Below, in pieces: positions 1-64,000 of a stretch of 64,000 bases of DNA. Numbering within the stretch: position 1 is the stretch's first letter; each line of letters starts with the position of its first letter. The stretch covers positions 576,001 through 640,000 of the forward strand of contig CAVWVI010000003.1 in the NCBI GenBank assembly GCA_963758495.1. The letters are read 5' to 3'. The stretch comes from Oligoflexia bacterium. GTDB taxonomy: Bacteria > Bdellovibrionota > UBA1018. Position numbers and translations under genes: made by a program. The notes beneath the pieces are model-generated. The model was not told where the DNA came from, searched no databases, and was given only the letters and a program-made list of their open reading frames with translations.

Positions 1-128
1 TAATCAGAAGAAAGATCCGCTGGCAGCTCATGACTCACAGTTACAGGTTTTATGGGGCCACTTACACAAGCCCCCAAGAAGCTCAGCAAAATGATGAAGA
101 TTGCTTTGAATCTATTTTTCAGAAACAT
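1..128 (-). CDS. putative lipoprotein, 5' part only (runs off window)
   Basis: Manual translation from ATG 128: MFLKNRFKAIFIILLSFLGACVSGPIKP...; basic N-terminus, hydrophobic stretch, LGAC lipobox; downstream of lpxL on the same strand. Confidence 0.6.
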   Translation of the reverse strand, partial: MFLKNRFKAIFIILLSFLGACVSGPIKPVTVSHELPADLSSD

Positions 129-251
129 ACAGAAAGTTTACAAGAATAATTTAAAATAGTCGAGCCAGCGACCGTCAAACTCATACCGCTTCTAGCTAGC
201 TGACAGCGGATTTTGCTGTGACCTGTCGACTGTGGCCTGAACGCTTACATG

Positions 252-1154
252 TCATTTTCTGACTCTCGGCTCATTCCACTCCGCCTCTCGCAAGGGAGAA
301 AGATCACCTTTAAATCGACGGTGTGTCCAAAGCCATTGTTCTGGGTGGGCCAAAATCATTTTCTCTATGACTGCAGCATATTCAGCGGTATTTGCCGCCA
401 GTTCATAATGAGCATTGGAAAAGGATTTCCATTCTAAAGGAGGTTTTACATTGACTTGCCAACGACCATCCTCCTTTCGAAAATTTTCAACCGGCAGCAG
501 GGTTGCACCCGTCCGCTTCGCTAGAGTTGCCACAATCAATGGAGTCCCTACAGGTATCCCAAATAAAGGAACGCGAACTCCAACAGGAGGGCCTGCATAT
601 TGATCCAATACAAAACCCACCGCTCCATTTTTTTTGAGATGCGATAAAACGTCTCTTAGCGTTTTCGGCTCATAGGTTGCACGAATTTGGCATTGAAGTC
701 TGCCGGCTTCGATCGACTCATGAACCCATTCTGGCTTAAGATGTTTAGTGACTAAAAGCAAATCGGAGTGAGTCAGCAATCCTCCTGAGGCTGCCATCAC
801 TTCCCAGTTCCCCACATGACTAGAAAGAAAAACCAATCCTTTACCCCGTTTTTTTGCTGCCTCAATATGCTCTATACCCGTGATGTCCACATATTTAAGT
901 ACGAATTTCTTTAAGGGCCCAACCACAAGGAGAATTTCCAAAATTAAATTTCCCAAATGCTGATAGCTAGCTCGTAAAATTTTTTTCTGTAACTCAACTT
1001 GACCGGGAAAGGCGATGGCAAGGTTTTGATTCACGACAGTGACACGAAAGCGCGCCCAATAGCCTAACATTCCCAAGCAATTTCCAAAAAATAATTGAAG
1101 TTTTCTGGGCTGAATCCAAAAAAGATAACTCATCATGCGAAGCAATAAGATCAT
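252..1154 (-). CDS. lpxL: lipid A biosynthesis lauroyl/myristoyl acyltransferase (LpxL/HtrB family)
   Basis: SHVGNWE, FVLDQ and PEQWLWTHRRFK motifs; start placed at ATG 1154, which overlaps the lpxK stop (TAATG). Confidence 0.88.
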   Translation of the reverse strand: MILLLRMMSYLFWIQPRKLQLFFGNCLGMLGYWARFRVTVVNQNLAIAFPGQVELQKKILRASYQHLGNLILEILLVVGPLKKFVLKYVDITGIEHIEAAKKRGKGLVFLSSHVGNWEVMAASGGLLTHSDLLLVTKHLKPEWVHESIEAGRLQCQIRATYEPKTLRDVLSHLKKNGAVGFVLDQYAGPPVGVRVPLFGIPVGTPLIVATLAKRTGATLLPVENFRKEDGRWQVNVKPPLEWKSFSNAHYELAANTAEYAAVIEKMILAHPEQWLWTHRRFKGDLSPLREAEWNEPRVRK

Positions 1155-2089
1155 TACTTGCCCCATAAAATCCGTGACCACACTTCCTGTCCTTCAATAA
1201 AAACTAATTTGGGTTCAATCACAATCACTTCTGATTGTTGGATTCCCAAATCCCGCCACTTCACCCAATCTTTGCCAGTCAGAGCTATTTTAGAATGATT
1301 CAGGGAGGCTGCTTTAAGCGTCTCTTGAATCCAAATCTTTTCGTATCGAGTATGATCTTTGAGTGAAATATGTTGAGTCACTCGATATCCGGATTGACGT
1401 GCTAATAAGGCTGCCGATTGACTATCTGCAATTCCGGTGATCAACCAATGCGAATCCACAGTAGGCGCTGACGGGAGTTCGTATTTCACTCGAACCATGG
1501 GTTTGCCACAAGAATCAGGTCGTTGATTTCCCTTAGTCCATACAAGAAGATCGGCATATTTCAAAGATCGATAAAAATCACGAAAAGGAACCTGCCCAGG
1601 TTTTGCCGAAGTTAACGCTACTATTTCCAAATCCTTTTGAATTCGCCAATGTTGAAATCCATCATCTAAAATGACGAGATCCACCTTTGAAGGCGATTTT
1701 TTAGAAATATTCCGAAATTGTCGAACTCGATCTGAGCCTATTCCAATCCATGCGTAAGGACAAAGCTCCTGCAAAAGAGCCACCTCATCCCCACATTGCT
1801 CAGCCTTCACAGAGCCTTCTCCTGGCTCAATCAAGCCCCCCTGAGACTCCCACTGACTTTTATAGCCTCGAGATAAAATACAAACAATCAATCCTCTTTC
1901 ATGAGCCTCTCGAGCAATATGAGCTACTAATGGTGTCTTACCCGTGCCTCCAGCTTGAAGATTACCTACACTGATCACGCGAGCATCCAGCCTGGTTTTC
2001 TTCAATCCACCCCAATGGGCTCCCCATCGTGCTACCTGAGAAGCTCCAGACCAAAATACCGATGCAAGGCTGATCCAAACTCTATGCAA
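1154..2089 (-). CDS. lpxK: tetraacyldisaccharide 4'-kinase
   Basis: VISVGNLQAGGTGKTP, SRGY, GDE, ILDDGFQH, TGKDWVK motifs; likely TTG start 2089 after GAGG (ORF track extends to 2140). Confidence 0.92.
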   Translation of the reverse strand: MHRVWISLASVFWSGASQVARWGAHWGGLKKTRLDARVISVGNLQAGGTGKTPLVAHIAREAHERGLIVCILSRGYKSQWESQGGLIEPGEGSVKAEQCGDEVALLQELCPYAWIGIGSDRVRQFRNISKKSPSKVDLVILDDGFQHWRIQKDLEIVALTSAKPGQVPFRDFYRSLKYADLLVWTKGNQRPDSCGKPMVRVKYELPSAPTVDSHWLITGIADSQSAALLARQSGYRVTQHISLKDHTRYEKIWIQETLKAASLNHSKIALTGKDWVKWRDLGIQQSEVIVIEPKLVFIEGQEVWSRILWGK

Positions 2090-2090
2090 A

Positions 2091-3335
2091 TTACTTTCCT
2101 CGGATGGTTTGCACAGCTTGAATAATTTCCTGTGCTGCACAAAAACTAGGGCTCAGGGAACCCATCGAGCCACAAACTCGTTCATGAAGCCTTTCAAATC
2201 CTTCAAACATATTTTTTCGCTTCACTGGATCGGTCATCAAAGCGATCACTTCTTCGGACAAAGATTTTGGAGTCACTTCGTCACATAAAATTTCACGAAC
2301 GAGATAGTCTTTTCCTGGTATCCAACCTGCAATTAAATTGACAAGACCCACTGGCCCCCGATACCGAATCAAATGCTTAAAAATCCAGGCTGATGTTCGA
2401 TTGGGTTTATAAACTATGGCGTGCGGACATCTCAATAGACCCGCTTCCAAAGTAGATGTACCCGACTTCACCAGCCCCGCATCCGCCGCAACTAAACATT
2501 CAGCAGCATCCCCTTGAGATATTTTCACCTCTAAAACAGTCCCGCCCCCCCCCTGATCGTGTAGGCGCTGCTTGACGCGACTTCGTATAGCCTCCAAATC
2601 CTCTAAATTCGTGGTTACAGGAAAAGGCAGTAAAACTTTTAATGCCTCACGAGGAGCTAAAAATCCCTGCTTTTGTAACTGCGTCGCCGCAAGTAACGCT
2701 GAATCTAACATTAAATTTAAATGGACTTTAATCTCAGAAGCACGACTCCCCGGCATCATAATCAAGACTCGATCCGAGTCCAATAAAGAGAGTTTTTTAC
2801 GAGCATCCGATCGAGTCAGGTCCAGCGGAAGTTCATCCAATAAAGGATTTCCAACGTATTTTACAGAAATATTCAAATTACGATAAAAATCTTCTTCAAA
2901 TGGAAGTATACAGAGGATTTTTATAAAAAACCTTCTTAAGAACTCAACTCTTCTTTTTCTCCAAACCCATACCTTGGGTGGAATATAGAAGACCATAGGG
3001 ATTCCTAATTTTTTAAACCGTCGAGCCAGTCGAAAATGAAAGTCTGGATAATCAATCACTACCGCGATATCAGGCCTCATCTGTCTGGCCTCTGTCGTAA
3101 GCAGATTCAATGCTCGAAAAATCCTCGGTAAATGACGAAGGATTTCAATAAATCCCATTGCCAAAAGCTCACGCGCGTCTACTACCGCACGAAGCCCTGC
3201 TGCTTGAAGTTTTGGTCCACCCACTCCAAATGCTTCAACACTCTCAGCAGATGGAACTTGTGCTCGAATAGCCCTAAGAAGTTCGGCACCGTGAGCATCA
3301 GACGAAGTTTCTGCAGCTGATATTAAAATTCGCAA
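2091..3335 (-). CDS. lpxB: lipid-A-disaccharide synthase
   Basis: AAETSSDAHG, IDYPDF, WVWRKRR, ILPFE, VGNPL, PGSRASE, SGTSTLE motifs. Confidence 0.95.
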   Translation of the reverse strand: MRILISAAETSSDAHGAELLRAIRAQVPSAESVEAFGVGGPKLQAAGLRAVVDARELLAMGFIEILRHLPRIFRALNLLTTEARQMRPDIAVVIDYPDFHFRLARRFKKLGIPMVFYIPPKVWVWRKRRVEFLRRFFIKILCILPFEEDFYRNLNISVKYVGNPLLDELPLDLTRSDARKKLSLLDSDRVLIMMPGSRASEIKVHLNLMLDSALLAATQLQKQGFLAPREALKVLLPFPVTTNLEDLEAIRSRVKQRLHDQGGGGTVLEVKISQGDAAECLVAADAGLVKSGTSTLEAGLLRCPHAIVYKPNRTSAWIFKHLIRYRGPVGLVNLIAGWIPGKDYLVREILCDEVTPKSLSEEVIALMTDPVKRKNMFEGFERLHERVCGSMGSLSPSFCAAQEIIQAVQTIRGK

Positions 3336-3383
3336 AGGTCGGTCTCCAGATGAGCGCCCGATCAGCGCTAAATTAGTACCCGA

Positions 3384-4160
3384 TTAGCGAACAACACCCG
3401 TTTCGCTTTTACGAATAAATGAAGTAAAAATCTGAATTTCTGGAATGTCACCATATTGAGATTCGATTTCGAGTAAACATTGCTCTTTTTGAATATCCGC
3501 TCGTGTCCAAAGCTTAATTGCTTCATTAATTTTTTGGATTTTCTCTGTAGGAAACCCACGACGCTTCAATCCCACAATATTAGTCCCTTTAACTGAACAA
3601 GGCCGAGAACCCACTGCGATCACGTAGGGCGGAACATCACGCTCCAAGCCAGATTGGCCCCCTATATAAGAATGCGCACCCACTCGTACAAACTGCGAAA
3701 CTCCTGTCATTCCACCAATCGTGACATAGTCTTCTAAAATGACATGTCCCGCTAGCCCACCATAATTCGCAATAATACAATGATTCCCCACAATACAATC
3801 ATGCCCTAAATGAGTATAGGCCATCAGTAAACTATGATTTCCAATACGAGTGACACCCCCACCTTGTGCTGTTCCAAGGTTCAAAGTCACTCCCTCACGA
3901 ATCGTATTATGATTACCAATGATCAGTTGCGTCGGCTCACCTTTGTATTTCAGATCTTGGGGAATAGCACCCAAAACACTGAATGGGAAAATAACATTAT
4001 CTTCGCCGATCTCTGTCCGCCCATCAATCACCACATGACTCATTAAGCGCGTTCCACGACCCAATTTAACCCGAGAACCGATGGTACACCAGGGTCCGAT
4101 TTCTACTGAAGGATCAATTTCAGCACCAGGAGAAATTTGTGAAGTGGGATGAATCATCAT
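3384..4160 (-). CDS. lpxA: acyl-ACP--UDP-N-acetylglucosamine O-acyltransferase
   Basis: Hexapeptide repeats, PQDLKYKGEPT, HLGHDC, NIVGLKRRGF. Confidence 0.97.
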   Translation of the reverse strand: MMIHPTSQISPGAEIDPSVEIGPWCTIGSRVKLGRGTRLMSHVVIDGRTEIGEDNVIFPFSVLGAIPQDLKYKGEPTQLIIGNHNTIREGVTLNLGTAQGGGVTRIGNHSLLMAYTHLGHDCIVGNHCIIANYGGLAGHVILEDYVTIGGMTGVSQFVRVGAHSYIGGQSGLERDVPPYVIAVGSRPCSVKGTNIVGLKRRGFPTEKIQKINEAIKLWTRADIQKEQCLLEIESQYGDIPEIQIFTSFIRKSETGVVR

Positions 4161-4672
4161 GACTCCTTGTCAATATTTGTCGCCAAGTTCGCTAATATTT
4201 CTGCTTCAGCAACTTTCTGGCCCTCTACTGATACGGTACATTGAAATGCCCAAAGTTTTCCACGACGTTTACTCACGACCGTTTCAATTCTCATAGAATC
4301 TCCGGGCACCACTGGTTTACGAAATCGAGCGCCATCAATGCCTACTAGAATACACTGAAAATCGCGGGACAATCGATCAATATCTTTGCCAATACTGGGA
4401 TAAACAGAAAAACTGGCCACTTGGGCCATAGTTTCAATAATTAAAACCCCAGGGACAATTGAAAATCCTGGAAAATGCCCTTGGAAATAGGGTTCATTAA
4501 AAGTTACGTTCTTCAGTCCTACTACGCGGGTACCCACTTCAGCACTTGGAAAGGGCTGGTCGGTTCCTCCAGCTGGATGAATTTCCAGAATTCGATCCAC
4601 TAATAAAAAGGGGGTCCGATGAGGCAAAAATCTTTGAATTTGATTCACATTAAGGCGATAGGGGTTTTCCAT
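4157..4672 (-). CDS. fabZ: 3-hydroxyacyl-ACP dehydratase
   Basis: LPHRTPFLLVDR, NEPYFQGHFP, PGVLIIE, RFRKPVVPGD. Confidence 0.96.
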   Translation of the reverse strand: MENPYRLNVNQIQRFLPHRTPFLLVDRILEIHPAGGTDQPFPSAEVGTRVVGLKNVTFNEPYFQGHFPGFSIVPGVLIIETMAQVASFSVYPSIGKDIDRLSRDFQCILVGIDGARFRKPVVPGDSMRIETVVSKRRGKLWAFQCTVSVEGQKVAEAEILANLATNIDKES

Positions 4673-5748
4673 TATTTTAATCTCCGTTTTTCAAGCAACT
4701 TACTCAGTAATGCGTGCGCGCGAAAGTGTTCTTTAGAATCTCGTTGCGGATTTCCAACTGCCGTCCCCCCCGGCGGCACATCTTTAGTCACTAAAGTCAA
4801 TGCGCCCACACTTCCGCCATCCCCCACATGCACATGATTTGTAATTCCTGTGAGACCGCCAATATAAGCATACTTGCCTACACTCGCATTCCCTGCCAAA
4901 CAAGTTCCCCCACAAATCACAGCCCCTTCGTCCAATCTAGAATTATGACCGATATGAACCAAATTATCGAGTTTGGAGTTTTTACCCACTCGAGTCTCAC
5001 CTAGAGTTCCACGGTCCACACAGCTATTAGCTCCGATTTCTACATCATCCTCCACAACGACATGACCTAAATGATAGATCTTCTGATGACCTAGAACCTG
5101 CTTTCCATTACGCTTCGGAGCATAGCCAAATCCATCTGCACCTAAAACACTTCCAGCATGAATCCGAACTCGATTTCCCAACCGAGTCCATTCATACAAG
5201 GTTACATTTGGAAACAAGGTACACTGTTCACCTAAAACACATCGAGGTCCCACATAGCAGCCGGGATATAAAACCGTCCCAGCTCCTATTTTGACACCCT
5301 CTTCAATTACGCAGTGCGGTCCTATCTTCACTCCAAGCGCTAACTCTGCTGATGCCGCTACCACTGCAGTAGGATGAATAGCCGCGACCTCACGACTCAA
5401 CAAAGGTGGAGCAACCGTAGATAATTGGGCAGCAAATTTTTCAGAGAGAAGAGCCATTGCTAAGTAAGGATCTTCACACGCTACCACTGCCGCTGAAGAC
5501 CAAAATGGGAGATTCGCTTTTTCTAGCGGTCTCACAAAGGCCTCTCCGGTAATCAGGACTCCAGGATGAGCCGTCGAAAGTTCATTTTCAAAAGCACGAG
5601 AAAAAAAGAATGCCAAATTCGAAAGGCCTGCCACTCCTAAGGGGGTGGGTCTATCTACTGAAATGGACTCTAAACGTGCGCCCAGAAGACTTGAATTCAC
5701 AACTCGGCCCGAAACACACTCAACAATCTCTTTTAACGAAAGTGGCAC
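4672..5748 (-). CDS. lpxD: UDP-3-O-(3-hydroxyacyl)glucosamine N-acyltransferase
   Basis: Hexapeptide repeats, GADGFGY, VEIGANSCVDRG, KLDNLVHIGHN. Confidence 0.96.
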   Translation of the reverse strand: MPLSLKEIVECVSGRVVNSSLLGARLESISVDRPTPLGVAGLSNLAFFFSRAFENELSTAHPGVLITGEAFVRPLEKANLPFWSSAAVVACEDPYLAMALLSEKFAAQLSTVAPPLLSREVAAIHPTAVVAASAELALGVKIGPHCVIEEGVKIGAGTVLYPGCYVGPRCVLGEQCTLFPNVTLYEWTRLGNRVRIHAGSVLGADGFGYAPKRNGKQVLGHQKIYHLGHVVVEDDVEIGANSCVDRGTLGETRVGKNSKLDNLVHIGHNSRLDEGAVICGGTCLAGNASVGKYAYIGGLTGITNHVHVGDGGSVGALTLVTKDVPPGGTAVGNPQRDSKEHFRAHALLSKLLEKRRLK

Positions 5749-5788
5749 TCTTATAAGACCTCGATGTCAGCTGAATATTGACTCTGAC

Positions 5789-6346
5789 TTACTCTTCTTT
5801 AGATTTTGATCCAGATTTTGACTGTTTATCAAAAAGTGAAATCACTTCTGCGGTTAAATCATCCTTATCCAAAGAATAGAGTACCGTATTTTCATTTTTT
5901 TCCAGAACAACCGTATAATCGCGCTTTTTTGCTGCTTCTGCAATCAATGTGCGAAGTTTTACAATAATGGGCTGTGTTAAGTCGCGTTCTTTTTGTTGAA
6001 TTTCTTGCTGAGAGCGTCCCGTGAGCTCTTGGAATTTCATGATTCTGTCTTGAAGCTCAGCTTGTTTCTTCGCACGTGCCTCATCACTCATCACAAGAGA
6101 TTGCTTCTTAAATTCTTCTGTCATTTTTTTGATCGAAGCTTCTTCTGTTTGAAGTTGTTTTCTTTTAGCATTGAACTCTTTTTCGAGCTGAATCTTTGCT
6201 TTTTTTCCAGAGTCTACGTTCTGCAAAGCCCTCTGCATGTCCACAGTACCAATTTTGACCTGCTCTTCAGCAGCAAAAGCAATTCCAGACATTCCCACTG
6301 ACACTACGAGTAAACTTAAAGCTTTTAAAACCGTACCTGTTTTCAT
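5789..6346 (-). CDS. skp: OmpH/Skp periplasmic chaperone
   Basis: Signal peptide, KIGTVDMQRAL, coiled coil, DLTAEVI end; canonical position before lpxD. Confidence 0.92.
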   Translation of the reverse strand: MKTGTVLKALSLLVVSVGMSGIAFAAEEQVKIGTVDMQRALQNVDSGKKAKIQLEKEFNAKRKQLQTEEASIKKMTEEFKKQSLVMSDEARAKKQAELQDRIMKFQELTGRSQQEIQQKERDLTQPIIVKLRTLIAEAAKKRDYTVVLEKNENTVLYSLDKDDLTAEVISLFDKQSKSGSKSKEE

Positions 6347-6458
6347 GAAACTCTCCTGATGCCTAATCTGTCTAGGCCGATGTTATACCGATATAGGGAG
6401 CAGAAAATCACAACCTATCTCGAATTACAAGAGTGCAGGTCAATTACAAGAGCGAAGA

Positions 6459-7387
6459 TCAGCCTCTTAACATGCTTCTATTTTGAACCGCGATTTTTCT
6501 GAATTCACTCGATATTCTTGTGTCTTGACATACCTTCTCCCAGTATTGAATTGCGATCAAGAGCGCCTCTTTCCAGCTACCCAAAAGCGTGTGATCATAG
6601 GTAGGAAGACTCAATATTTTTCCTGTATCTTCGCCTCCAGCACTGGGTGCGTAGAGCATAGGAAGCATGTCATACACTGGAGTGAGTGCTACTTGACTAT
6701 CGCCAGGCTGCCAGAAAAATGAAAGGTTGCCTGGATGTCGATCAGAATTTGCAATCAATCTGCCGAAGCACTCTAGTTTCTGGATGGTTCTCAAATCATC
6801 TTCTGAGATTTTTTTCTCGCGTTCAAGTAATTTTCCAGACACTGCCCAGTTCTCTCCATGCCCAGTCCATTCGTTTTCAAGTGCTGACAGCGAAAGAACC
6901 CCTTTTCTTCCACTTAGCCCTACGCGATCGAAACGGATCGTTTCCAGGAAAGTTCGTCCCCTAGCCTCAATGATTCTAGCCTCTGCCGCGGTAACACCCT
7001 GGTCGCGCAAGGTCTCAAGTGCAAGTGCTTCACAGATCAAAAGGTCACGCCATCTTTGCGAAGCAAGCGTAGTTTGCATATGGATTTTCACATTTATGAG
7101 CGTCGATGATTTCAGCTTTGCTATGAATCAGGGATTGATAACGTTCAAATGATTGTGCTCCGACCAGAATGTTTCCTGTAAGGTCTTCGCCGCGATTTGC
7201 TATTGCTTCAAGAATGTCATCATTGTTCCAATCCAATATCCGCAATGGCAGTCTCAGGTCAGTATGTTTTTGGCTGAATGCTCTTCCTAAAAAACCTTGA
7301 GGTCGAATGTCATCCAGGTAGACTTGCGGGACTGAGAGGACCTTCGGTACGCAGAATAGATAAGAGTGGATCAGAGAACTGGCTCAT
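6459..7387 (-). pseudogene. HipA-family kinase toxin (YjjJ-like), disrupted by two frame-shifting internal deletions
   Basis: Three reading-frame segments: MSQFSDPLLSILRTEGPLSPASL from ATG 7387; YLDDIRPQGFLGRAF...RGEDLTGNILVG (about 7320-7095); QRWRDLL...RFDRVG...FGRLIANSDRHPGNLSF...PVYDMLPM (to 6459). The GGEQPKF ATP-binding segment is missing. Confidence 0.8.
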
Positions 7388-7527
7388 TTTTGAATGATTA
7401 AGTGACTGATAAAATGAAAATAAATACCTATAACTTCAAATAGTTACATTATAATTAGTCATATATAATGAATGATAAGTTTTAGATTTAAAATGCATTT
7501 ACATTGATAGAGGTGCTAAGCATTTTT

Positions 7528-7635
7528 TTCGCAATCAAGATTGCGAAGACTTTTTAAAACCATTTATTTTATTTTAACTATATGAAATTATATGGTAATT
7601 ATAATTATTGCGACATTTTTAATTTTGTCGTAATA
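7528..7635. promoter_or_regulatory. operator-like inverted repeats upstream of the nucleotidyltransferase gene
   Basis: TTCGCAATC-aa-GATTGCGAA (7528-7547, perfect); TATTGCGACA-N10-TGTCGTAATA (7606-7635, 1 mismatch) just after TATAAT at 7600-7605. Confidence 0.5.
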
Positions 7636-7641
7636 TGAAGT

Positions 7642-8163
7642 ATGAACTTAACTTATGACCGCATGCTGGAAGCCTTGGGAAATTTAGATAAAAAACTCAA
7701 TCATCCTGTAACACTCATTGTAGGAGGAGGCGGGGCAATGATTTTAGCCTATCAGTTTCCCTTAGTCACTACAGATATTGACGCTGTGCCTGCACAAGGT
7801 ACAACTCCTTCAGAACTAGATCCTCTCATTAAGGCTGTAGCATTAGAGCTCAAGATCCCGCCAGATTGGTTGAATCCTTATTACTCGACATTTACTCACG
7901 TATTGCCGTCAAATTACGGGGATCGACTTCAACCTATTTCCAATTTTGAAAACCTTAAAGTTTGCGCGCTTTCCAAAGACGATCTCTTAATCATGAAGTG
8001 CTTTGCAGGAAGAACGAAAGATCGTCCTCATGCCCGAGCACTGATTCAAGGTGGAGCGAATACTCGTTTTGTAGAAGCCCACTTAGAGAGTTTAAAAAAT
8101 CGAGGAATTCCAAAATCGGAAAAGGCCCTGGATTTTTTAGATGAAGTTTTAAGTATGGAGTAA
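7642..8163 (+). CDS. DUF6036/AbiEii-like nucleotidyltransferase, putative toxin
   Basis: IVGGGAM...TTDID Pol-beta NTase motif, DWLN, LIMK..AGRTKD. Confidence 0.75.
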   Translation: MNLTYDRMLEALGNLDKKLNHPVTLIVGGGGAMILAYQFPLVTTDIDAVPAQGTTPSELDPLIKAVALELKIPPDWLNPYYSTFTHVLPSNYGDRLQPISNFENLKVCALSKDDLLIMKCFAGRTKDRPHARALIQGGANTRFVEAHLESLKNRGIPKSEKALDFLDEVLSME

Positions 8164-8167
8164 ATTT

Positions 8168-8899
8168 ATGAAAGGTGGCCTTCTCAATATTCCGCAATTG
8201 ACGGACCTAAAAGAGGCCTACGATTCTTTATTGCATTTAGAACCCAAAGATCCAGGGATTGATCAGATCGCGCTTTTCTCGCAATGGGCTCGCTTTGACG
8301 CGAGATTAGCTGAAATTTGGATTCACTATTTAGAGCCACATTGGGGTCTCCTCAATCCTCTTGACCTGAACACAACCCTACTTAAGCAGCCTTGGCCCGC
8401 CGCTGCGGGACTCCTTCTGGAGTTTGTTCAGACACTCATCGAAGCTAAGAGTAAAGAAAACAGAATAAATAAATCTGTGAACAGTCAGGATCTTGAAAAA
8501 TTTCGACTTTGGAAACGATTGGTAACTTATCAAATATCTCCTGCTGAGTGGGAGTTTTTCTTTATCGGTTTACATAAAATAGGTGGGAAAATAATGTTCG
8601 AAGATGCTTGTTTTTCTTTGAAGGAATACCGAGATTGGGGCTTTTTGGGGCGAGATATTTTAGTTCAGAAAACCAGCTCTTCTCATTTTAAAGTACAGGC
8701 TCATATCGAAAAAGAAGTACGCCTACAAATTCTTCAGCAGCTGCTTCGCGCTTCACCAAGAATAACTGTAAAAAAATATTGGGAAGCTATTGGTCAATGC
8801 ATTTCTTTGCGGCAAGCTGAGCGAGACTTGTCGAACTCCCCCATTCTTGAGGCAGTAGGCCAAACACAGGCGAGGTACTATCGAATGAAAAGTAAATGA
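8168..8899 (+). CDS. hypothetical protein with C-terminal winged HTH, putative partner/antitoxin
   Basis: 4 bp after the NTase stop; C-terminus ITVKKYWEAIG..SLRQAERDL....LEAVGQTQARYY fits a wHTH pattern. Confidence 0.55.
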   Translation: MKGGLLNIPQLTDLKEAYDSLLHLEPKDPGIDQIALFSQWARFDARLAEIWIHYLEPHWGLLNPLDLNTTLLKQPWPAAAGLLLEFVQTLIEAKSKENRINKSVNSQDLEKFRLWKRLVTYQISPAEWEFFFIGLHKIGGKIMFEDACFSLKEYRDWGFLGRDILVQKTSSSHFKVQAHIEKEVRLQILQQLLRASPRITVKKYWEAIGQCISLRQAERDLSNSPILEAVGQTQARYYRMKSK

Positions 8900-9030
8900 T
8901 ATTTACAAAGACTTGTCTGTCATTCAGATCATTTAAACGAGCTGCCAAAATAGCGTAGTTCAACCCCTAAAGTCCACGACCTCCACCGGATCAATTCACA
9001 TTTTAAGTAGCTTCAACAATCTGCACAGCC

Positions 9031-9867
9031 TCATACGCTCTCAAACACAGGATGACTCAGCATACCGTCTAAACAAGGAACACCCACCTGGCCCACCGCT
9101 AATGAACCAAAGTAGTTCCCAAGCAAGACAGATTTTTCTAAGGAATACCCTCGTAGCAACCCTGCGGCAAATCCCGCAAAAAAGCAGTCTCCAGCTCCTG
9201 TCGGGTCCACTTCTTCGGTCTCAAATGCAGGTACCCGAAACTCACGATCATGGGTGTATACGGTACATCCCTCTTTGCCTTCGGTCACTAATACGCAGGT
9301 TTGCTGGCGGATTTGCTGAAGGTCCATTAATTCAGCTTCCTGGCGGTTCGCCTTTAAAAAGGTAATTTTATTCAAAAGATGAAAGTAGGGGGTTTCTTCC
9401 AGCCTTTGATAACCCACATTTTCTTGATCAATCTTGCGAACTAATCCCTGCATGTCACAAAGCACATAGCGGGCGGACTGAGAAAGCCGCTCTAAGGTCT
9501 CGGGGAGGACTTCCCCAACGATTCCAACTGCTAATCCCAATTCAAACTTTCCATTGTCCGGGATATCTTCTGGGTAGATGGGCTCACAAACTGCCCCTAC
9601 CTTTCCTATTCTTTCGCCTTGCCTAAAATCAGCAATGAAATGGGTTGTTGCGGAATTGGATATAATCTTGGGGGTATGGGTAATCTGTGAAAAATACGCA
9701 AAGTCAGGTCCTACCTTAGCAACTACTGAACAGTTCACCCCTAAGGCTTCAAAGACAGAAGAAATATACGACGCAGATCCCCCTAAGGTAGCGGAATGAT
9801 TCCCATTCGCTAAATACAAGGTATCGTGACAATAATGTCCAATAATCAAGGCGGAAGATGGCTGCAT
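9031..9867 (-). CDS. PfkB/ribokinase-family carbohydrate kinase
   Basis: GGSASY, KVGPD, KANRQEA, VTEGKEG, DPTGAGDCFFAGF signature. Confidence 0.9.
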   Translation of the reverse strand: MQPSSALIIGHYCHDTLYLANGNHSATLGGSASYISSVFEALGVNCSVVAKVGPDFAYFSQITHTPKIISNSATTHFIADFRQGERIGKVGAVCEPIYPEDIPDNGKFELGLAVGIVGEVLPETLERLSQSARYVLCDMQGLVRKIDQENVGYQRLEETPYFHLLNKITFLKANRQEAELMDLQQIRQQTCVLVTEGKEGCTVYTHDREFRVPAFETEEVDPTGAGDCFFAGFAAGLLRGYSLEKSVLLGNYFGSLAVGQVGVPCLDGMLSHPVFESV

Positions 9868-9951
9868 AGCATGAATTTATACGCTAGAATTATGGGTTTT
9901 CAAGTCTAGACTGAGACCAAGAGAATTGAAGAAGAATTGAAGGAGAATAGG

Positions 9952-10737
9952 ATGAATACCGTCATTGTCATACCTGCTAGAAAGGGCTCAACTCGATTTC
10001 CTAATAAGCCCCTGGCGCTCATCCAAGGGAGACAACTCCTCTACCGAACCTGGCTCATCGCCAAAGCGGTTACAGGAGTAGATGAAACTTATATCGCAAC
10101 GGATGATGAAGAGATTCGAGAACAAGCGGAAAAATTTGGCGCAAAAGTCCTCATGACTGGAAGTCATTGTGAGAATGGAACTGAACGAGTCTATGATGCT
10201 GTTCAACAGCTCAAGAAAAAGCCAGAGATTGCGATCAATCTTCAAGGGGATGCAGTCTTAACCCCCCCCTGGGTGATCCAATCCATTGTGGAAACCCTGC
10301 AAAAGGATGCAACCGTTCCACTGGCAACTCCAGCAACACGACTCGATTGGAAGCGTTATGATGAATTTCTTCAATCTAAAGCGGGTGGGCGCGTGAGTGG
10401 AACACTCGTTGTTTTTGATTTAAATCATCGGGCTCTTTATTTCTCGAAAGGACTCATCCCCTTTGTTCGAGACCGCAAAATAGCAGAACCTCCCATTTAT
10501 CGTCATATTGGTCTTTATGGTTATCGCTACGAAACTCTGAAAAAATACATTGAACTCAAACCCACCCCTCTTGAAGGAATTGAGAAACTTGAACAACTCC
10601 GAGCCTTAGAAAATGGCATCCCTATTCGAATTGTTCTTGTTGATTATCGCGGAAGGACCCACTGGTCGGTCGATAACCCGGAAGACATCAAAATCGTCGA
10701 AGAAATTGTGAGACGAGAAGGTGAGCTGATCTCATGA
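9952..10737 (+). CDS. kdsB: 3-deoxy-manno-octulosonate cytidylyltransferase
   Basis: IPARKGSTRFPNKPL, GTER, NLQGD, YRHIGLYGY, EKLEQLRALENG; AGGAG RBS before ATG 9952. Confidence 0.93.
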   Translation: MNTVIVIPARKGSTRFPNKPLALIQGRQLLYRTWLIAKAVTGVDETYIATDDEEIREQAEKFGAKVLMTGSHCENGTERVYDAVQQLKKKPEIAINLQGDAVLTPPWVIQSIVETLQKDATVPLATPATRLDWKRYDEFLQSKAGGRVSGTLVVFDLNHRALYFSKGLIPFVRDRKIAEPPIYRHIGLYGYRYETLKKYIELKPTPLEGIEKLEQLRALENGIPIRIVLVDYRGRTHWSVDNPEDIKIVEEIVRREGELIS

Positions 10738-11399
10738 ATATTTTATTATCACGCCACGGAAATACCTTTGGCCCACATGACCCAGTCGTCTGGACAGGAG
10801 CAACCAATGACCTCCCGTTAGTGGAAAAAGGAATTGCTCAAGCTGAAACGTTCGCGGAAGTACTTTTATCTCAAAAAATCAAACCATCCGCCATTTACTG
10901 TAGTCCACTCCAACGAACTTCAAAGTATGCTTCCATCTTGGTTCAAAAGTTAAACTTGCCGTTTAAAGCCACCGTCGATCCACGAATCAATGAAGTGGAT
11001 TATGGTGAGTGGACTGGACTCACAAATGAACAAGTCATTGCGCGCTTTGGAGAAGCAGCACTCAAAGCCTGGGATGAGAAAAGCCAATGGCCCACAGAAG
11101 GAAAATGGGGATCTTCAGAGTCCGCTGTAACGGCTGAGGTGAAATCGTTTGTTCACGACCTCCTCATCCAATATGAAAGCAATGAAACTGTAATTGTCAT
11201 CACGAGTAATGGCCGACTGAGGTATTTTTTAACCCTCGTTCCAGGTGAATTTGAGAAAAGAATTCAGAACAGCTCGTTTAAAGTAAAAACGGGAAATATT
11301 TGTAAGCTGAGCGTTCATAATGGCGGCATTTCAATTTCCTACTGGAATCAAGTTCCTGCTTCTTCCTACTTGGGGAGTCGCAACCTTCAAAAAGTCTGA
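10734..11399 (+). CDS. histidine phosphatase family protein
   Basis: RHG, SPLQRT, NEVDYGEWTG motifs; ATGA overlap with kdsB. Confidence 0.88.
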   Translation: MNILLSRHGNTFGPHDPVVWTGATNDLPLVEKGIAQAETFAEVLLSQKIKPSAIYCSPLQRTSKYASILVQKLNLPFKATVDPRINEVDYGEWTGLTNEQVIARFGEAALKAWDEKSQWPTEGKWGSSESAVTAEVKSFVHDLLIQYESNETVIVITSNGRLRYFLTLVPGEFEKRIQNSSFKVKTGNICKLSVHNGGISISYWNQVPASSYLGSRNLQKV

Positions 11400-11466
11400 C
11401 ATACAGAAGCTACCTACCTAGCAGGTAGTCTGCGAGCTTCATGTATTCGGTAGCTCAAGTTCGTGC

Positions 11467-13878
11467 TTAAAACGGCGGTCCGATAAAGAATTGGAATACT
11501 GAAACGTCTTCACCCGGTTTTCTAGCCAATGGGAAGCCCCATTCGAAACGAAGTGGGCCAATAGGAGAAAACCACCGGAATCCAAATCCCGTATCGGTTC
11601 GAACTGTAAAAGGATCATCTAGCCCGCCCCCTGGAAAATGATCCCAGGTATTCCCTACATCAAAAAAGAGAACTAATTTGATGCCCGCTTCTTTCAGCAA
11701 GGGATACTCAAGCTCGACGAGGGAAAATGCTTCTGCACTTCCGCCCAAAGGTATGGGGTTTCCAGAAGAACTTAAAACTGGACTCCGAGGTCCCAATAAG
11801 AAAAGCGGAAAACCTTTCATATTATTAGGTCCACCTAGGTAAAATTTCTGAGAGGGAGGAACTGTAACTCCACCGACACTTGAAATTTGACCTACTTCAG
11901 TACTATTTCGAATGACTAAATCTCCAACAATTCGATGATAAATTCGATTATTGAGAACCCATTTTGTGAATTTGAAGTCACCTCCCAAGCCAGCAACCTC
12001 GAGCGAGGCAGACTGATAATTACCGGCTGAAGTTTCAAATCGATTGTTTCGTTTATCTCGAATCGTGCTCAAAACAACACTGGAGAGGATCCCTGAATCC
12101 GACGCAACAATCGACGGATCTAAATTTGCATCCGGGAACAGATCCTGAATCCCTTCGTATTTATAAGTAATAAACGCGTAAGTATACTCGATAATAGGAT
12201 GACCGAGTTTGAAGTCAAATCCCAGTTTCGATGTTGTATATTTATAAGGAATCGGAAATTTCACTGAATAGACATCAAAACCCGTACTCCAAAGAGAGTC
12301 AAAAGTATAGGGCTCAGTAAATCCTAAATTCAAGCTTCTAGAAAGCTGTTGAATCGAATATTGAGCAGAAAGGCTCAGATTTTGACCTCGACCCATGAGG
12401 TTGATCTCTGCAATTTGGGTTGTAAAAAAGAAACCCTGATTACTTCCGTAGCCAGCTCCTAAGGTGATCGTCCCCGTCGAGCGCTCTTTCACACTGATAT
12501 CGACGTTCAGAATGTCTGACTTACCTTTAGGCGTTACCGTATTAAAAATCACTTCACCGGGTGCAAAATACCCCAAACGTTCAACATTTTCTCGAGACAC
12601 CCTGAGCTTTGAACCACTATAGAGTTCACCTTCATGGATTTTAAGTTCGCGACGAATCACTTTGTCGTAAGTCTTACTGTTACCCACGACATTGATTTCA
12701 CCAAAATAGCAAAGATTTCCTTTTTCAAAGTCATACTCAATATCTATCGTTTTAGTGTCGTCATGAATATTCATCTTAGGAATCACATTGACGAACGCGT
12801 ATCCTAAATCTTGATATTTCTCTGTGAGGTGCTGAATATCAGCATTTCTTTTAGAAATACTAAATGTTTGATCCGAAGTCAGAGTGAGTTCGTCGCGAAG
12901 CTCTTCTTTTGAAAACAGAAGATCTCCCCCAAAATCAACAGTCCCCATTTTGTACTGAGAACCCTCATCCATATAGATGGAGATAAACACCCATTTTTTA
13001 TCATCACTGACCGTGACCACTGGGTTTTCAAATTTAAATTTGACATACCCATGATCCAGGTACCAATAAGTCAGTCTTTGTAAATCTTGCTTAAATGCAG
13101 ATTCTTTGAAGTTGCCTGAGCTCGAAAGAAAAGAGAAGAACCCTCCTTCACGGGTTTCGGCAAAAACACCCTTAAGCTGGGCATCTGTAAATTTTTTATT
13201 ATTGAGGAATGTGATTTTCTTAATCTGGACTTTATCATAGTCATTGATCTTGTAAGTGAGCTCCACTTCGCCTTGCTGAGTGGGCTTTATGTCATAAGTC
13301 ACTTTTGCTAAGTAAAACCCTTTTTCCTCATAATGCTTTTGGATCAAAGCAACATCTTCTTTAACTTTATTAATATCTTGAATGGACCATTCTTTTACTT
13401 TGATCACATCTTTTAAATCACTCGAACTGATGCGCTCATTGCCTTCAAAATTGAGCTTTGCAATCACCGGCCGCTCACGTACCACATAGGTCAATCCGAC
13501 TTGCTGATTACTTAAGAGCGTCCCCTCTACCGCAATGTCATCAAAGAAACCCATTTTAAAAATAGATTGAATATCAGAACGAACTTTTTCGGCTGTCAGC
13601 ACATCTCCTGGCTTAGTACTTAACTTAGCTAGAACAGCATCTTTTTCAATTCTTTTTAAGCCCTCAACATCAACAGATCCTACAACCTTTCCAAAGAACT
13701 CACCTGCGTGCTGAGTAGGTTGAAGCCGAGGCTGAGGCGTATTGATCTGAGCCAAAAGAGTTTCCTTCGCGGAAACAGAATGATCCATTCCGAGACTACC
13801 CAGTGTCGCGATAATCGCAAAAACGAAAATGCGTTGCCATACGAAATGAAATTTTGAAAATCGTCTAAGAGCAGTCAC
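11467..13878 (-). CDS. bamA: outer membrane protein assembly factor BamA
   Basis: POTRA repeats (VIRRE, LGYF, VKERSTG), FYLGGPNNMKGF loop, GFRWFSPIGPLRFEWG, terminal Phe. Confidence 0.96.
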   Translation of the reverse strand: MTALRRFSKFHFVWQRIFVFAIIATLGSLGMDHSVSAKETLLAQINTPQPRLQPTQHAGEFFGKVVGSVDVEGLKRIEKDAVLAKLSTKPGDVLTAEKVRSDIQSIFKMGFFDDIAVEGTLLSNQQVGLTYVVRERPVIAKLNFEGNERISSSDLKDVIKVKEWSIQDINKVKEDVALIQKHYEEKGFYLAKVTYDIKPTQQGEVELTYKINDYDKVQIKKITFLNNKKFTDAQLKGVFAETREGGFFSFLSSSGNFKESAFKQDLQRLTYWYLDHGYVKFKFENPVVTVSDDKKWVFISIYMDEGSQYKMGTVDFGGDLLFSKEELRDELTLTSDQTFSISKRNADIQHLTEKYQDLGYAFVNVIPKMNIHDDTKTIDIEYDFEKGNLCYFGEINVVGNSKTYDKVIRRELKIHEGELYSGSKLRVSRENVERLGYFAPGEVIFNTVTPKGKSDILNVDISVKERSTGTITLGAGYGSNQGFFFTTQIAEINLMGRGQNLSLSAQYSIQQLSRSLNLGFTEPYTFDSLWSTGFDVYSVKFPIPYKYTTSKLGFDFKLGHPIIEYTYAFITYKYEGIQDLFPDANLDPSIVASDSGILSSVVLSTIRDKRNNRFETSAGNYQSASLEVAGLGGDFKFTKWVLNNRIYHRIVGDLVIRNSTEVGQISSVGGVTVPPSQKFYLGGPNNMKGFPLFLLGPRSPVLSSSGNPIPLGGSAEAFSLVELEYPLLKEAGIKLVLFFDVGNTWDHFPGGGLDDPFTVRTDTGFGFRWFSPIGPLRFEWGFPLARKPGEDVSVFQFFIGPPF

Positions 13879-13944
13879 TCATTATAATGTCTAGGTGGGC
13901 AAATCTCTGCTGTCAACAATAACAAGTTAAAAGATTGAAAATTA

Positions 13945-14664
13945 TTAATGGATAAAGGTTCCATCCTTCATAATTAGAATGCGGTGCATCCTTTTTGCCA
14001 ACTCTAAATCATGTGTAACGAGTAATACCGAAACACCTGTAGCTTCATTCAGTCGCACTAAAAGATCCATTACAATAGAACGATTTGCAGAGTCCAAATT
14101 TCCCGTCAGCTCGTCTGCTAAAAGAAGTTTGGGCCTAAGGATTACAGCACGTGCAATAGCCACACGTTGCTGCTCACCTCCAGAAAGCTCACTGGGGCGA
14201 TGATCTAGACGATGCTTCAATCCCACAAACTCAAGTAGATTTGTAGCCTGTGATTCTGAAGCTTGCCGTGCATGTCCAGCAATCAATGCCGGCATCATCA
14301 CGTTTTCAAGTGCCGAAAATTCAGGCAGAAGGTAATGAAATTGAAAGACAAAGCCCAAGGATCTATTTCGAAAAACAGACAGTGCTCTTTCAGAAAATCG
14401 AAAAATGTCTTGTTGTTTTTCTCCAAACAGAACCTGACCAGAACTCGGGGCTTCAAGTGTTCCTAAAATATGAAGTAATGTACTCTTGCCCACGCCTGAG
14501 GCACCCGTGATTGCAATCATTTCACCCGGCATAATCGTCAAGTCAACTCCCCGAACTACGGGAATCTCTTTTTTTCCTTTAAAAAAAGACTTTCGAATCT
14601 GTTCGGCTCGCAATAAGGGGTGCTGTGCACTCGCATGAACTCTTTGATCGGTTTCTTTATTCAT
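13945..14664 (-). CDS. lolD: lipoprotein-releasing ABC transporter ATP-binding protein
   Basis: GASGVGKST, GFVFQFHYLLPEFSALENV, LSGGEQQR, DELTGNLD. Confidence 0.92.
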   Translation of the reverse strand: MNKETDQRVHASAQHPLLRAEQIRKSFFKGKKEIPVVRGVDLTIMPGEMIAITGASGVGKSTLLHILGTLEAPSSGQVLFGEKQQDIFRFSERALSVFRNRSLGFVFQFHYLLPEFSALENVMMPALIAGHARQASESQATNLLEFVGLKHRLDHRPSELSGGEQQRVAIARAVILRPKLLLADELTGNLDSANRSIVMDLLVRLNEATGVSVLLVTHDLELAKRMHRILIMKDGTFIH

Positions 14665-15874
14665 ATCTTAAACCATCCAGAGGTGAACGGCGGGATACTT
14701 TCCAGGAGGGATAGATCGTCGCCAAAAACGATACCATTAAAGCTACAAAGGCTATCAGAGAAATATCTTTCCAAAGTACAACGACAGGCAAGAATCCAAT
14801 ATAATAAATATCTGCAGGTAAATTGATCCAGTGAGTTTTCTCCAGTAACCATCCCAATCCAAGACCCGATAAAATTCCCAGTCCAGTGCCAACTGCTCCA
14901 ATTCCAATACCAATCAGGCAAAACAATCGAAAGCTTTGTGCTGGCCGAAAGCCCATTGCCTTTAAAATAGAAATTTCTTTTGTCTTATCATGAATCATCA
15001 TCATCAGAGTGCTCACCACATTGAACGCCGCAACGATCACAATTACGGTTAAAATGATTGCGATGACCACTTTCTCTAATTTAATCGCATAAAATAGGTT
15101 TTTATTGAGCTGGCTCCAATCTTTTGCCCTAAAAGGATAATCAAATACTTCAGCCAATCGATCTGACACTCGACGAGTATCTGTACCTGGCTTCACTTTT
15201 ATATTAAAATTCGTAATTCCACCGGGATGGTCCAAAAACTTTTGAACGGTCTCTAAGGTCATAAAGGCAAATTTAGAATCGTAATCATACATCCCCATTT
15301 TTACGATACCCACGACATTGACTTTGAGTATCTTCGGAGTCGAACTGACCTCTCCCGTAAAGGGGGCAATTAAACGAATCTCAGTTCCCTCTGGAGCCCC
15401 CAACTTCTCTGAGATGGCAGAACCTAATAGGATTTCTCCATCCGCTTGTGGCATTCTTCCAGAGACAAGTCGTTCAGGGATAGCGGTCACTTGTCCGATA
15501 CTTTGGGAATCGATCCCCTCGAGAATTGCTCCTGAAACCCCGCTAGGTCCTGATGCCATCAGTTCGGTCACAAAGGAAGGGGTGATCGCTACCACTTGTG
15601 GAACTGTTTTTCGAATTTCAGCTTCAATCAAACTAGCGTCTCTGACAGGCTCTCCTCTGGAATACAAGACAATATCACCATTCATTCCTGTAATCACATG
15701 GGCCAATTCGCCTTCAAATCCATTGATGACACTTGTGACAACAGTTAGAGCCATTACACCTAAAGCAACACCCAACACAGATACCCAAGCAATGAAGGAT
15801 AGGAACCCATCAGAGGCTTTTGAGAGTAAAAACCGAAAAGCGAGGGTTGGAACAGATGATTGGAAGAGTGCCAT
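14657..15874 (-). CDS. lipoprotein-releasing ABC transporter permease (LolC/E family)
   Basis: GVALGVMAL..VTSVINGF, VAAFNVVSTL, EISILKAMG, LATIYPS, LRYE end; adjacent to lolD. Confidence 0.92.
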   Translation of the reverse strand: MALFQSSVPTLAFRFLLSKASDGFLSFIAWVSVLGVALGVMALTVVTSVINGFEGELAHVITGMNGDIVLYSRGEPVRDASLIEAEIRKTVPQVVAITPSFVTELMASGPSGVSGAILEGIDSQSIGQVTAIPERLVSGRMPQADGEILLGSAISEKLGAPEGTEIRLIAPFTGEVSSTPKILKVNVVGIVKMGMYDYDSKFAFMTLETVQKFLDHPGGITNFNIKVKPGTDTRRVSDRLAEVFDYPFRAKDWSQLNKNLFYAIKLEKVVIAIILTVIVIVAAFNVVSTLMMMIHDKTKEISILKAMGFRPAQSFRLFCLIGIGIGAVGTGLGILSGLGLGWLLEKTHWINLPADIYYIGFLPVVVLWKDISLIAFVALMVSFLATIYPSWKVSRRSPLDGLRYE

Positions 15875-15876
15875 CC

Positions 15877-17400
15877 CTACGTCTTTGTAACCTCGGAATG
15901 GAGGGGTTTCATGAGAGGAAATAAGATCACATCTCGAATGCTAGGCGAATCTGTAAATAACATGACCAATCGATCAATCCCAATTCCAGCACCCGCAGTG
16001 GGTGGCATGCCATACTCAAGAGCGGTCACATAATCTAAATCCATATCGGATGCTTCCTCATTGCCCGCATTCTTTGCATCTACTTGTGATTCAAAACGAG
16101 CTTTTTGATCGATTGGATCATTCAACTCGGAAAATGCGTTCGCCATCTCTCGTCCGTAAATGAAAAGCTCAAATCGATCGACTAAAAATGGGTCTTTCTC
16201 ATTTTTTCTCGATAAAGGAGAAACATCCAACGGGTAGTGAGTGACAAAGGTGGGCTGAATGAGCTGTGATTCAACTTCTTCGTCAAAAATCACCATCAAT
16301 AATGCTCCCGTCGTTTCTTTTGGATTCATCGGGAAATTTTTCTTTTTGCCATACTCCAAAAGAGCGGCCTTATCACGAAGCCGAGAGCGATCTTTAAATT
16401 CAGAGTATTTTAAAATCGAATCTTCAACACTGATTCTCTGCCAAGGTGAGCTGAGGTGAATCGCTGTTCCCTGATAGGTCAGTTGCTGCCTTTGTAAAAC
16501 TTCCTCGCCGATTTTTTGAAAAAGTTTTTCATGGAGGTCCATTAAATCTTCATAGGTGGCATAAGCCTGATAGAACTCAAGCATTGTAAATTCAGGATTA
16601 TGTTTAATCGAAATTCCTTCGTTCCTAAAATTTCGATTAATTTCAAACACGCGCTCAAACCCCCCCACAACAAGCCTCTTTAAATAAAGCTCAGGGGCAA
16701 TCCTCATGAAAAGTTTCATGTCCAATGCATTATGATGAGTCGTAAAAGGTCTCGCGGTAGCCCCTCCTGCAATCGGATGCATCATCGGGGTTTCGACTTC
16801 CATAAATCCTTGATCCACAAAGAATCGACGTATCTCTTCAATGATTTTCGAACGCTTTCGAAAAGTATCTCGAGTGTCTTGATTCATAATTAAATCTAAG
16901 TAGCGTTGACGGTATTTAATCTCCACATCTGCCAGGCCATGAAATTTTTCTGCTAGCGGACGAAGGGATTTAGTCATTAAATCTATGGACTCACAACTGA
17001 CTGATAATTCTCCCGTTTTTGTTTTAAAAACGGTGCCATGTGCAAGAAGGATATCTCCAATATCGAGTTCTTTATAAAGCGCGTAAGCGTCAACTCCGAT
17101 TTTTTCCTTTTGCACATAGAGCTGTATAAGACCTGTTCTATCTTTCAAGCGAATAAAGGCAGCCTTACCAAAATCTCGAATCGCCATGATTCGACCCGCT
17201 ACTGAGCAGGAGATCGCCAAACCATCAAGCTCTTCTTTACTCTTTTCACCGTAAGCGTGATGAAGGTCCACTGCTATTGCAGACGGAGAAGCTCCATTTT
17301 TATAAGGATTCTCAGTTCTCTCTCTTAAACGAGTCAGTTTCTCATAACGGACTCTTACCTGCTCAGAATGATCATCTGCATTTAAGACATCCATCTTCAC
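15877..17400 (-). CDS. lysS: lysyl-tRNA synthetase (class II)
   Basis: YRQRYLDL, GGATARPF, LFMRIAPELYLKRL, HNPEFTMLE, YGMPPTAG.GIGIDRL. Confidence 0.98.
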   Translation of the reverse strand: MKMDVLNADDHSEQVRVRYEKLTRLRERTENPYKNGASPSAIAVDLHHAYGEKSKEELDGLAISCSVAGRIMAIRDFGKAAFIRLKDRTGLIQLYVQKEKIGVDAYALYKELDIGDILLAHGTVFKTKTGELSVSCESIDLMTKSLRPLAEKFHGLADVEIKYRQRYLDLIMNQDTRDTFRKRSKIIEEIRRFFVDQGFMEVETPMMHPIAGGATARPFTTHHNALDMKLFMRIAPELYLKRLVVGGFERVFEINRNFRNEGISIKHNPEFTMLEFYQAYATYEDLMDLHEKLFQKIGEEVLQRQQLTYQGTAIHLSSPWQRISVEDSILKYSEFKDRSRLRDKAALLEYGKKKNFPMNPKETTGALLMVIFDEEVESQLIQPTFVTHYPLDVSPLSRKNEKDPFLVDRFELFIYGREMANAFSELNDPIDQKARFESQVDAKNAGNEEASDMDLDYVTALEYGMPPTAGAGIGIDRLVMLFTDSPSIRDVILFPLMKPLHSEVTKT

Positions 17401-18348
17401 TTACTCCTGACTTTCTAAAAACCGTTCTGCATCGATCGCTGCCATACAACCTGTGCCAGCCGCAGTAATGGCTTGGCGATAAACATGATCAGCAACATCC
17501 CCTGCAGCAAATACACCGGGTACATTCGTACACGTTGATTTATGATCAGTCAAAATGTAGCCGGTCTCATCACATTTCAAATACTGCCTAAACAAAGCCG
17601 TATTGGGTTCATGCCCAATAGCCACAAAGACGCCATCCATTTTAAGCTCTTGAATCTCGTTTGTTTTGAGATTTTTTAATTCGATTCCAGTAACCGCATG
17701 ATCACCTAAAATTTCTTGAATTTCAGCATCCCAGATAAATTTGATTTTAGGATTTTTAGTCGCTTTATCTTGCATGATTTTGCTCGCACGCAACTTATCC
17801 CGTCGGTGAATAATCGTGACGGATTTTGCAAAGCGAGTCAAAAATGTCGCCTCTTCCATGGCCGTATCTCCACCCCCGACGACTGCAATATCTAAATTAC
17901 GAAAGAAAAAGCCATCACAGGTCGCACATGCAGATACGCCTTTACCCATCAATCTTTTTTCACTGGGTATACCGATCCATTTAGCAGAAGCTCCGGTAGA
18001 AATAATGAGAGTCTTGGTTTTAATTTGCTTACCGTTCGAAAACTCAATGGTAAATGGGCTTTTTGACAGATCCGCTCGAGTGATATTGCCTTGAAGAAAG
18101 CGTGTCCCAAACCGTTCTGCCTGTTTTCGAAAGGCCGTCATGAGATCTGGACCTAAAACAGGCTCCGCAAAGCCAGGGTAGTTCTCTACATCGCTCGTTA
18201 TAGTCAACTGCCCTCCAGGCTGGTCTCCTTCAACACACAGAGGGCGCAGGTTTGCCCTTGCACTGTAGATGGCTGCTGTCAGACCAGCCGGACCCGTTCC
18301 CAAGATGGTTATTGACTCTACATCACCCGAAGTCAGATTTGTTGTCAT
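17401..18348 (-). CDS. trxB: thioredoxin reductase
   Basis: GTGPAGLTAA, GGQL, CATCDG, GGGDTAMEEA, FAAGDV, RQAITAAGTG. Confidence 0.97.
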   Translation of the reverse strand: MTTNLTSGDVESITILGTGPAGLTAAIYSARANLRPLCVEGDQPGGQLTITSDVENYPGFAEPVLGPDLMTAFRKQAERFGTRFLQGNITRADLSKSPFTIEFSNGKQIKTKTLIISTGASAKWIGIPSEKRLMGKGVSACATCDGFFFRNLDIAVVGGGDTAMEEATFLTRFAKSVTIIHRRDKLRASKIMQDKATKNPKIKFIWDAEIQEILGDHAVTGIELKNLKTNEIQELKMDGVFVAIGHEPNTALFRQYLKCDETGYILTDHKSTCTNVPGVFAAGDVADHVYRQAITAAGTGCMAAIDAERFLESQE

Positions 18349-18357
18349 GAGGAACTC

Positions 18358-18576
18358 TTAATGCTGCTGATGAAGACCGCTACCGTTGGTTTCAGAGTCA
18401 TCCAAATCATGAGCCAGGGAGTCGATACTCACCCATTCAGCATTTTCTGAATCATCTGGGAGTTGAGAAACTGCTTTTTTGACGTCTTCAGCAGAAATCA
18501 CTCCACGAGCTACATTCCTCTCAACTAATCGGGTGTCTAATACCTTAAAATCTACAGAATCATGTAATAGTGCCAT
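18358..18576 (-). CDS. small hypothetical protein
   Basis: 72-aa ORF fitting tightly between rhomboid and trxB on the same strand (DTRLVERN..RG...LPDDSENAE). Confidence 0.7.
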   Translation of the reverse strand: MALLHDSVDFKVLDTRLVERNVARGVISAEDVKKAVSQLPDDSENAEWVSIDSLAHDLDDSETNGSGLHQQH

Positions 18577-18640
18577 ATAAGATCATAGATAGATCGTCAG
18601 GTCTCTCTGTGTCAATAGAAGTAAGTCACAAGAAGTCACA

Positions 18641-19390
18641 TTAATGCCATGTCTTTGGGTCACGTTCTGAGTCTTTATCCAATTCATCTAGCTCTTGGTC
18701 ATTGTTTACAATTAACTTTAAATGTTTGGAACGACGCTTCTTGCTGCGATTTCCTGCCCATTTAGCAGTTGGGGATTTTTTTGCCAAAATCAGTGCCGTA
18801 CGTACCCATAGAAAACCAAATCCAGCTGCCATTCCCCCTAATTGAGCCAATCCCGCCCAGCGTCCACCCGATGAATAAAATGTTGTTAATAATTCAAGTA
18901 AAACAAGGATCCAGATGAAATGTTTCGCTTTTAACGGAAAAAGCATCATGAAATGTAATACTCGCTCCCCAAATAAAATCCCGTAGGCCAATAAAAGGCC
19001 ATAAATTGCTCCTGATGTTCCACTCATAGGAATTTGGGATGCCATGCCATGTAAAATGAGCGTCGTTAACAGGATATAAATGACACCACAGCTCGTTGCG
19101 CAAAAAAAGTAGTATTGTAAAAACCTCCGAGCCCCCCAAACAGCTTCTAACTCACTTCCGATAAAAGCGATCATCATTAAGTTAAAAAACACATGCATGA
19201 CATCGCTGTGCACAAAAGAATAAGTTAAAAGTTGCCAGAAGTGAAATTTATCAACAAAGTCATGAGGATTTAACGCAAACCACCTTGAAACGTGCATTCC
19301 CAAAAACTGGTCTGCAGTTTGCTGGATAAGAAAACTAACAAAATAGGTGATAATAAGAAATTTGACCGATTGAGTTAAACGAATTGGCAT
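18641..19390 (-). CDS. rhomboid-family intramembrane protease
   Basis: WQLLTYSFVH, HVFFNLM, GTSG catalytic Ser; the usual AH reads AQLGG, so activity is uncertain. Confidence 0.85.
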   Translation of the reverse strand: MPIRLTQSVKFLIITYFVSFLIQQTADQFLGMHVSRWFALNPHDFVDKFHFWQLLTYSFVHSDVMHVFFNLMMIAFIGSELEAVWGARRFLQYYFFCATSCGVIYILLTTLILHGMASQIPMSGTSGAIYGLLLAYGILFGERVLHFMMLFPLKAKHFIWILVLLELLTTFYSSGGRWAGLAQLGGMAAGFGFLWVRTALILAKKSPTAKWAGNRSKKRRSKHLKLIVNNDQELDELDKDSERDPKTWH

Positions 19391-19408
19391 AAGATGTTTA
19401 ACTATATA

Positions 19409-19816
19409 CTAACCTGGCTCCATGACCTCAATGAGAATTCCTCCTGCGGAAGCAGGGTGAATAAAATTTATCTTCATTCCATGGGCACCCGCTTGAGGAT
19501 GCTCGTAAAGAAGTCGATATCCAGCTGATCGTAGCTTCTCACAAAGGGGCTCTAACTCGCCGGATTGAACTGAAAATGACAAATGATGCAATCCTGGGCC
19601 CCATTTTTTAAGAAAATGTGAAATCGGTCCATCTTCGCCCAGTGGCTCTAGAAGCTCAAGATGACTTTGTGTATTCGGAAAAGGAAGAAAATGAGTATTA
19701 ACGCCTTGCTGCAAAACACTTTCAACATGATTCACTTCTAAATCTAATAATGAAAACAGTTTCTTCATCCCAATTAAGTCTGAAACTGCGATTCCAATAT
19801 GATTTAAGTTGGCCAT
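19409..19816 (-). CDS. mce: methylmalonyl-CoA epimerase (VOC family)
   Basis: HIGIAV, LELLEP, GLHHL, GAHG..INFIHP...GGILIE. Confidence 0.88.
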   Translation of the reverse strand: MANLNHIGIAVSDLIGMKKLFSLLDLEVNHVESVLQQGVNTHFLPFPNTQSHLELLEPLGEDGPISHFLKKWGPGLHHLSFSVQSGELEPLCEKLRSAGYRLLYEHPQAGAHGMKINFIHPASAGGILIEVMEPG

Positions 19817-20057
19817 ATAAAAAGTAAAGCAGGTACTAAAATAGGACGAGGACCACCACCACTTGTTGCTGTACCCAAATTCGCCTCCTGAGACGCGAAC
19901 CTAGCAAATGATAGAGGTCCTCAGTCAAGTCGCCTAAGCATCGATTACCCACCAAAGTCCTCTTAGCCTAGACATTAGACTCATCGACGCTTTTTGGATG
20001 AACTTAAATTTTTCTTTTAGTACTCAAACTGAATGTTGAGATAACTTGAACTTATTC

Positions 20058-20174
20058 TTAAGCAAGTCGAGATTTATGCACGGATTCACGACGCTTTTTG
20101 AGCATCACCTTCTTTGCAACCTGTCGTTTACGGTTCTTCATCTTCTGTGTTTTTTGTTTTCTGCCTCGTCCCAT
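20058..20174 (-). CDS. 38-aa highly basic small protein (not in ORF track)
   Basis: Manual translation MGRGRKQKTQKMKNRKRQVAKKVMLKKRRESVHKSRLA*. Confidence 0.6.
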   Translation of the reverse strand: MGRGRKQKTQKMKNRKRQVAKKVMLKKRRESVHKSRLA

Positions 20175-20444
20175 AGCGTAAAGGTTTCTGACACTTCGAA
20201 TAAATAATCAAGTAAATTCATCCGCACCTTGCTAAGAAAAATATTCCGTCAGTTACCTGACATGCAGACTCCTCTTTTAATGCATAGGGAAATTCATAAA
20301 TCATAGATTGCTCGCTTCTTTTGCTTCTGTTAGCCTTAAAAAAAGGGAATCATTGTACCACTTATGTAGATAGAATCATTCTAAAAATAGAAAATTTGGA
20401 CTTGAATAGCAAATACCTAGGAAAGGTATTCACAGGGAGAGAGC

Positions 20445-21011
20445 ATGGAAACGCAAAACCCAATTGAAATGCCACAAACCGAATTTCCTCCTGGCTCCTC
20501 TGTTATTTACGCCATGCATGGGAAATGCAACGTATTAGGAACAGAAACCCGCTCTTTAGGCGGTGAATCCATCCGATTTTATAAACTAGAGCTCAAAAAA
20601 TCGATGCTTTCGCGATCCTCTCGTCTGGAACCTGCAATTTGGGTCCCCGTGGCAACAGCTAAGAATCGAGGGCTTCGCGCGCCCATGACAAAGGCAGAAG
20701 CCGAAGCAGCACTAAAAATCCTCCAAAGTAGAGAATACTATTTTAGAGTCAATGAGCCATGGCTCACCATTCAACCCCAGCTAGAAGCATCTATCCGCTT
20801 AGAGGGTGGAGTTGGGTTAGCTAAAGTAGCAAGTTATCTTTTTGTCTTAAAACGCAAACAGATTGTGCCTTCATCTGAAATCATAAAACTCCAGGAAACT
20901 GTTCATAAGCTCCTCTTTAGAGAACTAGCGGATGCACTAGGAGAGTTCAGTAAAGTCCTCGAAGAAAGAGTCAGTAAAGGGTTCAAGTCAAAACTGATTC
21001 CTGATCTTTGA
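20445..21011 (+). CDS. CarD-family transcription regulator
   Basis: F..G..VIY..HG..V.G.E, IWVPV....RGLR, LL..ELA.AL pattern. Confidence 0.8.
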   Translation: METQNPIEMPQTEFPPGSSVIYAMHGKCNVLGTETRSLGGESIRFYKLELKKSMLSRSSRLEPAIWVPVATAKNRGLRAPMTKAEAEAALKILQSREYYFRVNEPWLTIQPQLEASIRLEGGVGLAKVASYLFVLKRKQIVPSSEIIKLQETVHKLLFRELADALGEFSKVLEERVSKGFKSKLIPDL

Positions 21012-21096
21012 TTATAATAGGATGGATCTTCTAAGATACCGTAATGGTATTGTTGATGATAAATATAATTAAACAGAATTAAGAAATAAAAAAAAA

Positions 21097-21214
21097 TGGG
21101 GGCATCGAGCTATGTTAGCGCCGAGCTACCTCGGTACTAGTTTCGCCGCGGGCAGGCTTAACTTCTGAGTTCGGGATGGGATCAGGTGTAACCCCGCCGC
21201 TATAGACACCCCCA
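21097..21214 (-). rRNA. rrf: 5S rRNA
   Basis: ACACCTGATCCCATCCCGAACTCAGAAGTTAAGC core on the minus strand; terminal GGGGGTG/TGCCCCC helix. Confidence 0.93.
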
Positions 21215-21394
21215 AACTTGGGAGAGATCTCTGTGCGACAGAATGAAGCACAGTTAAAACTGTTTTTAGATAAAGGCTGAGTCCCTTCTCAGAAACCTGA
21301 GAATAGGGAAGAATAAAAAAAGAGATTTAACTCTTTGATTTTCGCATCAGAATTCATTTTAACTCGATACCTTTACAGGTATTTTATTAAAAAT

Positions 21395-24386
<2,992 letters not shown>

Positions 24387-24892
24387 TTTCTAGCTTCGAA
24401 TCAATGACCTAGTTGCCTAGCTCACTTTTTCTACTCTTCGCCTATTCGCAGATCTCTGAAATCTCCTCACTTCACTTTCGCTCCATTCAGATTTTTCAGT
24501 TCAAAGTCGTCTCGAATCCATCTATTCGGTTCGCTCGTTTCTTTGTTCAGATATTTTGTTCGTGTTCCTGATTTCCATCCATCTCGTGAACTCTTCCTAT
24601 TCCTTTTAAAAAATAAAAAACTTTCCTTCGACTTCCTTCTATCAGTATACATTTTAACTTCTTATGAAATTTAACTTCCATAAAAAGCTCCTTCAGCAAT
24701 TTCTTATTCATGAGAGCGTGATGCCACTTCATAAACTTTCGTTACAAAAGTCTAATCCATTCATCACACTATTATTTTAACTGTACTATTCTGTTGTCAA
24801 AGATCTCTCATCACTGACCCTCGGATAAATCCACTGCCCGTAGACCCAAAGAATTACTTCCTTGGCTAAACTTTATCTATTCTTAACAATCT

Positions 24893-24969
<77 letters not shown>

Positions 24970-25136
24970 GCTGGATCGCAGCCAGATTGCTAATTAAAAC
25001 TGATGTGGTGAATCTCTTGAAAGAGAAAATGGAGAAGAGAGGACTTTAAATCTCAATAAAATTTTTGGTCATCCTAAAACTTCCAAAAAGTAAATGAGAC
25101 TTGACCGGAATGTTTCGTCACTTGCGTGAGAAATGT

Positions 25137-26698
<1,562 letters not shown>

Positions 26699-26963
26699 TA
26701 CTTTTTGTGACTAGGTCTCTTACGCCTCGTTTCCTCAGCGTAGGTCCTAGTTAAAATCAAACAGTTTTTAATCCTTCGACTCAATTTCTCTATATATAAT
26801 GCCTAAGCATTACGCGCTCGTAAGTTATTATTTGCTTCAAAGATATTGATTCGGAGTTTTCGACATCACCCTATCTTGCTAATCCGCTCGCTTACGCTTG
26901 CCGATCAGGATAGAGCTGCCTGCCTACTCGCCCCCACTTTCTCTTTCAAAAAATTCATCACAT

Positions 26964-26977
26964 CTTGTCAAAGATCA
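26964..26977 (-). promoter_or_regulatory. rRNA leader boxA antiterminator (second copy near 24793-24805 in the ITS)
   Basis: GATCTTTGACAA on the minus strand at both sites. Confidence 0.65.
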
Positions 26978-27018
26978 ACCGCATTTGTTTTTTTAAAACT
27001 CAGCGGCGAGGTCCGCTG

Positions 27019-27047
27019 TTAATAACCATAACGCATGTTAGACGCAA
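27019..27047 (-). promoter_or_regulatory. putative sigma70 rRNA promoter
   Basis: TTGCGT-17 bp-TATTAA, then GC-rich discriminator CAGCGGAC; A/T-rich UP-like tract upstream. Confidence 0.6.
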
Positions 27048-27095
27048 CGTTTATTTTACAATTATTTCATTTTTTTTTTAAAAGACCATTTTTGA

Positions 27096-28061
27096 TCACC
27101 AAGCAGGGATTTGGTAAGCTCGCATTCGCCGGATAAGAGTTGTCTTGTTTATACCTATGGCTCGAGCTGTACGATTTACTCTGCCCCCATACTTTCCTAA
27201 AGCTCGCTGTAAGTACTCTTTTTCAAATCTTGCCAATGAATCTTGAAAATTTAGAGTAAGGGTCGTTTCGGCAACTCCTAATACTGAAGAATTTATCATA
27301 AGCTGATCTTGAATTAAGTTTGAACGATTCAGAATCAGCCATTGAGGCAAATCACCTAAGACGATTTGAGCACTTTCACTCGATAAAACAGCATATTCTA
27401 GGACATTTCGTAATTCTCGAATATTTCCGGGCCAATCATATGTTTCAAACTTCTCAGCAACACCAGGAGACAAACTTAAAATAGAACGACCCATTTTCGA
27501 GCAGATATCCTGAAGACATGAGTGTACGATCTCGTCGAATTCCTCATGCCTTTCGCACAGTGAAGCAAGAGGAATCGAAATAACTCTGAGTCGGTGGAAT
27601 AAGTCTTCTCGAAATTCTCCTTTCTTGACTGCACTCTGAAGATTTTTATGGGTAGCTGCGATAATTCGTACATTCAAATGCACTTCACGATTACTACCCA
27701 CAGGAGAGATGACTTGCGTTTGTAAAAACTCCAACAATCGTGCCTGTAGCCTAGGCGACAATTCCCCTATCTCATCTAGGAAGACCGTACCACCTTGAGC
27801 TAACTCAAGCTTACCCACTCTCTTCTGATCGGCTCCTGTAAACGATCCTTTTTCATGCCCAAAGAGCTCAGATTCAAGAGTACCTTCATGAAGTGTTGCT
27901 AGATTAACAGCGATAAAAGGGCGCGCCCTTCTAGAACTATGCTCATGTATTTTCCTTGCTAAAGAACTCTTCCCGGTTCCCGTATTCCCTGTGATCAGAA
28001 CGATCGTGTCACTTTCGCATGTAATTTTAAATAGTTTCCCTAAATTTTTAGAAATATTCAT
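27096..28061 (-). CDS. sigma54-dependent activator (AAA+ plus Fis HTH) lacking an N-terminal sensory domain
   Basis: GNTGTGKS, ESELFGHEKGSFTGA, FLDEIGE, FREDLFHRL, WPGNIRELRN; ATG 28061 after GAGG. Confidence 0.9.
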   Translation of the reverse strand: MNISKNLGKLFKITCESDTIVLITGNTGTGKSSLARKIHEHSSRRARPFIAVNLATLHEGTLESELFGHEKGSFTGADQKRVGKLELAQGGTVFLDEIGELSPRLQARLLEFLQTQVISPVGSNREVHLNVRIIAATHKNLQSAVKKGEFREDLFHRLRVISIPLASLCERHEEFDEIVHSCLQDICSKMGRSILSLSPGVAEKFETYDWPGNIRELRNVLEYAVLSSESAQIVLGDLPQWLILNRSNLIQDQLMINSSVLGVAETTLTLNFQDSLARFEKEYLQRALGKYGGRVNRTARAIGINKTTLIRRMRAYQIPAW

Positions 28062-28109
28062 TTTCCTTACCTCAATAATAGAATCAATAATTTGTTCCCG
28101 TCCCCTAAA

Positions 28110-28126
28110 AGCAAATAACAAGCCAA
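28110..28126 (-). promoter_or_regulatory. sigma54 (-24/-12) promoter
   Basis: TTGGCTTGTTATTTGCT is GG-N10-GC, about 50 bp upstream of ATG 28061. Confidence 0.65.
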
Positions 28127-28269
28127 CTCAGGCACTATTCTAAAGAGGTTAAATGCTAACTTTTTCTATATAAATGTAGGTTTTTTCCATCACATGCACA
28201 GAAAGTGTTGGGATAAACCTACAAAATAGTTTAATATACACCCACACTTGAACAAAGGACCTCTAGTCA

Positions 28270-29670
28270 ATGCGTAAGAAAAAAATCCTAATCTGTGATG
28301 ACGATTCATTATTTCACATCCATTTGAAGCATTCTTTATTAAAGGATCAGTTCGAATTGATCTCTGCCTTAAATGGTGATGAAGCAGTGGCAATCGTTAA
28401 AAGTCATTCAATTGATATCTTATTGCTTGATATTCAAATGAGGAGCCGTGATGAAGGATTTCACTTCATTCCTAAGTTTTTAGAGATTGATCCTCATCTT
28501 GCAATTGTCGTAACCAGTTCATTAGTTGACTTTATAGCAGTCAGAGAGGCGATTCAGCTCGGAGCAGCAGACTATATTGTAAAAGACTTGGATTTACCGC
28601 TCTTAATTCACACACTCAACCAAGTCCTTGAGCGTCGCTCCTCATTCAACCCACACCAGCCGAATCATTTTGATACTCTTTCGATCCATAAACAGAACAT
28701 CCTCATTGGAGAGAGTGCCCAAATCCAAGAGCTAAAGAAAAACATAGAAAAAATCCGACGGAGTCATGCAAACGTTATCATTACCGGAGAAACAGGGACA
28801 GGAAAGGAATTGGTCGCGCGTCAACTAAGAACGCCGCTACCTAATGGGACCTTGGCACCGTTTCTTTCAATAGATTCCTCTACCATTCAAAGCTCGATCG
28901 CTGAGAGTATTTTATTTGGACATGAAAAAGGTGCATTTACTGGAGCGGATAAATTAGTCAAAGGCCTCTTTGAAGAAGCCGACAATGGCATCGTCTATTT
29001 TGACGAAGTTTCAAATATGCCATTAGATATCCAAGCTAAGTTACTTCGTGTTCTGCAAGAAAGAGAAGTAACCCGAATCGGTTCATCAAAGGTGCTCAAG
29101 CTCAACTTTCGTGTTATCTGCGCAACGAATCAAAACTTAGAATGTATGGTACAAGCAGGGAAATTTAAAAATGACCTCCTCCAGCGCCTCAATGTAATCC
29201 CGATTTCCTTACCTCCGCTCCGAGAAAGACAGAATGATATTCCGTTACTTATTTCTCAGTTTATCTTAAAGCAACCCACACCTTTTGGAAGTCTGAAATT
29301 TACTGAACGCGCAATTGAGTTCCTTAAAACTTACAGTTGGCCAGGCAATGTACGTGAGCTGGCAAATACAATAACGTATTTGGCCACTATGATCGAAGGG
29401 AGTGAAGTAGATATTTCCGATTTGCCTGCTAAATTTTTGAAAATTGAAAAAGAAACTGATTATATAAATATAACTAAAGAAATTCCGCATAGTCAGGAAT
29501 CATTTTATTCGAGGATTTCGAATTTTGAAAAAACCTTACTCTCACAAGAATACTTACGTTTCGATGGAAATATCATGCAACTCGCTGCTTCATTAAAAAT
29601 GGACAGATCTCATCTTTACACAAAATTAAAAAAATTTGGGATACATAAAACAAGTTCATCGCTCAACTGA
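28270..29670 (+). CDS. NtrC-family sigma54-dependent response regulator
   Basis: Receiver (ICDDD, LLDIQM), GETGTGKE, GHEKGAFTGA, WPGNVREL, Fis HTH. Confidence 0.93.
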   Translation: MRKKKILICDDDSLFHIHLKHSLLKDQFELISALNGDEAVAIVKSHSIDILLLDIQMRSRDEGFHFIPKFLEIDPHLAIVVTSSLVDFIAVREAIQLGAADYIVKDLDLPLLIHTLNQVLERRSSFNPHQPNHFDTLSIHKQNILIGESAQIQELKKNIEKIRRSHANVIITGETGTGKELVARQLRTPLPNGTLAPFLSIDSSTIQSSIAESILFGHEKGAFTGADKLVKGLFEEADNGIVYFDEVSNMPLDIQAKLLRVLQEREVTRIGSSKVLKLNFRVICATNQNLECMVQAGKFKNDLLQRLNVIPISLPPLRERQNDIPLLISQFILKQPTPFGSLKFTERAIEFLKTYSWPGNVRELANTITYLATMIEGSEVDISDLPAKFLKIEKETDYINITKEIPHSQESFYSRISNFEKTLLSQEYLRFDGNIMQLAASLKMDRSHLYTKLKKFGIHKTSSSLN

Positions 29671-30664
29671 TTTTTTTGTCCATTTCAATTTTATGATGCA
29701 CTCCCTTTTTTAAATTATCTTTTTTCACAGCCTGTTTTTTCTTTTTAACCTTATGCTTTTTTAAGCTTGGAAGCAAAACACTGTTACGATCCATGTGTCT
29801 TGAATTACCTCTGGACATCCACAACAAAGAACCTAAAAGCAAGAGCCCTAATATTCCTATAAAAATACTCTTAATAGTATTTTCTAACGTCCATCCCATT
29901 TGTTCATCAATCACCGCTTCTGCAGAATGTTCAAATTTTGATATGACCGGAGGAAGTGGCACTAATACAGGAGCCGGCGGAGGAACGGGTGCAGGCACAA
30001 GATTAAGCACAGGTTGTGAATTGATCATCATCTGATTATCTATAATATTGGGTGATCCATTAGATACCTGAGGTTCCTGGCTAGATATTTGCCTAGATGT
30101 CTGAACCACTCCCTGAGCAACTTCCTGACCAGCCACGTGACTTGCCACCTGGCGCAATACGCCTACTCCTTGAATTAAAACTCTACCAGAAGTAGCCTGA
30201 CGAATTGTGCCATCCTCTTCCAGGATGAGTTTATCCCCCGTCTGAATTAAATTTGGCTTTGCAATATTTCGTGAATTTTTTCGCAGCAACTCATTAAAGG
30301 AATCTGTCTCTCCGTATTTCCATCTTAAAATTCGAACAAACCAATCATTTGGCTGCACGACATAAGTTGAAGTGATCTCAGGTATGCGATAATTTAAAAC
30401 AGTGTTTTCTTGAAGATGCTGATCGGGTTGAAGTTTTTGAACGGCTTGATTATCATCTTGCAACTTCGTCCACCAACTTCGGTGGCCATATAACAGATGG
30501 GCAACCTTTCTCAGAGTATCACCCCGACTTGTTCGATAAGTACTTGTAGTGACAAGTCGCTTTTCTAGGGGTGGATCAGGAGTTGCTTTCTCTCTCGCAG
30601 ATGCAATCGACCCCAATAATAGTAAATACAATAACATAACCTTAAATAAGCCCGTCATAGCCAT
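29663..30664 (-). CDS. exported LysM-domain membrane-anchored protein
   Basis: Signal peptide; YRTSRGDTLRKVA..LYG and YVVQPND...PNLIQTGDKL LysM-like repeats; Pro-rich linker; TM helix and basic tail. Confidence 0.75.
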   Translation of the reverse strand: MAMTGLFKVMLLYLLLLGSIASAREKATPDPPLEKRLVTTSTYRTSRGDTLRKVAHLLYGHRSWWTKLQDDNQAVQKLQPDQHLQENTVLNYRIPEITSTYVVQPNDWFVRILRWKYGETDSFNELLRKNSRNIAKPNLIQTGDKLILEEDGTIRQATSGRVLIQGVGVLRQVASHVAGQEVAQGVVQTSRQISSQEPQVSNGSPNIIDNQMMINSQPVLNLVPAPVPPPAPVLVPLPPVISKFEHSAEAVIDEQMGWTLENTIKSIFIGILGLLLLGSLLWMSRGNSRHMDRNSVLLPSLKKHKVKKKKQAVKKDNLKKGVHHKIEMDKKIS

Positions 30665-30804
30665 CTTTTCGACAAAGAAGGGAAGAATATTTAAAGTTCT
30701 GTTAAAAAAAATAGATTTTGATGCATGTAGTTACAAGAATTAAGTCATTTCCTTAAACATTCCGTGGACCTCAGCAGCTCAATATCGAACCTGGTTCCAA
30801 GCCA

Positions 30805-30848
30805 ACAAAAAACAGATGGGTGAACACGTTCACCAGTATTCACCCATC
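30805..30848 (-). terminator. putative intrinsic terminator
   Basis: GATGGGTGAA/TTCACCCATC 10-bp inverted repeat followed by TGTTTTTTG on the minus strand. Confidence 0.55.
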
Positions 30849-30916
30849 ACGGATAACAAAATAGCTCAATGAGCTATAAGATTAGATAAGGAAAGGCGAG
30901 CTCGAAACCCTTCTTT

Positions 30917-31790
30917 TTACCAGCATAGGCACAGGTATGGATAAGTTCCATAACCAGTCGAACAGGTCGATTCATCTCCCCAACTGTCGTTGAGCGAATT
31001 GAGAAATTGAGCGGCTTCGCCACCAAAACCGGATGATGCCCAATCATTACAGTTTCCATTATTTGAGCCACCCGGAAGAGCTCCGCCTGAAACGAATCCA
31101 GTCCAAGCCTGGGTGGATGCAAAACCGGTTCCGGTCATTTCCGCATAGGGAGGGGCGCTTAAAGCTATAAAAGCACTAATGCTTGAGGAGATTTGAGTTC
31201 CACTTATATTGAGGATGGGCAGTGATGTGGGTACACTGAAGGTGGCAGCCAAAGTCGTTACCCCAGCAGTTGCAGAATACCCCAGTAAGGCGACAAAATT
31301 ACTACAAGTGATTGATCCAGAATAGGTACTCGTATAATCGGTGTGGCACTGATTCGTGGTAGTTGTCCTTGAACCCACATTTTGGCCCGAATAAGACGAA
31401 TTGGACTCGTACATATAAATAGGCGTACTAGCACTAAATGAAAGAGTGCACGACGAAGTGATGGCCCCTGTTGTATAGGTAGAGCCACTCCAACTTCCTG
31501 CTGGACAAGTTCCTCCTACAGTATTTGATAGAGAGTAACCTGTGCTAGCCGTTACTGTAAAAGATTGAGTGGAGTTATAATTTACTGTTTGAGCCGTACT
31601 AGGGCTTAGAGTGACATGACTCCCGGATGGAGTGACTGTTGATGTCATCAGAGTAGCACTAAACGTAACCGTACAGTCTGCGGTAATGGCGCCGGTTGTA
31701 TAAGTAGTACCGCTCCAGGTTCCTCCTGCACAGCTTCCACCTACCGTGACTGGGGTTGCGTAGCCACTATTAGCAGTCACTACGAAAGTA
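30917..31790 (-). pseudogene. 5'-truncated Ser/Thr/Gly-rich surface protein with InlB B-repeat-like domains
   Basis: Two repeats F.VTA..GY....VGG.C..G.WSG.TYTTGAIT..CT..FSA; composition switches abruptly to AT-rich non-coding-like DNA above about 31790. Confidence 0.6.
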
Positions 31791-31928
31791 ATGAAGGGGT
31801 AACAGCTATTTTTATAATAATTTAAGAATAATAATATTATAAATTCAAGTGAAATTATTATCTTCACTCGAAAGATCAAGGCAAAAGACTTTCCAACACA
31901 TTGGGATTGCGAGGCGGGTCTTCGGATA

Positions 31929-32041
31929 TTGAAAAGAAGAGCTTACGGATATAGAAGCTATGAAAACTATCGGCTCCAAGTCTTGAATGCTTGCTCCTGA
32001 CAGTGTCTTGAAGGTTTACCCACTACGAAAAGATATGAATC
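31929..32041 (+). mobile_element. ISL3-family transposase 3' remnant and probable right end
   Basis: 31929-32000 translates LKRRAYGYRSYENYRLQVLNACS*, typical of an ISL3 C-terminus; followed by TTACCCACTACGAAAAGATATGAATC. Confidence 0.65.
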
Positions 32042-32127
32042 TTTGCGGGTCATTCAGGCTATCTTGTAGGATTAAGATTAATAAAACGGTGAAAAAATGG
32101 TGGACCACCTCTGACAAAGACGAAAAA

Positions 32128-32499
32128 ATGCTCCACATTTGGTATCCTTCCGACATTATAGAGTTTTCTTGGATACCTCAGTACAAAAACGTGACGTTGC
32201 TCCACCAAAAATATGTTGAGGAGAAGCGCACAACCGCCCAAATTGCCAAGGACTTCAAATGCTCCACAACTGTCATTAAGCACCATCTCGCCAAAGCGGG
32301 TATCCCTCGCAGGAGAGGATCAGTCATCAGCCTCAGTAGTAAAAGGGCTATCAACCTGATCCTCGAATACAGCCGTCTCGGGATGAGCGGAAGAAAGATT
32401 GCCGATGCACTCAATCAGATGGGATTCCCCCCGACAAAAAGGGCAAAAAGCTGGGGAAGGAATACGGTATACCTGATCCTGAAACAATACTCCAAGTAA
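32128..32499 (+). CDS. small HTH/recombinase-domain DNA-binding protein
   Basis: LHQKYVEEKRTTAQIAKDF..S.T.I...L...GI and GMSGRKIADALNQMGFPPTKRAKSW.RNTV..IL; start set at ATG 32128 inside the att repeat (ORF track 31987). Confidence 0.65.
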   Translation: MLHIWYPSDIIEFSWIPQYKNVTLLHQKYVEEKRTTAQIAKDFKCSTTVIKHHLAKAGIPRRRGSVISLSSKRAINLILEYSRLGMSGRKIADALNQMGFPPTKRAKSWGRNTVYLILKQYSK

Positions 32500-32504
32500 G
32501 CCCA

Positions 32505-32534
32505 AAGTGAGCCGTCAGAAATGGCGGCTCACTT
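32505..32534. terminator. hairpin between convergent genes
   Basis: AAGTGAGCCGTC-agaaat-GGCGGCTCACTT. Confidence 0.55.
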
Positions 32535-32565
32535 GATTTAGGTTAGCTAAATTGTGACACTGGAG

Positions 32566-33140
32566 CTATTGTCTGTGATTTCTATCCTGACGCGTCTTTG
32601 CTTCTAGGTCGCGCATAGTTTGTAGATCGAGCCCTACCCCTTGATTAGAAAGCTGTTTCAGCATGAGGTAAAAAGAATAGCCGGTCCAATGTAAACAGGT
32701 TCGTCCATACACTAAGTCTTCATACATAGCTCTGAAACTGATCCCTAGTGTATGGATCTGATCAAGTTGAGCCTTTTCTTGATCAGGAAGGGAAGAATAT
32801 ACCTGACTAAATTTCTCAATCGCAGTATTCGATTTTGTCTTCGCAGAGGATTGATCTAGGTCTTGGTCAGCACAAAGCCCAATAGCTAGTTCCGCAATTG
32901 CATTTAAAGTACCTAGCGTAAGCTTAGGCAGTGACTCTAGATCCCGTAAATCTGAACACAACTGAGATGGGTGATTTACAATGATTTGAATATCTTCATC
33001 TGAAAAACGGCGGCTAGGCTCATACGGATTTGTAAATGCTTTTACAGTGAGTAAGCATTTTTTAAGCTCGCGAATGTCGTAGCATCTCCCATCTTGACCT
33101 TGAAGAAAAAGTCTTTGGGTATCTCTAGAACAGGCACGCT
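32566..33140 (-). pseudogene. probable frameshifted C-terminal part of the M28/ankyrin gene
   Basis: Frame is open from about 33140 with no ATG; begins QGQDGRCYDIRELKKCL...TNPY...FSDEDI and continues into track ORF 32566-32961. Confidence 0.5.
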
Positions 33141-34813
33141 TTCAAAAAGAGTTTCATCGTTTCTACAGACTGTTTAGGTTCAGACTCTATCTTAACGTCA
33201 GATAAAAAGGCTACAGGCGGGCGAATCCGAACTTCCGAAGCCAGTGCCTCGTCGATAAGTTCTATAATCCGGGGATTTTTAGACTCCTCTGCAAAATCGC
33301 TCACGGTAGCGGCACTTTTGTTTTGAACGTGTGGATCTGCATTAAGGGCAAGCAAAGCTTCAGTAATACCTACGTCTCCCCCTTGCGCCGCAAACATCAA
33401 CGTCGTACTGCCATATTGCAAATCTTGAAAGTTAACGGGCACTCCTCTTTTGACGAGATCAAGTGCCGCGCCTAATTTCTTGCTCCCCAAAGCAAAGTGA
33501 ATTGTCAGTTTTCCACCATTCATAGCGTAGAGATCGGCACCGGCATGCTGAAGTTCTAGGATAGCATCCACATTCCCTTGCTGTGCAGCAAACATCAAAG
33601 GGGTAGATAAATGTTGTCTGTGTCGATAGTTAACGAGATCAGGCACTTGTCGAATCCAGTCCATTACTTTGTTGAAATCTCCTACATCTAAAGCCTTGTC
33701 CAACTCTTTTTCTTGGATTGATTTTTCTTGAATTGATCCCTTCCAGTCGTCAAGTTGAACTATTGTGGGTCGTCCTCCAAGTAGAAAAACCTTTGCAACA
33801 TCTACGGCTGCCGAAGTGACTTGAGTGGCAAAATCAAAGTTCAAGGTTGCCTCTGTATCGAAGTTAGTATGGTAATAAGGGTTTCTGCGTTCAGCACCGT
33901 TAAACAGCAAAAGAGCAGGAAATTCATTTTCTTCGAAACTGACATGGTCTGAGCGGTTCCATCGAGCACCCCAGTCGTAAGCTTTTAATTTGCGATGCAA
34001 AGCCATCTGCATGAATGTAAGTCGAAGTGCTCTAGATGCTGGATTAGTGACAAAAGCAATATGGTCCGTAAAAGAACTTTCGGGATTTCTACCTGTATAA
34101 CCAATCATTTCGAAGACAATGCTGGATACGATAGTATCGCCACGCTTTCGAGCTTCCTTTAAATAAGCTTTTGATCCGACCATGAAATCTTCCTCTTGAT
34201 CCCAGAGAGCTAATTTCAATGTCCGACCCGATTTTTGTTTGGCGAGGAGTCGTGCGCTTTCCAAAACCGCCGCTATTCCACTCGCATTATCATCAGCCCC
34301 AGGAGAAGTCGGTACAGAATCATAGTGGGCAGATAGCCAGACCTGTTCGTTTGGCAAATCACTGCCTTTCAGGGTAGCAATGATATTCGTTCCTGTTGAA
34401 TACTTGTGAAGTTCCACCTCATAACCCAGAGATTCAAGAAAGCTCACACAATACTGTTGTACATACTGCCAGTGAGGTGAGTTTTTTGTGCGAACACCTG
34501 TAACTTCACTTACTAATTTTCGATATTGGACAGGATCAGCGACTGTATTTTTACTTTCTACTGGATTGTGAAGGTCAAAAATAGTCAAATGCGGCAACAA
34601 GTAGGGACCAACCGGATCATAACTTTGCTCACTTAACTTCAATACTTTAGGCGTTGGAGGTGGCATTACCGTTGGAGGTGGCATTACTGTTGGTGCTTTT
34701 TTATAATTCCCCTGCTTAGAGCGACCCTGTCCATAGGAGGACTGCGCTTGAAGAGCCAAAGCAATAACAAATAAAACGACTAAGTTTTTAACGGCATAAT
34801 CGAGGCGTATCAT
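33125..34813 (-). CDS. secreted M28-family metallopeptidase fused to ankyrin repeats
   Basis: Signal peptide, PTVMPP repeat; SAHYDS, GADDNASG, QEE, FEMIG, SDH, YYHT; TPLMFAAQQG and TTLMFAAQGG ankyrin repeats. Confidence 0.85.
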   Translation of the reverse strand: MIRLDYAVKNLVVLFVIALALQAQSSYGQGRSKQGNYKKAPTVMPPPTVMPPPTPKVLKLSEQSYDPVGPYLLPHLTIFDLHNPVESKNTVADPVQYRKLVSEVTGVRTKNSPHWQYVQQYCVSFLESLGYEVELHKYSTGTNIIATLKGSDLPNEQVWLSAHYDSVPTSPGADDNASGIAAVLESARLLAKQKSGRTLKLALWDQEEDFMVGSKAYLKEARKRGDTIVSSIVFEMIGYTGRNPESSFTDHIAFVTNPASRALRLTFMQMALHRKLKAYDWGARWNRSDHVSFEENEFPALLLFNGAERRNPYYHTNFDTEATLNFDFATQVTSAAVDVAKVFLLGGRPTIVQLDDWKGSIQEKSIQEKELDKALDVGDFNKVMDWIRQVPDLVNYRHRQHLSTPLMFAAQQGNVDAILELQHAGADLYAMNGGKLTIHFALGSKKLGAALDLVKRGVPVNFQDLQYGSTTLMFAAQGGDVGITEALLALNADPHVQNKSAATVSDFAEESKNPRIIELIDEALASEVRIRPPVAFLSDVKIESEPKQSVETMKLFLKACLF

Positions 34814-34917
34814 TACAAATAAATAACAACAGGTGTCAAACCAAACCATTTGGTCACTTAACATTTTTCAGTCACCACAGACTCGACCGGAGTAAACAGC
34901 AGGATTACTCCAAATCC

Positions 34918-35619
34918 TTACACAATATCTTCCGTCTTGATGTCACTCTTGATGGAGAACTTCTTGAGTTTGAGGGAGGCGATCTGGCTCGCGGCATTCA
35001 CAAAGGCAGGGGTGAAATCATGAGCCATCACGATAACACGAAAGCGATCTCCAACCGTCTTTCTTATCTCTGCCATCTTGGAAACCAGTCCACCGAATGT
35101 AGTTTCATGGAGTGTGCCGCTCTTGATCTCAACCAGAGTAATCCTCCCGCTGGTGTCTTTGCACCAAATATCAAAGTCCGCACCCACTTCAGATGGAGGC
35201 TCCACTATCCGAAGTCCTTTCTCGATTTTGTCGAGGTCATTCTTAGCGGCGGAAGCCAAATCAACTGCTAGGGCAATCCCTTTCTCCATGCGGAAAGAGT
35301 CGGGTACAGACCGAATCCCTTTCCAAAGTGCGGTCTTTGCCAGCGCAAACAGGATGTCGAGCACTTGATCTTGCGGAAGACTGTCATTCTCTGCAATCAC
35401 TTCCACCTTTCGCTCTAAAGCCTCCAATAACTCAACATTTTTGGCGGTGATTTCGTTTCTCTCGTTTGTCCAGTTCATGACTGAAGTGGGATTCACCCCC
35501 AGAAGGGTAGCGAGTTTGCGCACGGATAAGTGATTTCGGTGCATAAAACTTTTGACGTATTCCTGCGCGTTTTTGATCTTTTTCACGATTCTCACTATAA
35601 CATTTACTATACCATTCAA
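34918..35619 (-). CDS. XRE-type HTH fused to a PD-(D/E)XK (NucS/restriction-like) nuclease domain
   Basis: LSVRKLATLLGVNPTSVMNW HTH; DFDIWCKD..G.ITLVEIKSG motif. Confidence 0.7.
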   Translation of the reverse strand: MNGIVNVIVRIVKKIKNAQEYVKSFMHRNHLSVRKLATLLGVNPTSVMNWTNERNEITAKNVELLEALERKVEVIAENDSLPQDQVLDILFALAKTALWKGIRSVPDSFRMEKGIALAVDLASAAKNDLDKIEKGLRIVEPPSEVGADFDIWCKDTSGRITLVEIKSGTLHETTFGGLVSKMAEIRKTVGDRFRVIVMAHDFTPAFVNAASQIASLKLKKFSIKSDIKTEDIV

Positions 35620-35743
35620 TATAACAAGTTCATACGAAAATAGGTGAAATCAGACACATAAACTTACTCTTATTTACACACTAATATACTTTCATACGAT
35701 TTATGATGGACTTTTATTTAACACTTGAGCTAATCTCTTTAGT

Positions 35744-36208
35744 ATGAGTGCCTGTAAAGTAAACTCGCATAAGGGCGAGTCAGACAGGGCTGTTCATAAA
35801 CTTTGTACGAAATGTAACCGTAAACAGCCCCTTAACTTGTTCTACACAAAGGGAAAAGATCGTAAGGGCAAGGTCCGACACGATCCCCTTTGCAAAAAAT
35901 GTAAGCTCGCACTTCGAGCGCGGAACGCCGAAAAACTTCGGCTTGTGCGACCACGGTCAGCACCCCAGAAAAAGATCAATCTCCGATCCTGTGGATTCGT
36001 CGAGATCGTCAATCAACTTGGCGCGTACCTGCCTAGCCAAATCAGGACATGCCTCACAAACCTCACTCACGAGGTTGTTTTTAGTTCACGACCACCTGAC
36101 GATACAGACCTGACCCTGAGTTCCGCCTTACGAGAGGAAGGAACTCATGAACCAGAAGCCATCACGGAAAATCCTGCTATTCAAGAAGCGGGTTCAAAAA
36201 CTCGTTGA
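35744..36208 (+). CDS. hypothetical protein with C4-type zinc-finger N-terminus
   Basis: CTKC....PL..FY...CKKC; divergent from the XRE gene. Confidence 0.55.
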   Translation: MSACKVNSHKGESDRAVHKLCTKCNRKQPLNLFYTKGKDRKGKVRHDPLCKKCKLALRARNAEKLRLVRPRSAPQKKINLRSCGFVEIVNQLGAYLPSQIRTCLTNLTHEVVFSSRPPDDTDLTLSSALREEGTHEPEAITENPAIQEAGSKTR

Positions 36209-36652
36209 AGGTCGGGACTATTCTTCACAGCCGATCCTTGGGCTTGATGCGATAAGAGGACGATCCGGGTTTTACAAGATCAATCCTCAAGAAGTCTTCA
36301 TTCTGAACGACATCTTCTCCCGCTTCGTCGCGCTCGGTGGAAATTTCGACAAACTACTCGGCTACTGTCGCCGAAGGAAGTACACCACCAAAATCCAATC
36401 CTACCAATGTTCGAGGAAACTCGTTTCAAAGAAGACGGGCGGAAACCATGTCCCGCGCCTATCTTTGGAGCTACTCACCAATACAAAGATTTTTGGCTAT
36501 GGCTCGATCATCGACCATGATGACGTTTTTTCTGATCTGCAAAAAGAAGGGAAGCGTCTGGTTTTACCACTCGCACATGGTTGTGTGATTGATCCGCCTT
36601 AGCTGAAAAAGTCAGAGCAATTCTGCTCGATCAATTCAACATAACACTCTAA
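36147..36652 (+). CDS. recombinase DNA-binding-domain-only paralog (frameshift near 36600)
   Basis: PILGLD...GFYKIN..E...IF..F......C....Y.TK aligns by eye with the downstream recombinase; no RVST catalytic domain. Confidence 0.6.
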
Positions 36653-36665
36653 CAAAGGAGAAACT

Positions 36666-38413
36666 ATGAGTGTAGGACCGAAAGAACTGATGAGAAGACT
36701 GCTTAAACGTGCAGATAGACGACTGTATTTCGCTGCGATTGTCCGTGTTTCAACACAAAGGCAGGGCAATGTGCTTCACGGCTCAAAAGAACAGCAAAAC
36801 CACTTTATCGACAACTACCTTGCAGACTAGAAAAGCAATTGAACTGCAAAATCATCCTTTCAAAAAGAGTGGTGGAAGAAATGAGCGGAGGTGAAGACTC
36901 CATTATCCATAGAACAGAACTTCTTGAGGTCATGAAACTGATGGAAGCGGGGTATCTGGATGGAATCATTTACGAAAAGTTGGACCGCCTTTCCCGAGAT
37001 CAGGAGTTCAATATCCGCATCCTAAAAACCGCGCAGAAAGCCAACTGTGCCATCGTTCAGGTGAACAAGGGATTCATTGATCTGAAGCAACGCTCCGATC
37101 GTCTAGGTGTCACGCTGGAAAATGTAGTTGCAGAGGACTATCGTTTTGAACTTCAGGAGAAGGTTCAAAAGAAAACCCGTGCCGCTCGCGTGAACAACGG
37201 CAAGGATAACAGCACCACTCCTGTCCTCGGATTGGACCCGCACCCGACGCAAGCAGGTTTTTATGTCATCAACAAAGAGGAACAAAAGATGGTGACCGAA
37301 ATCTTCTCCCTCTTTGCAAGAACCTCAAGTTACGACGCGGTTGTGAAATACTGCCAAGAAAAAGGGTACAGGAGCAAGACCCGCATGACGAAAGAGAAGA
37401 TCGACAAAGAGGGGAACCGTGTGGCACCGCGAATGATCGGGGGAAAGCCAATTACCCCCACTATCTATTACGATCTGTTTAAGAATAAGAAAATTCGAGG
37501 TATCGGACGATTCAAAGATGATTGGGAACAATACCCCGACAAGCAGGATGTAAATGGTATAGTCCATTACAAGTTCCGCCACGACCCCGTGGTTCCTCCT
37601 GAATTGACCGTACAGGTTGATGCTGTACTTGAACGAATTGCCAAAGAACACGTGAAATACGGGAAGTTCGTGTACTTACTTCTGGTATATTCTTCACGAG
37701 TGACGGAAAGCGAATGAAGGGGACTGGAGGAAACAATATTGAAAACGGTCGATACAGGTACTATTCAAACTCCACCCTCAAACAAAGCATTCCAAAAGAT
37801 GAGATCGAAGCCCTCATCATCAAACGGATCAAGCACTATCTCGCCAACAGCGGGACCGTTGCATCAGCTTCTCGAAGAGACTCTGAAGAACAAGCACTCC
37901 TTTGTACCCATGTTCGAGGAGCAAATCCGAGAAGCCCAAATCAAAATGGATGAGGCGAGACTTGCCATCGATAAGTTCTCAGACACAATCCAAGCTGCGG
38001 TTTTGGATAAAACACAAAATCTCACCGAAGTTTGTAAGGTCATGCTGGAGGAAAAGACCAAAGCTCAAGCGACCGTGGAAAAGCTCGATGCGGAGATCAG
38101 GGAACTGGAACGGAAGAAGATTATCGCAAAGGACCGGTTTGAGAACTCCACACTACCCGACTTCTTGCAGAGGACCGTTCAGCATTTTGAAAAATTGCCT
38201 GATACTGAGAAAAAGAAGATCATCCAAACGATCATCGCTCGTATCGTGATTGACCCTGCCAAACCTGAAAAAATTGAATTGCTGATTAACCCGGACCCTG
38301 AAGGCTCACCGTTGGTAAGGTGGAGCATAAATTCTATTAAGTCAGAAATGGTGGAGCTGATCGGAGTCGAACCGACGACCCCCTGCTTGCAAAGCAGGTG
38401 CTCTACCAATTGA
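36666..38413 (+). pseudogene. large serine recombinase (integrase) with three frameshifts
   Basis: AAAGGAG RBS, ATG 36666; IVRVSTQRQ catalytic Ser, KLDRLSRD, recombinase domain, YLL/SG...YRYY, coiled coil, KKKIIQTIIARIVI; frame changes near 36825, 37680 and 37855. Confidence 0.85.
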
Positions 38414-38424
38414 GCTACAGCCCC
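38349..38424 (-). tRNA. tRNA-Ala(TGC)
   Basis: GGGGCTGTAGCTCAATTGGTAGAGCACCTGCTTTGCAAGCAGGGGGTCGTCGGTTCGACTCCGATCAGCTCCACCA. Confidence 0.98.
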
Positions 38425-38571
38425 ACTGTACGAATGGTATTTATTGAGCGCCCTCATCTTTACGAAATCTCGAGCCATTTAGCAAATGTAAAGTTACAAA
38501 TTTTTCATCTTATTTTCAGCCTCATCGTCAGCCTATGGATTAGAAAACGCATTATGTGATAGATAGTCATC

Positions 38572-38898
38572 ATGTCAGCATTAACTATCGAGAATTACAG
38601 CAAAGGCTTTTTAATTGATGATGAACTCATGGCAGGTATCACATCAAATCCAGAAAATCCGGGTACTTATGTTGCTTTTGTACTACAACACACCACCGGA
38701 GAATACTTAGGTTATCAGCCCTTCTCTGATCTTCCTACTGCCCTTCAATCCCTCAATCAAATTCCCCGATCTTGGGCATTTGAGCAAGCAGGCGGTTGCG
38801 GAGGGGGCTGTAAGGAAGGGGGGTCTTGCTCAAAAGGAAGCTGTGGAACCCAAAAATGTAACAAAGGGGCTTGCTCCGTCCTCACTCCCAAAACCTAA
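38572..38898 (+). CDS. hypothetical protein with Cys/Gly-rich C-terminal tail
   Basis: 108-aa ORF ending GGCGGGCKEGGSCSKGSCGTQKCNKGACS... Confidence 0.7.
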   Translation: MSALTIENYSKGFLIDDELMAGITSNPENPGTYVAFVLQHTTGEYLGYQPFSDLPTALQSLNQIPRSWAFEQAGGCGGGCKEGGSCSKGSCGTQKCNKGACSVLTPKT

Positions 38899-38936
38899 TT
38901 ATTTTTTAACCAAAACTCTTCCTTCGCGGCAAGTAC

Positions 38937-39137
38937 GTAGTTCCTTTAGGGCTGTTGACAAGCACTGAAAGGAGTCCTGTTGCGCCATAAAGATTAAATA
39001 AGTAGTTCCTTTAGGGTTGTTGGTAAGAACAGTGAGAAGTCTGTTGCGCCGTAAAGATTTGGATTCCCGGCGCAACAAGACTTCTTACTGTTCTTATGAT
39101 TTGAATTCCCGGCGCAATAGGACTCCTTTCAGTGCTT
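38937..39137. repeat. two nested copies of a long palindromic (REP/MITE-like) element
   Basis: Outer arms 38960-38986 and 39111-39137; inner arms 39024-39051 and 39068-39096; each copy preceded by GTAGTTCCTTTAGGG. Confidence 0.85.
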
Positions 39138-39833
39138 ACCTTTGATGAGCTCTGCACAATTTAAGTACCGATTTAATGTCTGGTACGCTTGGTTTCCAGA
39201 AAGATAGAATAAAAGAAGAAACAAACCTAAACCTACAAACTGAGAAAAATCATTAGAAGAAGTCTCTACCCATCCAAGCAAAGATGTCTTTACCCACGTC
39301 ATCTTTTCTTCACCGTCCATAAGTGAATCAATTCCTTGCATGAGCAAAAAAAACACAGCCCCCGCCAAAGCAGTCAAATACTTAGTCCGGTTCTGCATGG
39401 CTTGTAAGTCCATTTTGAAACTCGCGATAACCCATTCCCACTGATCAGCAGAGGCAGGAATTAAACGTGCCATCTCTTCGGAGACGCGCTCTCGCCATAA
39501 GCCTTCCTTTAAAGGTTGCTCCAGCATGGCCGCCCCCCCTCCTCTGCGGAAAAGACCGGGCACTTGAGCAAGAACCTCAATACTTAATATATAGATAGAA
39601 TAGAAAATCGGAACTACAAGAATTAACCAATCTAAATAGTTTCTAAAAGTTCTTGGAATAACCCTCAGCTTTACAAGAATCAGAAGAATAATGGACATCA
39701 GCACTGGCAGGAAAAAACACCAGAAAAAGACATTCAACATTCGTCGATTGACGCGATTTCTTTCTTTTTGAATATCTTCGGCAATAAAATGAATAAAACT
39801 TTTATAGAGTTCTTGTCGATTTAACCCCTGCAT
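39129..39833 (-). CDS. hypothetical membrane protein
   Basis: 234 aa with about four hydrophobic helices. Confidence 0.75.
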   Translation of the reverse strand: MQGLNRQELYKSFIHFIAEDIQKERNRVNRRMLNVFFWCFFLPVLMSIILLILVKLRVIPRTFRNYLDWLILVVPIFYSIYILSIEVLAQVPGLFRRGGGAAMLEQPLKEGLWRERVSEEMARLIPASADQWEWVIASFKMDLQAMQNRTKYLTALAGAVFFLLMQGIDSLMDGEEKMTWVKTSLLGWVETSSNDFSQFVGLGLFLLLFYLSGNQAYQTLNRYLNCAELIKGKH

Positions 39834-39859
39834 TAACTCTATTCTACGTGGTCTCTCCG

Positions 39860-39898
39860 TTATGGGTAAATAATTTTTTATAAATTATTTACCCATAA
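39860..39898. repeat. perfect 17-bp AT-rich inverted repeat (terminator or operator)
   Basis: TTATGGGTAAATAATTT-tttat-AAATTATTTACCCATAA immediately after the ymdB stop. Confidence 0.6.
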
Positions 39899-39914
39899 TG
39901 GGTGGCCATCCATC

Positions 39915-40724
39915 TTAAGAGGTGACCACAACTTCCCGCAAACGTAGAATTGAACGTGATTTTCCAGTTGATTCATCGATATCAATAATAACAGCACCAT
40001 AACCACCTGGCCCCTCTGCGGGCTCATACCGAACAGGGCGTTTTGTAAGGAATTTTTGAATAGAAATCTCTTTTTTCACGCCAATCACTGAGTCAAAACA
40101 TCCACACATTCCAACATCTGTAATTGCAGCGGTACCTCTAGGCAAAATTCTCTCATCGGCAGTTTGTACATGAGAATGGCTTCCAACCACCGCACTTGCC
40201 TTACCATCCATAAAGTAAGCAAATGCTTGTTTTTCAGAAGAAGCCTCACCATGGAAGTCGATTAAAATACTTTGAATTCCTAATTCATCTAGACGATCGA
40301 CCTCTCGCTCAGCAGCTCGGAAGGGACAATCTAATGCATCCATGAATACTCTACCCATGACTTGAACGACTCCCAATCTCAGCCCTGAACGCTTGCGCGA
40401 CTCCACGACAGTCACACCTCGCCCCGGAGCCCTAAATGATGGGTGATCAGGATAGTTCGCAGGACGAAGAATTCGTGTGCTTGTTGCCATAAAAGGAATA
40501 ATTTGTCTCTGATCCCACGCATGATTTCCTGTAGTAATCACGTCCACACCCAGATCAAAAAACTCTTCCGCCATTTCAGGAAGAATTCCATTTCCATGAG
40601 CAAAATTTTCACCATTGACCACAATAAAATCGATTTGATATTGAGAAGCCAATTTCGCAATAGCAATCTTTACAGCTTCACGACCTGGACGCCCAAATGT
40701 ATCACCAAAATAAAGAACTTTCAT
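39915..40724 (-). CDS. ymdB: YmdB/TIGR00282 metallophosphoesterase
   Basis: GDTFGRPG, NGEN, TTGNHAWD, DFHGEASSEK, GSHSHVQTAD, TDVGM; follows rny. Confidence 0.93.
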   Translation of the reverse strand: MKVLYFGDTFGRPGREAVKIAIAKLASQYQIDFIVVNGENFAHGNGILPEMAEEFFDLGVDVITTGNHAWDQRQIIPFMATSTRILRPANYPDHPSFRAPGRGVTVVESRKRSGLRLGVVQVMGRVFMDALDCPFRAAEREVDRLDELGIQSILIDFHGEASSEKQAFAYFMDGKASAVVGSHSHVQTADERILPRGTAAITDVGMCGCFDSVIGVKKEISIQKFLTKRPVRYEPAEGPGGYGAVIIDIDESTGKSRSILRLREVVVTS

Positions 40725-41938
40725 TGAACTGCAACCTCTGTAACTCTCAACTCACGGAGAACCGTGACTTTAATTTGACCTGGAAAGCGAACCTCTGACT
40801 CAATTCGATCCGCAATTTGACGAGCCATTTGAGAAACCCCCGCATCAGAAACTCGAGTACTATCTACGAACACACGAAGTTCTCTACCCGCTTGAACTGC
40901 GAATGCCATACTGACACCTGGAATTTCTTTCGCAATTTTCTCAATAGCTGTCGCACGCTCCAAAGCATTTTGAGTAGAGCCGTGCCGAGCTCCTGGACGA
41001 GCCCCTGAAATTGCGTCTGCCGCAATCACCAAATAATCTAACACGCTTTTGGGTACGCACTCTTCATGATGACATGAAATAGCCTGTACCACTTGAGGAT
41101 CTTCGCCATAGCGCTTGGCAAATTCTGCCCCTGCCTCAGCGTGACCACCATCATGTGTTTGATCCAATGCCTTTCCCAAATCATGTAGCAATCCAGCACG
41201 CCGGGCTAACATCGGGTCAAAGCCAAGCTCCACCGCCAGATTTCCGCAGAGCCAAGCCGTTTCGACAGAATGCTCTAATTGATTTTGACCGAAGCTGTGA
41301 CGAAACTTTAAAGTTCCTAATACACGTAAAATCGCAGGATGAATGTTTTGAATTCCTAATTCTTGAACAGCCGCAAGACCCGCCGCTCTTGCCTCCAGAT
41401 CAACCTGGCCTCGTGCTTCAGCTAAAACTTCCTCAATTCTTGCCGGCTGGATTCTTCCATCTCGCACCAAAGTCTCTAAAGCAACGCGAGCGACTTCCCT
41501 ACGAAAAGAATCAAAGCTCGAAATCAAAATGGAATCTGCCTCATCATTTAAAAGTAAATCAACACCGGCACGCTCTTCAAAATGTCGAGCATTGCGCCCG
41601 TCTTTACCCACAATCTTTCCTTTGATTCCATCTTTTAATTGCAAGGGCGAGAGCTTAACCCGAGAAACTGTCAGGTGAGAAACCGTTTTTGTCACTTGTC
41701 GAGCAACTGCAATAGCAATCAGTCGTCGTGCCTGATCTTCTTCATCTAAATAGTTCGGCAATAGAGTGGAATAGGTAGTCACTGATGAATGAAGAGTCAG
41801 CGCTTCGTGATATACAGGTGGTACAACAGGCTGTGGTACAGCAGGATGTACAGGTCGTTCAGGCGGTTTTTTTTCAACCGTTAAACTCACTGAAACCGGC
41901 TTTTTAAACAGGAACAGCCAGCGTTTCCAAAAGCTCAT
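40721..41938 (-). CDS. rny: ribonuclease Y (KH and HD domains), short N-terminus
   Basis: KGKIVGKDGRN, SSFDSFRRE, DGRIQPARIEE, LLHDLGK, ADAISGARPGAR, QAGRELRV; ATG 41938 overlaps the ygfA stop. Confidence 0.9.
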   Translation of the reverse strand: MSFWKRWLFLFKKPVSVSLTVEKKPPERPVHPAVPQPVVPPVYHEALTLHSSVTTYSTLLPNYLDEEDQARRLIAIAVARQVTKTVSHLTVSRVKLSPLQLKDGIKGKIVGKDGRNARHFEERAGVDLLLNDEADSILISSFDSFRREVARVALETLVRDGRIQPARIEEVLAEARGQVDLEARAAGLAAVQELGIQNIHPAILRVLGTLKFRHSFGQNQLEHSVETAWLCGNLAVELGFDPMLARRAGLLHDLGKALDQTHDGGHAEAGAEFAKRYGEDPQVVQAISCHHEECVPKSVLDYLVIAADAISGARPGARHGSTQNALERATAIEKIAKEIPGVSMAFAVQAGRELRVFVDSTRVSDAGVSQMARQIADRIESEVRFPGQIKVTVLRELRVTEVAVQ

Positions 41939-42636
41939 AAACTTTCCCGCCTTTCCCACCATTGGAATACAAAAGGGGTTTTGAATTCACGTGCCTCGGT
42001 AAAAATCCAATGAACCGGCTGATCCAAAACTTTTTGCGGAACCTGTGGAAAAACCTGAAAATCAAAAGCAATGGCAATACGAAGAGCATGAGGCGCTTGA
42101 ATCAAAAAACGATCATAATAACCTGATCCCATTCCAATACGCTCACCCCTTTCGCCAAACACCACTCCGGGCACAAAAATTAAATCAAGACTTTCAGGTG
42201 GTACCGCACTTAAATGAGATTGGGGCTCTTGGATTCCATAGACGCCGGTTTTCCAAGTCAGTTGAGGATCAAGCATTTCTGAAACTTCAACAAACTCGAT
42301 CACCTGATTCGAATTGTTCATGACAGGTTCTTGAGCAATTCTTGAAGCAACACTTGGAACAACCCTGGGATAATGCAGCTTACATCCCAACTGAGAAAAA
42401 AGGGGGGTCAACGAGTCCAAATTGAGCTCTGACGGTAATGCCCGATAGAGTCCAACGTGCAGATTCTTATTCCTGAGTTGTGCATGTCTTGAAAAATTTT
42501 GGAATTCTGAAAACTTTAAAAATCGTGCAACAGCGTCAGCACTGAGAGCAGACACCTGCTCAGATGACAATAACTTACGTTGTTCTAAAACCTTTTGCCT
42601 AATTTGAATTTCTGACTCATCCGATTTTGAATACAT
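41935..42636 (-). CDS. ygfA: 5-formyltetrahydrofolate cyclo-ligase
   Basis: YGIQEP, DLIFVPGVVF...GERIGMGSGYYDRFL. Confidence 0.92.
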   Translation of the reverse strand: MYSKSDESEIQIRQKVLEQRKLLSSEQVSALSADAVARFLKFSEFQNFSRHAQLRNKNLHVGLYRALPSELNLDSLTPLFSQLGCKLHYPRVVPSVASRIAQEPVMNNSNQVIEFVEVSEMLDPQLTWKTGVYGIQEPQSHLSAVPPESLDLIFVPGVVFGERGERIGMGSGYYDRFLIQAPHALRIAIAFDFQVFPQVPQKVLDQPVHWIFTEAREFKTPFVFQWWERRESL

Positions 42637-42728
42637 TCCATTTGCTCAGTTCCTGCATACCAGTCACACCACTCAACGAATGATTCTTAGACTGAAATTA
42701 GCATGTTAATGAGCGAAGAAATATAGCA

Positions 42729-43934
42729 CTAATTTAGTAAGGATTCAACCACCAATGCAATTCCCTGCCCTCCACCTATACAAGCAGACCCAACCCCATA
42801 TCTTTTCTTCTGCCGCCCTAACTCATAAAGCAAGGTTTGGAGGATTCGCGTACCGCTCGCAGCCAATGGGTGCCCTACCGCAATAGCTCCACCATTCACA
42901 TTTAATAATTCATGAGGGATTTCAAGCTCTTTAGCCACTGCTAAAACTTGTGGCGCAAACGCTTCATTCACTTCAATTAAGTCCATTTGCGAAAGGCTCA
43001 AGCCAGCTCGCTTAAGCGCTTCCCGGATAGCAGGTGCAGGCCCAATTCCCATAATACTTGGATCACACCCTACAATTCCATAAGATACCAACCGACCGAG
43101 TGGTTGAATCCCTCTCCTTTGCGCCTCTTTTTCCGTTGAAACGACTAAGGCGGCCGCGCCATCCACAATGCCGCTCGCATTTCCTGCGGTGACTAAGCCG
43201 TCATTTTTAAAGAGGGGCTTTAATCGAGCCAACTTTTCAGGCGTGCTATCCGGTTTAGGATGCTCATCCTTTTCCACCCGCATCAAATTTCCCTTTTTAT
43301 CGTGAACCATAAAAGGAACAATCTCATCTTGAAATTTCCCCTGAGTCATCGCGCTTTGATAAAGCTCCTGACTTCTCAACGCGAAGGCATCACAATCTGA
43401 ACGAGAAATTTGGTATTTCTCTCCTAAATTTTCTGCGGTAATCGCCATGGGAACTTGTACATGCGAATCATAAAGAGAGTCCACCATCATATCACTGATG
43501 GGACTGTGACCCATTTTCATTCCCCATCTTGCCCCACGAATCAAATAGGGGCTCATACTCATATTTTCAACCCCACCCACCAGTGCAATGCGCGTATCTC
43601 CGGCAAGCATCTGAAAATACGCTTCAATGACAGCTTGAAATCCAGAGCCACACAGACGATTTACCCCTAGAGCTGGGACAGAAGTTGGAATGCCCAATTT
43701 CAATCCAATATGCCGCGGGGTGTAAATACTGTCGGAAGCAGAATGTAAAACGTTTCCAAAAATCACATGATCCACTTCTTTAGGATCTACTTGCGCTTGC
43801 TCTAAAGCTGCCCGAGCTGCGGTCATGGATAAGTCGGTTGGATTGACATCTCGGAGTGCCCCCCCATTAGCACCAAATGGGGTTCGCTTTCCTGATAAAA
43901 AGACAAGAGATTCATGCTTCACAGATGTATTCAT
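42729..43934 (-). CDS. acetyl-CoA acyltransferase (thiolase)
   Basis: RTPFG, NRLCGSG, TAGNASGIVDGAA, NEAFA, GHPLAASG, CIGGGQG. Confidence 0.95.
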   Translation of the reverse strand: MNTSVKHESLVFLSGKRTPFGANGGALRDVNPTDLSMTAARAALEQAQVDPKEVDHVIFGNVLHSASDSIYTPRHIGLKLGIPTSVPALGVNRLCGSGFQAVIEAYFQMLAGDTRIALVGGVENMSMSPYLIRGARWGMKMGHSPISDMMVDSLYDSHVQVPMAITAENLGEKYQISRSDCDAFALRSQELYQSAMTQGKFQDEIVPFMVHDKKGNLMRVEKDEHPKPDSTPEKLARLKPLFKNDGLVTAGNASGIVDGAAALVVSTEKEAQRRGIQPLGRLVSYGIVGCDPSIMGIGPAPAIREALKRAGLSLSQMDLIEVNEAFAPQVLAVAKELEIPHELLNVNGGAIAVGHPLAASGTRILQTLLYELGRQKKRYGVGSACIGGGQGIALVVESLLN

Positions 43935-44075
43935 AATTTTTCACCATTGATCGCACCGTTAACCGAGTCCATTCACCTTAAAAATTGAAATATTTTAAGA
44001 CACCTGTCGGTAAATTATGCCTGTTTACAGATTTATCACTCCTAGACCATACTTAAATAAGAAAGAGACCAATGA

Positions 44076-44534
44076 ATGTCAACTGATGTATCGTCTACAA
44101 ACACTTTAAATTTCGACGAAGTGAGATTAAAGAACTACATTGCACAAACCGAACATCGAAACGAAATGCAAACCCGTGAGATCGAAGCCAACCATCAAAA
44201 AGATCTAGAAAAATTACAAAACACAAGCGAAGAGCAACTCAATAGCCTTCGACATGCCTACGACGTCAAAATCTCCAATGAAGCAGAAGCACTCGAAGAA
44301 AAACTCAACCAGACCCGTAAGAGCAATGAGGAAAAAATCAATCTCGAAAAACACTCAAGCGACGATGAAATAGCAAAACTCAAAACTGCAAATCAACAAC
44401 GAGTGGACGAATATAAAAAGAATTCAGAATTACGTCTGGATACTTTACGAAAAGAATTTCAAACTGTGGAAGAAAATATTCGTGACCAGGCTAAGAAAAC
44501 TACAAAACGAGAAAGGGAAAATGCGGGTCTATGA
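44076..44534 (+). CDS. hypothetical coiled-coil protein
   Basis: 152-aa E/K/N/Q-rich helical ORF. Confidence 0.7.
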   Translation: MSTDVSSTNTLNFDEVRLKNYIAQTEHRNEMQTREIEANHQKDLEKLQNTSEEQLNSLRHAYDVKISNEAEALEEKLNQTRKSNEEKINLEKHSSDDEIAKLKTANQQRVDEYKKNSELRLDTLRKEFQTVEENIRDQAKKTTKRERENAGL

Positions 44535-44752
44535 GTCAATACACAGAACATTATAAAGATCACTATAAAGAGCAAGCTCCCAAACAACCCGAACCGCAAC
44601 CGGTTCAAATCAATGGATTCCAACAGGTGCTGGAAATGTTGAAAATCGCTGATCCGGTATTTCGGGAATCCCTCCTCAAGCGCCTTGCAAGTAAAGATCG
44701 TGAACTCGCAAATTCATTGAAGCGCGACCTAAGGGATTTGGATATCTTATAG
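44531..44752 (+). CDS. small hypothetical protein (weak FliG-C-like helix pattern)
   Basis: ATGA overlap with the upstream gene; QVLEMLKIADPVFRESLLKRLASKDRELA. Confidence 0.65.
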   Translation: MSQYTEHYKDHYKEQAPKQPEPQPVQINGFQQVLEMLKIADPVFRESLLKRLASKDRELANSLKRDLRDLDIL

Positions 44753-45098
44753 TAAACTAGATAACCTGCTTATAAATAATTCAAAGTTTACAAGCCTCAC
44801 ACCTGACTACGAGGATACTTCAGAGAGTGACGAGGACGAAAGCACTCCATCAGAACTAAACCACTCAATTGCCCAACACGATCTCAAAAAACCTTCTGAG
44901 AAAGATGAGTCACTTACTAGTTCAAAGACTAACCCTGTAAAAAATGATCTTTTAGAGCAGATTAGAACTTTCAAGCAACCATTACGTCCCATTCCAAAAA
45001 AAGGTATTGAACAATCGGGCCAAAAAGCAGATGTGCAATCAAGTTTAATTGAAGCTTTAAAAAAACGTATGAATTCATCTGGAAATTTAAAAAATTGA
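44733..45098 (+). pseudogene. startless ORF with acidic tract and WH2-like plus WASP-C-like motifs
   Basis: Open frame between TAA 44730 and TGA 45096: ...DYEDTSESDEDEST...KNDLLEQIRTFKQPLRPI...DVQSSLIEALKKRM... Confidence 0.5.
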
Positions 45099-45133
45099 GC
45101 CCCTTCGTAAATCATTAACCTAAGCTGTCGATA

Positions 45134-46051
45134 CTACAAAGCTAGTGCCTTCGCCAACTCGGCTCCTACCCTCGCATTGTTTTTAATCAGCGAAATATTT
45201 GCAGTCAGGCTTTGTCCCCCGGTTTTTGAATTCAGATACGCGAGTAAAAATGGAGTCATATTTTTACCACGAATATTGTTCAATTCCGCTTCTCGAATCC
45301 CCTCTTCGATGAAACTTTCTAACTGAGCACCCTCTAATTCATCTTCTTTAGGAATCGGATTAGCCACTAGAACTCCTCCCGGGGATCCCAGTAACCATTT
45401 ACACTTCACTAAGTCAGCAATCTCTTTCAATGAGTCCATTCGATAAGTCACGGGAAACTGACTTTCACGACTATAAAAAGAGGGAAAGGAACTCGATTGA
45501 TAGCCAATCACTGGAACACTCAAGGTCTCTAAAACTTCTAATGTTAAGCCAATATCCAAAATCGATTTGGCTCCTGCACAAACAAGAGCAACGCTAGTTT
45601 GGGATAATTCATTTAAATCAGCTGAAATATCGAAAGTTTTTTCGGCACCCCTATGAACGCCTCCGATACCTCCCGTGCTAAAAACCCGAATTCCAGCTAG
45701 GTCTGCGCAATAAAGAGTCGCAGCTACTGTGGTACCTCCACTCACTCGAGTAGCAATAGCATAAGGTAGGTCTCTTTTACTCAGCTTTAAAATACTCCCT
45801 GATTGATTTTTACCAAGTCTCTCTAAGTCAGAACTCTCCAATCCGACTCGAATCTTTCCATCAAGAACTGCAATTGTGGCCGGTAACGCCCCTGAACTCA
45901 GAACAATCTGCTCTACTGAACGTGCAGTCTCAATATTTTGAGGGTATGGCATCCCATGCGTAATCAGCGTCGATTCTAACGCCACAACCGGATAACCCTC
46001 ATTCAGAGCCTCTTGGATATCCGGTCTTATATAAAAAATTTCAGAGTTCAT
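45134..46051 (-). CDS. psuG: pseudouridine-5'-phosphate glycosidase
   Basis: PVVALESTLITHGMPYPQN, TTVAAT, TGGIGGVHRG, DISADL, GAKSILD, TPFLL. Confidence 0.95.
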   Translation of the reverse strand: MNSEIFYIRPDIQEALNEGYPVVALESTLITHGMPYPQNIETARSVEQIVLSSGALPATIAVLDGKIRVGLESSDLERLGKNQSGSILKLSKRDLPYAIATRVSGGTTVAATLYCADLAGIRVFSTGGIGGVHRGAEKTFDISADLNELSQTSVALVCAGAKSILDIGLTLEVLETLSVPVIGYQSSSFPSFYSRESQFPVTYRMDSLKEIADLVKCKWLLGSPGGVLVANPIPKEDELEGAQLESFIEEGIREAELNNIRGKNMTPFLLAYLNSKTGGQSLTANISLIKNNARVGAELAKALAL

Positions 46052-46121
46052 TCAATCTCCTCAAGGATTTTGATATATCGCTTATATTCTTGAACTTGCA
46101 AGCCTAGTTGTGGTTTCTAAG

Positions 46122-46142
46122 GTGAGTAGTTCCTTTAGGGCT
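46122..46142 (+). repeat. isolated leader fragment of the palindromic repeat family
   Basis: AGTAGTTCCTTTAGGGCT matches 38937-38953 and 39001-39016. Confidence 0.6.
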
Positions 46143-46174
46143 CAGGCTTTGTTGGAATTGATTAGGGGGAAACT

Positions 46175-47869
46175 ATGATTCGTAATCCAAGCTTAAAAAA
46201 AGTTCTTAAATGGATTCAATTAGCAAGAATCGTAAACGAAAAAGCAATCAGTCCACAAGCCTTACTCGAAACGAAAGATTTACTCAGTAGACGCGATCTC
46301 CTCAAACTAGCTGGAAAAACTGCGGCAGTTCTTCCTTTTTCGAATTTTTTAGCCCACCCAGCCTTGGCGAAAATAATCCAAGCTCCAATGAAAAACTCTG
46401 AGCCCGTTATCATCTTAGGCGGTGGAACTGCGGGACTCACCACCGCGTATCGACTTCAAAAAGTTGGAATTCCTTGTGCAATCTATGAAGCTAGCAATCG
46501 CATCGGAGGACGAATGCTATCAGCGTCGAACTTCAACTCAGATGGGATGTTTTGCGAACTCGGTGGAGAACTGGTGGACAGTGATCACGAAGACCTCATG
46601 CAACTCTGTACAGAACTCAATCTCGGAATTCAAAACCTTCAAGAAGGAGATGCGGGTTTAAAAACAGACTTATATTATGCGGATGGCCGACTCATCCAAG
46701 ACTCAGAAATGCTTTTCGCTTTCCAACCTCTTGCTGCTCAAATCTCTTCTGACTTGAAAGAAATTTTTGGAGATACTGAAGTCAAAATGCCGACCTATAA
46801 AGATCAAAAAAATCCAACCTGGGTTAAGTACGATCAAATTCCACTTTCTGAATATTTATATTCAAAAAAAGACGTAGAAAAATGGGTCCTTGATCTCATC
46901 CAAGTCCTGTATGTATGTGAATACGGCCAAGATCTAGATCAACAATCAGCACTTAATTTTCTCACTTTGATTTCAACTGACACAAACGCCGGACTTAAGC
47001 TTCTGGGAGACAGTGATGAGAGTAAACGCATTGTAGGAGGAAGCAGCAAACTCCCTCTTGCCCTAGAAAAAGCGATCCAGGATAGAGTGCCTATTTACTT
47101 TGAGCACGAACTCGTGAAAATCAGCGATGGAGGAAGAAATTTAAAACTCATCTTCATCAAAGATAAAACAACCTTTGAAATTTCCACATCTCAACTCGTT
47201 TGCACAATACCCTTTTCAGTACTGAGAAATGTGGAGGGAGTTTCCAAGCTCGATTTGGGCTTGGCTACTCAAGAATGCATTCAAAAAATGGGATACGGCG
47301 CCAATTCGAAACGGATCATAGGATTTAAAAATAAAATTTGGCGTAATCAGATAGCAGGAAACTCTACCCTAGAAAACCCTACCAGAGGAAATTCAAACGG
47401 CGCACTTCTCACCCTGACTCATCAACAATTCTGGGAAACGAGTCGAATGCAGCCTGGAAAAAGTGGAATTCTGACTCAGTTCCTAGGAGGCAGCCAAGGA
47501 CAGCAAATCATGCAAGCGCCTTTACATTCTAGTTTGGATTGTCTTAATCAGACTTTTCCAGGCATAAGCGCCGCTTTTGACGGAAACATACGATTCGGAC
47601 ATTGGCCTGAAAATCCATGGAGCAAGGGAAGTTATATTTGTCTCAAGCCTGGACAATACACCTCTATGCATGGACTTGCTGCAGAAAGCTCTCTCTCAGA
47701 TCGCTTGTTTTTTGCCGGTGAACATACCAGTATTGAATTCAGTGGATTTATGAATGGTGCAGTTCAATCAGGAAATCGGGTCTCCCGGCAAATTATTTCG
47801 CTTCGAGGCCTTCAAAATTCCAAATCTCAATCCACGCGTACTGATTTGACAACTTTGGAAATTCAATAA
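46175..47869 (+). CDS. flavin monoamine oxidase family FAD-dependent oxidoreductase with Tat-like motif
   Basis: SRRDLLK; GGGTAGL, EASNRIGGR, ELGGE, LFFAGEHT, GFMNGAVQSG. Confidence 0.88.
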   Translation: MIRNPSLKKVLKWIQLARIVNEKAISPQALLETKDLLSRRDLLKLAGKTAAVLPFSNFLAHPALAKIIQAPMKNSEPVIILGGGTAGLTTAYRLQKVGIPCAIYEASNRIGGRMLSASNFNSDGMFCELGGELVDSDHEDLMQLCTELNLGIQNLQEGDAGLKTDLYYADGRLIQDSEMLFAFQPLAAQISSDLKEIFGDTEVKMPTYKDQKNPTWVKYDQIPLSEYLYSKKDVEKWVLDLIQVLYVCEYGQDLDQQSALNFLTLISTDTNAGLKLLGDSDESKRIVGGSSKLPLALEKAIQDRVPIYFEHELVKISDGGRNLKLIFIKDKTTFEISTSQLVCTIPFSVLRNVEGVSKLDLGLATQECIQKMGYGANSKRIIGFKNKIWRNQIAGNSTLENPTRGNSNGALLTLTHQQFWETSRMQPGKSGILTQFLGGSQGQQIMQAPLHSSLDCLNQTFPGISAAFDGNIRFGHWPENPWSKGSYICLKPGQYTSMHGLAAESSLSDRLFFAGEHTSIEFSGFMNGAVQSGNRVSRQIISLRGLQNSKSQSTRTDLTTLEIQ

Positions 47870-48709
47870 CTCTAAAGCCCGCCATAGAATCATAGCTCCG
47901 GCCAGGATTACATCCGCCCGTTTAAATTCCATACACGGAAGGTCTCGTCTCTCTTCGATCGTTCTCCATTTGAGTTCCTCGACCATCCGATGAAGATCTC
48001 CTCGACTTAAGACAACAGAGTCTACCTGACTTGAATCAAATTGCTTCAAGCCTGCATGCCAGGCTGCGAGGGTAGTGGCGCTCCCTGCCACAGCAATTAA
48101 GTCACAAGAGCTTTTAATTTGTTCTCGCCAAGGAAGCATTGCTTGAAATGCCTGATCTATCGCTTCTTGGCAGGCCCAAAATTCAGCATCCGTCACTGGA
48201 TCGGACTTTAAGTAGCGCTCCGTAAATCTCACCGAGCCGATGTCAATACTTTGACAATCTTGAAGAGAGATCAGCTCAGTACTTCCCCCTCCGACATCAA
48301 TAACACACGAATGCTGAGGGCTCATTCCAGGAAGGAGTGCTCCCAAAAAGGTAAACCGTGCCTCATCCACTCCAGATAAAATCCGAAATGAAAATCCTGT
48401 GAGTTTTTGAATCTTAGAAAAAAACAAATCACTATTCTTCGCATCTCGAGCTTGGCTCGTTGAAACACAAATGACTTGATTCGTTGCGAGTCCCGCATCC
48501 TGCACTTTAAGCGCATAGTTTTTCAAACATTCCAGCGTGCGTTCCATCGGCCGGGTTTGAAGCTCTCGATTCTGATCCACTCCTTCGCCTAGACGAACCA
48601 CAGTTGAATTATCGCTGATCACACGGAGGATACTCTCCGTTTTGGGATCCCATTCTACAATTAAAAGAAGGCAAGTATTGGTACCCAAATCAATAGAAGC
48701 ACGAATCAT
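47768..48709 (-). CDS. ppx: Ppx/GppA exopolyphosphatase family
   Basis: IDLGTNT, VRLGEGVD, DVGGGSTE, RADVILAGA, GLRFG. Confidence 0.92.
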   Translation of the reverse strand: MIRASIDLGTNTCLLLIVEWDPKTESILRVISDNSTVVRLGEGVDQNRELQTRPMERTLECLKNYALKVQDAGLATNQVICVSTSQARDAKNSDLFFSKIQKLTGFSFRILSGVDEARFTFLGALLPGMSPQHSCVIDVGGGSTELISLQDCQSIDIGSVRFTERYLKSDPVTDAEFWACQEAIDQAFQAMLPWREQIKSSCDLIAVAGSATTLAAWHAGLKQFDSSQVDSVVLSRGDLHRMVEELKWRTIEERRDLPCMEFKRADVILAGAMILWRALELLNFQSCQISTRGLRFGILKASKRNNLPGDPIS

Positions 48710-48731
48710 AAAATCTACATCCCAATCTTAT

Positions 48732-49262
48732 TTAAGGCACTGCTGGAGCCAAAGAAGGAGCCGGAGATGGCGTCGAAGATACGGAGGGAGATCCTGAGAC
48801 AGGAGGAGAAATAGGCCCCTTCTTCACTGGTGGTTCATTCTCCTCTAGACTCTTCCCTTGCAACATGCTGATTTGAACTTTGAGTTTGTAATTTTCCTTT
48901 TCTAAAACATCAACCTTATCTTTCCAGTATTTAGACTCTTCCTCGAGCTCCGCAATTCGCTTATTACGTTCATGAGCAAGGGAATAATAACCTTCAGAGA
49001 AAGTTTCAGTATCTGGATTAAAAATACCGACTCGTGTTTCCCCGTCAACAATTCCTTTTACACGATAGCCGCCCTCTGCTTTTTCGGCCTCGATCACCTG
49101 AACGTCAAAGCTCTTTCCAGGATAGGCTTTATCTTGCCAAAACCGAGCAGCCGATTCCTTCGCTAGGTTTTTTGCGCGATCACTTGAACATCCTGCTAAG
49201 ATCAACAAGGCTCCCACAAAGATCCATAGAACTTTCTTAAACTTAGAATCTATTTTTTTCAT
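48732..49262 (-). CDS. hypothetical lipoprotein
   Basis: LAGC lipobox, coiled coil, Pro/Ser-rich tail. Confidence 0.75.
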   Translation of the reverse strand: MKKIDSKFKKVLWIFVGALLILAGCSSDRAKNLAKESAARFWQDKAYPGKSFDVQVIEAEKAEGGYRVKGIVDGETRVGIFNPDTETFSEGYYSLAHERNKRIAELEEESKYWKDKVDVLEKENYKLKVQISMLQGKSLEENEPPVKKGPISPPVSGSPSVSSTPSPAPSLAPAVP

Positions 49263-49282
49263 TTCTCATTCCTCTTCTTAAT

Positions 49283-51673
49283 TTAATGAAAAAAGTCTTT
49301 TAACTTTTCTTGCAACTTGTCATTCAATTTGTCGTTCAACTTGTTTTGGACAGCAGGGGGAACAACCTGTTTAATAATAGACTCCGCTTTTTTCCGTAAT
49401 TCCTCTTTAGCTCGACCTGTCAACGCATTCCCTATGTTTTTAAGTGCCACATGAGCTAATGCAGATGGAACCTCCGTATAAGAATAACAAGGCGCCATCA
49501 AATTACAATCCACATGAATAGGGAAATGAACAGGTGAACTTCCTTCAGCAAAGATATGCTCAACCTTCACCCCATTCTGCTCGACAGAAATATCTCGGAG
49601 TCGAGTGATGTTATAGGTATCAATGACATCCCAAAAGGTATTTAAAGAATAATTTTTTATACCTATCGTGGAACTTCCTTTTAAATCAATTCCTTGCTGA
49701 GGGACTGCTTTCGCATAAAAATCGGGTGCTATAAACTGATTATCTGCAATTGTAAAATCAGATGAAATAAAATCATATCGAGATGTACCATGAGGCAACG
49801 CACCCAATGATTTTCCTTTTAAAACAGGAACTTTATCTCCCAACTGACTCAAAGAGCGATTCAACGCCTCGGACACCATCTTCATGACGTCAATAGTAGC
49901 AAAAGTCGCTTGGTCTACTTTTAACTTTCCATGGACTTTCAGATTAGAAATCGCAGGATCAGGATTAAAACTAGCACCCTGACCCGACATACTCAAATGA
50001 GCCAAACCCTTGACTGTGTTTTTAAATAAAGCCATTTGTGATTCAACGGCCTGAGACATATTTAATCCGTCGATTTTAGCGTTAAACTGATAAGTAGGCG
50101 TTTTTGGCTTTAATTGAAAATGCGCATCTGCCGTAACAGTGCCCGAAAATATTTTTAGATCACACTGATCAAGCCCAGCCGTTAAATGACTGAAACTCAA
50201 CTTACATAAAACATCGGATACCGTAATCTGACGGGCTTTGATCATTTTCAGATTGACCCTCATCTTAGCAACGCTATCTGCGAGTATTTTATTGACTCGA
50301 AGAGGAGCGAGCATCGCATCGAAATTGGCTTGCGCTTCTGTAGGCATTTTTGAATCCCTATTTGAAGCCATTTTTGAAGATGGCTCGCTTGGATTCGAAG
50401 CTTCAGGCGCAGCAGCTTTTGCCTTTTGCGCCGGCGGAGGGAACTCCACGAGTTGATCCAGATCCATTCCCGTAGATGTCATTTCAAAATCCATTTGAGG
50501 CTGGGTAAATGACACTAACTTACCTTGAATTTTGAGATCATTTCCCGGTGCTTTCATTGTAATAAGAATAGGGTTGATTTGATCAGGAGATATTTGAATG
50601 ACCCCATCTAAAGTAGGCTGTGCCTTGAGCTGAGGTGCTTTTGCCGTCAATCCTGCAACCGTAATTTTTGCATGATATCCCATCTTCTGAGAAGACCCGC
50701 TGACATCAGCGACGAACTGCGCAGAGCCACCTAGCTCATATTCTTTCAACATGGGAAATAACCCCACCCACGGCTTTAAATCGATGGTATTGGATTTAAT
50801 ATTAAAACCTATCCTAGGTTCTATTTTAGATTCTGTTCTAGATTCTGTGCTAGATTTTGGCAGCCCCGCTGAAGAAGCTAAATCAGAAACTGTACCTTGT
50901 GCATTGATCTCAGCATTAAGAAATTTTGCAAGCAGACTGAGTTCAATTTGATCTATTTTACCCTCCTTCAAAGTCGGCTGAACTTTACCTGTAAGCCGGG
51001 CAGGACCTTGAAGAATAAAAGACTTTCCAAACTTTGTATCCAAATCTGCCCAGAGTTCGATTTCAGTGGGGTGACTTAAAGAAACATCTCGAAGTTCCAA
51101 ATTTAAATCTTTAACTTGAGTGGTTAAACCACTTAATTCATCTCGGTACTCTAATAAAGCGTGCTGAAGCTCTATTCCCAATTTAGCACGTGTCACTATT
51201 CCCGGTAGGTGACTCGTAGATGTTTTTGACCCAGTAACGGGAGAGGGAGGTATCGCCTGTGCATTCGATGCGGTAGATGAAATACCCTGAGGTACTTCCT
51301 TCATAAGCGACATGACATTCAACTTCCCATTTCGGTACTTGATTATTTTCAGAAGAGGTTGATTCATTTTAAAGGTAAGAATCGGTGCACCCGATAGAAT
51401 CGATAAGAAAGGAAGATGAAAATAGGCATCTTTCACTCTCACCACTTCTTCTCCAGTGGAGTCCAGAAGTTTTAATCCAGAAACCTCCACTCGAACTTGG
51501 CCCCAGAGAGAAAGAGAGAGCTTTCCCAATTCAAGCTTTCCATGAATTTGTTGACTCACTGTATCTACAATCTGAGGTCGATACTGATCGACATCCACTA
51601 CAAGTGGAATCATCACGATTGCAACTAATAACAACGCAAGAAAGGCACCCAAGACCCTAGCAAATTTTTTCAC
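49283..51673 (-). CDS. AsmA-family protein
   Basis: N-terminal TM followed by D.DQYRPQI...V...G.L.LSL; beta-rich repeats. Confidence 0.82.
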   Translation of the reverse strand: MKKFARVLGAFLALLLVAIVMIPLVVDVDQYRPQIVDTVSQQIHGKLELGKLSLSLWGQVRVEVSGLKLLDSTGEEVVRVKDAYFHLPFLSILSGAPILTFKMNQPLLKIIKYRNGKLNVMSLMKEVPQGISSTASNAQAIPPSPVTGSKTSTSHLPGIVTRAKLGIELQHALLEYRDELSGLTTQVKDLNLELRDVSLSHPTEIELWADLDTKFGKSFILQGPARLTGKVQPTLKEGKIDQIELSLLAKFLNAEINAQGTVSDLASSAGLPKSSTESRTESKIEPRIGFNIKSNTIDLKPWVGLFPMLKEYELGGSAQFVADVSGSSQKMGYHAKITVAGLTAKAPQLKAQPTLDGVIQISPDQINPILITMKAPGNDLKIQGKLVSFTQPQMDFEMTSTGMDLDQLVEFPPPAQKAKAAAPEASNPSEPSSKMASNRDSKMPTEAQANFDAMLAPLRVNKILADSVAKMRVNLKMIKARQITVSDVLCKLSFSHLTAGLDQCDLKIFSGTVTADAHFQLKPKTPTYQFNAKIDGLNMSQAVESQMALFKNTVKGLAHLSMSGQGASFNPDPAISNLKVHGKLKVDQATFATIDVMKMVSEALNRSLSQLGDKVPVLKGKSLGALPHGTSRYDFISSDFTIADNQFIAPDFYAKAVPQQGIDLKGSSTIGIKNYSLNTFWDVIDTYNITRLRDISVEQNGVKVEHIFAEGSSPVHFPIHVDCNLMAPCYSYTEVPSALAHVALKNIGNALTGRAKEELRKKAESIIKQVVPPAVQNKLNDKLNDKLQEKLKDFFH

Positions 51674-51700
51674 ACCTTCCCCCTCTTCTTAGAAATAGAT

Positions 51701-51797
51701 AAGCACAGCAAGGAGTCCTGTTGCGCCGTAAAGATTTGGGTTCTCGGCGCAACAGGACTCCTTGCTGTGCTTGTCAACAGCCTTAAAGGTTACTTAC
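51701..51797. repeat. palindromic repeat, third copy
   Basis: Perfect 28-bp arms AAGCACAGCAAGGAGTCCTGTTGCGCCG (51701-51728 and 51745-51772), followed by the reverse-complemented leader GTCAACAGCCTTAAAGG. Confidence 0.85.
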
Positions 51798-51812
51798 ACA
51801 AACGATCAGCCA

Positions 51813-53294
51813 CTAACTGCTCGCTGTTAGCTTCTTTTTCAACAACTCACCTAGCATACCAGGATTTGCTTTTCCGCCAGTCTCTTTCATGACCTGGCCC
51901 ACAAAGAATCCTAACAGTTTTTCTTTCCCTGACCGATATTCTGCCACTTGCCCAGGAAATGCCGCAATCACCTGATTAATAGCTGGCTCAAGTGCTCCAG
52001 TATCACTCACTTGCTTAAGGCCCTCACGGTCCACGACTGACATAACAGCTTCGCCCGTCTTCCAAATAACAACAATAACTTGTTTTGCAGCCGTACTGGA
52101 AAGAACTTGGGTTTGTAGGAGCCGAACTAGGTCAGCGATGTGGGACGGTTTTAACCGACTTTGATTAATCTCGATGCTCTCTTCATTCAGAAGACGAGCG
52201 ACTTCACCGGTAATTAAATTAGCAGAAGGTTTTGCTGCGACCTTCGCATCCATGCCACTCTGTTCTAAACTTTGAATGACCTGTTCAAAAAACTGAGCCA
52301 GGGGTTTAGAACTGGTCAAGACTCCAGCATCATAGGCAGAAAGACCTAATTCCTTCATAAGACGATTCAATTTTTGCTCAGGAAGCTCTGGTAAACTCTG
52401 ACGAAGCTTTTCAATAGTCTCACTATTTAACTGAAGAGGAATTAAATCCGGCTCTGGAAAGTATCGATAATCATGTGCTTCTTCTTTCGATCTCATCGAA
52501 ATAGTGACATTCTTAGTAGAATCAAAAGTACGTGTTTCTTGTACTACTTTTCCACCGGCACGAATCACTTCAATCTGTCGGGCAATTTCATAATCAATTG
52601 CCTTTTCTACAAATCGAAAGGAATTCACATTTTTAATTTCTGTACGAGTTCCAAGCTCTTGAGATCCCTTTGGCATGACGCTCACATTCGCATCACATCG
52701 GAAATTACCTTCTTGAAGATTGCCATCACAAATCCCCAGATAAGTCACTACTGCATAGAGGGACCTCAAATAAGCCCCTGCTTCTTCAGAAGTACTCATG
52801 TCAGGGCCACTCACAATTTCAATCAAGGGAACACCGGCTCGGTTCAGATTCACCAGAGAAAACCCCGCCATATGAACATTCTTACCGGCGTCTTCTTCCA
52901 TATGAATTCGCCGAATGCTCACCTTTTTTTGGCCCTTGCTGGTCTCAATATTTAACCAACCATATTCGCAAATCGGGTGTTCAAATTGGGTAATTTGATA
53001 ACCTTTAGGGAGATCGGGATAAAAGTAATTTTTTCTCGCAAAAGTATTTTTCAGAGTAATTTGGCAATTTGTGGCCAATCCTGCTTTGATTGCATATTCT
53101 ACGACTTTTTGATTCAATACAGGAAGTGTTCCTGGATGCCCTGCACAAATAGGACAAGTATTGGAATTCACATCCCCATCTGAAACAGATTGACCGTCTG
53201 GCATTTTTGCCAGGCAACCACAGAAAATTTTAGTATGAGTCGCTAATTGGCAATGAACTTCTAAACCAATGACCGCTTCAAATTCAGGATGCAT
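51813..53294 (-). CDS. gatB: Asp/Glu-tRNA amidotransferase subunit B
   Basis: VIGLEVHCQL, RKNYFYPDLPKGYQITQ, RCDANVS, DYRYFPEPDL, GQVMK. Confidence 0.98.
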   Translation of the reverse strand: MHPEFEAVIGLEVHCQLATHTKIFCGCLAKMPDGQSVSDGDVNSNTCPICAGHPGTLPVLNQKVVEYAIKAGLATNCQITLKNTFARKNYFYPDLPKGYQITQFEHPICEYGWLNIETSKGQKKVSIRRIHMEEDAGKNVHMAGFSLVNLNRAGVPLIEIVSGPDMSTSEEAGAYLRSLYAVVTYLGICDGNLQEGNFRCDANVSVMPKGSQELGTRTEIKNVNSFRFVEKAIDYEIARQIEVIRAGGKVVQETRTFDSTKNVTISMRSKEEAHDYRYFPEPDLIPLQLNSETIEKLRQSLPELPEQKLNRLMKELGLSAYDAGVLTSSKPLAQFFEQVIQSLEQSGMDAKVAAKPSANLITGEVARLLNEESIEINQSRLKPSHIADLVRLLQTQVLSSTAAKQVIVVIWKTGEAVMSVVDREGLKQVSDTGALEPAINQVIAAFPGQVAEYRSGKEKLLGFFVGQVMKETGGKANPGMLGELLKKKLTASS

Positions 53295-53296
53295 GG

Positions 53297-54778
53297 TTAA
53301 GCCTTTCCTTTAATAAAAGAATTCAAAAAAGCATGACCTACAGAGATCAACTTCTCGTCTCCAAATTGAGGAGCCATGAAGTGTAATCCTATAGGCAAAC
53401 CCTGCTGATCTTCGCCACAAGGAATACTCATTGCGGGGAGACCTGCGAGATTCGCTGGAATCGTAAAAATATCATTCAAATACATTTGAAGCGGATCATT
53501 ACTTTTTTCGCCTAATTTGAAAGCCGTTGTTGGAGAGACAGGCCCTAGAATAAAATCGACCTCTTTAAAAGCCTGATCAAAGTCTTGCTTAATCAAGGCA
53601 CGAACTTGACATGCCTTTTTATAATAGGCCTCTGAGTAACCACTTGAAAGTGCAAACGTTCCAAGAATAATTCTTCGTTTCACCTCAGCCCCAAAATTTG
53701 CACGAACATGCTCATAAAACTCTGTCAGATTTTGGGCATTTACCGCCTTTTGAGGTCTCACCCCAAATCGAACTCCATCAAATCGAGCTAAATTACTCGA
53801 GGCTTCACTCACAGCCACAATATAATAAACAGCCACTGCATACTGAGTATGAGGAAGTGAAATCGGAACTAATTGAGCACCTTGCGCTTCCATCCATTTC
53901 AAAGAACTTTGAATTGCCTTCTCCACGTCGGGGGAAAGACCGCCAATAAAGTATTCTTTTGGAACGCCAATCCGTAATTTTTTCCATTCAGGTTTCTGCT
54001 GTATTGCTTGAAATCCTTTCGTTGGGCCTAGAGGAGAAGACGTAGAGTCCATCGGATCATGACCCGACATGACGTCCAAAAGAAGAGCTGCATCTTCAAC
54101 ACTATTCGCTAACGGCCCTACTTGATCCAATGAAGAAGCAAAAGCGACCAAGCCATAACGGCTCAATCTCCCATAAGTGGGCTTTATCCCAACGACTCCA
54201 CAATAACTGGCAGGCAGACGAATGGAGCCGCCAGTATCACTCCCCAGAGCTGCCATACAGAGCCTTGCCTTCACGGCGGCCGCAGATCCCCCACTTGAGC
54301 CACCTGGGACTCGGTCAGGATGAGTAGGATGCTTGACGGGTCCGAAGGCAGAATTCTCATTCGATCCTCCCATCGCAAATTCATCCATATTGAGCTTACC
54401 TAAGCTAATCCCCCCTGCTGACTCAAGTCGTGCAACTACTGTTGCGGTATAGGGAGAAATATAATTTTCAAGCATTTTAGAAGCGCAAGTCGTTCGCACT
54501 CCGTCCATCGTAAGATTATCCTTAATGCCCAGTGGGATGCCGAGTAAAGGCTTCTGATCACGAGGAACTTTTCCGTGTTTTGTGAGAAGAATGTCTGCTG
54601 CTTTGGCTTGAGATAAGGCTCTGTCTTCGCAAATGGTTAAATAAGAGCCCGTTTGACTTGCCTTCACCGCAGCTAGGTAATCTCGAGTCAGTTCGACTGG
54701 AGAGAGGGTTTTCTTATCAAAAGCATCATGGATTTCACGAATTGTTTTAAACTGACCAATTAAACTCGAATGAGTCAT
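53297..54778 (-). CDS. gatA: Asp/Glu-tRNA amidotransferase subunit A
   Basis: GKLNMDEFAMG, GGSSGGS, GSDTGGSIR, EVKRRIILGT. Confidence 0.98.
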   Translation of the reverse strand: MTHSSLIGQFKTIREIHDAFDKKTLSPVELTRDYLAAVKASQTGSYLTICEDRALSQAKAADILLTKHGKVPRDQKPLLGIPLGIKDNLTMDGVRTTCASKMLENYISPYTATVVARLESAGGISLGKLNMDEFAMGGSNENSAFGPVKHPTHPDRVPGGSSGGSAAAVKARLCMAALGSDTGGSIRLPASYCGVVGIKPTYGRLSRYGLVAFASSLDQVGPLANSVEDAALLLDVMSGHDPMDSTSSPLGPTKGFQAIQQKPEWKKLRIGVPKEYFIGGLSPDVEKAIQSSLKWMEAQGAQLVPISLPHTQYAVAVYYIVAVSEASSNLARFDGVRFGVRPQKAVNAQNLTEFYEHVRANFGAEVKRRIILGTFALSSGYSEAYYKKACQVRALIKQDFDQAFKEVDFILGPVSPTTAFKLGEKSNDPLQMYLNDIFTIPANLAGLPAMSIPCGEDQQGLPIGLHFMAPQFGDEKLISVGHAFLNSFIKGKA

Positions 54779-54846
54779 AAATCGTTCCTCTTTTGTGAGC
54801 TTTCAGTATTCAACTTTAAGCTGAAATCTGAAGCCTGTAGTCTCAT

Positions 54847-55146
54847 TTAAAGAATAGGAGGGACTTTAAATCCATCATAAAGAACATCAGGAGCCGAGCT
54901 TAGGACTTTCGGTTTTCCCTCCGCATCTCTCGGAAATAATCTAGCTACATCCTCCCGTAAAGGAGGTAAAAGCTCTAGAGGATGGGTGAGAGGCTCTACA
55001 TGATGAGTATCTAAACTTTGGAGTTGCTCAACATATTTTAGGATTTCTCCCAACTGAGAAGTAAAGATATTTACCTCTTGATCTGAAAGCTCTAAACGAG
55101 CAAGTTCAGCTACTCGACGAGTCAATGCTTCGTTTACTTCAACCAT
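54847..55146 (-). CDS. gatC: Asp/Glu-tRNA amidotransferase subunit C
   Basis: VAELARLEL, LREDV, FKVPPIL; position before gatA. Confidence 0.95.
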   Translation of the reverse strand: MVEVNEALTRRVAELARLELSDQEVNIFTSQLGEILKYVEQLQSLDTHHVEPLTHPLELLPPLREDVARLFPRDAEGKPKVLSSAPDVLYDGFKVPPIL

Positions 55147-55210
55147 AAAGTATTCCTTATCATAAGAGGAAAGTCTAAAGGGAATGTCTTAACGCTTATT
55201 TAAGACTTTT

Positions 55211-57469
55211 TCACCCAAAATAGCTTACCACATAACGTAGAATAAACTTCTTCTGTTGTTGCCCTCGAAATTGAATCGTCACTTTTTGATCTGTGCCCGA
55301 ACCCTCGCTGTTTACGACAGTTCCACGTCCATAGTCAGGGTGCACCATTTGTCGTCCTACCCAATCTTCTTTTGCCTCGATCATGGTTCCACCCCTTGAC
55401 TCCACCCCAAGTCCAAATTGACGAGACGACCCTGTACGATAGGTATCCGCCCGAATACCATAAGAAAGATCTTTAAATTCAAGCAGCTCTTCCGGAATTT
55501 CAGAAAAAAATCGGGACGGCTCCTGATAGCTCACATTCCCCCAAATTCGCCGCACGATCACATTCATCAAATAGAGGCGCTGCCGTGCTCGAGTCATTCC
55601 AACATAGCAGAGCCGTCGTTCCTCTTCGATATCTTCTTCCGGGGTTTCCTCCCAAGCTTTAATAGAGGGAAACAAGCCTTCTTCCATACCCACCATAAAA
55701 ACAACCGGAAACTCTAACCCCTTAGAGGAGTGCAAAGTCATCATTTTTATTGAATTTAAATTCCCGTCCAGATTGTCCAAATCAGAAACTAAAGAGGATT
55801 GCTCGACAAAAAGAGGTAAAAGTTCAACTTTAATTTTTTCAATTTCAGCTTCAGTCACGCCCTCTAGACGATCCAACTCAAATTCTTGCAAGAGAGAATC
55901 AAATTCCTCCAAGTTTTGAACTCGAGATAATGCTTCTTCAGTCCCCTCTTGCTTGAGTTCCCGCACATACCCAATCTCATCTAAAATCAAATGATAGAGC
56001 TCTGAAAGCAGAAGTTTTGGCTGCTCCGCCATGAGCCTTTTGATCAGTTGGATAAATTGAAATAGTTTCTTAGCAGTCCCCGCCGAAGTGATGGATGAAT
56101 CTAGAGAAGCACGCTCAACTATATCAAAGTAACTTAATCCTGCTTCACTCATTGCTGAATGATATTGGTCTAACTTTTCTAATGTTGTTTTTCCGATTCC
56201 TCGTGCTGGAACATTGATAATTCTTTTTAAACTGACGGAATCTGAAGGATTTAAAATGACTTTAAAATAAGACAAAACATCTTTAATTTCCTTACGATCG
56301 TAAAACCTCAAACCACCCACAATTTGATAGGGAAGTTTTTCCCGTCGAAGAACATCCTCAAATTGGCGACTTTGAGCATTGGTTCGGTAAAAAATCGCAA
56401 AATTTTGATACGTAAAATTCTCTGATTCAGCTAACCGCTTAATTTCAGAAACGACCATTTCCGCTTCTGCCCGTTCATCCGGAAGCTGAGCTCGAATCAC
56501 GGCATTTCCATCTTCATTTTCCGTCCAAAGTCTCTTATCTTTTCGAGAACGGTTATTTTGAATCACATCACCGGCTACTGCCAAAATCGTCTTGGTAGAG
56601 CGATAATTTTGCTCAAGTTTCACAACCCGGGCACCGGGATAATCCACTTCAAAATCAAGAATATTTCTAATATCTGCCCCACGCCACTTGTATATGGACT
56701 GATCCTCGTCACCCACTACACAAATATTTTGATGCCCCCCCTGAGTGGCACCAGCCAAAAGAGATAAAAGTAAATATTGAGATCTATTGGTATCTTGATA
56801 TTCATCGACGTGAATATAACGATAACGGTGTTGGTATTTTATTCGCAAATCTGCGTGGTCTCTCAAAAGTCGGTAAGTCATACAAATAATTTCTCCAAAA
56901 TCTAGAGCATTATTGGAGAAAAGATCTTTTTGATAGTGTTCGTAAACACGCTTTAACTGACGAGAAAAAATATCATGATTCGCTGGTTCTAATTCATGAG
57001 GCTCAATCGCATCGCATTTAGCGCGATTGATACCACCTTGAATCGCTTTAGGATTGAAATTTTTCTCATCTATCTGAAGGGTTGTCATTGCTTTTTTGAT
57101 TAAACTGAGCTGATCCGAATCATCGTAAATCACAAATGGCTTGGTAAAAGGGGTTTTGGCGATTTCCCTCCGCAACAAACGCACACAAACAGAATGAAAA
57201 GTTCCAATTTCGGGTCCATTTGAACTTGTCCCAGTATGCCCTAGAAGCTTTTCAACTCTCTCTCTCATTTCAGCGGCAGCCTTATTTGTGAATGTCACTG
57301 CTAAAACTTGGTAGGGAGCAATCCGCTTCTCCTGGATGAGGTAAGCGATTCTGGAGGTTAACATTTTTGTTTTTCCGGAACCTGCGCCGGCTAAAACAAT
57401 CAAAGGCCCTTCTGTCGCTAACACGGCTTCGCGTTGTGGTTCGTTTAATAATGACTCAAGTTTACTCAT
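55211..57469 (-). CDS. pcrA: UvrD/PcrA ATP-dependent DNA helicase
   Basis: LAGAGSGKT, TFTNKAA, DEYQDTN, VGDEDQSIY, QNYRST, HSSKGLEF, EEERRLCYVGMTRA; ATG 57469 after GGGGGA. Confidence 0.95.
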   Translation of the reverse strand: MSKLESLLNEPQREAVLATEGPLIVLAGAGSGKTKMLTSRIAYLIQEKRIAPYQVLAVTFTNKAAAEMRERVEKLLGHTGTSSNGPEIGTFHSVCVRLLRREIAKTPFTKPFVIYDDSDQLSLIKKAMTTLQIDEKNFNPKAIQGGINRAKCDAIEPHELEPANHDIFSRQLKRVYEHYQKDLFSNNALDFGEIICMTYRLLRDHADLRIKYQHRYRYIHVDEYQDTNRSQYLLLSLLAGATQGGHQNICVVGDEDQSIYKWRGADIRNILDFEVDYPGARVVKLEQNYRSTKTILAVAGDVIQNNRSRKDKRLWTENEDGNAVIRAQLPDERAEAEMVVSEIKRLAESENFTYQNFAIFYRTNAQSRQFEDVLRREKLPYQIVGGLRFYDRKEIKDVLSYFKVILNPSDSVSLKRIINVPARGIGKTTLEKLDQYHSAMSEAGLSYFDIVERASLDSSITSAGTAKKLFQFIQLIKRLMAEQPKLLLSELYHLILDEIGYVRELKQEGTEEALSRVQNLEEFDSLLQEFELDRLEGVTEAEIEKIKVELLPLFVEQSSLVSDLDNLDGNLNSIKMMTLHSSKGLEFPVVFMVGMEEGLFPSIKAWEETPEEDIEEERRLCYVGMTRARQRLYLMNVIVRRIWGNVSYQEPSRFFSEIPEELLEFKDLSYGIRADTYRTGSSRQFGLGVESRGGTMIEAKEDWVGRQMVHPDYGRGTVVNSEGSGTDQKVTIQFRGQQQKKFILRYVVSYFG

Positions 57470-59150
57470 TTCCCCCTTCTCCCATAAAAGAGAAGGATCT
57501 TCTAGCAACTTCGCGATCATAAGCAGACCGCATATTATATCCGAACAAAAGTCCAACCACTCTACTGTCTTCTCCTAATACTGGAATACAAGGACTTTCA
57601 TTAAACATTTTAGCGACGACTAAAAGTCGATCATTTGCATTTACCGTCGGGGGTCTAAAACCACTTCGATAGACCAAATCCTTGGCCTCAACCAACGCAC
57701 CCAAATGCAACCGTGAAGAAGACGGCGATTTCCAAGCATCCTGGATGAGATCTATAGTCAAAAGACCACTAAAAACGCCTTGCGTATTCACTACTGGAAG
57801 AAAAGGATAACGTGCATTAGTCAATCTCGCATACAATGTTGCGACAGTCTCTTGTTCGTGAACAATTTCATAATCAGTGATCATAGCGTCTCGAACATAA
57901 ACTGCATCTAAAACCTCTGTGGATCGACCTCCCACCATAGAAATACCCCGCATCTCTAGGTTTTTATCAATCAAAGTGGGTGTCCCAACAAATTGTCGAC
58001 ATTGCCTCGCTATCAAACCTGCTAAAAAACAGGGCAAGAGGATATGAGCGTTCTGAGTTAATTCCAGCACGAGTACGGCGCCAGTAACTGGAATGCCTAA
58101 AACGGCCCCCCAAAGAGCAGCGCCGCCAATGAGAGCCGATGCAGCAGCAAAATGGATAAAATCATTTAAAATCCAATGATTTATACAATAACCCAAATAA
58201 CCACCTATGACAAAAAGTGGCCAAAACACTCCTATGGTTCCATAAGCAGCAATCACGAGTGCAAGACATAGGACTTGAGCAAAACAAAGAAGCAAAACTT
58301 CATTCACGGAGAACTTTATCCAGAGTACTTGCTCCAATAAAACTACGGGTAAGTTATGAATAGGCTTATAAATAGAAAATACTAAACAAAGTAATATCGC
58401 CCCCATCATAGGCTTCAACCCAGGTCGTTTCAGAAATAGGTTCGACAGACTTTCTTGAGAATAACGGAAAAAATGAATCAGTCCGGCGCCTCCTAATCCT
58501 GCCATAATCCCGATGATAATCACTCCGAACCACTCTCGCCAATTTGAAAAATGGAATCCAATCTGCATGCCGGTGACATTCAAACCCTCGAACGAGAATA
58601 GATTCATCAAAAAATGAATCCCTAAATAAGCGAAAAGAGCGCTGATTGTTGCAGATATACTTCGCCCCCCTATCCCAAGCTCAATGGGCAAAAGGACACT
58701 GGCGAACGGAGCACCAAAAGCCGCAGAAATCCCTGCTGCTAAACTGACTGCAACATCTGTCCGTCTTTTTTGCTCAAACCAGAGAGATGAACGTGCATTC
58801 AACCTCATATTTAAAAATTGGATAGTTTCTATCGCAACGCCCTCAGGCCCTATAGATCCGCCAAAGGTTGTCAGAAGAAAAGAAATACTCGCACGCATCA
58901 CCCATAGAAGCGACGATTTAGGTCTAAAGGGAGAATGAATATGATAAAATAAATCCGCTAAACCATCATAGCGTGGATTTCCGGTTCGACGATGTAAAAT
59001 GATCCTCTGAAAAACCATCAACGCTACACCCATAACAAGAAGAAAGATGAGTGGCGATCCAATTAATTCTTGATATTTTAAAAACAAGTACCGCTGAAAG
59101 AAAACCAAGAGTGCCGCGATCAAACCGATCAAGGCAGGCGAAATCATCAT
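57462..59150 (-). CDS. ClC-family chloride channel protein with CBS domains
   Basis: GGSIGPEG, AAGISAAFGAP, multiple TM helices, C-terminal CBS pair. Confidence 0.85.
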   Translation of the reverse strand: MMISPALIGLIAALLVFFQRYLFLKYQELIGSPLIFLLVMGVALMVFQRIILHRRTGNPRYDGLADLFYHIHSPFRPKSSLLWVMRASISFLLTTFGGSIGPEGVAIETIQFLNMRLNARSSLWFEQKRRTDVAVSLAAGISAAFGAPFASVLLPIELGIGGRSISATISALFAYLGIHFLMNLFSFEGLNVTGMQIGFHFSNWREWFGVIIIGIMAGLGGAGLIHFFRYSQESLSNLFLKRPGLKPMMGAILLCLVFSIYKPIHNLPVVLLEQVLWIKFSVNEVLLLCFAQVLCLALVIAAYGTIGVFWPLFVIGGYLGYCINHWILNDFIHFAAASALIGGAALWGAVLGIPVTGAVLVLELTQNAHILLPCFLAGLIARQCRQFVGTPTLIDKNLEMRGISMVGGRSTEVLDAVYVRDAMITDYEIVHEQETVATLYARLTNARYPFLPVVNTQGVFSGLLTIDLIQDAWKSPSSSRLHLGALVEAKDLVYRSGFRPPTVNANDRLLVVAKMFNESPCIPVLGEDSRVVGLLFGYNMRSAYDREVARRSFSFMGEGGNE

Positions 59151-61018
59151 TCAACCGTCACACTTTTCGCAAGATTTCTAGGTTTATCTACATCTGTCCC
59201 TTTTAAAACCGCTCGTTGATAACTCAATAATTGTACAACGGGTGTTAAAATAAAAGGCAATAGACCAGGATCTACCGATCTATTTTCTGTGGGTAGTGGA
59301 ATCCAATGATCGCAAAGTCCTCGCAAATCTATATCGTCAGAATCACCGATACCTACAATCGTAGCGCCCCTTGCTTTTACTTCTTCCAAATTCGAGACCG
59401 TCTTATCTCTCCAGGAATCACGAGGTGCTAAAACTACGACTACCATTCCACGATCAATCATCGCGATGGGGCCATGCTTAAGCTCTCCTGCTGCGTAACC
59501 TTCAGCATAATCATATGCGATTTCTTTCAACTTAAGCGCTCCCTCTAATGCAATGGGATAGGAATATCCTCTTCCAATAAAGAAGAAGCCTTTCGCATCA
59601 ACTACTGCATCAGACGCAGCTCTTATTTGACGAACCATCTCAGAACCCTCTTCAAGTCCTCTGGCCAATAAATGAGGCAATCGAATGAGATCCTCAAAGG
59701 CCTTACAGAGTTCTTCGGAACTTCGATGCTTTCTCTTGACCCCTAAATATCCAGCGAGCACAAAAAGCTCTGCTAATTGGGCTATAAATGTTTTAGTTGC
59801 AGCCACACCGATTTCTGGTCCTGCTGATGTATAAAATACGCCCTCTGCTTCACGAACGATAGAACTCCCTCGGACATTAGAAATTCCTAACGTAGAAATT
59901 CCTCGTGCTCTCATTTCCCGAAGTACTGCAAGGGTATCTGCAGTTTCACCCGATTGAGAAATACCTAATATCACTGTTCTTGGTTTAATGACGGGATCCC
60001 GATATCTAAATTCGCTCGCAAGCTCAACACTGACAGGGACCCCCGCCCACCGTTCAATCCAATACTTACCCAACAATGCGGCGTGCCAAGAAGTCCCGCA
60101 AGCCACGAGGATCAGCTCTTCAGCTTCCTCAAGAATTTTAACTTCTGGGCCAAAGGCTAATGGAAATGGCTCTGTTTTAACTCGGTCTAAAATTCCATTC
60201 AAAGTATCAACAAGAACGGCCGGCTGCTCATGAATTTCTTTGAGCATAAAATGAGAAAAGCCACCCTTATCTAATTTCTCCACAGACCAATCTAATTTAA
60301 CTGGTCTTCTTTTAACTGACGCACCCGTCACAAGATCAAAGAACGCCATTCCATCTCGCGTACCGACGACCACATCACCATGCTCTAAGAAAGTGACTTC
60401 ATTGCAGTATCCGACTAAGGGTTGAGCATCACTTGCAATAATCCCCCCTCCATTTAAATCCTGTCCTATCACTAAGGGTGACCCATTTCTCACTCCTACG
60501 AGAACACCTGGCTCACGCTCTGACATCACTACAACACTGCATTGTCCGTGCAAACCTGAAAAGCTTCTTCTGACTGCTTCCACTAATCCAAAACCCTTTT
60601 CCATTTCATCTAAAACTAAAAATCCGAAAAGCTCCGAATCAGTTTCAGACTTTGGCTGATGTCCCCGAGAAAGGAGTTCACGTTTTATGGAAAGATAATT
60701 TTCGATAATTCCATTATGAACTAAGACTATATGTCCAGTCTTGTGTGGATGTGCATTTTGGGTAGTAGGTTTGCCATGAGTTGCCCATCGAGTGTGGCCA
60801 ATTCCGCAAGTTGCACTTTGATGTAATTCATTCTTATCACGCAACAGCTTTTCAACGTTCTGCAATCGACCTTCAGCTTTGATAATCTCAATATGATGAT
60901 TGCTCTCGAGTGCAACACCAGCAGAATCATAACCTCTATATTCAAGACGTCTTAAACCTTGAATTAAAATATCAACAGCGGGTCTACTTCCAACATACCC
61001 TACAATACCGCACATCAT
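59147..61018 (-). CDS. glmS: glutamine--fructose-6-phosphate aminotransferase
   Basis: MCGIVG, LEYRGYDSAG, GHTRWATHG, SQSGETADT, PRNLAKSVTVE. Confidence 0.98.
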   Translation of the reverse strand: MMCGIVGYVGSRPAVDILIQGLRRLEYRGYDSAGVALESNHHIEIIKAEGRLQNVEKLLRDKNELHQSATCGIGHTRWATHGKPTTQNAHPHKTGHIVLVHNGIIENYLSIKRELLSRGHQPKSETDSELFGFLVLDEMEKGFGLVEAVRRSFSGLHGQCSVVVMSEREPGVLVGVRNGSPLVIGQDLNGGGIIASDAQPLVGYCNEVTFLEHGDVVVGTRDGMAFFDLVTGASVKRRPVKLDWSVEKLDKGGFSHFMLKEIHEQPAVLVDTLNGILDRVKTEPFPLAFGPEVKILEEAEELILVACGTSWHAALLGKYWIERWAGVPVSVELASEFRYRDPVIKPRTVILGISQSGETADTLAVLREMRARGISTLGISNVRGSSIVREAEGVFYTSAGPEIGVAATKTFIAQLAELFVLAGYLGVKRKHRSSEELCKAFEDLIRLPHLLARGLEEGSEMVRQIRAASDAVVDAKGFFFIGRGYSYPIALEGALKLKEIAYDYAEGYAAGELKHGPIAMIDRGMVVVVLAPRDSWRDKTVSNLEEVKARGATIVGIGDSDDIDLRGLCDHWIPLPTENRSVDPGLLPFILTPVVQLLSYQRAVLKGTDVDKPRNLAKSVTVE

Positions 61019-62469
61019 TCCTCCTTTGGCTGTCTCAACTTCAGAGCATAACCAGGTTTATTGATCTGTCTTGCACGAGCTATCGCCATATCTCCAGGAG
61101 GTACATCCTCAGTAATAGTAGACCCCGAAGCAATAAAAGCGCCCTTGCCGACTTTAACAGGCGCAATCGTTTGACAATCACTTCCTAAAAATACTTCATC
61201 TTCAATAATGGTTCGATGTTTTCTCTCACCGCGAATCACTCTTCCGTCAAAATTACAGGTCACGAAACCGCAACCAATATTCACATTCTGACCCACGACT
61301 GCGTCTCCCAGATAAGAGAGATGAGCAATACTGGTATAATTACCTATAGTCGCTTTCTTTAATTCTACAAAATTACCTATTTTTGCTTTAAACCCAACGT
61401 GAGTATCAGGTCGAAGATGTGCGTACGGTCCCACCTGGGCTTCAGCATCAATCTTAGACTTTTCTGCAATAGTACCCGTCTTAAGCTGAGCTCGCTCCCC
61501 GACTTGTACATGAGTTAATACAACATTGGGTCCAATCACCGCACCCTTACACACTCGAGTTTCACCCCGTAAAATTGCACCTGGATGCACAATGACATCC
61601 TGTTCTAATTGGACAGTCACATCTAACCTTGTGCTTGAAGGATCAATAAATATAACTCCAGTGAGTGCCCAACTTCGAAGGCATCGCTCATTGAGAATAG
61701 AACTAATTTGAGCGAGTTCCCACGGATCATTTACACCACGTAAGTCCACTGCATTCTTCCAAGGTAAAACTGCTATTTTTTTCTTAGACTGGGCAGCACT
61801 TCCAATCAAATCCGTGAGATAGTACTCTCCTTGCACATTATGATTGGAGAGCTGTTTTAAACCCTGCATTAAAAACTTGGAATCAAAGTGATAAATGGAT
61901 GTTGCAACTTCCTGAATAGCCTTTTCCTTTAAACTTGAATCTCTCTCTTCTACAATTCTAAGAACAGGTCCACTTTTTCCCTTTCTTACAATTCGACCTA
62001 ACCCTGTAGGATCATCCATAATACAGGTCAATAGCCTGAGAGCCTCACCCTTTTTGAGTGGCAGGATCATTTGTGAAATCAGCTCCTCAGGAACTAAAGG
62101 AAGATCTCCTGGGAGAACTAGGATTTGAGACTTTTCTTTAAGCCTAGCCTCACCCCAATCTGAATCCATCGCACACCGAACTGCATGACCAGTACCCTGC
62201 TGTTTAGGCTGAAAAATAAACGTAATGTTCATTTTTTGGAAGAGAGGTTCGCTTTGAATGTAAGCCTCTACCTTCTCCCTCCCGTGGCCCACTACTATGC
62301 TCACATAAGCAGTAGGTATGACCTCGCAGACCTTAATCAATACGTGATAAAGTAATGGCTTACCCCCCATTTCATGTAACACTTTAGGTTGAGAAGAACG
62401 CATTCTTTTCCCTAAACCCGCAGCCAAAATAATGACCCCACAGTCCTGTGAATTATTAAGTTTTTCCAT
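61015..62469 (-). CDS. glmU: bifunctional UDP-GlcNAc pyrophosphorylase/acetyltransferase
   Basis: ILAAGLGKRM..PKVLH, GEYYLTD, GPYAHLRP, GNFVELK, HLSYLGDA. Confidence 0.97.
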   Translation of the reverse strand: MEKLNNSQDCGVIILAAGLGKRMRSSQPKVLHEMGGKPLLYHVLIKVCEVIPTAYVSIVVGHGREKVEAYIQSEPLFQKMNITFIFQPKQQGTGHAVRCAMDSDWGEARLKEKSQILVLPGDLPLVPEELISQMILPLKKGEALRLLTCIMDDPTGLGRIVRKGKSGPVLRIVEERDSSLKEKAIQEVATSIYHFDSKFLMQGLKQLSNHNVQGEYYLTDLIGSAAQSKKKIAVLPWKNAVDLRGVNDPWELAQISSILNERCLRSWALTGVIFIDPSSTRLDVTVQLEQDVIVHPGAILRGETRVCKGAVIGPNVVLTHVQVGERAQLKTGTIAEKSKIDAEAQVGPYAHLRPDTHVGFKAKIGNFVELKKATIGNYTSIAHLSYLGDAVVGQNVNIGCGFVTCNFDGRVIRGERKHRTIIEDEVFLGSDCQTIAPVKVGKGAFIASGSTITEDVPPGDMAIARARQINKPGYALKLRQPKEE

Positions 62470-62701
62470 GAAATCAATGAGCTACCGGAATTTTTCTATT
62501 TTCTCAAGTATAGTTTTAGTCGAAATGTCATCAACACATAGAAATTCATCAAGATTATCCATCTATTTAAGAAAATGAATACCCGTGACAACTGTTTTAG
62601 TTGATATTTCTTAGAAATCCTTATAAAATTCGTTGTCAAAATCCTATATAGGGTTAAAATAGTTTGAATCATACGTGGGAATCACTATTAGTGAGGGGAA
62701 T

Positions 62702-63070
62702 ATGAGTATGGATACAAAGATCTTAGCCAAGTATAAAAAACTGCTCCTGGAAGAAAAACAACGGATCTTGAATAATTCAAAAAATGCACTTAAAAATGAG
62801 ATCGTATTGTCTCCTGACGATCTTCCTGATGAGACCGATTTGGCAGCAAGTGAAATTAATCAAAATTTAGTATTTAAATTACGGGATAGAGAACGCCAAC
62901 TTCTCACCAAAATCGACGAAGCCTTGGCTCGAATGGATGAAGGCAGTTTCGGCACCTGCGAAGACTGTGAAGAGCCCATTGAGCCCCGTCGGCTGGAAGC
63001 TCGCCCTGTCTCCACCATGTGCATTGCCTGCAAAGAACGACAAGAGCATCGCGAAAAAATCTACGCCTAA
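62702..63070 (+). CDS. dksA: RNA polymerase-binding protein DksA
   Basis: PDETDLA coiled-coil tip, RDRERQLL.KI, CEDC...RLEARP...CIAC. Confidence 0.9.
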   Translation: MSMDTKILAKYKKLLLEEKQRILNNSKNALKNEIVLSPDDLPDETDLAASEINQNLVFKLRDRERQLLTKIDEALARMDEGSFGTCEDCEEPIEPRRLEARPVSTMCIACKERQEHREKIYA

Positions 63071-63203
63071 ACTATGGAATTACAGTTACCATCCATTCAT
63101 TGATGTGTATGGGTGAGAAAAAACCCTAAAGGCCCCTGAGAGTTCCGCCGAATCTATATTTAGAGTCATTTATAATCGCAATGCGGCTCGAAGGAGATAA
63201 TGG

Positions 63204-64000
63204 ATGGTAACGAATTATGACGGTGAGCAGATCGAAATTCCTGAAACTTTGCCCATGCTACCCGTGCGTGACATTGTCGTATTTCCCTACATGATCATTC
63301 CACTTTTTGTAGGACGTGACTCCTCAATACGGAGCGTCGAAGAAAGTCTTTCAAGGTCAGATCGGCTGATCTTACTTTCTTCACAAAAAGACATTGGAGA
63401 TGAACATCCCTCACCAGAGGGTATTTATAAAACAGGCACCGTGGCAATGATCATGCGGATGAGAAAATTGCCCGATGGCCGAATCAAAATTTTGACACAA
63501 GGCTTATGTAAGGCCAATATCAAGGAGTTTTCACAGCTTCAGCCCTACTTCGAAGTCAAAATCGAGAAAATGACCGAACCCAACCTCGGACCTTTTCCTG
63601 AGACTGAAGCACTCATGCGTAATGTCCGTGAACAATTGGAAAAAGTCATCTCATTAGGAAAACTTCTTACTCCTGACATACTCATGGTTTTGGATGATAT
63701 CGCTGACCCAGGAAGATTGGCCGATCTTGTCGCATCCAATCTAGGACTCAAAGTAAGCGATGCACAGGCCATTCTGGAAACGATTGATCCCATTGAACGA
63801 CTTGCTAAAATTCACGATATCTTAACAAAAGAAATCGAAGTTCTATCTATTCAAGCGAAAATCCGGTCTCAAGCAAAAGATGAAATGACCAAATCTCAGA
63901 AAGAATACTTTTTAAGAGAACAGATCCGTGCCATCAAGACCGAACTAGGTGACGCGGACATAAAAGGCGAAGAAATCGGCGAATTAAAGGAAAAAATTTC
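63204..64000 (+). CDS. lon: ATP-dependent Lon protease, 5' part (runs off window; not in ORF track)
   Basis: AAGGAG RBS; MVTNYDGEQIEIPETLPMLPVRDIVVFPYMIIPLFVGR...LPDGRIKIL.QG...QKEYFLREQ. Confidence 0.93.
   Translation, partial: MVTNYDGEQIEIPETLPMLPVRDIVVFPYMIIPLFVGRDSSIRSVEESLSRSDRLILLSSQKDIGDEHPSPEGIYKTGTVAMIMRMRKLPDGRIKILTQGLCKANIKEFSQLQPYFEVKIEKMTEPNLGPFPETEALMRNVREQLEKVISLGKLLTPDILMVLDDIADPGRLADLVASNLGLKVSDAQAILETIDPIERLAKIHDILTKEIEVLSIQAKIRSQAKDEMTKSQKEYFLREQIRAIKTELGDADIKGEEIGELKEKI

Follow-up and report, generated by a model that had tools for sequence, protein, structure and literature searches.

The window analyzed here, a 64,000-nucleotide stretch of an Oligoflexia bacterium contig (CAVWVI010000003.1) whose host is bacterial by its rRNA operon, contains two copies of a 10-bp repeat, AAATGGTGGA, at positions 32095 and 38346; a sequence-only reading had described this repeat as bracketing about 6.25 kb, and the copies indeed lie 6,251 bp apart. 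The right copy meets a tRNA-Ala(TGC) gene on the minus strand (38349-38424), the presumed target. Inward from the left copy lie an HTH and recombinase-domain-like module on the plus strand (32098..32499), open in frame from the repeat core and with an ATG of its own at 32128, and, directly 3' of it, a 13-bp terminator-like hairpin (32505..32534, plus strand). On the minus strand follow a cargo ORF of 131 aa with no clear family (32566..33124), whose upstream part is probably broken; a cargo gene for a secreted M28 peptidase with ankyrin repeats (33125..34864; 579 aa; PF04389, E 1.6e-37, and PF12796); and a gene for an HTH regulator whose C-terminal domain weakly resembles NucS (34918..35619), divergent from the integrase unit and with a homolog at the same place in related locus L119 (E 1.5e-8). 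The integrase unit, on the plus strand, comprises a CxxC...CxxC zinc-finger ORF (35744..36208), a stand-alone recombinase-domain (RD) ORF (36147..36602) and a gene for a large serine recombinase (LSR; 36666..38413). The zinc-finger ORF is a conserved neighbor just upstream of the integrase, its motif occurring in nine of 11 complete elements (phmmer matches in four), and is a candidate directionality factor or regulator. The RD ORF shares about 29% identity with the RD of the integrase itself and has three stand-alone homologs at 58-66%; as a separate gene it was not found in the 11 complete relatives, seven of which carry a second, resolvase-only gene. A promoter scan returned 10 sites against 9.0 expected.

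By itself the repeat is weak evidence for boundaries: AAATGGTGGA occurs 20 times genome-wide, with about 0.05 copies expected in 20 kb of a single strand, and its AAA, found in 17 of 28 tRNA-Ala(TGC) genes of family relatives, is for the most part the generic trailer. Strong evidence is the site formed when the element's ends are joined in silico. This is a symmetric serine-integrase attP, with 33-bp arms that match as inverted repeats at 23 of 33 positions around a GG (32102-32103 at the left end, 38353-38354 at the right); the next-best symmetry center in the joined site reaches 15-16 over 34-bp arms, and an arm-symmetry scan attained 23 at just four of 7.3 million genome positions. The left junction (32095..32136, plus strand) carries the shared core TGGTGGA from 32098, the GG within it being the putative crossover, and the P' arm (32104-32136, plus strand), which has the T-loop-like motif CGAAA 17 nt from the center and an outer motif, ATGCTCCAC. 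The right junction (38320..38355, plus strand) carries the P arm (38320-38352, plus strand), which lies inside the integrase coding sequence, with ATTCT 17 nt from the center and the outer motif GTGGAGCAT. These arms are the most symmetric of all those examined and require no indel; inverted arms around a shared dinucleotide, with a motif nearer the center in attB, are the features looked for in an LSR site, and both were found. The earlier proposal of an integrative element whose serine integrase acts at the 3' end of a tRNA gene is supported, and a 6,251-bp mobile element at the CCA end of the tRNA-Ala gene is confirmed. Crossover would fall at the two bases preceding the tRNA discriminator, the tRNA end being restored by attP in the in-silico join, and the terminal bases of the tRNA-Ala, including CCA, would come from the element's P arm.

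The LSR gene starts at an ATG preceded by the SD sequence AAAGGAG and encodes a catalytic resolvase domain (PF00239, E 2e-11), in which VRVST, with Ser29, aligns to the conserved RVST, and C-terminal to it a PF07508 recombinase domain. As assembled, it falls into four frame segments, with single-base breaks near 36825, 37680 and 37870, while the matched LSR segments are free of in-frame nonsense mutations; an intact reading frame was not found in the window copy, which may reflect assembly errors. The sequence-only reading overlooked these three frameshifts and was correct in its tail translations: the final recombinase frame (37739-38413) has no stop before the repeat and reads antisense through the tRNA to end ...KSEMVELIGVEPTTPCLQSRCSTN, a tail of 21 aa, and on joining it ends MVDHL at a TGA (32112-32114). 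The att-dependent integrase tail that it proposed is supported, in that the C-terminus differs between the integrated and joined states, and so is the placement of attP within the 3' end of the integrase gene. A single frame passes through the P arm, the other two meeting TAA stops.

The module of the window matches PF07508 (E 1.1e-5) and aligns at 32% to residues 586-715 of the fused homolog P0007, with a predicted model of pLDDT 88; the stretch separating its two HTHs is some 20 aa shorter than in the aligned relatives, and the module has the longest branch and is the most diverged among the modules compared. By sequence it is a homologue of the C-terminal domain of fused integrases, of which there are natural examples: P0007 (738 aa), P0027 (727 aa), one of 753 aa in locus L155 and five that are partial. 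In the P0007 model residues 1-540 form an LSR body and residues 599-720 a folded module, joined by a linker of low confidence (541-593), and the closest matches by fold are to serine integrases (E 8e-17); with a pTM of 0.39 the position of the module is not fixed, and the model suggests that the LSR body stays whole without it. As to the zinc-ribbon domain with coiled coil of LSRs, the coiled coil and the overall fold match in homolog P0007, and the near-clade consensus lacks the cysteine ligands. Fold searches with the module gave generic HTH matches, none with E <= 0.001 and the best, to tandem HTH proteins, with Z 7.5. The module is widespread: of 401 genomes from the phylum, 177 carry it. 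A TGG core lies 73-79 nt upstream of it in 70 of 77 cases, and all 70 are open from that core, in a count that excluded degraded modules (HMM start >12 or E >1e-12, such as L126 and L136, which contain stops); beyond the core codon, 56 of the 70 contain no ATG belonging to the module and 14 do. The apparent small gene would thus normally be the severed C-terminus of the integrase. The hairpin beyond it would stop the integrase-module transcript on the circle, and such a hairpin is not general among the 11 relatives.

The ends of related elements were joined in the same way. In all 14 with both ends (11 complete elements, the second elements of L155 and L048, and L162), the LSR comes into frame with the element's own module, adding a tail of 152-172 aa, and the in-frame joins span all three frames (0, 1 and 2) and several tRNA types. 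The three nearest tested relatives of the window LSR use frames 0, 1 and 2, each matching its own module. Hybrid tandem junctions, taken as a control, were in frame in one of six; an idea that the module always lies one frame behind the LSR had rested on such hybrid junctions and was dropped. For the first 11 elements a permutation test of the frame match gave p 9e-5, an overstatement since the elements are related, and LSR and module distances are only weakly correlated (rho 0.26, p 0.023, n=14), a significance that relatedness likewise inflates. The sequence-only reading had proposed looking in intact homologues for an att core within the integrase 3' end, and the relatives are split at attP in every one of the 14 cases. 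The far ends of elements mostly escaped location in the first loci of 10-20 kb, owing to larger elements or contig ends. In 16 of 59 regions a module and a tRNA or tmRNA occur with no abutting LSR, which indicates that decay is common in this family. The antisense-tRNA tail takes frames 0, 1 and 2 in 8, 12 and 19 of 39 cases and is 13-33 aa long in 11 elements; since frame and length vary, it is filler, and for the same reason a conserved short tail on the excised form was rejected.

These comparisons make it probable that the window holds an integrative element, not a phage, from a widespread family in which the LSR gene spans attP and, in intact members, integration removes a tail of about 155 residues encoded by the circle only. 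On the circle, as the in-silico joins indicate, the gene would encode the LSR, a linker and a two-HTH module of 150-170 aa. Integration would carry the module, without a start codon, to the far end of the element, and the integrated gene would still encode an LSR body of full size, ending in filler read antisense through the tRNA; this short form would keep the catalytic, RD, ZD-like and coiled-coil parts. It may serve excision with a separate factor, for which the zinc-finger ORF is the candidate, while the circle-only module may be a cis-acting DNA-binding extension that favors integration or represses the circle's promoter, with the GGAGG-like motif in the outer part of the P arms as its candidate binding site. 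Counting against this account are the out-of-frame join of the window copy, its highly symmetric arms, the ATG, 20-aa deletion and long branch of its module, its degenerate T-loop-like motifs, the weak correlation of LSR and module distances, and the module-bearing regions with no abutting LSR.

The arms of the related sites carry a T-loop-like signal. GTTCG, at four or more of five positions, lies at offset 17 or 18 in 25 of 39 P arms and 37 of 70 P' arms; at other offsets from 9 to 25 it was found at most once (P arms) and twice (P' arms), and the upstream flank has it in six of 70. In the tRNA arm GTTCG lies at 13 in 39 of 39 cases, as it does in the tRNA-Ala of the window. The motif of the attP arms is thus 4-5 bp further from the center than the tRNA's own, in agreement with the 5-bp shift of the ZD motif between attP and attB described for canonical LSRs in the excerpts of PMC3783163 covered here. 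The T-loop mimics of the window itself are degenerate, scoring 3/5 and 4/5. Pairs of cognate arms reach a mean symmetry of 16.9 of 33, against 11.5 for non-cognate pairs, and the outer motif is present in both P arms and missing from the tRNA arm. A zinc-ribbon-type domain might read the T-loop, which would account for the many tRNA targets.

The window copy departs from its relatives in that its joined LSR and module are out of frame by one base. There is a nearly even prospect that this offset is a lesion or an assembly error: two of 22 conserved host genes of the same assembly, taken by their N-terminal sequences to be EF-G and RpoC, also have frame breaks. A prospect somewhat short of even attaches to the module having become an independent gene, the LSR ending MVDHL* on the circle and translation re-initiating 13 nt beyond that TGA at ATG 32128, so that the module acts in trans from one operon. 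The ATG itself, the single frame open across the P arm, the arms in register with an outer-motif offset of 0, the divergence of the module, the terminator after it and the stand-alone RD gene, which shows that the lineage uses separate DNA-binding ORFs, all speak for this; but none of the 14 relatives is so built, an ATG of this kind occurs in 14 of 70 modules in any case, no SD is evident ahead of 32128, 11 of 14 relatives have an outer-motif offset of 1-2 nt rather than 0, and the LSR gene has three further breaks. The short excised tail and the operon rewiring with a separate small gene, which the sequence-only reading took for the design of the system, are accordingly not upheld, given the in-frame fusions and the modules that lack an ATG; that reading may still be literally true of the window copy, with its ATG and diverged module, as an exception in the family.

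Somewhat doubtful is the view that the window copy is a defunct relic, in which each of the four frame breaks is a real mutation and neither form of the integrase can still be made. Three breaks in 1.75 kb compare with three in 28 kb of host genes, coding cover is normal genome-wide (87-89%), and relics are frequent among family elements, the cargo ORF near 33000 also looking broken; yet the RpoC and EF-G breaks show that the assembly makes such errors, nonsense changes are lacking, and the att arms and terminator are pristine. Very improbable is a programmed +1 frameshift on the circle by which some of the integrase molecules would gain the module. The joined site reads CTC-TGA-C, resembling the prfB frameshift site CTT-TGA-C, and a +1 shift at the TGA does enter the module's frame; against it, re-pairing from CUC to UCU is poor, the TGA belongs to the symmetric att motif, and no relative needs such a shift.

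As to what the circle-only tail does, we put forward tentatively, and as rather unlikely in its entirety, that the two-HTH tail of the long form acts as a clamp on the outer motifs of attP and drives the integration reaction, that integration deletes it and leaves an excision-type enzyme, the direction of recombination being set by this change to the enzyme's own gene, that the family is phylum-wide with the T-loop and encoded CCA as a near-universal attB, and that in the lineage of the window the switch is turning two-gene. Equally unlikely is a module with no role in directionality, a circle-only repressor or partition-like DNA-binding domain for which fusion to the LSR is a route of expression after excision. 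The long low-confidence linker of the P0007 model, the resemblance to generic tandem HTH proteins and the already full-sized LSR of the short form favor such a role; a second HTH of PF07508 type, like the LSR's own att-binding RD, and an outer motif in both P arms that is absent from the tRNA arm count against it.

Known systems share parts of this arrangement. The integrase gene of myxophage Mx8, intP, reportedly runs across attP, with a C-terminus altered by integration; the window element is alike in both respects and unlike it in having a serine recombinase rather than the tyrosine integrase of a temperate phage, in a family for which no matching phage record was found. Viral collections yielded no confirmed relative, with only weak generic matches in phages, and plasmids no match for the module. 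In the excerpts covered of the account of Dehalococcoides ssrA islands (McMurdie 2011, PMC3146451), the 3' end of the gene for the CcrB-like serine recombinase DsiB overlaps the att repeat in every case, its stop codon lies only beyond the island, tandem arrays occur, and the authors suggest that DsiB may be fully functional only on the circle or beside an island supplying the 3' gene fragment. The window gene overlaps its att repeat in the same way. The differences, within the same excerpts, are that ssrA islands target only tmRNA, as against tRNA-Ala here; that their six-gene module, with DsiA (a second small recombinase), RecF-like, ParB and Mom proteins, has no counterpart among the window element's ORFs; and that no missing C-terminal domain, frame test or T-loop motif is named. 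Matches of the window ORFs to CcrA, CcrB and XisF are weak, far below cut-off. The archaeal 'suicidal' integrases of SSV1, pTN3 and pT26-2, in the covered parts of PMC8371274, also have attP inside the gene, which integration divides into an N and a C part; they are tyrosine recombinases, described as exclusively archaeal, and their pieces as inactive. The 14 relatives share this N/C split, the window being off by one base, but here the enzyme is a bacterial serine recombinase that keeps its catalytic and att-binding body and loses an extra tail domain alone. Domain order, symmetric attP around a central dinucleotide and the motif shift of about 5 bp are those of canonical LSRs (A118/LI, phiC31, Bxb1) as far as the covered descriptions go; attP inside the gene, the C-terminal two-HTH module, the tRNA targets and a near-clade consensus without zinc-ligand cysteines are not.

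The family thus joins self-splitting, described as a trait of archaeal tyrosine integrases (PMC8371274), with tRNA targeting, which a 2014 statement denied for serine recombinases as then known (PMC4383910, which also mentions Mx8 IntP; both sources in excerpt). Precedents are known in the DsiB overlap (2011) and the archaeal suicidal integrases; the literature searched, mainly the main texts of open-access papers, describes neither an in-frame circle-only domain nor T-loop recognition for a serine integrase, and island tables in supplements may bear on novelty. The term 'tRNA' does not occur in the main text of PMC10083194, nor is an integrase split described in the covered parts of PMC12884075, PMC12424338 and PMC13626063. 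Annotations of integrated copies miss about 155 residues and add a filler tail, so that the wrong protein would be tested from annotation, and these elements may escape island finders that depend on a long fragment of the tRNA, because the shared core is just 6-12 nt. The long and short forms offer a direct test of how an LSR can set directionality. If the T-loop rule holds, nearly every bacterium should contain attB sites.

Among family loci examined for empty sites, 28 of 29 contain tRNA-Ala(TGC), with no LSR abutting it. A remnant lies about 300 nt from the tRNA-Ala in L192, past a terminator, and in L179 the tRNA-Ala directly adjoins a sigma-54 regulator pair, the counterpart of the genes at 27-29.5 kb in the window, with flanks too diverged for boundary placement. 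The target range of the family extends to 12 tRNA types and tmRNA, the latter being the target in two of 39 related junctions.

The element is real, and its boundary, 32102-38352 (6,251 bp), is supported by the symmetry of the joined site: with the two ends fused in silico, an inverted repeat of 23/33 matches forms around the central GG, a score equalled at 4 of 7.3 million positions, and each single junction and the joined empty site score 16 or less. Re-reading the sequence recovered the repeat and the tRNA described in the sequence-only reading, together with its two translations (integrated and joined). The 10-mer repeat alone is a poor boundary marker, since it has 20 copies across the 3.66-Mb genome and its AAA is common to 17/28 unoccupied tRNA-Ala(TGC) genes in relatives. 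From the left end, the HTH/recombinase-domain-like module (32098-32499, +) and a strong hairpin directly to its right are followed by two cargo ORFs (-), one an M28 peptidase with ankyrin repeats, an HTH regulator (-), a CxxC zinc-finger ORF (+), a recombinase-domain-only (RD-only) ORF (+), the large serine recombinase (LSR; 36666-38413, +) and, at the right end, tRNA-Ala(TGC) (38349-38424, -). No phage or conjugation gene was recognised among these ORFs. The LSR gene carries three single-base frameshifts that the earlier reading did not mention.

The nature of the module was indicated by P0007, an LSR homolog of 738 aa whose frame continues past the att motif and then encodes a domain with 32% identity to the small ORF of the window. 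A profile search with the module gave matches in 177/401 genomes of the phylum and recovered further LSR-module fusions. A TGG core lies 73-79 nt upstream in 70 of 77 distinct well-matched modules (74-76 nt in 65); with degraded modules removed by a score cut, the frame is open from the core in all 70, without an ATG there in 56. Downstream regions were fetched for 60 modules, picked for long contigs among the 150 matches listed, and two were merged; the resulting 59 comprised 11 whole elements ending at a tRNA, 16 with a module and a tRNA or tmRNA but no abutting LSR, and 32 lacking a pair. LSR and module share a frame in 11/11 whole elements (the LSR being broken in L153 and lacking its N-terminus in L128), giving a joined tail of 152-172 aa versus 13-33 aa in the integrated state, and three further elements within tandem arrays bring the agreement to 14/14. 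Hybrid junctions of neighbouring elements, used as a control, were in frame in 1/6. The permutation p of 9e-5 for frame agreement, calculated on the first 11, overstates the significance, since the elements are related; even so, LSR pairs are mostly <42% identical, and the three nearest tested relatives of the window LSR represent three different frames. In silico, an LSR and its own module are thereby shown to constitute a predicted split gene, continuous after joining.

LSR relatives were present in 18/40 related genomes, and at 13 of 18 loci the 3' end of the gene meets a tRNA or tmRNA in antisense. Most carriers of the closest LSRs, where named, are assemblies of Bdellovibrionota, Oligoflexales and Myxococcales, which suggests a Bdellovibrionota-like host. 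Across all loci L002-L162, own-genome loci excluded, 39 distinct LSR-to-tRNA junctions involve 12 tRNA types and tmRNA. The att core lies inside the integrase 3' end in these homologous elements, as the earlier reading had proposed to check, and the frame is open up to the core in 37/39 junctions (frames 0, 1 and 2 in 8, 12 and 19 of the 39); because neither frame nor length is conserved, the antisense tail is filler. Tandem arrays of two to four modules per 20-40 kb occur at L140, L141, L138, L121, L048 and L155, some of which (L140, L141) gave no LSR hits between modules, a pattern suggesting that elements inserted repeatedly at a single site and that integrases were later lost. At L157:5560-7938 (-) (G059:C277), a 793-aa LSR-module fusion is of a different LSR subtype, with no TGG core at the usual distance.

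GTTCG (at least 4/5 matches) lies at an offset of 17 or 18 nt from the centre in 25/39 P arms and 37/70 P' arms, the two arms of attP, and in 6/70 flanks upstream of modules, while in the tRNA arm the T-loop GTTCG stands 13 nt from the centre in 39/39. The available text of Rutherford 2013 (PMC3783163) places the ZD motif of LI integrase 5 bp closer to the centre in attB; by analogy, the family enzymes may read the T-loop through a ZD-equivalent domain, with the CCA end placed close to the centre; this would account for the many tRNA targets. Both P arms have a GGAGG-like outer motif at 27-31 nt, which the tRNA arm lacks at that place; this motif is a candidate target of the module. The T-loop-like motifs of the window are degenerate yet in register (3/5 and 4/5). 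Motif geometry, boundary and target are shown in silico. The terminator hairpin after the window module (32514-32527) includes GTCAGAAATGGCGG, a 13/14 match to the P-arm end plus core (38341-38354); its arm symmetry is 12/33, and the likeness is probably a chance product of the GAAA loop.

The window copy is the sole exception among 15, its LSR being in frame 1 and its module in frame 0. The earlier interpretation is partly right: an integrative element at a tRNA, with an integrase tail that depends on att, stands, while the short joined tail, MVDHL*, belongs to this copy alone. Assembly error or lesion and a real uncoupling of LSR and module have about even odds. Three more breaks within the LSR gene favour error or lesion, as do an outer-motif offset of 0 versus 1-2 in 11/14 relatives and frame breaks in 2/22 conserved host genes, the two read as EF-G and RpoC (near 901160, 1051760 and 1054460 on contig C3 of this genome), which indicate that the assembly holds uncorrected single-base errors. 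Uncoupling is favoured by the most symmetric arms seen, an ATG 13 nt beyond the stop, a module with a 20-aa deletion and the longest branch, and the extra RD-only gene, which has stand-alone homologs. The register of the module from the core is that of L119, the nearest LSR relative. What is of interest is the design of the family more than this copy, which is damaged or divergent.

In the P0007 model, whose best fold matches are serine integrases, the LSR body is complete and is followed by a low-confidence linker with att-encoded residues and then by the module; this predicted layout suggests that integration strips an accessory domain and keeps the catalytic core. The module model has two helical HTH units (pLDDT 88) and gave generic fold matches only. 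We propose that the long form, LSR plus module, expressed from the circle would act on attP, and that the short integrated form would excise together with a distinct factor. The candidate for this factor is the zinc-finger ORF, present in 9/11 elements. A circle-only repressor remains the alternative role for the module. In the available text of McMurdie 2011 (PMC3146451), the DsiB gene overlaps att at tmRNA and the full enzyme is guessed to be encoded by the circle only. Excerpts of other sources term suicidal integrases, which are tyrosine enzymes, exclusively archaeal (PMC8371274), and describe the Mx8 IntP gene as running across attP and serine recombinases as not known to target tRNA genes (both PMC4383910). 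The element resembles a split integrase in its working but lies outside both families as defined. A literature search of main texts, with many journals outside its coverage, turned up no account of either the in-frame module or the T-loop motif.

A second, N-terminally truncated module (contig C4 of the same genome, 38356-38694, -), adjoined by toxin-antitoxin-like and transposase ORFs and with no LSR or tRNA nearby, is likely the end of a relic element. Just beyond the left junction lies an ISL3 transposase 3' remnant (31860-32000; NF033550, E 0.008), of which blastn of the genome gave no further copy. A LysM gene and a Thr/Ser-rich secreted protein (29663-31879), between a sigma-54 pair and the element, may be an older insertion because they are absent beside tRNA-Ala in L179. 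In the rRNA operon (21097-26698) tRNA-Ile is alone in the spacer, with tRNA-Ala(TGC) about 12 kb upstream; the context of the latter with rny and neighbours is conserved in relatives. Direct repeats of 41-46 nt and inverted repeats of 27 nt are clustered between two convergent genes (38931-39138), as a candidate REP-like or small RNA element.
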